A stretch of DNA of 64,000 bases from Eledone cirrhosa (lineage: Eukaryota). The stretch lies in assembly GCA_964016885.1 (NCBI GenBank), contig OZ024740.1:102672001-102736000 (forward strand), written 5' to 3'. Below the pieces are notes generated by a model, which saw nothing but the letters and a program-made list of their open reading frames with translations, did not search any database and was not told the DNA's origin. Both the position numbers and the translations under genes were made by a program. Every line of letters starts with the position of its first letter. Position 1 is the stretch's first letter. Shown here one piece after another: positions 1 to 64,000 of this stretch.

Positions 1-344
1 AGACCACACATTTTCAATTCAATTTGTTTATTCCGACCACTTTATATAAACAAAACAAAAAATAATGGTAGAAACAACAGCAAAATTTCAGGAATATCTT
101 TTTTAAGCAAGGAAAAATAGGAAAATATTTTGAAAAAGTATTGCAAGTATGAATGAATTTTGCAAAAAGGTTTTTGTTAAACATAAACAACTTTGACAGA
201 GCCAATTAGCAATGTATAACAACCCTAGAGGCAAGAGAAAATCAAACAGAACACACCAAGATGAACATTATTATAAAATTGGATTTATGCAAGTATACAC
301 AGCTGCTCAACCCTTTCAATTGCACCTTATTGTCTTAAAAGACA

Positions 345-420
345 GCTGGGTGCAATTTGAAGGAGATTTGGCTGTTCTGTCTAGCAGGTCTAGCCACACT
401 CTAGAAGCTCCCTTATTGAT
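345..420 (+). repeat. Old dispersed repeat (probable SINE relic); related copies at ~735-810, ~905-960, ~2375-2455
   Basis: Recurrent degenerate motif GGGTG(t/c)(g/a)ATTTG..GAGATTTGGCTGCT.TTTCTA.CAGG. Confidence 0.6.
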
Positions 421-455
421 TCAAAATGAATGGTGTATATTCCAGCTCTTTACAT

Positions 456-580
456 TCTGAGTTCAAATCCTGCCGAGGTCCACTTTACCTTTCATTTTTC
501 AGGATTGATAAAATAAAGAATTGGGGGTTGATATAATCAACATTCCCCTCAACTGGCCTTGTGCCTAAATTAAAAATCAT
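456..580 (+). mobile_element. tRNA-derived SINE, Meta/MESC-domain-like, degenerate
   Basis: B-box GAGTTCAAATCC followed by ACTTT.CCTTTCAT...GATAAAATAAAG; matches copies at 3792, 62208, 63848. Confidence 0.75.
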
Positions 581-2021
581 TTATGGTGGTGGTGGTCGTC
601 GTATATATTGCATGGTATTGATAGTGATGCTGCATTGTTTCTGATGCAGAAAACCTCAAGTCAAAATGTTTCTATTGTGTCCATCTTGTCTTTTATTCAA
701 ACACATCTACTTCTAATGAGTCCTACTTTTTTAAGAGTGTAGGGTGTGATTTGTGAGAGATTTGGCTGCTTTATCTAACAGGATGAGTAACTGCAAAGTG
801 GCTCCAATGTAGACCTGTAGTGTATGGTAATTGATCTTTTTAATGGTTTAGCTATAACCCATGACCTTCATAGGGTCTCTGAGACTAATATAATTGATAG
901 AGCCAATGTTTTGGCTGCTATTTCTGACATGATGAACAACCATGTGTAGGGTCTCGCTTTGAAACGTAGTCATAGGGAGATAGTAACTTTGCTGATTGCT
1001 ATGATTGCTATGAATTATTTAGTTTGATGGTATATTGATTTCTGTTAGGTTTACTACAATTTACGAATAAAACTAATAAACGTTTCTAAAACATCTATTA
1101 ATGTAGGTCACATATCTTTAAAGTAAGCCATTATCATTTAAAGAGAGGAAAATTATCAATGACTCTTGCAATGACTCTCAATTGTTGATCCTATGCTCAA
1201 GTAATACCCATACTGAAAGTATTGTTCATATATCTGGAACAGTGGAACAACTACTACTCACACAAAAATCATAGACCTCATTTTTTTTTACATCCATCAA
1301 TTGCTTGTTGAACATACTATATAACCATTGTCCAGGGTGGGATTAAAGCAACTACAGGGGCTGGGCTAGAAAATATCTAGCTACTCTCCCACAGAATCTA
1401 CTTGCAAGAAATAGAATGAAAATCAAAAGTACATGAATATCAACTGACACAGAACAATCCTGAGACTTCAGCATCCATCCATGTCAACCTCTAAAACAGA
1501 AGTAACACCAAAAGAAAAAGAAATGGTTTTTAAAACAATTATGATATTCTAAATTTTAACAAAAAAATGTATTTCATAGCTATGAGGATGTGTCAACGTG
1601 GAGTATGAGGTTCTGGGCTACAGTCCACATACTTCATATATAAATCCAGTATCATAACTGGCTTATAGACATGCTGTTTCCTATTTCTGACTCTTCTATA
1701 ACTACTTTGACCTCTGCTTCTCTGAGCCAGCTTGCTGAATAATTCCCTCCATTCAGACTTACCTTAACCTACATATCTTTCCTTCTCCCATCATTCCATC
1801 ATCAATACTAATAATAATCATTATTGGTTGCCAGCTCATGGTATCTTATACAGAAATAATCAATATGTATGTGACAGTTGTTATTAATTGATAATCAAAC
1901 AGTATTTATATGCTCCATTATAAAGATTTATGGTGTTTAAATGAAATGTGATATTTTTCCATACCAAAATTATGACTTTTTTCAGATACATTTTTATCTT
2001 GTGACTTTGTTAATGCTTATG

Positions 2022-2171
2022 ACATGAGCTTCACACTCTCCTGACTCTTCTGACTAATTAACAAAGTAAAAAATAATATGCTTAACATGGCCTACTATCT
2101 CAGTGTTTTGGTATATTTATTTTTTACTTTGTTAATTAGTCAGAAGAGTCAGGAGGGTGTGAAGTTCATGT
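2022..2171. repeat. Near-perfect inverted repeat / fold-back MITE-like element
   Basis: ~54-bp arm ACATGAGCTTCACACTCTCCTGACTCTTCTGACTAATTAACAAAGTAAAAAATAA and its reverse complement at 2117-2171, ~40-bp spacer. Confidence 0.85.
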
Positions 2172-2189
2172 GATAATGAAATAAATAGA

Positions 2190-2270
2190 ACTCAGTGGGA
2201 TTTGAATTCAGAATATAAAGGGATGCAACTCTATTCTGAAAAATGTTGTCCGACACTCTACCGATACTAA
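2190..2270 (-). mobile_element. Head fragment of the same tRNA-SINE family
   Basis: Minus strand GTATCGGTAGAGTGTCGGAC...TTCTGAATTCAAATCCCACTGAG resembles the head at 63855-63935. Confidence 0.55.
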
Positions 2271-2964
2271 TAATATGCATCAATACTGACTAATGCTATT
2301 TAACCACATGTGTGTTTGATCACAGGAAGAAATACTGAAAAGACTTATGACCAAAGGCATTGCTTTTTTAAGTCAGTAGGGTGTGCTTTGTAGATATTTG
2401 TCTGCTATTTCTAACAGGTCGAGTGACCATATAGAAGCCCCTTCATTGACTTGCAGAAGAGTTGTTGTTGTTTAGGTGGATTGTAGAATCAATAGAGTTT
2501 CCAATAAAATAAATTGACATATTTAATTATATCTTTGTTTTCAGTTCAAATCTACCAAGCAAACTTAATAAAGCACCAGTGACTGATTAAATCGATTATA
2601 ATACCCACAAACCCCTGAAATATGTTATCTGGAGAAAAATCAATATTGAGTATAAAAAAGTCATTGTTGAGTATTATTACTACTATTTTCATCTCTATTT
2701 TCATTATACAAAGAAACATTACAATCTACCTTGCCTTACATCACACTTGTTCAAATTTGCCAACAAATTTGCTATCCTGCTTCTTTGGGAGGGTGAATAC
2801 CATCAACCACGTAGTCTATAATTAATTACCCTTTGGTGACTATTTTTCTTTTGTTTTACAATTTATATAATGTTTAGGATTTACAAAAGAAACAAATCAA
2901 TAAAAAGAATCAGAAAGAAAAGAAAAGACATACACACTACAGCAAGAAATACTGGCATTACACT

Positions 2965-3490
2965 GTAAAACCTTTTAACACAAGCCAGGACACTCATGGC
3001 ATTACTGCAAGTGTTAGAAGAGTAAAGCACTCTGATAAGCATCACTGATACTTCAGTAAGACATGCTGTCAATGATGATAAAAACTTCATTGTCAGCAGT
3101 CCGCCACCTCCAAAGATCTTCAATACCAGACTGGAAAATGTAATTTTTAGTTGTCTATTCCATTTGGCTATGGATGCAGTGACCCCTAGCTTATGCAACA
3201 TCTAGGATAAGAGAAGGAGCTAAAAACTTGCAGACAGTGGTGTCCCATATGAAGCATCCACTTCTAAGATGAGAACAATGGCAAAGACCATCAAGCCTCC
3301 TCCCATTTACACTGGGCAATCTGGCTGGCTTCAGAATAGAGGGAATATTGATTCAATTTTATGATTGGGTATGGTGAGCAAAGCAACCTACATTTAGTCG
3401 ATATGACAATCAATAGAGACTCTCCAACTCCAGAATTAAGGGGCTTGCCAAATCAACATTTAAATTCCCTGCAGACATTGACCCATATAG
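2965..3490 (-). mobile_element. Degenerate CRE-like (restriction-like endonuclease) non-LTR retrotransposon, 3' part
   Basis: Minus strand encodes LKPARLPSVNGRRLDGL and ends AATGCCATGAGTGTCCTGGCTTGTGTTAAAAGG, homologous to 60940-61325 and 63075-63660. Confidence 0.65.
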
Positions 3491-3614
3491 GTTGCTGCTA
3501 ATCTTGTTTAAATTTTTGTGCACATCTGTCAATTAACATTATTTTTGCTAGTTGGCTTTCAAGATCATATCCACTCCAATCTGCATTATCTCCATTTGTG
3601 TTTCTCAAACTCAG

Positions 3615-3681
3615 ATAAAAACTACAGTGGCACAGCGAGGGAGCTCATTGTCCCATGACAAGTACCTCCTTCTTCTTGATG
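3615..3681 (+). CDS. Candidate host internal exon (IKTTVAQRGSSLSHDKYLLLLD)
   Basis: Pyrimidine-rich acceptor ttgtgtttctcaaactcAG, perfect donor G|GTAAGT, one open frame, non-repetitive context. Confidence 0.35.
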
Positions 3682-3791
3682 GTAAGTAAATCATCTCACT
3701 TTATATAGGGGAGTATATCCAAAGTAGAAAAAAAAATCAAGATCCACACTAGTTCTTTGATCTACACATTTTTTTTTGTATTTTGCTCAGT

Positions 3792-3910
3792 CTGAGTTCA
3801 AATCCCGTCGAGGTTAACTTTGCCTTTCATCCTTACGGGGTCGATAAAATAAAGTACCAGTAATGCACTGGGTAATTGCTGGCCTTGTGCCAAAAAGTAG
3901 AAACAATTAT
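3792..3910 (+). mobile_element. tRNA-derived SINE (Meta/MESC-like), 5'-truncated
   Basis: CTGAGTTCAAATCCCGTCGAGGTTAACTTTGCCTTTCATCCTTACGGGGTCGATAAAATAAAGTACCAG. Confidence 0.85.
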
Positions 3911-3914
3911 TAAC

Positions 3915-6842
3915 TTGCACATTGAGGGTTAGAGAGGGCCCTTGAGTTTAGTAAGACATCCTCTCTAGTGCTGGTGGCACAATTAAAAGCACCCAGTCCA
4001 TGCTGTAAAGTGGTGCTGGTGTTAGGAAGGGCATCCAACAAGTGTATCAATGCCAAAACGATTATCAGCACAGCAACAAGATAGGAACAACAAAATATGA
4101 AGATGTCGCATCTCAGAGTTGCAACACTTAATGTTGGCACTCTCAGAGGTAGATTTGCTGAAATAGCGGAGATGCTGGAGAGAAGGCATGTGGATGTGTG
4201 CTGCGTGCAAGAGGTGAGATGGAGAGGTGCCTCTGCGAGACTAGTCGTAGGCAAACATCTTAGCTATAAGATTTTCTGGGTAGGTAAGGATGATGGGTTA
4301 GGAGGAGTAGGCATTTTCCTGGCTGAGAGATGGATCAATAAGACAATAGAGGTAGTTCCAGTTAGTGATCGAATAATTAAGCTTAGATTAGTTGTAGGCA
4401 GGAGACTACTGACAATCATCTCTGCCTATGCTCCACAAGCAGGCCTAAGCAAAAAGAAAGACTGCTTTTGCGAGCAACTTTTACAAACAACCGCAATGAC
4501 AGAGGATGGAGACATCATTATGCTAGCAGGGGACTTCAATGGTCATGTTGGGCAGCTCCAGGATGGTTACACTGGGGTACATGGTGGGCACAGTTACGGC
4601 TCAAGAAATGAAGAAGGAGTGAGACTTCTTGAATTTTGTGATGCAAGTACACTGACTATTTGCAACACCAACTTCCAGAAACCTGCCAACCACCTAATAA
4701 CCTACAAATCTGGCGAGCACATAAGCCAGATTGACTTGTTACTAGTTAGGCAGAGGGACAGGCAGATAGTGTCTAATACTAAGGCATACCCTGGGGAAGA
4801 ATGTACCCCACAGCATAGGTTAGTCGTTAGTGATATCTCAGTAAGCAAGAGATGGAATGAGACATACAGGAAGGTGTGGAGAAGAAAGGCCTGGAAGCTA
4901 AAAGACCTTTCACTAAAATACAATTTAGGAAAGCCCTTCAAAATGTGTATGACGAAAAAGAAGATGATTTAGAGACGTATGACATAGATAATAACTGGAA
5001 TTTCTTACGTGACAACTTACTGCAGGCTACTGATGAAACTTGTGGCTGGAGCAGAGCTCCAACCAAACAGAGAATGACCTGGTGGTGGAACAGCACAGTA
5101 GATAAGGCCATTAGAGACAAAAGACTAGCATGAAAGGCTTGGGAAAAGGGTGGGAGTAGGGAAGGATATACAGCCGCTAAGAGAGAAGCTAGACGTCAGG
5201 TGTACTTAGCACGCAGGGAGGCTGAGAGTAGAAGGTTTGCCAATGTTCTGCGATGGGAAGATCAGAGGCGTGCAGTGTTCCCCATTGCAAGGCAGTGTGT
5301 CAATGCAAATCAGGATGTTGTTGGAGATAAATGTGTCTGGAATGATGCCGGTGTACTTAGTGTCACGAATGATCAGAAAAAGGAGGCCTGGAAATGTCAT
5401 TATGAGAGACTGATGAATGTGGAGAACGAATGGGAGAGAGAGAAATTACCCTCAGTAGATCCGACAGAGGGACCAGCTATTGAGATTGATGAATATAGGG
5501 TCCAAGAGGCGATTAAGGAAATGAAAAATGGTAAGGCTGCTGGACCATCGGGGATAGTTGCTGAGATGCTGAAGGCATCAGGGGACGTAGGCACTAAACT
5601 GGTTGCACGCATCATCAATCAGGCTATATATCGTGGTGTCATACCCAAAGACTGGTGCAGCAGTATTCTCATAAATTGCTACAAAGGTAAAAGGGATGCT
5701 CTGGAGAGGAGAAATTATAGGGGTATAAAACTGATAGATCAGGTTATGAAAGTGGCAGAAAGGATATTAGCACAACTAATTAGAGAAAGGGTCAAACTAG
5801 ATGAGATGCAGTTTGGTTTTGTGCCTGGGAAGTGTACAACAGATGCTCTCTTCTTGGTGAGACAATTACAAGAGAGGTTCTTAGAGAAAAATAAGTCACT
5901 ATACTTAGCCTTTGTTGACCTAGAGAAGGCCTTTGATAGGGTACCCCGATCTGTCATCTGGTGGTCCCTAAGGTGTTGAGGAATGGCTTATGAGGACAGT
6001 GCAAACTTTGTACAGAGGTATTGTCAGTAAATTCAGAGTAGGAATGGAGTTTAGTGAGGAATTCCAGGTACAAGTAGGAGTACATCAAGGTTCGGTCCTC
6101 AGCCCACTCTTGTTCATTATAGCCCTCCAAGCCGTAACAGAGGAATTTAAGACTGGCTGTCCATGGGAACTTCTCTATGCTGATGATCTGGTTCTTATAG
6201 CAGAATCAGTAGAGGAGCTAGATAATAAATTCTGGCTATGGAAACAGCAGTTGGAAGCAAGAGGACTGAGAGTGAACTTAGCTAAGACAAAAGTGTTGAT
6301 GAGTAGAAAAGAGGACAAAACTCTGATTCCGTCAGGGAAATGGCCATGTTTGATATGCAGAAAAGGAACTGGCATAAATTCTATAAAATGCACACAATGC
6401 AGATCCTGGGTACACAAGAGATGTAGCAGGATAGCAGGCAAACTAACAGGTAGGGAGAAATACGTATGCAGTAGATGTACAGGGAAATTAGACAGTAGAA
6501 GTCGCATTGATACATACATTTTTCAAATGCAGGCGGGTGCTATATAAGTACTGGATAGCTTCCGGTACCTAGGAGATCAGATTAGCATGTTAGGGGGGGG
6601 GGGGGTCCGAGGCTATAGTATTTAGAATAAGGATGGGTTGGAAGAAGTTTAGGGAGCTGCTTCCTTTGCTGATGAAGAAGGGTTTCTCCCTGCATACGAA
6701 AGGCTGGTTATATGATGCCTGTGTGAGGAGCGCGATGCTGCATGGTAGTGAGACATGGGCAGCAACTGCAGAGGATATGCGACGGCTGGAGAGAAATGAG
6801 GCAAGCATGCTCCGTTGGATGTACAGTGTCAATGTGCGTGAA
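3915..6842 (+). mobile_element. RTE-clade LINE family A, with 5' UTR, frameshifted, 3' end missing
   Basis: APE motifs (TLNVGTL, VQEVRW, SAYAPQ, GDFNGHVG, QID, PQHRLV) in 4097-4972; RT motifs ([31 protein letters not shown]) in 5200-6547; LHGSETW at 6633-6840; stops and frameshifts. Confidence 0.95.
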
Positions 6843-7845
6843 TATACCCATCTTTCTACCTTATTTCAGTATATTATATTATACAATTTACTAGTCGTTA
6901 GCGGTCCCCTATTTTTCTTCTTTTTTATCCTTTTTTCCTTTCTTTCTTTTTTCTTTTTTAATTTCTAATCTTTAATCTGTAACTTTTACTTCTCAATTAC
7001 TTCTTAATTCATATTATTACTCACTATAACATTTTCCTTATATTCTTGGCCATACAAACTATATTTTTAATATATACTAATATTACCATTAATAAATTTT
7101 GTAAACATATATATATTTTTTTTGACGTTATATTTTTTCTTCCTTGAATTTTCTTCTTTCCTTCCGTGCTCGTATTAAACCTATTATTTACTTTTTCATA
7201 TTACAATACATAAAAACAAACTTAAACCCTAACTAATTCCTTTAAGTTCATAATTCATTTAATCTCTTCTTCATTCACCTTATATCCTTAATATTTTAAT
7301 TTTAATAATACATATTAATAAATTCTTTTTCGCACATATTATTAAACTCTTCAATATATAAACCTTAAATAAATACTATTCTTAATTCCTTTTTCTTTAA
7401 TCATAAACATCACCATTCATTAACCTCATTAACTTTTAATTTCAAATTTTTTTAAATTATGTATTATCTTACAACGGTTTTTTTTTATTTTCTCTGTGAG
7501 ACAGTGTTTCTCAGTATTAAAGGCTATCTCTCTCTCTCTCACTCATTTCTCCTCCTCTCTCATCCTTCCTTCTTATACTCCTCCTCCGTCATTCTTTATT
7601 TTCTTTCTTCCTCTTCCTTACCTTTACCTCCTCCTCCTTTTTTTCCCCCAATTTCATATATCCATCTTACTTTATTTTTTCATATGTTGATTTAACACTG
7701 CACTGCTCGCAAGTGTTTTTTAAGCTTCATATCATGTCTCCCTATTTTATCTGATGAGAACGCAAATATTATCCCATGATATTTGTTTTTGAAATGCGCA
7801 TAATAAAATACATGGAACTCTTTTAACCATCTTTTGATCTTATAT

Positions 7846-7850
<5 letters not shown>
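6843..7850 (+). mobile_element. Penelope-like element family 1, 3' UTR/pseudo-LTR
   Basis: 7680-7845 is homologous to the reverse complement of 12935-13105, which lies downstream of a GIY-YIG ORF; contains a hammerhead; ends in (TA)n. Confidence 0.75.
7743..7810 (+). ncRNA. Type I hammerhead ribozyme, family 1
   Basis: TATTTTAT-CTGATGA-stem II (CAAATAT/ATATTTG)-GAAA-TGCGCA (palindromic helix III)-TA-ATAAAATA. Confidence 0.85.
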
Positions 7851-7926
<76 letters not shown>

Positions 7927-8238
7927 AGAAAATACATAAATATTATATATATATGAAAATAAAAAGGTGGAAGGGGTAAACAAATAGTTGGGAATTCGAC
8001 AAATAATAAATAAATAAATAAATAGATAAAGACATAAATGTTTATAGCTGATTTAGAGCACTCAACAAGAAAATAATCAATGAAAATAAACATTAAATCA
8101 CTCTGTATGTAATTATGCATATACATACACATATATATATACACACACACACACACGCAACCATACAAATATATATACATATATATATAGGAAAAAGTAT
8201 GACCACGACGGCAGAGCTCAAGCCGTTTCGACGGCTAT

Positions 8239-8276
<38 letters not shown>

Positions 8277-8299
8277 TAAATACATATATATACACACAC

Positions 8300-8361
8300 A
8301 CACACATATATACAAAAAGTTATGTCACCACCTTAATAAAAATACACACACACACATATAA

Positions 8362-8396
<35 letters not shown>

Positions 8397-9297
8397 CACA
8401 TACATACAGATATATATAATTATATACACATATATATATACATATATACACAACACATATACACACACAGAAATAAATATCAATAAATAAAAAGTATGGG
8501 TATGTAAAGGGTAAGGTAGAAAGTAGGGGGGAATAAGGAAAATAAATAACATAGGAAAAAGTTTAAATATAAGGGGAGATAAGGGAGAAAAAGAATATAA
8601 GGGTACAGAAAGTGAGTTCAGAGAGTAATAAAAATCGTAGTGGATGTAAGGCGTAAAGAGCAGAGAAGAAGTTCAAGGTGGTTGAGTCATCGTAGGAATG
8701 TCAATCCAGTTACAGAGCAGATGTGATTTCAGGTGAGGACAACATCTGAAGATTTCGGTCTTGGAGTTCAGGCAAGTTGAAGTGGCTTTCACGTTTTGTA
8801 GAATTCTAAATTTTTCAGTGGTACACAAAGAACAATTCTTTGTGCCCCTTTGGTATTCCCTCGAATGGTCTAAAATAGAGTACGGGATGTTTTTATCTTT
8901 GAATTTCCACACCTTATTTGCGAGAGCCGTTGCTGTTCTTTTATCAGAGTGTTTAAAAGAAGCGACATGTGCATAAAACCTGGTTTTGAACCTGTCCTGA
9001 GTCATGCCAACATATCGTTCACTCCTGGCTGGCTGGCTGGTTGTTAATCAAAGGTGTCACTTTTGCCTCATATACAACGGATTTGGTATTACATTTGCTC
9101 TGTAATGGGCATTCATCCGGCTTCCTGCAACTGCATCCTGGATTTATTCTCGTACGATTAGAATTGGTGGTTTTAGACTTCATTGATGGGCAGCAAGAGT
9201 AACTGATTTTAACTACATTTCTATTAAATATCGTATAATATCTATGATTATGGGGAAAATGTTTGTCTAAGAGGTCAAGGAATTTCCTTCCTACATT
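8300..9297 (-). mobile_element. Penelope-like element fragment: RT-EN linker, GIY-YIG endonuclease and 3' UTR
   Basis: NVGRKFLDLLDKHFPHNHRYYTIFNRNVVKISYSCCP; CSCRKPDECPL; YVGMTQDRFKTRFYAH; CSLCTTEK; LNSKTEIFRCCPH (8673-9005). Confidence 0.9.
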
Positions 9298-9519
9298 AAT
9301 TATTAATTAATTATTCTAGAACCTTCCTGCATCTCGCTCCCTAACTTCGTAATCACTTTGCTCTTTCTCACATACCCCTCCCCCCGCCCCCGCCTGATCG
9401 CAGATATAAAATACATCTTGCTGTTTCCCAAGGACAGAATTTATCTATCTAAATTATCTTACGGACGACCTGTTGATTTTGAGAATGTAACCATTGTCTT
9501 CCATATTCCACAGTCTTCC

Positions 9520-9598
9520 AATCTTGCCTCAAGTGGGAAAATTCCCGTCCAAACCCATGCAAGCGTGGAAGATGGACGTTAAACGATGATGATGATGA
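9520..9598 (+). mobile_element. RTE family B 3' terminal fragment
   Basis: TCTTGCCTCAAGTGGG..CCCGTCCAAACCCATGCAAGCGTGG..GGACGTTAAA(GAT)n. Confidence 0.85.
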
Positions 9599-10014
9599 TA
9601 TATACATATACAATATATATATATATACATATACAATATATATATACATATACAATATATATATACATATACAATATATATATATACATATACAATATAT
9701 AATATATATATACAATATATATATATATATATACAATATATATATATATACACATATACATATATATATATCATCATCATAGTTTAACGTCTATCTTCCA
9801 GACTTCAACAATAACAACACTTAAAATGAGGAATGTTCTAACAACTGACCAATGAGAGAAGAGGCCCTTTGACACTGAAATTCGTTTGTTTGAATTCATA
9901 TGATTCCAGTTCCTCAGTGAAATAACAACCCAACCAGGAACTGGGCATATCAGAGTATTGACAATATTATACACCTCAACAACATCTGTACTTGTCTATA
10001 CCACACTAATTCGG

Positions 10015-10069
10015 ACTGCCTGAAGAGGTCACAGCCAAAGATGGCTGTCACTGAAATATATATAGCAGT
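10015..10069 (+). ncRNA. Type I hammerhead ribozyme, family 4
   Basis: ACTGC-CTGAAGA-GGT.ACAGCC/GGCTGT.ACT-GAAA-TATATA-TA-GCAGT, followed by AATAAA. Confidence 0.9.
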
Positions 10070-10120
10070 AATAAACGAAGATAAATTTTAAACATTTGAC
10101 TTTTTATTTAACTTTATTTT

Positions 10121-10185
<65 letters not shown>

Positions 10186-10232
10186 TATATATACAATATA
10201 TATATATATATATATATAATATATATATATAT

Positions 10233-10269
<37 letters not shown>

Positions 10270-10312
10270 TATATATACAATATATATATATATATATAAT
10301 ATATATATATAT

Positions 10313-10378
<66 letters not shown>

Positions 10379-10425
10379 TATATATATACAATATATATAT
10401 ATATATATATAATATATATATATAT

Positions 10426-10512
<87 letters not shown>

Positions 10513-10600
10513 ATATATATATATATACAATATATATATATATATATATAATATATATATATATACAATATATATATATATATATATAATATATATATAT

Positions 10601-10657
<57 letters not shown>

Positions 10658-10768
10658 TATATATACAATATATATATATATATATATAATATATATATAT
10701 ATACAATATATATATAATATATATATATATACAATATATATATATATATATATAATATATATATATAT

Positions 10769-10807
<39 letters not shown>

Positions 10808-10852
10808 TATATATACAATATATATATATATATATATAATATATATATATAT

Positions 10853-10889
<37 letters not shown>

Positions 10890-10930
10890 TATATATACAA
10901 TATATATATATATATAATATATATATATAT

Positions 10931-10967
<37 letters not shown>

Positions 10968-10972
10968 TATAT

Positions 10973-11019
<47 letters not shown>

Positions 11020-11062
11020 TATATATACAATATATATATATATATATAATATATATATATAT

Positions 11063-11099
<37 letters not shown>

Positions 11100-11157
11100 T
11101 ATATATACAATATATATATATATACAATATATATATATATATAATATATATATATAT

Positions 11158-11202
<45 letters not shown>

Positions 11203-11209
11203 TATATAT

Positions 11210-11255
<46 letters not shown>

Positions 11256-11286
11256 ATATATATATACATACAATATATATTATATA
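10121..11286 (+). repeat. (TA)n array with alternating TAA/CAA interruptions
   Basis: Direct reading; recurrent unit TAATATATATATATATACAA plus a variable (TA)n run. Confidence 0.98.
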
Positions 11287-11552
11287 TTGTTTCCTTGAGC
11301 AAGACACTTTATTTCACATTGCTCCAGTTTACTTAGCTGTAGAAATGAGATGATAGAGACTGGCGTCCATATCATTCCACTGCAAACTGGTCGTGGAGGT
11401 GCCACGGCAAAAAAGCACCCAGCACTCACTGTAAATGAGGTTGGTGTTAGGAAGGGCATCCAGCTGTAGAAATCAAGCCAGAATCAGTTCCCGTCCCAAC
11501 CTTGCAAGCAGGGAAAATGCGTACATAAAATGAAATGATGATGAAATGATGA
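11287..11552 (+). mobile_element. RTE-partner SINE, 5'-truncated
   Basis: CORE-like CCTTGAGCAAGACACTT body and tail matching 53334-53672. Confidence 0.9.
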
Positions 11553-12162
11553 TATATACAATATATATGTATATATATATATACAATATATATATATATA
11601 TATACACAATATATATATTTTTTAACATGTCTATTGAGCACTCTTATTCGATATGTGATTTTCCACATTTTCCTGAATATTTTTCGCGGATATAGAGGTT
11701 ATCTCCCTTGCTGAATTCCATGTGCGTTTTCAGCTAGGGTTGTGCCTTTTTATTCGTTCGGACAAAAGCTCGTTGATAAAGTAATTCCTGTCCGCTGCTC
11801 CCTAGAAGTCCTATATATTTTTATGTGGGCTGATAGTGGGCGATTTAAGGATTTACAGAAACCCAAGAAGCTAGATTTACCATCTTTCTAGCGGGTCCGG
11901 GTAAGCTTTTTACATTCATATGATTTATTGATTTATTGATATTTTATCTGAGTGACCCGAATCTTCCAGATCGTAATTTTTCGGTCGTATGGTTGATTTT
12001 AGACATAATCTATGTGTGTTGGTATTTTAACGATAGTTATAGCTCTGATTTATCTGAATTATTGAGCCCTCTGCCACTCATATCGAATTTTGTTTATCGT
12101 GAACTCGTGCGCTGATTTTTCGATACTCGATTATTCTACTATATATATATATATATACAATA

Positions 12163-12818
12163 ATTAGAAATAAGAGGGATCAGATGTTGTTTACTAGAGA
12201 GAAGGCTACGTTGGTATGGTCACGTGATGCGCATGAAGGACGATAGCTGTATAACAAAGTGCAGGGCAATAAAGATAGACGGTAGCCACGGAATAGGCAG
12301 ACCCAGAAAAACCTGGGACGAGCTGATAAACTCCGACCTCACACACTTACACCTCACCAAGACAATGTCACTGGACCGAGACCTTTGGCGGTACTCAGTA
12401 ATAGAGAAGACCCGCCTTACCTAAATACAAAGTAAAACCTACTACAGTCAGTAGGCGTCTCTAACAAAATACACCCCCGTCCCACCCACCCCACCCCATC
12501 CACACCGCCCCCTTCTATGTAAAGTTATGTTGGTGCCACACCATCCAGGCCGAAACAAATGAGATCGTGTAGGTGTCACGACAAAAAAACACACAGTCCA
12601 CGCTGTAATGTGGCCGTGTAGGCAACACGGTAAAAACCTCCCAGACCCACACTGTAAATGTGGTTGGTGTTAGGAAGGGCATCCAACTGTAGAAAACCTG
12701 CCAGACAGTCCTATGCGAGCAAGACAATCACTCTTGCCTCAAGTGGGAAAACCCCCGTCCAAACCCATGCCAGCGTGGAACACGGACGTTAAACGTTGAT
12801 GATGATGATGATGATGAT
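12163..12818 (+). mobile_element. RTE family B 3' fragment
   Basis: RRLRWYGHVMR...GRPRKTW...EKTRLT*, 3' UTR and (GAT)n tail. Confidence 0.95.
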
Positions 12819-12875
12819 TATATATATATATATATATACAATATATATATATATATACAATATATATATATATAT

Positions 12876-12934
<59 letters not shown>

Positions 12935-12942
<8 letters not shown>

Positions 12943-14250
12943 AGATCAAAAGATGGTTAAAGGAGTTCCATGTATTTTATTATGCGCATTTCAAAAACAA
13001 ACATCATCATGCAATAATATTTGTGTTTTCATCAGATAAAACAGGAGGACATGATATGAAGGCTAAAAAACACTTGTGGATAGTGCAGTTTTAAATCAAC
13101 ATATGAAAAGTAATTTTAGATTGATGTGTGATATTGGGAAAAATATTTTATTTAGAGAGGGGGGGGGGGTGGAAAGGATGAAAAAAGGGGAGGAGATGAG
13201 AGTGAAGGTGGAGAGGGAGAGATGGGTGATAGAGAGAAAGAGATAGTTTTTATAACTGAGAAAAGATATATTGTTTTACATAGAGAGGTTGAAAACCGTT
13301 GGAAGATAATGTATAAATTAAAAGAATTTGAAAATTAACGAAGGGAAAAAAAATATGTACGAAGAAGGAGAGGGAGTTAATATGTATTGAGATTAAAAAG
13401 TTTGATGATAGAGAGAAAAAAATAATAATTGCGGATGAATATTCTAACGTCAAAAAAAAAAAAAATTGTGTTTATGTTTACAAGTATTATGGAAATTTGA
13501 AAATTAACGAAGAGAAAAAATTATTAAGGTTTGTGTATTGAAGGATTTGAGAAAAATAATGTGAAATTAAGGTTTGTATATTGTATGTGCCTTTGAGAAA
13601 AGATTCTAAATTGATAAAGAATTGAATATTAGCTGTATACTTTGTGAAAAGTCCTATGGAATTTATGCAAGCAGATAGAAAACAAATCTGTACGTCTATT
13701 TATTATAGAATCTAGATTAGAGATAATGGTAAATTTTTCATTTAGGCAGAGATTACAGATTTTAGATAGAGAGCTGTTCGAGTATGAAGACGCAGAAGAA
13801 ACCTTCTTCCAAAAGATGGTATATTTAATGTTTTTGTCTTTCAAGGACCATATGAGTTCTGAGAGAGCCGTGTTGGTTCTTTTAAGTTTGTATTTAAAAG
13901 ATGAATGATGATTATAGAGACGAGCTTTAAAAGAGGTGGAAGTGGAGCCAAAATAGGTGAAGGAATTGGTGCTAGTTATAACTTTACATTCATAAATTAA
14001 GTTTTTATCAAGACAATGGTTGTTGAGAGGACATTTATTTTTAATGCGGCAGTTGCAATTAGAGAGATTATTAATGAGTGACCTAGTGTTATCTATAGAA
14101 GGAATTGGATTGGAGAAGTTGTTTGCGATAGGAATAATAGTTTCTTGATTTAGAGTTGGATTATGAACATTTAGCGAAGTTGTGTTTGACGTTGTATTTG
14201 GGTTTACATTGTATTTGGGTTTACATTGTACTACAATAAAACTCACCTCC

Positions 14251-14253
<3 letters not shown>
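12935..14253 (-). mobile_element. Penelope-like element family 1, 5'-truncated, with inverted 30-nt pLTR extension at its 5' end
   Basis: ORF 13629-14246: CNCRIKNKCPL, LIYECKV..YFGSTSTSFKARLYNH, CNLCLNEK, ICLH; 14224-14253 equals the reverse complement of 30528-30557. Confidence 0.92.
12973..13043 (-). ncRNA. Type I hammerhead ribozyme, family 1 (sense to the PLE ORF)
   Basis: Minus strand TGTTTTAT-CTGATGA...GAAA-TGCGCA-TA-ATAAAATA. Confidence 0.85.
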
Positions 14254-14332
<79 letters not shown>

Positions 14333-15350
14333 AATGAAGTAATTCCGCGGGAAAAGTCCAGGAAAAAAGAGTGCTCTATGTAGGTAACAGAGCTTAATTA
14401 TTATTATGTAATAAACAACATAAGGCAATTATTCCATTTACCAGTGGTTTCTTAAAAGCAAAAGATTTTGCTTTCAATCCTCAGAATGAAAAAATCCTGG
14501 TGTGTTTATTGAATTTGGATTTTAAAAACAAAAATGCAATCTATATGAAAGTGAGGCTGGAGAAGGAAGAAGGAAAGGAAAAATAAAATAAAACTACACA
14601 TGCAAACACACACACAAAGACACAAAAACATACATACACACATATATATATATATATATACATATACACATATATATACATACATATATATACACATACA
14701 CATACATACACATATACACATACATACACTCATATATACACACACACACACATATACACACATATATATACATATATATACACACATACATACATATATA
14801 TATGTGTGTACAAGCATACACATACACAAACATAGCCATACACACACACATATACATACATACATTCACACAATCATACATATATACACACGTACATACA
14901 TACACATACATAAATGCACTCCTCTACATATTCACACACGCAAATAAATATAAGAAAAAAAAAAATATATATATATATATTAAAATTTTTTGACACCGAT
15001 ACAGAAGGCAGCTAACTGGACAGACACGCGTGGTAAGTAATACACACAAATGCACGTATACATACGTACGAAATAGTAAATACATACACACACTCTCACA
15101 CATAAATATACATATACAAATACATAAACACATACATACACAAACACGCACACGTATACAATATATACACACACATATGTATATGTAATTATATACACAT
15201 ACATATATATATATACATAAATATAAACATACACACACACACATATATGTCTACATACACACACATATACATACATAGCTATACAATTATACACATACAA
15301 ATACGTACATATCATAAACACACACACACATACATATATATATATACACA
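14333..15350 (-). mobile_element. PLE 3' UTR/pLTR family 5 (related to family 3), (TG/TA)-rich
   Basis: GAGTGCTCTATGTA.GTA.CAGAGC shared with 56068-56091; hammerhead present; similar microsatellite-rich UTR. Confidence 0.65.
14432..14491 (-). ncRNA. Type I hammerhead ribozyme, family 5
   Basis: Minus strand TTTCATT-CTGAGGA-TTGAAAGCAAAA/TTTTGCTTTTAA-GAAA-CC(ACT)GG-TA-AATGGAA. Confidence 0.85.
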
Positions 15351-15365
15351 CATATATATATATAT

Positions 15366-15407
<42 letters not shown>

Positions 15408-15481
15408 TATACAATATATATATCTATATATATACATATATATATATATACAATATATATATCTATATATATATATATATA

Positions 15482-15717
15482 TATATTCGTCATCTCCTTC
15501 ACTAACTGATTATAATTGTCATTTGTGTTTTCCAATCCAGATATATTTTTCATTTTTATTTTTATTTTTTTAGTTTTGCGCAGCCAATCTTACAATTTTA
15601 TATTTGTACTTACTTATCCACAAGTTTTTTACACCCTGTATCAATATGGCTGAACGCCTTAATGTGTGTATACTTTCTATATATGTACATGAGCGACTAC
15701 ATATGTGCGCGCGCGTG

Positions 15718-15806
<89 letters not shown>

Positions 15807-16657
15807 ATATATGTGTGTGTGTGTATGTATATATTGTGCGTATGTGTAAGTGTCTTTATATCCGTGTTTTGACATCTAGGTTTTATGTTTTTGTTCCTTT
15901 TTTCTCCCCCCCCCCCTTTTTTTTTTACTTACTCATTTTTATGCGTGTGCATGCAAACAGGTCAATATGCGTGAGTGTAAGTATGTGTGTGTGTGTGTGT
16001 GTGTATGTACGTATCGAACGTATGGATGTGTAAGTGTGCGTGTGTATATAAGCATGTATATTTTTGCGTTTCTTTTGTGAGATATGCGTGTCTGTATGTA
16101 TGTACCCTTTTTTGTCTTCTTTTCTTTAATTTTTTCTTTCTAAAAATTTTTTTTTTTTTTTTTTTCTTTCTAATTTATTGTTCCATTTTTATAAATATAT
16201 CGAGATTGATACTTTCCTTTAATTATTACACTCCCTTACCTCTTTTACTTCCGCATCTAAGTGTACGTGTGTGTAGGTGTGTTTATGCGCGCGCCTTCAT
16301 ATTCATATTCTTATGATGTATCTATTCTGTCTGTAGATTACAGACATACAGATACATTTGCCCTAAATTTTATATTTACGCACACTTTTTCACTATACGT
16401 ATACATATGTGCATATCTGTGAGCGTATATACATACATATACACACACCTAACTATATTTCTTGATAGATTTTTATATATTTCAATTTCTAATTCATTTG
16501 TCTATATTTTTTTTGATTTTCTTGGTGAGACTTTCCAAGTATTTACCCATGTTTTATATTGCCTCGTCTGACGAACGAATGAAGACGTTTCTTTCGTATT
16601 CGCCTCATTCGGGAAACCTCTGGTAATCAGGTAATTATATTGTATTGATTTTTATAC

Positions 16658-16660
<3 letters not shown>
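15482..16660 (+). mobile_element. PLE family 3, 3' UTR/pLTR
   Basis: Colinear with 57100-58297, which lies downstream of GIY-YIG ORF 56307-56917. Confidence 0.85.
16558..16635 (+). ncRNA. Type I hammerhead ribozyme, family 3
   Basis: ATTGCCTCGT-CTGACGA-A-CGAATGA/TCATTCG-G-GAAA-CC(TCT)GG-TA-ATCAGGTAAT; A.G mismatch at the base of stem II. Confidence 0.75.
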
Positions 16661-16719
<59 letters not shown>

Positions 16720-16813
16720 ATATATATATATATAAATACAATATATATATACAATATATATATATATACAATATATATATATATATATATATAAATACAA
16801 TATATATATATAT

Positions 16814-16861
<48 letters not shown>

Positions 16862-16880
16862 CAATATATATATATATACA

Positions 16881-16929
<49 letters not shown>

Positions 16930-16947
16930 CAATATATATATATATAT

Positions 16948-17000
<53 letters not shown>

Positions 17001-17005
<5 letters not shown>

Positions 17006-17608
17006 AAAGTTCTATTTAAAGTTGTTGGGATACGTAAATATTTTTATAACTGATATAAAGCAGTCGACAAGTTTTTGGAGTAGATATACGATATTAATAA
17101 ATGGAAACTATATTTATAAAACCATATTTATTTCATTATACATATACTATATAGTATTTCTCTCTCTTGAGTTTTTCTATCTGTATGATGACTTGATATC
17201 TCTCTGTTGCTTTCCTTTGTTTTTCTTATTTCTTCCTTTTTTCTTTCTTTTTTATTTCCTCCTATCTTTATTTATCTCTTTCTTTTCTCCATACATTTCT
17301 CTCTCTCTCCGATATTTCTCCAGGTTTTCTTTCTCTCTCTCCGCCTTTTTTCTTTTTTCTTTCTCTCCGTCTTTTTCTAATTGTGCTTAACACTATGACT
17401 TATTAAAATAATATAAACAAATCACTATCCAGACAGCCTCCAAAAGTAATGGTTGCATTTTAAAAGGGTACGTCAAAGCTATTTGTAAAACTGTTATATA
17501 TTGTATTTTGTCTGATGAAGGCATACCATAATTTAATGTGGTATCCTTGAAATATGTATAATGAAATAAATATGGTTTTATAAATATAGTTTCCATTTAT
17601 TAATATCG

Positions 17609-17610
<2 letters not shown>
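17001..17610. mobile_element. Non-coding fold-back PLE family 2 element (inverted pLTRs)
   Basis: 17087-17144 is inverted relative to 17553-17610; left arm has a ~85-nt extension; flanked by (TA)n. Confidence 0.8.
17504..17568 (+). ncRNA. Type I hammerhead ribozyme, family 2
   Basis: TATTTTGT-CTGATGA-AGG.ATACCAT/GTGGTAT.CTT-GAAA-TATGTA-TA-ATGAAATA. Confidence 0.82.
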
Positions 17611-19587
<1,977 letters not shown>

Positions 19588-21954
19588 TCATCATCATCAA
19601 CATTTAACGTCCGTGTTCCACGCTTGCATGGTTTTTGACGTGGGTTTTCCCACTTGAGGCAAGAGTGATTGTCTTGCTCGCATAGGACTGTCTGGCGGGT
19701 TTTCTACAGTTGGATGCCCTTCCTAACACCAACCACATTTACAGTGTGGGGCTGGGAGGTTTTTACCGTGTTGCCTACACGGCCACATTACAGCGTGGAC
19801 TGTGTGTTTTTTGTCGTGACACCTACACGATCTCATTTGTTTCGGCCTGGATGTTGTGGCACCAACATAACTTTACATTGAAAGGGGTGGTGTGGATGGG
19901 GTGGGGGTGGTGGGACGGGGGTGTATTTTGTTAGAGATGCCTACTGGCTGTAGTAGGTTTTACTTTGTATTTAGGTAAGGCGGGTCTTCTCTATTACTGA
20001 GTACCGCCAAAGGTCTCGGTCCAGTGACATTGTCTTGGAGAGGTGTAAGTGTGTGAGGTCGGAATTTATCAGCTCGTCCCAGGTTTTTCTGGGTCTGCCT
20101 ACTCCGTGGCTACCGTCTATCTTTATTGCCCTGCACTTTGTTATACAGCTGTCGTCTTTCATGCGCATCACGTGACCGTACCAACGTAGCCTTCTCTCGA
20201 GTAAACAACATCTGATCCCTCTTATTTCTAATTTTTTCCTTAGTTCGTTTATGCTTTGCCGTTCACGTATATTACTATTGCACATCCAGCGGAGCATGCA
20301 AGCTTCGTTCCTCTCTAGTCTGCGTATATCCTCTGCACACAATGCCCAGGTCTCACTGCCATGCAACATTGCTGTTCGTATGCAGGCATCGTACAACCTG
20401 CCTTTCCTTTTTAGGGAGAACCCTTTAGCGGCTAATAGTGGTATAAGCTCTCTGAACTTTTTCCATCCAGTTCTGACTCTAGCTACTATACTTTCAGAGC
20501 ACCCTCCCCCACTGCTGATTTTGTCACCCAGGTAACGGAAGCTGTCCACTATTTCTATAGAACCCTCTGCGCAGTTGAAAGAGCTAGTATTTTGTGGGCA
20601 CTTTCTGCTACTTATTGCACCAGAGCACCGGCCACATGTAAAATCGATGTTCTTAGTTAGCTTACCTGTGATCCCACTACATCTTTTATGCACCCATACT
20701 TTGCATTTGGGACATAAAATGGAGTTTCTACCTACGCCTTTCCTACACACTAAGCATGGCCATTTCCCGGAAGGGACCGCCGCCTTATTTTCTTTCTTAC
20801 AAACTAGAACCTTAGTCTTAGCCAGGTTAATTTTAAGGCCTTTTGATTCTAGGCCGTGCTTCCATGTTTGGAATTTCTTCTCTAGCTCGGCCATTGATTC
20901 AGCTATGAGTGTTAGGTCATCTGCGTATAGGAGTTCCCATGGGCAGCCGGTCTTGAACTCCTCTGTTATAGCCTGAAGGGCAATAATAAATATTAGGGGG
21001 CTAAGAATAGAGCCCTGATGGACACCAACTTTTACGCTAAACTCTTCACTATATTCGTTGTTAATTCTAACCTTGCTGACTGTTTCTTTATACATGGCTT
21101 GTATAGTTCTCACAAGCCATTCGTCAACACCTAGTTTTCTAAGAGCCCACCAGATAATGGAACGGGGGACTCTGTCGAAGGCTTTCTCCAAGTCGACAAA
21201 AGCTAAGTATAGGGGTTTACTTTTAGCTAGGTACTTCTCCTGTAGTTGTCGTACAATGAAAAGAGCGTCTGTGGTACTTTTGCCTGACACAAACCCTGCA
21301 TTTCATCTAGATCAATTCTCTCTCTGATTAGTTGCGCTATTACTTTTTCCGTGACCTTCATGACCTGGTCGATTAATTTAATGCCTCTATAGTTACTCCT
21401 ATCTAGGGCATCTCCTTTACCCTTATAACAGTTAACGATGATGCTGCTACGCCAGTCCTTCGGAACAACCCCATTCAGTACGACTTGGTTAACTATCCGG
21501 GTGACCATGGTGTGTCCCACCGTTCCAGATGCCTTCAGCATCTCAGCAACTATTTCCGAAGGCCCAGCCGCCTTACCCGTCTTCATATCTTGGATTGCCT
21601 TACTTATTATACTACCCTTGACTAACACTGCTGGTCCCTCTATTGGGTCGATGTGGGGGAGACTGTCTTTCTCCCATTTATTCTCCTCATTTAGTAGCCT
21701 TTCGTAGTGACACTTCCAAGCTACCTTCTTATCAGCGTCAGTGATGGCAAGTACGCCGTCATCATTAAGTACACACTTCTCCCCGACAATATCACGGTTT
21801 TCCTTGACACATTGCCTAGCAATCCTGAACACCTCACGTTATAGAACATGCTTGAACTTTCTTTCCTCTGCTTCCCTTCTTGCGAAGTACACTTGACTCC
21901 TAGCTTCCCTCCTGGCCACTTGATAGTCTTCTCTGCTATCAAGTGGCCAGGAGG

Positions 21955-21956
<2 letters not shown>
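19588..21956 (-). mobile_element. RTE family B, 5'-truncated
   Basis: ORFs 21227-21832 and 19971-21290 (RT, PHD-like finger, thumb), 3' UTR and (GAT)n tail. Confidence 0.97.
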
Positions 21957-22034
<78 letters not shown>

Positions 22035-22264
22035 ATATATATACAATATATATATACATATATATATACATATATATATACATATATACATATATATATA
22101 CATATATATATACATATATACATATATATATACATATATATATACATATATATATACATATATACATATATATATACATATATATATACATATATACATA
22201 TATATATACATATATACACATATATATATATATATATACAATATATATATACATATATATATAC

Positions 22265-22297
<33 letters not shown>

Positions 22298-22398
22298 CAA
22301 TATATATATACATATATATATACATATATACATATATATATACATATATATACATATATATATATATATACAATATATATATATACATATATATATAC

Positions 22399-22499
<101 letters not shown>

Positions 22500-22514
22500 A
22501 TATATATATATATA

Positions 22515-22795
22515 TCATCATTCCATTTTACGTCCACTTTTCCCTGCTTGCAAGGGTGGGACGGGAACTGATGCTGGCTTGATTTCTACAGCTGGATGCC
22601 CTTCCTAACACCAACCTCATTTACAGTGAGTGCTGTGTGCTTTTTTGCCGTGGCACCTCCACGACCACTTCAGTCCCTATCATCTCATTTCTACAGCTGA
22701 GTAAACTGGAGCAATGTGAAATAAAGTGTCTTGCTCAAGGAAACAACACATCACCCAGTCACCCAATGCTCTAACCACTAAGCCATGTGCCTCCA
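22515..22795 (-). mobile_element. RTE-partner tRNA-SINE with B-box region deleted
   Basis: Reverse complement starts GGAGGCACATGGCTTAGTGGTTAGAGC; body and tail match 53334-53672. Confidence 0.92.
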
Positions 22796-22808
22796 TGTAT
22801 ATATATAT

Positions 22809-22848
<40 letters not shown>

Positions 22849-22870
22849 ATATATATATATATATATATAT

Positions 22871-22936
<66 letters not shown>

Positions 22937-22940
<4 letters not shown>

Positions 22941-24240
22941 AATGGAGGAGTTTAAGACCGGATGCCCATGGGAACTCCTGTATGCTGATGACCTCGCACT
23001 CATAGCTGAATCTATGGTAGAACTAGAGAATAAATTCCAAACCTGGAAGCAGGGACTAGAGAGAAAGGGCCTCAAAGTCAACATGACAAAGACTAAGGTC
23101 CTTGTAAGTAGACGAGAAAACAGAACCCAGATCCCCTCAGGGAAATGGCCTTGCTCAGTATGTAGGAAAGGTGTAGGTAGGAACTCCATTCTCTGCCCCA
23201 AATGCAAACAATGGGTACACAAGAGATGTAGCGGGATCTCAGGAAGCTTAATTAAGAATGTAGGATTCACATGCAGCAGCTGTGCTGAAACAGCAAGCAA
23301 ACAGCCACAGGAAACAAGTACCACCAATCTCTGGAAGGGCCCTGTAGAAACAGTAGACAGCTTCTGCTACCTAGGTGACCGAATTAGCAACGGAGGTGGG
23401 TGCTCAGAAAGTACAATAACTAGGGTAAGAACGGGATGGAAGAAGTTTAGGGAACTACTACCACTGCTAGCTGCAAAAGGCTTCTCCCTCAGAATGAAAG
23501 GCAGACTGTATGATGCGTGTATCCGAACAGCGATGTTGCATGGTAGTGAGACCTGGGCGCTGAAGGTGGAAGACTTACGTAGATTAGAGAGAAACGAAGC
23601 CTGCATGCTCCGATGGATGTGTAACAGTAATATACGTGAACGACAAAGCATAAAGGAATTGAGAGAGAGACTGAGCATAAGAGGAATCAAATGCTGCGTG
23701 CAGGAGAGGCGGTTATGCTGGTATGGACATGTGATGCGTATGAAGGATGACAGCTGCATAAAAAGGTGCAGAGCACTAGAAGTTGATGGAAACTGCGGAG
23801 TGGGGAGACCCAAGATGACTTGGGATGAGGTGATAAAAGCCGACCTTACCCAACTACACCTCTCAAAGACAATGACACACGACCGTGACTTCTGGCGTCA
23901 CGCAGTAATACAGAGTACCCGACCTCCCATGGGTACATGCTGAAGCATATAAACAATATGCCCCCACTCCCCCCACCGCAAGGTGGTCGTGGAGGTGCCA
24001 CGGCAAAAAAGCACCCAGCCCACACTGTAAAGTGGACGTGTAGGCACCACGAAAAAGCACCCAGCACTCACTGTAAATGAGGTTGGTGTTAGGAAGGGCA
24101 TCCAGCTGTAGAAATCAAGCCAGATCAGTTCCTGTATGAGCAAGGCATGGTCAGCCGACCAGACACTGCCCACAACAGGACAACCCGTCTAACCCATGCT
24201 AGCGTGGAAGAACGGACGTAAAACGGTGATGATGATGATG
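22937..24240 (+). mobile_element. RTE family C, 5'-truncated
   Basis: [19 protein letters not shown]-like finger, CWYGHVMR, stop at 23943, distinct 3' UTR and (GAT)n tail. Confidence 0.96.
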
Positions 24241-27829
<3,589 letters not shown>

Positions 27830-28255
27830 ATAAGTTTTTGTGCTTTGACGCAATTATTTTGAAGTATATTTTACATATATTACCGTTTTGAACATGTTTA
27901 TTTTCACTGTATGATTCATTCATAGGAGACAACACACACACGTGCTTTCTATTTTTGTTTGTCTACCATACAGAGCATTTTGGTTTAACTTAAGCAGATC
28001 TTGTATTAATTTTGATTTTTCTGAGTAACATAATTTGATTTGATATAATCTTGTTTGATTTTGTATAATCTTATCTGTATTTGACCCGATTTCGTTGTTT
28101 CTTATATGATATGCTGATATTGCAATAACTTCGTGTATTTGTAAACAGACATTTACATCGTGTTTCTATATCTCTATGTTTCCGGTTTCTTCCATTCATT
28201 AATTTAAATTTAAAAATTTATTTTTGTATTTGTGAACTGCTGTTGCTCACGTTCT

Positions 28256-30069
28256 CTCTGCCCTGCACTTTGTTATACAGCTGTCGTCTTTCATGCGCAT
28301 CACGTGACCATACCAACGTAGCCTTCTCTCGAGTAAACAACATCTGATCCCTCTTATTTCTAATTTTTTCCTTAGTTCGTTTATGCTTTGCCGTTCGCGC
28401 ATATTACTATTACACATCCAGCGGAGCATGCAAGCTTCGTTCCTCTCTAGTCTGCGTATATCCTCTGCACACAATGCCCAGGCCTCACTGCCATGCAACA
28501 TTGCTGTTCGTATGCAGGCATCATACAACCTGCCTTTCATTTTTAGGGAGAACCCTTTAGCGGCTAATAGTGGTATAAGCTCTCTGAACTTTTTCCATCC
28601 AGTTCTGATTCTAGCTACTGTACTTTCAGAGCACCCTCCCCCACTGCTGATTTTGCCACCCAGGTAACGGAAGCTGTCCACTATTTCTAAAGAACCCTCT
28701 GCGCAGTTGAAAGAGCTAGTATTTTGTGGGCACTTGCTGCTACTTATTGCACCAGAGCACCGGCCACATGTAAAATCTGTGTTCTTAGTTAGCTTACCTG
28801 TGATCCCACTACATCTTTTATGCACCCATACTTTGCATTTGGGACATAAAATGGAGTTTCTACCTACGCCTTTCCTACACACTGAGCATGGCCATTTCCC
28901 GGAAGGGACCGGCGCCTTATTTTCTTTCCTACAAACTAGAACTTTAGTCTTAGCCATGTTAATTTTAAGGCCTTTTGATTCTAGGCCGTGCTTCCATGTT
29001 TGGAATTTCTTCTCTAGCTCGGCCATTGATTCACCTATGAGCGTTAGGTCATCTGCGTATAGGAGTTCCCATGGGCAGCCGATCTTGAACTCCTCTGTTA
29101 TAGCCTGAAGCGCAATAATGAATAGTAGGGGGCTAAGAACAGAGCCCTGATGGACACCAACTTTTACGCTAAACTCTTCACTATATTCGTTGTTAATTCT
29201 AACCTTGCTCACTGTTTCTTTATACATGGCTTGTATAGCTCTCACAAGCCATTCGTCAACACCTAGTTTTCTAAGAGCCCACCAGATAATGGAACGGGGG
29301 ACTCTGTCGAAGGCTTTCTCCAAGTCGACAAAGGCTAAGTATAGGGGTTTACTTTTAGCTAGGTACTTCTCCTGTAGTTGTCGTACAATGAAAAGAGCGT
29401 CTGTGGTACTTTTGCCTGACACAAACCCCGAACTTGCATTTCATCTAGATCGATTCTCTCTCTGATTAGTTGCACTATTACTATATATATATCGATAGCT
29501 GTAATACAAAAGTGCAGGGGGCAATAAAGATAGACGGTAGCCACGGAATAGGCAGACCTAGAAAAACCTGGGACGAGCTGATAAACACCGACCTCACACA
29601 CTAACACCTCTCCAAGACAATGTCACTGGACCGAGACCTTTGGCGGTACTCAGTAATAGAGAAGACCCGCCTTACCTAAATACATAGTAAAACCTACTAC
29701 AGTCAGTAGGCATCTCTAACAAAATACACCCCCGTCCCACCACCCCCACCCCATCCACACCGCCCCCTTCTATGTAAAGTTATGTTGGTGCCACACCATC
29801 CAGGCCGGAAACAAATGAGATCGTGTAGGTGTCACGACACAAAAAAACACACAGTCCACGCTGTAATGTGGCCGTGTAGGCAACACGGTAAAAAACCTCC
29901 CAAGACCCACACTGTAAATGTGGTTGGTGTTAGGAAGGGCATCCAACTGTAGAAAACTGCCAGACAGTCCTTATGCGAGCAAGACAATCACTCTTGCCTC
30001 AAGTGGAAAAACTCCCGTCCAAACCCATGCAAGCGTGGAACACGGACGTTAAACGTTGATGATGATGAT
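28256..30069. mobile_element. RTE family B with 5' inversion (minus 28256-29480, plus 29493-30069)
   Basis: Minus ORF ends at DSCITKCRA; the plus part resumes at the same region and runs to the tail. Confidence 0.92.
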
Positions 30070-30146
30070 TAGATGATGATATATATATATATACATTATA
30101 TATATATATGTATATATACAATATATATATATATAGTACTATATAT

Positions 30147-30351
30147 AACGAAGGAAATGTGGTAAGGAACCAGGTGGACCATAACGCACCAAAGTACTCA
30201 ATACTTGAGGTAGTAGAAGAGTGGGTAATAGGAACCAGTAAGACCCCGCCAGCTGAGCTCAAGCCGTTTCGACGGCTAATTCTGGACCTCAATATCAGTC
30301 TCAGAATTAGCCGTCGAAACGGCTTGAGCTCAGCTGTTGGGGTCTTAGTGG

Positions 30352-30355
<4 letters not shown>
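30147..30355. mobile_element. Small fold-back element (probable PLE pLTR family 6)
   Basis: Arms 30232-30283 and 30302-30354 inverted; left ~85-nt extension; related to 8190-8237. Confidence 0.7.
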
Positions 30356-30389
<34 letters not shown>

Positions 30390-30436
30390 ATATGTATATA
30401 TATATATAATATATACAATATATGTATATATAATAG

Positions 30437-30474
<38 letters not shown>

Positions 30475-30654
30475 ACAATATATATATAACAATATATATA
30501 TATACAATATTAATATATACAATATAATGTAGGAGGTGAGTTTTATTGTAGTACAATAAAGCAATGCAGATATCGGATAAGAAGCACTCTACAATTTGTA
30601 GGACTGGAGTATACATAATATATAAGATCAAAAGATGGTTAAAAGAGTTCCATG

Positions 30655-30727
30655 TATTTTATTATGCGCATTTCAAAAACAAATATCATCATGCAATAAC
30701 ATTTGTGTTTTCTCATCAGATAAAATA
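30655..30727 (-). ncRNA. Type I hammerhead ribozyme, family 1
   Basis: Intact CTGATGA and GAAA cores; helix I TATTTTAT/ATAAAATA. Confidence 0.85.
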
Positions 30728-30846
30728 GGAAGACATGATATGAAGGTTAAAAAACACTTGTGAATAGTGCAGTTTTAAATCAACATATGTTGATTTAAAA
30801 CTGCACTATTCACAAGTGTTTTTTTAACCTTCATATCATGTCTTCC

Positions 30847-30917
30847 TATTTTATCTGATAAAAACACAAATGTTATTGCATGATGATATTTGTTTTTGAA
30901 ATGCGCATAATAAAATA
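30847..30917 (+). ncRNA. Hammerhead family 1 with mutated core (CTGATAA), probably inactive
   Basis: G8 lost; remainder intact. Confidence 0.7.
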
Positions 30918-31151
30918 CATGGAACTTTTTTAACCATCTTTTGATCTTATATATTAATACAATATATATATATATATATACAATATATATATATATATAT
31001 ATACAATATATATATATATACAATATATATATATATATATATATATACAATATATATATATATATATACAATATATATATATATATATATACAATATATA
31101 TATATATACCAATATATATATATATATATATACAATAAAATATATAATATA

Positions 31152-33845
31152 CTAGCGGAGCTACCCGGCTTCGCTCAGTGTTAAAAAGCTTATTTAGAAA
31201 AGAATAATATTAACATTTTAATCGTTATTTAAAAACTTCTGTAATTTAGTTTCTATTTTTTAGATTTTAACATTTATCTTTAAATGACTGAATGACTGAC
31301 GAATTTAAAGAAAATTCGTTATAAGAACATTTAATTTGTTTTACTGAAGTGCTTTTGGATACACAATGTTTTTTTGTTTTTCCTTCTGGTGCGTACACGA
31401 ATAAATCAGAAGGTTTACCGACGCGTGAGCAAGCCACATACAGCTGTCCATGTGAGAAGCATGGATTTTCTAAATTTAGTCCACACACTTGTAGACGATT
31501 GTCCCTTGTGCTTTGTTGATAGTCATTGCAAAGGGCGAGTCGCACCGGAAACTGCAAACGTTTGAAATCGAAATGGCGTATCTGTTGGAATGATTGGGAT
31601 GCGTGGCAATAGTACATCTTCTACTTTAAATTTTCCATTTAAAATTGTAGCCTCGATGATATTGTTCATCGTCTTTTTCACTGAAAGTCTGGTACCGTTG
31701 CAAAGTTGTGGTGGATTGATGTTTCGGAGAAGGATGATAGGCACGCCAATTTTTCAATGTTAAAATGTGCGGTGGCATGCCTGGCAAATCAAGTGAATTC
31801 AAGAATTCAATTGGATAATTGATAATTTCGTCTTGATTCATTACAGTATCGATGGACTTATACGTTGTCGCTTCGCCTGGTATTTCGTTTTGAATGCTGA
31901 AATTAATGGCATTGACATCGGTGTTTTTGGCTGCTAATATAGCACGTACACCGAGCCACTGATGATTTTTTGCGCAATATTTGGGAACACTTTGTGAATC
32001 AGTTCGTCTCTGGTTGCCGTGATTCTACAGAAGTTTGTTGGCAATGTGATACATTTTGTGGAATCATCGATTACCATTTTCCCATTCCCAATATCCAGCA
32101 ATTGTTTTGTGAAACGTTCAGCGGATGCGTCATTTTGTAGTTGTACACGCATATTGTTTTTTAAAGTTAATTTCTGTACGTGTCGCCATAAAACTGATGA
32201 TTTGAGACATGCATTAAGCTCATCAGCGGGTGTTGATCGCGGTATAACTGGTAGAGTTTGTCGAAAATCACCAGACAATAAAATGAGTGTGCCACCGAAG
32301 AGCTGTTCATTTCCTTTCAAATCTTTTAGCGTATTATTAAGCGCTTCCAATGATTTTTTGTGCGCCATAGTACATTCGTCCCATATAATGATTTTACATG
32401 ATTGGAGTACTTTACCTATACCAGAATTTTTGGTAATATTGCATGTTGATGTCTCAGCGATTTGCATATTCAATGGCAATTTCAGGGCTGAATGTGCTGT
32501 TCGGCCACCATCTAAAAGAGTTGCCGCAATTCCAGATGATGCGATTGCCAGTGCAATATTATTTTCTGATCGTATAGTTGCCAAAATAATTGAAATGAGA
32601 AAAGTTTTGCCTGTACCACCGGGCGCATCTATAAAATACAATCCGCCGCTTTGACTTATAATTGCCTGCATAATTTGGTCATATACTATGCGTTGTTCTG
32701 GTAGCAATTTGGGAAGATTCGTTTGAACAAATGTACCCAATTCGGCGACATCAAAGTTTGTTTCTCGTTGCAAATCACGATCGAAAATGTCGTTTACAGA
32801 TCGATTCGGCGCAGGCATTCCCAATTGTACCAATGTTTTTTTAGCGATTTTTAAACATATGACCTCAATGGAAACCAATGCTTCATTATACACATTTTGT
32901 GTGAATTGAATATTCATATTTTGATTTGTTGCACGCAAACGATGTAGGATGTCTTCACTCATGTAGTCTTTATATTTTTCCCAAAGATCTTTTGGATTTG
33001 ATGGGAAGCACGTTGTCAATATTATTGAGAATAATGTGCGTATTTGCTTTGGTCGAGCAGTATTCGATGCATCAGCGAGTGAAGTGTCCCAATGTCCATC
33101 ATTTTCAAGAAGATTTAATTCTTGGCAAGCTTCACGATAAGTGGCACATACTTGACCGTTTACTGTTCTCAATTCTTGGAATGATGTCGGTCCACGTATG
33201 TGTCCAGGTCAGGAAAATAAGGACAGACGAAATGAAGATATCAAATTACAGCACTTAGTTAAGGGCTAGCTGAAAAAGAATTCCCTGTAATGGGAGTGGA
33301 AGGGAAGTAATGTGAAACAGACACTATACTAATTCTATTGAAATTATATTAAATTAAAGAGAGAATTTACTAATTCTATTGAAATTATATTAAATTAAAG
33401 AGAGAATACTAATTCTATTGAAATTATCTTTAATTAAAAAAATTTCACACTCGCTCTTTCACTCACTCTTTGTCTATACGTTGATTTCTCTTTCTCCGTT
33501 TATAGCACTCTCTCTTTGTCTATACGTTGCTCTTTCACTCTCTCTTTGTCTATACGTTGATTTCTCTTTCTCCGTTTATAACTTTAGAGACATTCTAATA
33601 TAGGGAGTGGTTCAAAGCAGCCAGACTACTCGCTCTTTCACTCGTTGCTCTTTCACTCTCTCTTTGTCTATACGTTGATTTCTCTTTCTCCGCTTATAAC
33701 TTTAGAGACAGTCTAATATAGGGAGTGGTTCAAAGCAGCCAGACTACTCGCTCTTTCACTCTGTTTGAATATACGTTGATTTCTCTTTCTCCGTTTATAT
33801 CTTTGGACAAACAAACAAACATACATTCATTTTTATATATATAGA
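31152..33845 (-). mobile_element. Internally deleted Helitron with intact termini (PIF1-type helicase part, no Rep domain)
   Basis: 5' TCTATATATATAAAAATGAATG, 3' GC-rich subterminal segment plus CTAG, inserted between A and T; ORF 31934-33172 has APGGTGKT, WDECTM, GDFRQTLPV; downstream LCNGTRL and FSHGQLYVACSRV; subterminal tandem repeats at 33327-33800. Confidence 0.95.
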
Positions 33846-33905
33846 TATATATATATATATATATACTATATTAATAAATGGAAACTATATTTATAAAACC
33901 ATATT

Positions 33906-33970
33906 TATTTCATTATATATATTTCAAGGATACCAAGTTACATTATGGTATGTCTTCATCAGACAAAATA
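33906..33970 (-). ncRNA. Type I hammerhead ribozyme, family 2
   Basis: Minus strand TATTTTGT-CTGATGA...GAAA-TATATA-TA-ATGAAATA. Confidence 0.82.
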
Positions 33971-35664
33971 CAATATATAACAGTTTTTATAAATAGACAT
34001 TGACGTACCCCTTTTAAAAATTGACCGTTGTTTTTGGAGGCCATCAGGATAGTGATTTGTTTACTTTAGTAAGTCATAGTGTTAAGAGTAAGTAAAAAGA
34101 TGGAGAGAGAGAGAGAAACGTGGAGAAAAGAAAGGGAAAGATAGATAAAGAAAAAGAAGAAAACAAAAAGAAAAGAGAACAGAGGAAAAATAACGGGGAG
34201 ATATCAAACCATCAGACAGAGAAAAAAAATCCAGAGAGAGACATATAGAGATAGAGAAAGGGGGGAGAGAACGAAAGCCTTAAGTTATGTCATATTAAGT
34301 TGAGTTAACAATTGGGATGAAAAGCATAAATAAAATTAGAAATATTAATATTCATGAATGGAATATAGATATATAATATGAGATATTACACATTGTTTAA
34401 TTATGATTAGATATTTAGTTTAAAATTGAGATCAATATATTAAAAATTGGAATTTAAACATTATAAAATATATATATTGCTAGAGAGATTATCTATCGCA
34501 TATTACATACACATAGGCAAAGGTACATAAATATATATATATATACACATTCACTCAGAAAATACACATTATATCTACTCCCGCACATAATATATATATA
34601 CAAAGCATAAGTGATTTTTTGCCATACATTCCCTGTGTTATTAATTAAAAATTAAAAGTTTTTAGTATATATATATAAATATATAGGATTAACTTTCATG
34701 CATTTATGGCTGTTAAGTTATGCATATCTGCAATCAAAAACTGCATGTGTAAGCCTGTACATTCACATCCATAATTCTTAGCTATACATGAATAGATATG
34801 TGTGTGCATCTTCAATTGGTATTGGTATACACGCGTCACTCATGCATATATACAGACAGACATATAATCATAAAAAAGCATATAACACATGTATATATAT
34901 GTCAACACACACATATAGATACATTAGCCGTATATAGATATAATCAACATATAACATAGTACAATTGAGTATATAAAATACAAAAGGATTATATTTTGGA
35001 AATATAATTATATCAATATAACTTAAAAAGCAAACGAATTCTACAAATATCAAAATACTAAAATATTATAGAATATTTTAAGTTAAAATAATATGTTTAA
35101 TATATTTAGTATAGAAATTAATCTTACGTATATTTTAATCAAGATATTGAAAGGACAAACTTTTGAAAATTATGAGAAGCTATCAGAATAAAAAATAAAT
35201 CTAATAAAAATTATGAGAAGCTATCAGAATAAAAACAAATCTAATAAAAATAAAAATAAAATGAATCTAATAAAAAAACGAATCTAATAAAAAAATAAAT
35301 AAAATGAATCTAATAAAAAAAATAAATCTAATAAAAAATAAAATATTATATCAATATAACTTAAAAAACAAGGATTCTACAGATATCAAAATATTAAAAA
35401 TAAAAATAAAAATAAAAATAAAAATAAAAATAAAAATAAAAAAATAAAGAAATTTTAAAAAATTAAAAAAATTTTTTTTTAATTTTTCTTTATCTATCTC
35501 TCCCTTTCTTTTCTCCACGTTTCTCTCTCTCTCTCCATCTTTTTACTTACTCTTAACACTGACTTACTAAAGTAAACAAATCACTATCCTGATGGCCTCC
35601 AAAAACAACGGTCAATTTTTAAAAGGGGTACGTCAATGTCTATTTATAAAACTGTTATATATTA

Positions 35665-35729
35665 TATTTTGTCTGATGAAGGCATACCATAATGTAACTT
35701 GGTATCCTTGAAATATATATAATGAAATA
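35665..35729 (+). ncRNA. Type I hammerhead ribozyme, family 2
   Basis: TATTTTGT-CTGATGA-AGGCATACCA/TGGTATCCTT-GAAA-TATATA-TA-ATGAAATA. Confidence 0.85.
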
Positions 35730-36181
35730 AATATGGTTTTATAAATATAGTTTCCATTTATTAATATCGTATATCTACTCCAAATATTTGTCGAGTGCTT
35801 TATATCAGTTATAAAAATATTTGCTTGTTGTATCCCAACAATTTAAATAAAACTTTTGCATATATATATATATATATATATACAATATATATATATATAT
35901 ATACAATATATATATATATATATACAATATATATATATATATATACAATATATATATAAACAATATATATATATACAATATATATATATATATATAATAC
36001 AATATATATATATACAATATATATATAACAATATATATATATATATATATATACAATATATATATATATATACAATATATATATATATATACAATATATA
36101 AATATATATATACAATATATATATATATATATATACAATATATATATATATATATATACAATATATATATAATATATATAT

Positions 36182-36232
<51 letters not shown>

Positions 36233-36276
36233 TATATATATACAATATATATATAATTATATATATATATATATAT

Positions 36277-36315
<39 letters not shown>

Positions 36316-36317
36316 AT

Positions 36318-36367
<50 letters not shown>

Positions 36368-36368
36368 T

Positions 36369-36457
<89 letters not shown>

Positions 36458-36509
36458 ATATATATATATATATATGTGAGAGAAACCACAGACCCTCCAT
36501 CTCAACTCA

Positions 36510-36547
36510 CCTTTTGAAAAGCAGAAGAACTGCGAAACCGGTAAAGG
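36510..36547 (+). ncRNA. Degenerate minimal hammerhead (family 7)
   Basis: CCTT-TTGAAAA (CTGAAGA with two changes)-GCAG/CTGC-GAAA-CCGG-TA-AAGG, then AATAAA. Confidence 0.5.
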
Positions 36548-36678
36548 AACCAAATAAATATATATGTATTTTTTTTTAAATAAGACTCCAGTTGCATTTT
36601 CGATTTCATCTCTGTTTCTTTATACTTTCACTCCTGTAGGACACCTCGGTTATTTTTCATTTTGTAAAAAAACCTCAC

Positions 36679-36743
<65 letters not shown>

Positions 36744-36746
36744 ATA

Positions 36747-38932
36747 TCATCATCATCATCATCATCAACGTTTAACGTCCGTGTTCCACGCTTGCATGGG
36801 TTTGGACGGGGGTAGTCCCACTTGAGGCAAGAGTGATTGTCTTGCTCGCATAGGACTGTCTGGCAGGTTTTCTACAGTTGGATGCCCTTCCTAACACCAA
36901 CCACATTTACAGTGTGGGTCTGGGAGGTTTTTACCGTGTTGCCTACACGGCCACATTACAGCGTGGACTGTGTGTTTTTTTGTCGTGACACCTACACGAT
37001 CTCATTTGTTTGGGCCTGGATGGCGCGGCACCAACATAACTTTACATAGAACGGGGTGGCGTGGATGAAGTGGGGGTGGTGGTGGTGGGACGGGGTGTAT
37101 TTTGTTAGAGATGCCTACTGGCTGGAGTAGGTTTTACTATATATATTTAGGTAAGGCGGGTCTTCTCTGTTACTGAGTACCGCCAAAGGTCTCGGTCCAG
37201 TGACATTATCTTGGAGAGGTGTAAGTGTGTGATGTCGGAGTTTATCAGCTCGTCCCAGGTTTTTCTAGGTCTGCCTATTCCGTGACTACCGTCTATCTTT
37301 ATTGCCCTGCACTTTGTTATACAGCTATCGACTTTCATGCGCATCACGTGTCCATACCAATGTAGCCTTCTCTCGAGTAAACAACATCTGATCCCTCTTA
37401 TTTCTAATTTTTTCCTTAGTTCGTTTCTGCTTTGCCGTTCACGTATATTACTGTTACACATCCAGCGGAGCATGCAAGCTTCGTTCCTCTCTAGTCTGCG
37501 TATATCCTCTGCACACAATGCCCAGGTCTCACTGCCATGCAACATTGCTGTTCGTATGCAGGCATCGTACAACCTGCCTTTCATTTTTAGGGAGAACCCT
37601 TTAGCAGCTAATAGTGGTATAAGCTCTCTGAACTTTTTCCAACCAGTTCTGACTCTAGCTACAGTACTTTCAGAGCACCCTCCCCCACTGCTGATTTTAT
37701 CGCCCAGGTAACGGAAGCTGTCCACTATTTCTATAGAACCCTCTGCGCAATTGAAAGAGCTAGTATTTTGTGGGCACTTGCTGCTACTTATTGCACCAGA
37801 ACACCGGCCACATGTAAAATCTATGTTCTTAGTTAGCTTACCTGTGATCCCACTACATCTTTTATGCACCCATACTTTTCATTTAGGACATAAAATGGAG
37901 TTTCTACCTACGCCTTTCCTACACACCGAGCACGACCATTTCCCAGAAGGGACCGCCGCCTTGTTTTCTTTCCTACAAACTAGAACTTTGGTCTTAGCCA
38001 GGTTAATTTTAAGTCCTTTTGACTCTAGGCCGTGCTTCCATGTTTGGAATTTCTTCTCTAGCTCGGCCATTGATTCCGCTATGAGTGTCAGGTCGTCTGC
38101 GTATAGGAGTTCCCATGGGCAGCCTGTCTTGAACTCCTCTGTTATAGCCTGAAGGGCAATAATAAATAGTAGGGGGCTGAGAACAGAGCCCTGATGGACG
38201 CCAACTTTTACGCTAAACTCTTCACTATATTCGTTGTTAATTCTAACCTTGCTGACTGTTTCTTTATACATGGCTTGTATAGCCCTCACAAGCCATTCGT
38301 CAACGCCTAGTTTTCTAAGAGCCCACCAGATAATGGAGCGGGGGACTCTGTCGAAGGCTTTCTCCAAGTCGACAAAAGCTAAGTAGAGGGGTTTACCTTT
38401 AGCTAGGTACTTCTCCTGTAGTTGTTGTACTATGAAAAGAGCGTCTGTGGTACTTTTGCCTGACACAAACCCGAACTGCATTTCATCTAGGTCAATTCTC
38501 TCTCTGATTAGTTGCGCTATTACTTTTTCCGTGACCTTCATGACCTGGTCGATTAATTTAATGCCTCTATAGTTACTCCTATCTAGGGCATCTCCTTTAC
38601 CCTTATAACAGTTAACGATGATGCTGCTATGCCAGTCCTTCGGAACAACCCCATTCTGTACGACTTGGTTAACTATGCGGGTGACCATGGTGTGTCCCAC
38701 CGTGCCAGATGCCTTCAGCATCTCAGCAACTATTTCCGAAGGCCCAGCCGCCTTACCCGTCTTCATATCCTTGATTGCCTTACTTATTATACTCCCCTCG
38801 ACTAACACTGCTGGTCCCTCTATTGGGTCGATATGGGGGAGACTGTCTTTCTCCCATTTATTCTCCTCATTTAGTAGCCTTTCATAGTGACACTTCCAAG
38901 CTACCTTCTTATCAGTGTCGGTGATGGCAAGT
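36747..38932 (-). mobile_element. RTE family B, 5'-truncated
   Basis: RT from ILAITD..; in-frame stop within the finger; 3' UTR and tail. Confidence 0.97.
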
Positions 38933-39091
38933 ATATATGTATATATGTATATATATATATATATATATGAATATATATATGTATATATATATGAATATAT
39001 ATATGTATATATATATATATGAATATATATATGTATATATATATATATGAATATATATATGTATATATATATATGAATATATATATGTATA

Positions 39092-41910
39092 TCATTATCA
39101 TCATCATCATCATCAGGTTTAGCGTCCGTGTTCCACGCTTGCATGGGTTTGGACGGGGGTTTTCCCACTTGAGGCAAGAGTGGTTGTCTTGCTCGCATAG
39201 GACTGTCTGGCGGGTTTTCTACAGTTGGATGCCCTTCCTAACACCAACCACATTTACAGTGTGGGGCTGGGAGGTTTTTACCGTGTTGCCTACACGGCCA
39301 CATTACAGCGTGGACTGTCTGGCGGGTTTTCTACAGCTGGATGCCCTTCCTAACACCAACCACATTTACAGTGTGGGGCTGGGAGGTTTTTACCGTGTTG
39401 CCTACACGGCCACATTTACAGCGTGGACTGTGTGTTTTTTGTCGTGACACCTACATGATCTCATTTGTTTCGGCCTGGATGTTGTGGGACCAACATAACT
39501 TTACATTGAAAGGGGCGGTGTGGAGGGACGGGGGTGTGTTTTGATAGAGGTGCCTACTGACTGTAGTAGGTTTTTACTTTGTATTTAGGTAAGGCGGGTC
39601 TTCTCTATTACTGAGTACCGCCAAAGGTCTCGGTCCAGTGACATTGTCTTGGAGAGGTGTTAGCGTGTGAGGTCGGAATTTATCAGCTCGTCCCATGTTT
39701 TTCTGGGTCTGCCTACTCCGTGGCTACCGTCTATCTTTATTGCCCTGCACTTTGTTATACAGCTGTCGTCTTTCATGCGCATCACGTGACCGTACCAACG
39801 TAGCCTTCTCTCGAGTAAACAACATCTGATCCCTCTTATTTCTAATTTTTTCCTTAGTTCGTTTATGCTTTGCCGTTCACGTATATTACTATTGCACATC
39901 CAGCGGAGCATGCAAGCTTCGTTCCTCTCTAGTCTGCGTATATCCTCTGCACACAATGCCCAGGTCTCACTGCCATGCAGCATTGCTGTTCGTATGCAGG
40001 CATCGTATAACCTGCCTTTCATTTTTAGGGAGAACCCTTTAGCGGCTAATAGTGGTATAAGCTCTCTGAACTTTTTCCATCCAGTTCTGACTCTAGCTAC
40101 TATACTTTCAGAGCACCCTCCCCCACTGCTGATTTTGTCACCCAGATAACGGAAGCTGTCCACTATTTCTATAGAACCCTCTGCGCAGTTGAAGGAGCTA
40201 GTATTTTGTGGGCACTTGCTGCTACTTATTGCACCAGAGCACCGGCCACATGTAAAATCTATGTTCTTAGTTAGCTTACCTGTGATCCCACTACATCTTT
40301 TATGCACCCATACTTTGCATTTGGGACATAAAATGGAGTTTCTACCTACGCCTTTCCTACACACTGAGCATGGCCATTTCCCCGATGGGACCGCCGCCTT
40401 ATTTTCTTTCCTACAAACTAGAACTTTAGTCTTAGCCAGGTTAATTTTAAGGCCTTTTGATTCTAGGCCGTGCTTCCACGTTTGGAATTTCTTCTCTAGT
40501 TCGGTCATTGATTCAGCTATGAGCGTTAGATCATCTGCGTATAGGAGTTCCCATGGGCAGCCGGTCTTGAACTCCTCTGTTATAGCCTGAAGGGCAATAA
40601 TAAATAGTAGGGGGCTAAGTACAGAGCCCTGATGGACACCAACTTTTACGCTAAACTCTTCACTATATTCGTTGTTAATTCTAACCTTACTGACTGTTTC
40701 TTTATACATGGCTTGTATAGCTCTCACAAGCCATTCGTCAACACCTAGTTTTCTAAGAGACCACCAGATAATGGAACGGGGGACTCTGTCGAAGGCTTTC
40801 TCCAAGTCGACAAAAGCTAAGTATAGGGGTTTACTTTTAGCTAGGTACTTCTCCTGTAGTTGTCGTACAATGAAAAGAGCGTCTGTGGTACTTTTGCCTG
40901 ACACAAACCCGAACTGCATTTCATCTAGATCAATTCTCTCTCTGATTAGTTGCGCTATTACTTTTTCCGTGACCTTCATGACCTGGTCGATTAATTTAAT
41001 GCCTCTATAGTTACTCCTATCTAGGGCATCTCCTTTTCCCTTATAGCAGTTAACGATGATGCTGCTACGCCATTCCTTCGGAACAACCCCATTCTGTACG
41101 ACTTGGTTAACTATCCGGGTGACCATGGTGTGTCCCACCGAACCAGATGCCTTCAGCATCTCAGCAACTATTTCCGAAGGCCCAGCCGCCTTACCCGTCT
41201 TCATATCTTTGATTACCTTACTTATTATACTACCTTCAACTGCTGGTCCCTCTATTGGATCGATCTGGGGGAGACTGTCTTTCTCCCATTTGTTCTCCTC
41301 ATTTAGAAGCCTTTCGTAGTGACACTTCCAAGCTACCTTCTTATCAGCGTCGGTGATGGCAAGTATGCCATCATCGTTAAGTACACACTTCTCCCCGACA
41401 ATATCACGGTTTTCCTTGACACATTGCCTGGCAATCCTGAACACCTCACGTTTTTGGTCCTCACGTTGTAGAACATGCTTGAACTTTCTTTCCTCTGCTT
41501 CCCTTCTTGCGAAGTACACTTGTCTCCTAGCTTCCCTCCTGGCCACTTGATAGTCTTCTCTACTTCCCCCATCCCGCCATACTTTCCAAGCCTGCTTTTT
41601 GGCCTTAATTGACTCCTCCACCTTACTGTTCCACCACCATGTTACTCTCCTCCTACCTACAGGCCTGCTCCAGCCACAGACTTCGTCTGCCGCCGTCAGC
41701 AGGTTTGCTCTCAGAAATTCCCACTGTTCCTCTATATTATACGACTCTAATTGCTCTTCCTTACTGTCGAAAGCGTCAAGTAATTTGCTTTGAAATTTAT
41801 TTCTGGCTATGGGGTCCTTTAGCTTCCATATTTTTCTCCTGAGGATAGTCCTCTTTCGCTGTCTAGTACGTCTCGTCCTGACTATGAGGTCGCTAATTAT
41901 CAGTCTATGT
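39092..41910 (-). mobile_element. RTE family B, 5'-truncated, with a ~110-bp tandem duplication in the 3' UTR
   Basis: ORF 39660-41621; 39200-39318 repeated at 39313-39431. Confidence 0.97.
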
Positions 41911-41919
41911 TATATATAT

Positions 41920-42003
<84 letters not shown>

Positions 42004-42067
42004 ATATATATATATATATATATATACAATATATATATATATATATATACAATATATATATATATAT

Positions 42068-42100
<33 letters not shown>

Positions 42101-42105
<5 letters not shown>

Positions 42106-42398
42106 TATATTTAAAATTGTTGGGTTACAACTAGTAAATATTTATAACTGATATAAAAGCACTCGACAAATATTTGGAGTATATTTACAATATTAAATAA
42201 ATGGAAAACTATATTTATAAAACCATATTTATTTCATTATATATATTTCGGGGATATCATATTAACAATATGCTATGCCTTCATCAGACAATTTGTCTGA
42301 TGAAGGCATAGCATATTGTTAATATGATATCCCCGAAATATATATAATGAAATAAATATGGTTTTATAAATATAGTTTTCCATTTATTTAATATTGTA
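42101..42398. mobile_element. Minimal fold-back PLE family 2 element: two back-to-back hammerheads (minus 42230-42291, plus 42292-42354)
   Basis: Palindrome centred at 42292 (TCATCAGACAA T TTGTCTGATGA); left extension ~85 nt. Confidence 0.9.
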
Positions 42399-42412
42399 TA
42401 TATATATATATA

Positions 42413-42856
42413 TATTCATTAGTTAAGAAAAACAAGACCACAAATTTCACAAGGAAGACATTATTAAAAGATTGTCAACATATTTAGTTTGATGTACGGA
42501 ATGTAGAGAATAATAATAATAATATTAATAATAATAATAATAATTTATTATTATTATTAATATTATTATTATTATTATTCTCTACATTCCTTACATCAAA
42601 CTAAATATGTTGACAATCTTTTAATAATGTCTTCCTTGTGAAATTTGTGGTCTTGTTTTGCTTAACTAATGAATATTTCCAGCTCTGCACACCTAACCTC
42701 TGCATGAACCCAGCCACCTAGCTGCTTTCTACTGCATATTGCACATTGAGCACATGCCTTTACGCTTTGGCTTCTAACTAACTCACCATTCTTTCCTCTC
42801 ATATCTCCTCTACTATCTCAATCTCTCTCTTTAAGATTGGTTACTCTTGAACTGTG
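42413..42856. repeat. Second fold-back: ~130-bp arms around an (AAT)n/(TTA)n centre plus a ~180-nt right extension
   Basis: 42413-42543 is inverted relative to 42544-42676. Confidence 0.85.
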
Positions 42857-43036
42857 TATATATATATATATATACAATATATACAATATATATACAATAT
42901 ATATATATATACAATATATATATATATATACAATATATATATATATCTATACAATATATCTATATATCTATAATATATACAATATATATCTATATATATA
43001 TACAATATATATCTATATATATATACAATATATATA

Positions 43037-43080
<44 letters not shown>

Positions 43081-43090
43081 ATATATATAT

Positions 43091-46000
43091 AGACGTAAAT
43101 AGAGTGAACGACAGAATAATTAAAATACGACTTGTCCTCAATAGAACTACGGTGACAGTAATATCTGCGTACGCACCCCAATCCGGACTGCCCGGCACTA
43201 TAAAAGACAGATTCCATGAGACACTGATGCTAACTACCTCCCAAATATCCGACAGTGACTATATAATTATTGCAGGCGACCTAAATGGTCACGTTGGACA
43301 ACATTGTGACGGCTACGACGAAATCCATGGAGGCTATGGGTTTGGTACTAGAAATGAGGAAGGCTCCAGAATCCTGGAATTCTGTGATGCAAATAACCTA
43401 ACTATCTGTAACACTAACTTCAAAAAACGTGACAATCACCTGATCACCTATAGATCCGGGGAACACACAAGCCAGGTAGATTATATCCTTACCAGAAGAC
43501 GTGACAGAGTGTCTGTTGTAAACACTAAATCCCTCCCCCATGAAGAATGCACCTCCCAACATAGACTGATAATTAGCGACCTCATAGTCAGGACGAGACG
43601 TACTCGACAGCAGAAGAGGACTATCCTCAGGAGAAAAATATGGAAGCTAAAGGACCCCACAGCCAGAAATAAATTTCAAAGCATATTACTTGATGCTTTC
43701 GACAGTAAGGAAGAACCTTTAGAGTCGGACAATATAGAGGGACAGTGGGAATTTCTGAAAGCAAACCTGCTGGTGGCGACAGACGAAGTCTGTGGCTGGA
43801 GCAGGCCTGTAGGCAGGAGGAGAGTAACATGGTGGTGGAACAGTAAGGTGGAGGGGTCAATTAAGGCCAAAAAGCAGGCTTGGAAAGTATGGCGGGATGG
43901 GGGAAGTAGAGAAGACTATCAAGTGGCCAGGAGGGAAGCTAGGAGACAAGTGTACTTAGCAAGAAGGGAAGCTGAGGAAAGAAAGTTCAAGCATGTTCTA
44001 CAACGCGAGGACCAAAAACGTGAGGTGTTCAGGATTGCTAGGCAATGCGTCAAGGAAAACCGTGATATTGTCGGGGAGAAGTGTGTACTTAACGATGATG
44101 GCATACTTGCCATCACCGACGCTGATAAGAAGGTAGCTTGGAAGTGTCACTATGAAAGGCTACTAAATGAGGAGAATAAATGGGAGAAAGACAGTCTCCC
44201 CCATATCGACCCAATAGAGGGACCAGCAGTGTTAGTCGAGGGGAGTATAATAAGTAAGGCAATCAAGGATATGAAGACGGGTAAGACGGCTGGGCCTTCG
44301 GAAATAGTTGCTGAGATGCTGAAGGCATCTGGCACGGTGGGACACACCATGGTCACCCGTATAGTTAACCAAGTCATACAGAATGGGGTTGTTCCGAAGG
44401 ACTGGCATAGCAGCATCATCGTTAACTGTTATAAGGGTAAAGGAGACGCCCTAGATAGGAGTAACTATAGAGGCATTAAATTAATCGACCAGGTCATGAA
44501 GGTCACGGATAAAGTAATAGCACAACTAATCAGAGAGCAAATTGACCTAGATGAAATGCAGTTCGGGTTTGTGTCAGGCAAAAGTACCACAGACGCTCTT
44601 TTCATTGTACGACAACTACAGGAGAAGTACCTAGCTAAAGGTAAACCCCTCTACTTAGCTTTTGTCGACTTGGAGAAAGCCTTCGACAGAGTCCCCCGCT
44701 CCATTATCTGGTGGGCTCTTAGAAAACTAGGCATTGACGAATGGCTTGTGAGAGCTATACAAGCCATGTATAAAGAAACAGTCAGCAAGGTTAGAATTAA
44801 CAACGAATATAGTGAAGAGTTTAGCGTAAAAGTTGGCATCCATCAGCGCTCTGTTCTCAGCCCCCTACTATTTATTATTGCCCTTCAGGCTATAACAGAG
44901 GAGTTCAAGACCGGCTGCCCATGGGAACTCCTATACGCAGACGACCTGACACTCATAGCGGAATCAATGGCCGAGCTAGAGAAGAAATTCCAAACATGGA
45001 AGCACGGCCTAGAATCAAAAGGACTTAAAATTAACCTGGCTAAGACTAAAGTTCTAGTTTGTAGGCAAGAAAATAAGGCGGCGGTCCCTTCTGGGAAATG
45101 GTCGTGCTTGGTGTGTAGGAAAGGCGTAGGTAGAAACTCCATTTTATGTCCTAAATGCAAAGTATGGGTGCATAAAAGATGTAGTGGGATCACGGGTAAG
45201 CTAACTAAGAACATAGATTTTACATGTGGCCAGTGCTCTGGGGCAATAAGTAGCAGCAAGTGCCCACAAAATACTAGCTCTTTCAATTGCGCAGAGGGTT
45301 CTATAGAAATAGTGGACAGCTTCCGTTACCTGGGTGATAAAATCAGCAGTGGGGGAGGGTGCTCTGAAAGTACAGTAGCTAGAGTCAGAACTGGTTGGAA
45401 AAAGTTCAGAGAGCTTATACCACTATTAGCTGCTAAAGGGTTCTCCCTAAAAATGAAATGCAGGTTGTACGATGCCTGCATACGAACAGCAATGTTGCAT
45501 GGCAGTGAGACCTGGGCATTGTGTGCAGAGGATATACGCAGACTAGAGAGGAACGAAGCTTGCATGCTCCGCTGGATGTGTAACAGTAATATACGTGAAC
45601 GGCAAAGCATAAACGAACTAAGGAAAAAATTAGAAATAAGAGGGATCAGATGTTGTTTACTCGAGAGAAGGCTACGTTGGTATGGACACGTGATGCGCAT
45701 GAAAGTCGATAGCTGTATAACAAAGTGCAGGGCAATAAAGATAGACGGTAGCCACGGAATAGGCAGACCTAGAAAAACCTGGGACGAGCTGATAAACTCC
45801 GACCTCACACACTTATACCTCTCCAAGACAATGTCGCTGGACCGAGACCTTTGGCGGTACTCAGTAACAGAGAAGACCCGCCTTACCTAAATACATAGTA
45901 AAACCTACTACAGCCAGTAGGCATCTCTAACAAAATACACCCCGTCCCACCACTACCACCCCCACCCCATCCACACCACTCCGTTCTATATAAAGTTATG

Positions 46001-46286
46001 TTGGTGCCACACCATCCAGGCCGAAACAAATGAGATCGTGTAGGTGTCACGACAAAAAAACACACAGTCCACGCTGTAATGTGGCCGTGTAGGCCACACG
46101 GTAAAAACCTCCCAGACCCACACTGTAAATGTGGTTGGTGTTAGGAAGGGCATCCAACCGTAGAAAACCTGCCAGACAGTCCTATGCGAGCAAGACAATC
46201 ACTCTTGCCTCAAGTGGGACTACCCCCGTCCAAACCCATGCAAGCGTGGAACACGGACGTTAAACGTTGATGATGATGATGATGAT
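43091..46286 (+). mobile_element. RTE family B, young copy with an uninterrupted ORF from mid-APE to the stop at 45890
   Basis: ~930 open codons: APE C-half, RT (YADD), C4HC3 finger at 45105-45236, RWYGHV; 3' UTR and (GAT)n. The ORF-track start at 42837 is microsatellite read-through. Confidence 0.98.
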
Positions 46287-46340
46287 ATATATATATATAT
46301 ATATACAATATATATATATACAATATATATATATATATAC

Positions 46341-49300
46341 CTTCCAAGCAAGATGATGTTTGCAAGATGGTATTTGCTGATGTGATGTTGCGATAGCTGA
46401 TCAATCCTACCTGAGATATAGTCGGCTTCAGCATTAAGATAAGCGTCGTCTAGTGATTTTTTGGCCATGATAAGCTTTATCTTTTTCCCTTGAGATGGTG
46501 ATTGATGGTGAGATTGGGATATTGACCTAAGATGGGCCCTTGCCTCAACTACCCTCTCTGAGGCACTAGGTTTCATTTGGCTTCGGCTTTTCTTTTTAGG
46601 TAGGGTGGCAAGTGCAACTTCCTCTGTTGATTGCTTAAGACAGCCATACACATCTTCAATATTATCGTCATTGATGTCAGAAGTTGAGAGAGATTGAAAT
46701 CTGTTATAGACTTGAAGCGTGAAGCTATTGGATAGTTGTTTGTTGGAAGAAACGGCTTTCCAGTCTATTCTTTTCATGGGATGAGGTTCGGCCCTCTTGG
46801 ATATCCTGAGGCTAAGTTTGATTGTTGCCGAGATGACTCGATGATCTGAGCCAACAGAGCTAAAGGAGGAATAAGATCTAGAATCTTTGATTGAGTTTCT
46901 CCATTTCTTGCGAAATATCAAATAGTCAATCTGAGCTCGTTTTTGGTTTGGGTATTCGAAGGTCCAAAGCTGGCCTCTGGTCTTCATGAAGCTGTTGTTT
47001 GAGCTGAATAGACTGAATTCTTCCATGAAGTCCTTGAGATATTCCCTGTTTCGGTTAGTAACCCTATTGTATGTGAACTTTACTTCATCCGGGCCAAGTT
47101 GAGCGTTGAGGTCTCCAGCGATGATAAGAAAGTTTTGTAAGGGTACTTGCTCAGCAACTGTGCGAAGGGTCGTGTAGAATTCTCTTACCTCATCCTCAGG
47201 AGAGGCGTTATGAGGACTGTATACACATATCGCAGTGGTTCTAGGATTGCCCTCTAGTGTAAGCACCAAGATTCTGGGAGAGATTGTTTCAATCCCCAGA
47301 AGATTATTGCTGGCTTTAGATGAGAGAAGGCAGCCGACTCCTCCGACGGAGGCATTGACAGGGTTCTTGGTGGCTGAAGAGGTGACAAGTTGGTAGGATC
47401 CTAGGGTGTGATACTTGAGATCATCCTTTGGGTGGAAAAAGCGGTGTTCTTGGACCGCAAGGATGTCAATGTTCTGAAGTTTGGCATTCTCTGCCAGCTC
47501 CTGGAGTCTACCTGTTGGAAGAAGGGTTCTGGTGTTCAAGGAGCTAACTATCATTTGCGTTTTACAGCTAACTAAGCGAGATTTGCTTGTTATTTGGTTA
47601 GGACCTGTTTCTTCTCCATCAGATGAACCCCGTCCCTTGAGATTTGAGGATTCATCATCATTCGATGCCTTTGTAGGTGCATTATGATCAGAAACAGGAC
47701 CCGGGAAAGCAGGGGCTGAATCTATATCAACAGGTATACCATACAGTGTGGTTCCCTGAGGAACAGGAACCCTGGTGCAGTTAGTTGCGAAATCCATCAT
47801 CTTTTCAAATAGCTAATAATGTGTGTGGGCGCCACTACTACACACATGTGAAAGAATTTGACAGCCAAGTCTTGAAGAAGGTGCTTTCTCCTCCATGTGG
47901 TGGGTTACCCGGCGCCAGATACCAACCTGGCATTTATACCCTCGCCCTAATTGTTCGTGTTGCAAGCACTAGAGTAGTCGCTAACCAAAGCTACGGACCC
48001 ACTCTATCCGTCTGGAGATACGTTGTACTAGCTTACCAGCATACTAGTAGCAGGAAGTTGACTTTTCCGGTACTGCAGCGCCTTTCGGCGGGCCGTGCTG
48101 GTTTTGGATGGCCATTGACTCCAAGAGCTCTTAAGAGCTCCCAGGAGTTCCTTTGCCCTTTGACAGGTTTTATTTTTAGTCCTGCAGGATGTCCAAAGTC
48201 ACCCTCCTCACCAAGAAACCTTGGTGGGGTTGCCAGTTTAGTCGCCAACGACCCGACCATGAGACAGGTTGTACTGGGATACACTGGCTCAAAATCTGAC
48301 GTTAGAATCAAAGGAGGCTCTGCCAAAAAACGTCTTGAAAATTGGTCTGCTCATTTTAAAAACCTTCTAGGGAAAAAGGCCAGACTCCCTGATAACTATC
48401 AACTGCCATCCGTTCAGGTTTCAGAGCCTTTAGGAATCAACACCTCTCCTTTCACCATGCATGAGCTCAAAGAAGCCATCAAACAGCTCAAAGTCTCAAA
48501 AGCCTTTGGGCCGGATAATATACCTACCCTGATTTGGAAGGATGAGCATTTCCACATCCTTTTGCTCAACTTATGTAACCATACTTTCGAGACCAATAAA
48601 CCACCTAGCGTCTGGCATTCAGCTCAAATTATCCCCATGCCCAAAAAAAGGAGATCTTTCTTTAGCCACCAACTATAGAGGAATTTCTCTCATGGCAATT
48701 GCTGCAAAAATATACAACAAGCTTCTTCTTAACCGCTTAATCCCATTTCTTGAGCCAATCCTTCGTAACAACCAGAATGGATTTAGGAGAGGTAGATCAA
48801 CACTTAGCCAGATTCTCTGCCTTCGCTGACTTATAGAGGAGTCCCAAAACCGCAATCTAGACCTTGCACTCATCTTTGTTGATTTTTCAAAAGCCTTCGA
48901 CTCAGTTGACAGGTCGGGGATGTTTGAAATTCTACAACTCTATGGGATTCCTGATAAAATCATCGCGGCCATACGTGTAATGTATACAGATACCAAATCA
49001 ACTGCCCTGACCCCAGATGGGGAAACACCACCTTTCTCAATCCTCGCTGGAATTTTACAGGGCGATACCCTTGCTCCGTATCTATTTATCATTGTTGTGG
49101 ATTATGTTTTGCGCATGTCTGTGGATAGGATTCAGGATAGGGGATACCAACTACAGCCTAGGAGAAGCTCACGCTACCCAGCAAAATACTTGACCGACAC
49201 CGACTTTGCTGACGACATCGCATTGATCAGTCGGTCACTGGAAAATGCTGAGAGTTTTTTGAAGTCATTAGAGCAAGCGTCTAACTGTGTTGGACTGTAC

Positions 49301-49965
49301 CTCAATGAATCCAAGACTGAGTATGTGAACAGATGCGCAAACAGCCCAAACTACCCCATCAGAACCCTTAATGGTACCACCCTTAAGCAGGTGGAAGATT
49401 ACAAGTATCTTGGCTCATATATCTCCTCCTCCAAAAAAGATTTTCTAACCAGGAAGGGTATGGCATGGTCAGCGTGCAATGACATGCACGCCATATGGAC
49501 ATCTCAACTTACCAACAAGCTAAAACTGGAAATATTCCAAGCAACCATTAAGCCCATATTACTTTATGGATCCGAAACTTGGACACTAACATCACAACTT
49601 GAGAGGAGATTGGATGGCACATATACCGGCCTCTTAATGAGAGTGCAAAACCTATTCTGGAAACGACATCCCACCTTGTCTAAAATCTATGGCAAATCCC
49701 TTGAGCCTCTGCCCTTCTAAAATCCCGGAGAGCTCAATTTGCTGGCCACTGTCACCGTGCCAGCAATGAAATCATATCCGCTCTCTTGCTCTGGAACCCT
49801 GACTCCAGCCTGACTAGGAGTAGGAAGCTGTCATTCCCTGACGTTATCTCTAGGGATACGGGAATCAGTAGACAGGACATGGGGGCAGCGATGGGGGACA
49901 GGGAATTCTGGGGCATGAGAGTGAGATCCATCATCTCGACAGTAGTCGACAAGTGATGATGATGA
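46341..49965. mobile_element. RTE-clade LINE family D (divergent, no finger), near full length with 5' inversion (minus 46341-~48288, plus ~48282-49965)
   Basis: Minus: 5' UTR and APE (SLNTRTL, VQEHR, GDLNAQ, QIDY, SDH) ending at HLAWK; plus: TGSKS.., NYRGISL, FVDFSKAFD, QGDTLAP, FADD, FAGHCHR, (TGA)n tail. Confidence 0.93.
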
Positions 49966-50001
49966 TATATATACAATATATATATACAATATATATATAC
50001 A

Positions 50002-50032
<31 letters not shown>

Positions 50033-50068
50033 ATATATATATATATATATATACAATATATATATATA

Positions 50069-53000
50069 TGTCCAAAATTCGAAGATTTTATTTAAATCCT
50101 CTCGTAAAATGCCCCATTTGTTTTTCTTAAAAAATAACAATCTCGTTTGTTTAATTATGGCCGAAAATTCTAGGATTTATAAAATGGCCTCCCTTGTCCC
50201 TCCCAATCTTTACCCCCACACCCCACTATATCGTATATGCGCCTGCTGGTTCCCTCTTTGAATCACTCCCTTCTCTCACCAAATATAAATAAACCTGTTA
50301 CGAGGTACGAATCTCAGAATTTGTCAACTCTTATTAATGGTCAGACCTGCTCACTCTCCTGCGAAATGTAATGTAAAATGCCATTTTTTTCTTGTCTCTC
50401 CATCCTCTCGGTCCATTCATTCATATATCCGTATCATCGCCCAGAATCCAATCTTTGCTCTTTCTCAATGCTATTCTATAATTCTGTCTGGTTGTTCTAA
50501 ATAATCTTCTTGTATTTTAAAATCCCATTATTCGCTTATTACTGTTATATGCTTGTCCAATTATGCCCAAAATTCGAGGATTTTATTTAAACCCTCTCGC
50601 TAACTACCCAAGACCCCTCCCACTCGCCACAATTATTATTTGGACCAATCATAAGTCAGTGGCCTATGCTATCACTTCTTCTGGTTGCTTTTCGATATGA
50701 TGGATGGACTAAGGAATTCTGGAGAGTCTGAAAAATCTGGACACTCAGTGACAATGCCAAAGATAAAGACAAATTCACGTTATGCTGCCAGACGAAAAGG
50801 CAAGGACTCCTCTTCTTTGTTTCGGCCGCGGATGGCCAACATAACCCCATCCCCCTCACCCCTCCCCACGCCCCACCGTTCCCACCCACCAAACACAATC
50901 CAAAACTTCAGTATTGGTACCATGAATGTAGGCACCTTAAAAGGTCGCTCTAATGAGGTTGTAGAAATGCTTAAACGTAAGGAGGTTGATGTTTGCTGTA
51001 TCCAAGAGACCAGGTGGAGGGCTGGGTCTGCTAGATTCATTGTGGGTAAAAAACGATGCTGTAAGCTTTTCTGGGAGGGAAATGACAATGGGCTGGGTCG
51101 GGTAGGAATCATGTTAGCAGAAAAATGGGTAGATAAGATAATAAACGTAAATAGAGTGAACGACAGAATAATTAAAATAAAACTTGTCCTAAATAGAACT
51201 ACTGTGACAGTAATATCTGCGTATGCACCCCAATCCAGACTGCCTGGCGCTATAAAAGACAGATTCTATGAGACATTGATGCTCACTACCTCCCAAATAA
51301 CTGACAGTGACTACAGAATTATTGCTGGCGACCTAAATGGTCACATTGGACAACATTGTGACGGCTATGACGGAATCCATGGAGGCTATGGGTTTGGTAC
51401 TAGAAATGAGGAAGGCTCCAGAATCCTGGAATTCTGTGACGTAAATAACTTAACTATCTGTAACACTAACTTCAAAAAATGAGACAATCACTTGATCACC
51501 TATAGATCAGTGGAACACGCCAATCAGATTATATCCTTACCAGAAGTCCTGATAGAGTGTCTGTTGTAAACACTAAATACCTCCCCCATGAAGAATGCAC
51601 CTCCCAACATAGACTCATAGTCAGTGACCTCATAGTCAGGACAAGACGTACTCGACAACAGAGGAGGACTATCCTCAGGAGAAAAATATGGAAGCTAAAG
51701 GACCCCACAGCCAGTAATAAATTTAAAAGCATATTACTTGATGCTTTTGACAGTAAGAAAGAGCAATTAGAGTCGTACAATATAGAGGAACAGTGGGAAT
51801 TCCTGAAAGCTAACCTGCTGAAGGCGGCAGATGAAGTCTGTGGTTGGAGCAGGCCTATAGGCAGGAGGAGAGTAACGTGGTGGTGGAACAGTAAGGTGGA
51901 GGAGTCAATTAAGGCCAAAAAGCAAGCTTGGAAAGTATGGCGGGATGGGGGAAGTAGAGAAGACTATCAAGTGGCCAGGAGGGAAGCTAGGAGACAAGTG
52001 TACTTCGCAAGAAGGGAAACAGAGGAAAGAAAGTTCAAGCATGTTCTACAACGCGAGGACCAAAAATGTGAGGTGTTCAGGATTGCTAGGCAATGTGTCA
52101 AGGAAAACCATGATATTGTCGGGGAGAAGTGTGTCCTTAATGATGATGGTGTACTTGCCATCACTGACGCTGATAAGAAGGTAGCTTGGAAGTGTCACTA
52201 TGAAAGGCTACTAAATGAGGAGAATAAATGGGAGAAAGACAGTCTCCCCCATATCGACCCAATAGAGGGACCAGCAGTGCTAGTTGAAGGTAGTATAATA
52301 AGTAAGGCAATCAAAGATATGAAGACGAGTAAGGCGGCTGGGCCTTCGGAAATAGTTGCTGAAATGCTGAAAGCATCTGGAACGGTGGGACACACTATGG
52401 TCACCCGGATAGTAAACCAAGTCATACAGAATGGGGTCGTTCCGAAGGACTGGCGTAGCAGCAGCATCATTAACTGCTACAAGGGTAAAGGAGATGCCCT
52501 AGATAGGAGTAACTATAGCGGTATTAAATTAATCGGCCAGGTCATGAAGGTCACAGAAAAAGTAATAGCGCAACTAATCAGAGAGCGAATTGATCTAGAC
52601 GGAATGCAGTTCGGGTTTGTGTCAGGTAAAAGTACCACAGATGCTCTTTTCATTGTACGACAACTACAGGAGAAGTACCTAGTTAAAAGTAAACCCCTCT
52701 ACTTAGCTTTTGTTGACTTGGAGAAAGCCTTTGACAGAGTCCCTTGCTCCATTATCTGGTGGGCTCTTAGAAAACTAGGTGTTGATGAATGGCTTGTGAG
52801 AGCTATACAAGCCATGTATAAAGAAACAGCAAGGTTAGAATTAACAACGAATATAGTGAAGAGTTTAGCGTAAAAGTTGGTGTTCATCAGGGCTCCGTTC
52901 TTAGCCCCCTACTATTTATTATTGCCCTTCAGGCTATAACAGAGAAGTTCAAGACCGGCTGCCTATGGGAACTCCTATACGCAGATGATCTAACGCTCAT

Positions 53001-53312
53001 AGCTGAATCAATGGCTGAACTAGAGAAGAAATTCAAAACATGGAAGCATGGCCTAGAATCAAAAGGCCTTAAAATTAACCTGTCTAACACTAAAGTTCTA
53101 GTTTGTAGGAAGGAAAATAGGGCACCGGTCCCATATGGGAAATGGCCATGTTCAGTGTGTAGGAAAAGAGTAGGCAGAAACTCCATTTTATGTCCCAAAT
53201 GCAAACTATGGGTGCATAAAAATGTAGTGGGATCACAGGTAAGCTAACTAAGAATATAGATTTTATATGTGGCCGGTGCTCTGGTGCAATAAGTAGCAGC
53301 AAGTGCCCACAG
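50069..53312 (+). mobile_element. RTE family B with 5' UTR and ORF start, 3' end missing, pseudogenised
   Basis: APE 50685-51482, RT 51557-52873, finger to ~53280; stops and frameshifts. Confidence 0.95.
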
Positions 53313-53333
53313 AATTATTATTATTATTATTAT

Positions 53334-53670
53334 GGAGGCACATGGCTTAGTGGTTAGAGCATTGACCTTGCAATCGAAAGGTTGTGAGTTCAATTCTCAG
53401 ACCGGGTGATGTGTTGTTTCCTTGAGCAAGACACTTTATTTCATATTGCTCCAGTTTACTCAGCTGTAGAAATGATATGATATGGACTGGGGTCCATATC
53501 ATTCCACTGCAAAGTGGTCGTGGAGGTGCCACGGCAAAAAAGCACCCAGCACTCACTGTAAACGAGGTTGGTGTTAGGAAGGGCATCTAGCTGTAGAAAT
53601 CAAGCCAGAATCAGTTCCCGTCCCACCCTTGCAAGCAGGGAAAAAGCGGACGTAAAATGAAATGATGATG

Positions 53671-53672
<2 letters not shown>
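53334..53672 (+). mobile_element. Full-length tRNA-derived SINE (CORE-like body, RTE-derived bipartite 3' part)
   Basis: A-box TGGCTTAGTGG, B-box GAGTTCAATTC, CCTTGAGCAAGACACTT, RTE UTR module, terminal hairpin, (GAT)n. Confidence 0.93.
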
Positions 53673-53725
<53 letters not shown>

Positions 53726-53727
<2 letters not shown>

Positions 53728-55636
53728 AAGGCTACAGGCCATGACTGGCTATTATTATTATTGCTGCTGTATTCTATCGGCTACTTTGCCATTTTGCCAT
53801 GCTGTATTCTATCGGTTAGTTTGTTAGCCTTGATGGCGAGCTTCTCTCTATGATGGCTACCCTCTCTCTATCTCTCTCTCTCTATTTATCTCTAAGACAC
53901 CTATTACCTCCCGTTCCCTCTTCACCCATTCCTCCTCACCCATCTTGAAGTTATTGAAGAGATAAGACACACTCTACTCTGAAAGGCTAAAATGAATCAC
54001 TAGAGTTGATTTAGCTACGTTCCAGCCATCCATCCATCCATCCAAATCTTGTCAGGTATTTCAGCTACCACAACACATCTAATTTGTTATCCTCATTTTC
54101 CCTACCATGCTGACTCTCTATCTGTCTATTTTTCCATCAAAGGCTACAGGCCATGACTGGCTATATTATTATTGAAGCTGCATTCACTTCTATAGGTTAT
54201 TTTGATGACATGACTGGCTGCCTCCCACCCCTCACACCACCATAGCCTATTCGACCAATCAAACCTCAGCATGTCATTTCTTCTACTACTACTACTACTA
54301 CCTAACTCTCTCCTCCCCCGTCCCAGCCCAACACACTTTGCCATTATTACCACCACCAGTGTTCTTCTAGCCCTGAATTTTCCTACCGTTACGTATGGAT
54401 GAGCTGTGAATAAATTGGAGCAACTCAGAATTAATAGAAGAAATGAATATGAATCCGCGAGCTACCAAGCACCCATGTGAAGCCCCAATCCAGAGAGAGG
54501 AAGCACACACACACCCCTTCAAAAATCGACCCTTCCCTACGAGTGTCGACAAATGCCCAAAACTCCGAGTTGGTACCATCAATGAAAGCACAATGAAAGG
54601 AAGAGCAGGAGAAATCATAGAAATGCTAGAGTGAAAGGAAATTGATGTATGCTGTGTGCAAGAGACAAGATGGAGAGGAGGGTCTGCTAGAGTCCTTGTA
54701 GGAAAAAGTCAGTGCTACAAATTTTTCTGGGTGGGAAATGACGATGAGATGGGTGGTGTAGGTATACTACTAGCTGACAAGTGGGTAGATAAAGTAATCT
54801 TAGTGTACAGGGTAAATGCAAGAATCATTAAACTCAGACTAGTCCTGAATAAAACAATTACCACAATAATATCAGCTTACGCACCCCAATCGGGGTTGTC
54901 AGACGAACTTAGGGATAGATTTTACGAGTCCCTAATGCACACTACTGCTCTAATAAACGACAATGACTTCCTAATCATCGCAGGAGATTTTAATGGACAC
55001 GTAGGTAAACACTGTGACGGCTTCAATAGAGTCCATGGAGGCCATGGGGTTGGCACAAGAAATGAAGAAGGATTCAGACTTCTAGAATTCTGCGACGCAA
55101 TGACATTTCGATATGTAACACAAACTTCAAAAAACCCGACAACCACTTGATCACCTATAGATCAGGGGAGCACTCTAGTCAGATAGATTTTATCCTCATC
55201 AGAGGATGTGACAGATGGACAGCTGCATAAAATGGTGCAGAGCACTAAAAGTGGAGGGAAGACCTGGGATGAGGTGATAAAAGCTGACCTTGCCCAATTG
55301 CACCTGTCAAAGGTGATGACACAGGACCGAGACCTCTGGCATTACGCAGTAATACAAAAGACTCACGGGTACAAGCCGAAGCTGAAGCATATAGACAGTA
55401 TGCCCTCAACCCACTCCCACTGTAAAGCACCCAGCCCACACTGTAAAGTGATCATGTAGGTGCCATTTTAAAAAAGCACCCTGGAAGGGCATCCAGCTGC
55501 AGAAATCAAGCCAAAATTGGTTTTGTATGAACAAGATATGGTCACTTGACCTGGCATTGCCCACAACAGGACAACCCATCTAACCCATGCTAACGTAGAA
55601 GAATGGTCGTAAAACGGTGATGACGATGATGATGAT
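53726..55636 (+). mobile_element. RTE family C-like element: 5' UTR and APE joined directly to the 3' end (RT deleted at ~55207)
   Basis: APE motifs in 54560-55205, then GKTWDEVIKADL..DRDLW, UTR and tail resembling 23816-24240. Confidence 0.9.
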
Positions 55637-56124
55637 ATACATACATACATACACAGTATTGTATATAGTATATTTATGAATGTGTAGTGTGTGTTAGTGA
55701 ATGTATAATTTTTTATGTAGTATACTTCTGGTAAAGCTGTGTACACTAGATGTACTATATTACTGTGGTCTTTGTGTATAATGTGCACCTCACTACTACC
55801 AGGTTCATGGAACAGGAAGTTTTATGTTGGTGTGTATGTAGTAGTAGTGACATGGCTGCAAAATATCTTTAAGATTTATTTAAAGAACACATTATAAGAT
55901 GTCACTAAAATGAATGGATGGATTGTGTACTTTGTTGATAGATCCGCAATACAATTATTTAGCCTGGTTCGTTAAACATACACACATACACACCCATCTA
56001 TATATATATATATATATATATATGTATTGAAGTTTCCGTTGAAAACAGAAAAAGTCATAGGAGTGAAGAGTGCTCTATGTAAGTACCAGAGCAAAATTTA
56101 ATGTATAAAAAACAATACAATATA

Positions 56125-56202
56125 ATTACCTCATTACCAGAGGTTTCCCGAATAAGGCGAATACGAAAGAAACGTCTTCATTCGTTCGTCAGATGAGGCA
56201 AT
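56125..56202 (-). ncRNA. Type I hammerhead ribozyme, family 3
   Basis: Minus strand ATTGCCTCAT-CTGACGA...GAAA-CCTCTGG-TA-ATGAGGTAAT (10-bp helix I). Confidence 0.8.
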
Positions 56203-57291
56203 ATAAAACATAGCTAAATATTTGGAAAGTCTCCTCAAGAAATGCAAAAAAAATTATATAAATATAGATAAAGGTAATACAATAGACATATGAAATATAT
56301 AAAAATTAGATAAACATTTCCCTAGAACACATAGATATTATAAGATCTTTAATAGAAACTGTGTCAAAATTAGCTACTCCTGCGGTCCCTCTATTAAATC
56401 CTATATCATCAACAAAAAATCACCTAGAGAACATCAAAATTGCTCCTGTAGAATCAAAAGTGAATGCCCATTGCAAGGTAAATGCAACACCAAAGCCATT
56501 GTATATGCGGCTAAAGTGACAACCATCAGCAACAACCCACCAGCCACCAGTGAACGAGATGTGGGTATGACGCAAGACAAATTCAAAACGCGTTATTACT
56601 CACATGTCGCATCCTTTCGACATCCAGAAAAAAGATTTACAACAGCTCTGGCTAGCAGAATATGGGATTTGAAAGACCAAGGTATCCAATATAAATTGGA
56701 TTGGTCAATTTTGAACCAATCTAAAGAATATGCAAGAGGAACAAGAAAATGCACGCTCTGCATAAATGAAAAATATTGGATTTTGCAAAACCTTAAATTA
56801 CCAAAGACCTGCCTAAACACAAAGACAGAAATTTTCACCAGTTCCCCACACATGAAATCACACCTGCTTTCCAGCTCATATAAAATTAACACACTTTCAG
56901 ATACTTATCCTCCATAAGCTCTTATTATTCTCTTTAAGACTACCCTTTCTGATTTACTTTCATTTTTAACCTTATTATTAATTTCATTTTTATTTTTACT
57001 TCACATCCACCACTACCCCCCACCCCCTTATTCTCCGATTCACTTACCTAATATTTTCACTTTCCACTTTTTACTTCCCTATTTTCTTCACTACCCGATT
57101 ACACAGGTCACTTGCGTTTTCCACTCCAGATATTTTCTGTTATTTCGCAGCCAATTTTATATTTTTATATTTGTACTCACTTATTCACAAGGCTGTTTTT
57201 ACACCCTGTATCTATGTGCCTGAGCGTCTTTATGTGTGTATACTTTCTGTATATGTACACGAACGCCTCCGTATGTGCGCGCGCGTGCGTG

Positions 57292-57322
<31 letters not shown>

Positions 57323-58193
57323 ATGTGTGTTTTTATATCTGTGTTTTTACATCTATGTTTTTTTACATTCCCATTTTTATGTGTGTGCATGTAAGCGGGT
57401 CAACGTGCGTGAGTGTATGTATGTGTGTGTGTGTGTGTGTGTGTGTACGTACTGAATGTATGGATGTGTAAGTGTGCGTATGTATATATGTATGTATATA
57501 TTTATGTGTGTGTGTGTGTGAATACAGTCGCGTACGTACGCGTGATTAGATGTACATGGGGCGAGGTGTATGTACGTATATATGTGCATCCTGTGTGCGT
57601 ATGTGTACTTGCATACGCTTTTGTCTGCACGTATTGCGTGTATATATATATATTTTTATAGATATACGTTTCTTATAGATATATGTGTGTATGTACGCGT
57701 CTACCTTGTTTGTTTTCTTTTCTTTACTTTGCAATTTTTTCTTTCTAAATTATTGTTCCATTTTTATAAATATATCGAGAATGATACTTTCTTTCTACTA
57801 TTACACTCCCTTACCTCTTTTTCTTCCACATATAAGTGTACGCGCATGTGTGTGTTTATACGCGTGCCTTCATATTCTTATAATGTATCTAATACCCTGT
57901 TTTTCTGTATACCTGTCAACCAGACACTCATATCATGTCTGTGTCTGTAGTTACAGATACACAGATATACTTGCCCTCATACATATATTTACGCACACAT
58001 TTTCACTATACACACACATTTGTACATACATACATATGTACATCTGTGAGTGTATATACATACATATACACACACCTAACTATATTTCTTAACATTTTTT
58101 TATATATTTCATATGTCTATTGTATTACCTTTATCTATATTATTTTTTTTGCATTTCTTGAGGAGACTTTCCAAATATTTAGCTATGTTTTAT

Positions 58194-58271
58194 ATTGCCT
58201 CGTCCGACGAACGAATGAAGACGTTTCTTTCGTATTCGCCTTATTCGGGAAACCTCTGGTAATGAGGTAAT
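58194..58271 (+). ncRNA. Hammerhead family 3 with U4C core change (CCGACGA)
   Basis: Otherwise matches 56125-56202. Confidence 0.65.
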
Positions 58272-58295
58272 TATATTGTATTGTTTTTTATACAT

Positions 58296-58401
<106 letters not shown>

Positions 58402-58447
58402 TGTATATATAAATTAATGTGTGTTTTATGTATTACCAAATATAAAG

Positions 58448-58492
58448 CCTTGCAAGCAGGGAAAAGCGGACGTAAAATGATGATGATGATGA
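58448..58492 (+). mobile_element. Isolated RTE/SINE 3' tail
   Basis: CCTTGCAAGCAGGGAAAAGCGGACGTAAAA(TGA)n. Confidence 0.85.
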
Positions 58493-59699
58493 AAGAGAGT
58501 TAAATATTCACTAATGATCACTCAAGATATCTAGGAGTATATAATTTATTTTTAGAAGATAAAGGTTGACAGTAACACTGAAGCTTTGCCTGTGGTCAGC
58601 TACAATTTTTTTTAGGGTTGATGTTTATAAATTTGCATCATGGTGGACACCAATGGGCTTCTTGCAGATGGGACTTTTATATTCATTGACTGAGCAGTGT
58701 TATATTTTCTAAATCGGGGCTAGAATGTTTGATAGAAATAAGGGGGAGGAGGAGGAGTATAAAAAGGAGAAGTAGTAATAGAAGTGTTCAGTTTTGACCC
58801 TATAAAAAAAATCCTGATTTAGTTATATGGACAGCAGTCAACAATATATTTCTCTCCATTTTTTATTCGGTCAGCTCAGAGTATGTTGTTAAACTGACAT
58901 TAATTCTAAGAGTATTTGTTTTAGTTCAACTTAAGTCTCTGCTAAACTTTAATTGGTGTAGCATGTCTTTTGGTACTTAAGTAGTTGGCTTAGATGGGCA
59001 CAATGATATAACATAGTAGGAGGCAGAGTATAACCAATTAACCATTTCCTGACTGAATTTCTTATGTAATATACTTTATTTCAATTAACGGATGAAGAAT
59101 TATGAGAGATTTAGTAAAATTATTCCTTATTTCATTATTAACATATCGCTTTATGTAAAATTATGTTGGAAGATTTTAATTTAAAATAGGTCGTTTTGTT
59201 TCATAGAAGCAGAGCTGGTTTGGGAGGAGTTGATAGCAAAAAATTTAAATGAATCTTAGTACTCAATGTTGTAACAAACAGGAAGAGAGAGAGGAAAAAA
59301 TTCATTAATGAAAAAAGGCTAGGTAGTATATATCAGCTTTGCCTCGCAAACAAGATGATGAAAGTGTTGCTGCAGAGAATAGCCATTCCACCACATAGGG
59401 CTGTTTCATCAGGTGGGATGCACTCCTGATTTTGTGAAGGAAAATGGCAGTCTAGGTATCAAGGACACTGGAAGTTTGATGTTTTGTGGCATTTGTTTTT
59501 GCATGTCATTCTTCTGGAGTCAATAAAATAAAGTACCAGTTAGGTACTGGAGTCAATTAATTGACTTTGCTCTCCTCTCAAACTGTTAACCATATTAAAA
59601 GCAATAATTATTAAATCAAAGATTGTATTTTAAATATACATCAGTCTTAAATTTATGTACCAAAGCTCATCAAATGGATCCCTAAGGGAGCTCAGACTT

Positions 59700-61330
59700 G
59701 TTTTGCCCGTGCACTTTCCAAACCCTTGAATAATGTCTGCCTATACAACACCTCAGATTGGCAGCGAAAGTATGTCTGTCCTCAGTTTCAGACTGCCTGT
59801 CTGCTGAATTTTTCCCTATTCAGCTAGAGGTGGGTACCAAGGTAGGTTGTGAGGCTACTGTTCATGTCACTAGAGCTTTCACCAACTTACCTCATGAGAC
59901 TCCTAAGGTTATCCTCCTACTAGATCTCAGGAAGGCATTCAATTCCATCAGTCAGAATGTCATCCTCCATTCAGTAAGAGAGAGAGCCTCACAGCTCTAC
60001 CACTTTGCTTGGAAAACTGATCTGGTGCCCTCATACTTCTCTTTTTGGTGACTATTTCATCCTATCTGCCTCAGGAGTTCAACAGTGTGACCCCCCTTGG
60101 ACCTGTTCTATTTTTACTGGCTATCAATGATGTCACCAAGATGGGAGCTGACATGAATTTGAATGTTGGATATCTTGATGATTCTTGTTTTTTATTGGGG
60201 GGGGGGGGTTCCAGATAAGGTATTTGCAAATGCGAGGACAATGATTGAGGAATTTGGCTCCCACACCAACAGTTACAAATGTGAGCTTTGGCTCTTTAAC
60301 CACTTAGCTTCCCAACAGCAGACTGTAGACCTGTTTACAGATTCCTTCCCCTCTATCCCAGTTCTTCCCCCATTAGTGTGATGCTCTCTTGGAGTCTCAA
60401 TTATGACCGAGCTTTCAAGTACATCTCTTGATCAAACTTGGCTAACTTTAAACAACTACTAAATATATCTTGAGTTAATTGAGTCCCACCAAGGGTTTTT
60501 ATATTTAGGAATTACTTGTCGCTTCCTAAGTTATTGTATTTTCTCAGAGTTAGTACCTCTCATAGATTCTCATTGTTTCTCCAATGCTTTGATGACCTAA
60601 TCTTCAGTAAACTCAAATGCAACCTGGCTGCTTTGCCAAAATGGTTTGGTGTGTGGGGGGGGGGGGGGGGGTCTAGGTCTGCATAAATGCTCGTTTCTGT
60701 CTCTTCCCTGTTTTTATTCCTCCATCCAAGCTTGCTCTTCTTTGGTGGGTAACATCTTCTTTCCAACAAGTTCCAACAGGGAGATGGTTGAAGCTCTACT
60801 ACAATGGAGAGAGCTAGATTTGTCAGATGAAGATAGACTAAAGCAGAGAGTATGGGACAATCTGTGTTTGAGAGATACTTTCAACTTTTTCTTTGATCAA
60901 TCTGATAAATTTTTAAGGCGTTGCCTACTTTCTGGGGATGACTGGATTATCCAGAATTGATAGGAAGAGACTAGATAGCCTTACCCTTTGTCCTTGGGTA
61001 AGAGGTAGATGTCTTATCTGGAACGCCACAGTCAGAGACTCTTTTTCTCCTTCCCATATCCTGGATGCTGCGGTAAATGTGAGGGTCACCACTTCCATAG
61101 CCAAACGGAATAAAATCCTAAAATACCAGGAATTTTTTCCAGCCTGTAGCATTTGAGACGTTTGATGGAGCTGGGCTACTGACTGTAAACTTCTTGTCAT
61201 CGTTAACAGCTTGCCTTACTGAGGTGTCAGGTGATGCCCGTGAGGGTGCTTAGTTGTTTCCAGTGCCTTAGCTTTGCCATCATCTATGTTAATGCTGCGA
61301 GTGTGTTGGCTTGCCTTAAAAAGTATTAGA
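59700..61330 (+). mobile_element. Degenerate CRE-like non-LTR retrotransposon (RT plus restriction-like endonuclease)
   Basis: PIQLEVGTKVGCEATVH, LLDLRKAFNSIS, SGVQQCDP(LGP), VGYLDD, DRKRLDSLTLCPWVRGRCLIWNATV. Confidence 0.8.
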
Positions 61331-61402
61331 GGGAGGTTCCCTCTAATGACCCTTGTGGTGTGTGACCAATTGACATGCTTAGCATTGAATTGATGTGCAA
61401 TG

Positions 61403-61594
61403 TACGAGGGTACAATGTATAGGCTGACTATGAAGGAGTGAAGCTAGAGCTATGAGATCTTGCAAGCATTAATTTCAACTCTCGTCAATAACTGCATTGT
61501 TTCTTTCCAGAGACGATGTTGAAAAATAAACCTCATTTGGTCATTCCATGAGAGTATCTTTGTTAGCCTATGAACTTTTCAGTCAACTTTCATA
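61403..61594. mobile_element. Degenerate Tc1/mariner-type MITE
   Basis: TA-CGAGGG... and ...GAACTTTTCAGTCAACTTTCA-TA resemble mariner terminal inverted repeats. Confidence 0.45.
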
Positions 61595-62207
61595 TTTTTA
61601 GGGTTCCATGAATTCTATTTTTTTATGAAACATTATCATTATAATATATTTTCTTTTGTTTTGAATTTATATTCTAATGTAGAATATTTATGTAATTAAG
61701 TAGTGTATATATTATTTGTGTTTAAACTACATTTAAACTGCATTTAAACTGGTCAGAGTTCTCTCACCTCTTTCTGTTTGAAACCAGCTGTAACCAGCTG
61801 CTGATACTGATGTTAAGGTATTGTTCTCAAAATAAATAATATCAAAATCTCATAGATTTAATATTATTTGAGATAAAGCCTTTACCGGGAAAATATAATA
61901 GTAAAAATAGAGTAATGTAAATGCTAAAAAGGGTTAAGTATATATAATGTTATTTATATAATTGTGAATAAAGTATATCCAATGGACGTAGGAATATAAG
62001 TATGTATCTATATAAGAATGGTTCTTATATATTGATGGAAAATCTATAAAACAAATTAGCAGGAAGCATTTGAAAGAAATGTTTTAATTTGCTTAAATAT
62101 CACTAGCAAAAGATGAAGAATATAATTGTTTAGTATATTAATTTCTGTAAATACATGTATATCTAAGGGCCAAAAGAACATTGTTGTGTGAGTGTATGTG
62201 TGTGTTT

Positions 62208-62421
62208 GTCATGACAATATCGTTAGATTGTCGAACAACATGCTTTGCGACATAGAGTTGCGGTCCTTTAAATTCTGAGAATAAATCCCGCCAAGGTTAG
62301 CTTTGCCTTTCATCCTTACAGGGTCGATAAAATAAAGTACCAGTAACATACAGGGGTAGATTTAATTAACTTTCGTTACTCCCAAAATTGTTGGCCTTCT
62401 GCCTAAATCAGAAACTATTAT
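62208..62421 (+). mobile_element. tRNA-SINE (Meta/MESC-like)
   Basis: CTTTGCCTTTCATCCTTACAGGGTCGATAAAATAAAGTACCAG with head and tail. Confidence 0.85.
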
Positions 62422-63074
62422 TAACCCTTTAGTCAGAAGACTGCCATTCTACTCATACTCTAATGCGTTGTCTGCCTCGTGGCCTTAGCCAACAGGATGG
62501 AGAATACATTACCCCGGGGACGGTGAGGATGACATCCGGAAACAACCACTCTACCTCATGGGGTTTGCACCTGCGGGTAGCCAATTCTGCCCCACTAGCA
62601 GTGAGTAGGGATGTGCTCCTTGCCAGAAGTCTCCACCACAAACCTATCAGAGAGTGGCCGATACTTTAACAGTTTACCCCCTTTGGCCTGGCAGGCAGTG
62701 AACCCTGGGCTGGTAGCCAAATGCACCATTAGCAAACTATTTTGGCATAACTAGTTTAATCATCACACTCCAACTTCGTTTTCTAGTAACATTTTTAGTA
62801 ATGCATAGTTTTTACAATTATGTTAATGAAATAAAAAAAAAGGATTAGGGGCTAAACTAGTTTATTATGATTATTTTGTAATGGAAGGAACATAATACTT
62901 TCATAATACTTGAACCAGTCGTTCATTACTTTCGATCGGTATTTGTAGTCACATGAAGAAAAAATAATATCAATCAGCATAATGTGATAGATTTTCTAGT
63001 GGAATGTAATCACTTCAGTAACTATGAATGGCAAAAATAAATAAATAGAATAAACTTTAAACTTTTTTTAAAAC

Positions 63075-63660
63075 TGGGTTGATGCCCTACCCATGGCTAA
63101 CGTTGGTGGCCTACTCAGCTTGGATGAACTTTGTGTCTCCATTGTCCTCAGAGTGGGAGCTGATGTCTGTACGGGTTTGAGGTGTTGATGTGGAAAACTC
63201 GACTCCACAGGCCTCCAGGGTCTTTCTTGCTGCCTGAATGCCGGTTGCTTTGCACATCACACGGAGCTAAACCTTATTCTCAAGAGAGCTTTAGCCCAGG
63301 AAAACATCCCCTCAATCTTGGAACCATCCTGGCTGTCCAGAAGTGATGGGAAAAGACCTGACAGCCTTAACCTGTGGCCTTGGTCGAGAGGCAGATGCCT
63401 TGTCTGGGACGTCACAGATAGTGACTCTTTCGCTTCTTCGCACATCCTGGATGCTGTGGTTAGGGCAAGAGCCACAGCTTCCACAGCTGAACGGAACAAA
63501 ATCCTACATTTTCCAGCCTGTGGAGTTCGAGACGTTTGGCGGAGTCGGGCTACTGACTGCAAGATTCTTATCTTCACTGGCGGCTCGCCTAACAGAAGTA
63601 AGTGGTAAAGCTCATGAAGACACTTGGTTGTTCCATCACTCAAGATAACACTGCTTGCCT
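63075..63660 (+). mobile_element. CRE-like retrotransposon C-terminal fragment (Zn knuckle plus RLE)
   Basis: WVDALP..LRVGADVC..C*CG..GLSC, EPSWLSRSDGKRPDSLNLWPWSRGRCLVWDVT. Confidence 0.82.
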
Positions 63661-63847
63661 CAAAAATCATTAGAGAGCTTTCCCAGTATTCCTCGCAATA
63701 CTGTTATCTTTTACTCAGCAGCGGCTCGGTTGTCCACCCCTTTCAACTGCCTTTTGTTGTATGTGGTCCTAGATGTGTGTTTTTTTTCTTTTTTCTTTCT
63801 TTTCCTTTCTTCTTTTTTTTTCTGTTTTCCCTCTATTATATTTGGTT

Positions 63848-64000
63848 GGTGGATGGCAGTATCGGTAAGGGTCGGACGCCATGCTTTGAAGCATAGAGTT
63901 ACCTCCCTTTATGATCTGAGTTCAAATCCCGCCGAGGTTAACTTTGCCTTTCATCCTTACGGGGTCGATAAAATAAAGTACCAGTAATGCACTGGAATAA
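63848..64000 (+). mobile_element. tRNA-SINE (Meta/MESC-like), runs off the window
   Basis: A-box-like TGGCAGTATCGG, B-box GAGTTCAAATCCC, conserved central domain. Confidence 0.88.

Follow-up and report, generated by a model that had tools for sequence, protein, structure and literature searches.

A conserved and probably structured RNA element in the 5' or 3' UTRs of RTE-type retrotransposons of Eledone cirrhosa and in a tRNA-type SINE

The stretch of 64,000 nucleotides of Eledone cirrhosa DNA analyzed here (the window) harbors a module that is common to the 5' UTR of one RTE family (A), the 3' UTRs of two sister families (B and C) and a tRNA-type SINE, as had been originally predicted. The module is built from units of two adjacent predicted H-type pseudoknots, PK1 and PK2, followed by a core for which a third pseudoknot, PK3, is predicted, and sequence comparison indicates that it is a real, probably structured RNA element. 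We propose, with a probability of about 45%, that it constitutes a position-independent RNA site needed for retrotransposition and likely bound by the RTE protein. Such a cis site is suggested by its retention in elements that lack an ORF, together with the fact that each of the sister LINE families carries it at one end only, either 5' or 3'. The sequence segment itself was already known as a piece of RTE 5' UTRs; the present analysis adds this restriction to one UTR per family, a test of the third knot and a parallel with a twister-led RTE family.

Host elements and placement of the module

The RTE hosts encode an AP endonuclease and an RT (Pfam EN and RT matches) as well as a PHD-like finger, and they display the single ORF, endonuclease first and RT second, and the short repeat tail (GAT in these hosts) by which RTE-type LINEs are recognized; an intact family A ORF of 1022 aa is found at locus L299. 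This architecture, together with a 5' core common to the hagfish RTE-2/4_EBu elements, is the sequence basis of the RTE clade label. The PHD-like zinc finger follows the RT domain (window 45105-45240 and equivalents in A and C; Pfam PF00628, E 1e-6 to 6e-5), and is a candidate RNA or chromatin contact. The strings quoted in the original prediction are present in the three families (family C 23986-24121, A 3968-4054, B 46036-46173), and the window shows the following copies:

22936..23943, + strand: 3' portion of the coding frame in a family C RTE copy truncated at its 5' side; covers the RT end and a PHD-like finger, with the stop codon at 23941-23943
24184..24243, + strand: RTE 3' terminal stem-loop and (GAT)n tail of a family C copy
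3968..4054, + strand: predicted PK1-PK2-core in a family A 5' UTR, with AGGAAG 73 nt upstream of the ATG at 4097
46035..46173, + strand: two units and core in a family B 3' UTR
12672, 29932, 36892, 19724, 39351, 39239: core positions of further family B copies
55418..55512, + strand: deleted module in an internally deleted C-related copy
11389..11479, + strand: SINE with a C-type unit, a core and a 3' tail matching that of family A; a further copy has its core at 53576
22515..22797, - strand: full-length SINE copy with tRNA-like head, a stretch that we take to be CORE-like, unit, core and A-type tail; ends approximate

Family A carries the module in its 5' UTR only, and families B and C in their 3' UTRs only. 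Among near-full copies of family A, the core lies 72-75 nt upstream of the ATG in 8/8 and between ORF end and tail in 0/8, the ORF extending to the tail without a module; a core at most 1100 nt from the ORF end occurs in 3 of 29 oriented family A loci and, among the matches listed, always beyond the tail. The near-full copies of family B have the core 3' of the ORF in 4/4 cases and those of family C in 7/8, the eighth copy being truncated. Concerning the opposite end, a 5' UTR marker is kept by 17 of 30 family B loci, none of which (0/17) has the core in that 5' UTR, where CCAAT words are repeated. The family A module forms the 3' end of a long leader, ~19 of 30 copies being alike 200 nt upstream and about a dozen 600-800 nt upstream. 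Family C is young, with 156 nt at 100% identity in 40/40 scored matches. Matches to the core word number 13 in the window, and core matches number 65, a few of them by chance, in 760 kb of arbitrarily chosen stretches, from which roughly 250,000 core copies are extrapolated for the 3.0-Gb genome.

Exceptions to one core per element are family F4 and the window copy at 39239/39351. A subfamily of B carries a duplicated PK2-unit-core block, hence two cores per 3' UTR (window 39210-39458, - strand; L343, L360 and L214), and in F4 (L392-L421) the entire A-type leader (PK0-PK1-PK2-core, ~140 nt) is tandemly repeated, the repeats lying 600-1100 nt behind an RT C-terminus in 4/30 loci. At L296:4518-5073 a family A 5' end stands directly behind a family B tail, a tandem arrangement of the kind from which a fusion between an ORF and a module lying downstream could arise.

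The ORF-less elements with a core are the window SINE, family F5 and the L378 and L375-type elements, and the core is also present in the hagfish SINE1-1, 2-1, 2-1B, 2-9 and 2-10 within the supplement of PMC7245038. In the window SINE a C-type unit and core are joined to an A-type tail, and F5 and L378 are likewise non-coding elements that join the core to an RTE 3' tail. A set of 70 tails found in 864 kb without using the motif has the core within 220 nt in 45 cases and an ORF adjoining in 2; the remaining 23 appear to be either decayed or truncated to short pieces, and by eye no shared family without a core is apparent among the 70. Family F5 (L482-L511) is an old bipartite RTE element of ~170 nt. 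By eye, the 110 nt at its 5' end are very similar to hagfish RTE-4_EBu, which would point either to horizontal transfer or to strong constraint. Animal-type SINE and RTE sequence was also seen in records titled as bacterial or archaeal MAGs (L031-L036, L369-L391), where it is likely contamination.

The conserved core and its predicted pseudoknot

The deeply conserved part of the module is its last element, AGGAAG-RGCA-T-CC, and on this sequence evidence the initial emphasis on PK1 and PK2 was misplaced. In the family C copy the core is laid out as follows:

24081..24121, + strand: conserved core, predicted PK3; S1 GGTTGG/CCAGCT, AGGAAG in the loop at 24091-24096, then an A-rich linker leading to GCC at 24119-24121, the partner of GGC

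A 23-letter pattern of the core finds at least 122 metagenome loci (~2500 estimated) and 23 genome-contig loci, counts that retain about six apparently chance bacterial matches; the contexts of these outside loci, i.e. tRNA heads, RTE frames and RTE tails, suggest that they are animal DNA. Autonomous RTEs with the core in the 5' UTR are family A (8/8), L369 and L152, in which it lies ~230-250 nt upstream of the endonuclease frame, and hagfish RTE-2/4_EBu. The viral contigs scanned gave 0 matches, the combined PK2 and core pattern gave 4 apparently chance bacterial matches in the genome-contig collection, a protein-led search of that collection yielded no RTE relative, and an exact 48-nt guessed pattern had no match in this genome.

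The core had been described as a terminal hairpin with a loop that could pair downstream. Across 59 outside representatives the inner hairpin pairs -3/+8 and -1/+6 mostly hold (48/59 and 53/59), whereas -4/+9 and -2/+7 hold in 26/59 and 27/59; with two of the four pairs failing in over half of the rows and the other two mostly kept, the core may switch between hairpin and pseudoknot. The suggested loop partner (TCCTA/TTCCTG) is missing from the corresponding position of families A and F4. Judged from sequence, the core is more likely a third pseudoknot, formed with a GC ~28 nt downstream, than a hairpin. A helix of at least 4 bp between the core GRGCAT and the region from +19 to +38 is found in 33/59 outside representatives, which are partly non-independent and were retrieved with a pattern that fixed part of both stems, against 15/59 and 16/59 in flank controls and a maximum of 21 in 200 shuffles. 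Restricting the count to clusters with at least 2 members gives 10/14 vs 3/14 and 2/14 in the controls, and the downstream GC sits at +28 to +31 in 32/48 outside cases. The own-genome representatives, many of them single decayed copies, show the S2 helix in 7/22 vs 6/22 and 6/22 in flank controls. As for S1, cognate halves pair better than swapped ones (P 0.017), and a T-G/T-A exchange indicates the sense RNA strand. No two-sided change in S2 was found within the family, and since the 5' strand of S2 is invariant and partly fixed by the search pattern, the conserved GC could be a sequence contact instead of a pair.

A low-copy RTE family (L516-L548, e.g. G000:C4:96354674-96354790) starts at a twister-like RNA and has its own predicted pseudoknot directly behind it. 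The family is distant, being ~28% identical in the endonuclease, its copies begin at the ribozyme, and RF03160 gives 9 matches below cut-off, up to 49.8 bits. The pseudoknot behind has the layout of the core, with TAGC/GCTA replacing GGC/GCY and an identical linker start, GTAAAA; if it is homologous, for which position and layout are the basis, it would supply the two-sided change missing within the core family. By eye, the core of hagfish RTE-2_EBu also follows a twister-like word. A small endonuclease tree of 8 rows, with a distant and unreliable root, groups the outside 5'-type families with A (support 89/90), and this grouping and the hagfish placement suggest that the 5' position is ancestral.

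The PK1 and PK2 units

Upstream of the core, the family C copy carries an array of units, to which family A adds a further predicted pseudoknot, PK0:

23973..23986, + strand: half PK2 unit at the start of the array, CCACC/GGTGG hairpin with GCAA loop (-7.9 kcal/mol for 23970-23986)
23986..24015, + strand: PK1 of unit 1, predicted H-type; S1 GTCGTG/CACGGC, S2 GGTGC/GCACC, A-rich loop 3
24016..24035, + strand: PK2 of unit 1, predicted; S1 CAG/CTG, S2 CCAC/GTGG; alternative GUAA-capped hairpin
24037..24061, + strand: PK1 of unit 2, predicted; S1 shortened, S2 partly broken
24062..24082, + strand: PK2 of unit 2, predicted; S2 CTCA/TGAG, an A-T to T-A double change
3925..3967, + strand: PK0, extra predicted pseudoknot upstream in family A, AGGG/CCCT with TAGAGAGG/CCTCTCTA, by eye

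By eye, PK0 is also present in the old family F4, where letters are changed but pair. The PK1+PK2 unit spans 50 nt and forms arrays of 1-23 units, so that the doubling first noticed in B and C, which do have two units there, is one state of a variable array. Among 67 arrays from random stretches, 36 have one unit, 20 have two, 4 have three and 3 have five, the others having 12, 21, 21 and 23. Arrays of 21-23 units, minisatellite-like, lie inside old RTE 3' ends (L353:1733-2836, L082:1419-2455, L071:327-1291).

In the predicted stems of the window units, 87.1% of the cells are paired, compared with 25-48% when the partners are slid. Taken by stem, the 9 distinct units are paired in 97.7% of cells for PK1 S1, 77.8% for PK1 S2 and 85.2% for PK2 S1, the last value being lowered by a misaligned B2 row, and PK2 S2 was left out of this test, its register having been lost in the alignment. 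The percentage paired is reached by 0/500 shuffles, and the number of double-changed pairs by 61/500. The case for PK2 is less clear: its S1 (CAG/CTG) is invariant in this genome, and its nested fold is a hairpin able to carry a GUAA (GNRA) loop. Nested-fold energies are unremarkable (z -1.16 and -1.64), as computed by programs that cannot score pseudoknots. Beyond this genome, the PK2 topology recurs with CCTG/CAGG in one family (L147/L193/L194), and L369 has a partial PK2 homologue with S1 extended to CGCAG/CTGCG; no clear PK1 homologue was found outside this genome. On sequence grounds, PK1+PK2 appears as a local add-on and not as the deeply conserved part.

That compensatory changes keep both stems does not hold throughout, as second units break PK1 S2 (GGCA/CACC in C2, a shifted register in B2). 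Counting over 10 lineage states, which are related to each other and leave many rows outside clusters, double-changed pairs amount to 5/19 vs 1.9 when permuted (P about 0.01), one of the five being a CpG artefact and one depending on the gap rule, and broken cells to 20 vs 29.5. The same states show 14 broken pair types vs 9 extra paired types, the broken ones mostly in second units and at stem ends. An R-scape-like test (own implementation) on dead copies gave no significant proposed pair among 152 or 310 units; the best pair with 310 units, 38-50 in S2 of the PK2 unit, ranks 1 of 1225 at E 5.8. The control, a 3' tail stem run through the identical pipeline, is also without significance, its one double change coming first at E 2.6, and because this control fails too the test is underpowered. 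Covariation is thus weaker than first claimed, though the lineage counts favour the stems.

Possible function and relation to known systems

In the proposed mechanism, the core would fold into the predicted pseudoknot, which would bind the element's own RTE protein as its putative ligand, and the RNA would thereby be chosen as template whichever end carries the core. The 5' position would be ancestral; the B/C lineage may have gained its 3' UTR module by taking over the end of a two-part non-autonomous element (5' module plus tail), as suggested by the module-plus-tail layout that its 3' UTR has in common with F5/L378-type elements, and would have replaced its 5' UTR by one with CCAAT-like words. 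PK1+PK2 would be an auxiliary stack peculiar to the lineage, gaining and losing units as a minisatellite does and less strongly constrained. Of the originally suggested functions of a structured RNA, an RT/protein-loading site would fit best; the element is conserved and likely structured, but a classical IRES or a ribozyme fits poorly with SINE retention and with the place between ORF and tail.

A broader version of this proposal, which we consider doubtful, is that of a transplantable RNA handle across animal RTEs, a pseudoknot just behind a 5' ribozyme slot, recognized by the RTE protein at whichever end of the RNA it lies; one lineage would have captured a parasite's handle-plus-tail into its 3' UTR and would tune it with 1-23 pseudoknot pairs. 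If true, it would explain why RTE-mobilised SINEs must keep the 5'-UTR piece, a question left open in the discussion of PMC5786205. To that question the core brings a concrete 40-nt predicted structure and a natural transplant, with the module 5' in one family and 3' in the sister families. Gene-insertion tools based on RTE-type elements are under development, and according to the sections covered of PMC13708176 their templates require both UTRs; for such tools a defined recognition element that works irrespective of position would have practical value.

The main rival reading, which we consider somewhat unlikely, is that the module acts in translation: from the 5' or the 3' UTR it would bring ribosomes or factors to the single ORF, and SINEs would keep it in order to dock close to RTE protein that is being made, in the manner of Alu with SRP9/14. 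The core's distances to the ATG in A and to the endonuclease frame in L369 and L152, and its place after the twister-like word of hagfish RTE-2_EBu, would suit this role, and both ribozyme-led RTE leaders (in reporters, PMC8501958) and the tandem pseudoknots of the TMV 3' UTR (PMC5382211) are described as supporting or stimulating translation. However, the module is kept in ORF-less elements, in B and C it has shifted to a place far from the start codon, and Rfam shows no sequence likeness to an IRES or to the TMV family.

We regard it as unlikely that constraint is limited to the core, which might then be a DNA motif or a linear site for a protein, PK1/PK2 being a minisatellite with partly incidental pairings. 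The lack of significant covariation on copies, the broken second units, the frequent stem breaks in arrays of up to 23 units and the invariant PK2 S1 competing with a GNRA hairpin speak for this reading, and Kojima proposed regulator binding for conserved RTE 5' segments in PMC5786205. Against it stand the lineage-level excess of kept pairs, position 14, whose partner is 8 or 27 and for which three pair types occur, the PK2 topology kept by an outside family and the extended S1 of L369, as well as the low power of the R-scape-like test, whose control stem fails too.

That stacked pseudoknots block exonucleases and stabilize the RNA, or generate short module-plus-tail RNAs that give rise to non-autonomous elements, is improbable: the tandem compact folds are predicted and families consisting of module and tail do exist (F5, L378), but the module is internal in SINEs and in family A lies >300 nt (up to ~850 nt in some copies) inside shared 5' sequence. 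A new self-cleaving ribozyme formed by PK0-PK2 in the slot that twister occupies in related RTEs is highly improbable, for despite the positional equivalence with the twister-led family and hagfish RTE-2_EBu, cleavage in B/C would cut the ORF from the tail, up to 23 times, similarity among family A copies continues far upstream without an abrupt edge at the module whereas copies of the twister family start at the ribozyme, and no Rfam ribozyme matches.

The comparison with Rfam, carried out on the window and 20 loci, gave no relevant match, only simple-repeat miRNA noise. Long perfect inverted repeats, MITE-like hairpins, at window 42251-42333 and 2023-2170 were picked up in this way. A twister ribozyme has no match in the window or the 20 loci, the RF03160 matches of the genome belonging to another RTE family. 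The HDV-like ribozyme likewise has no Rfam match, and by eye PK0 is without P3/L3 of the HDV-like layout, which we take to be a nested double pseudoknot with P3/L3 and P1.1. No described structure for the module was found in Rfam or in the literature searched, a scope outside which most subscription papers, Repbase and Dfam lie, and term look-ups in PMC5737381, PMC9115989 and PMC13295347 gave nothing on the element.

Among known systems, the twister and HDV-like ribozymes at RTE 5' ends (PMC8501958, PMC6765202) are related in that the core, or an analogous pseudoknot, stands behind the ribozyme in relatives, but unlike twister the module has no twister words and matches no ribozyme model. The bipartite RTE elements and SINEs of PMC5786205 and PMC7245038 contain the segment as an RTE 5'-UTR piece; within the extent of these papers covered, they give no structure and no autonomous LINE with the segment in the 3' UTR, and those hagfish sequences of PMC7245038 that were examined are without PK1+PK2 arrays. 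The Ceph domain (PMC5786205) is also a conserved segment of mollusc SINE bodies, with an RTE part that likewise derives from an RTE 5' UTR, but the once-suggested link to it falls, as the SepiaSINE RTE-derived segment is by eye a different sequence and 'ggcatcc' has 0 matches in the available supplement of PMC5786205. The Vhc subdomain of V-SINEs, a 39-bp block of the V-domain, is another such conserved mollusc SINE body segment, and the Vhc SINE sequences in the consulted part of PMC4758252 lack GGCATCC. The upstream pseudoknot domain of the TMV 3' UTR (PMC5382211) resembles the module in that small H-type pseudoknots are predicted one after another in a 3' UTR, but the module is part of a retroelement, occurs also in 5' UTRs and SINEs, has 1-23 units and no Rfam match. 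Finally, the 3' UTR of avian and turtle R2, whose pseudoknot-hinge-stem is bound by the R2 protein in birds (PMC12180492), belongs to a different LINE group, and the module studied here lies also in 5' UTRs; the likeness is one of layout, not of sequence comparison, and it offers a works-like analogy, with a pseudoknot upstream of a terminal stem and a purine-rich conserved single strand in both.
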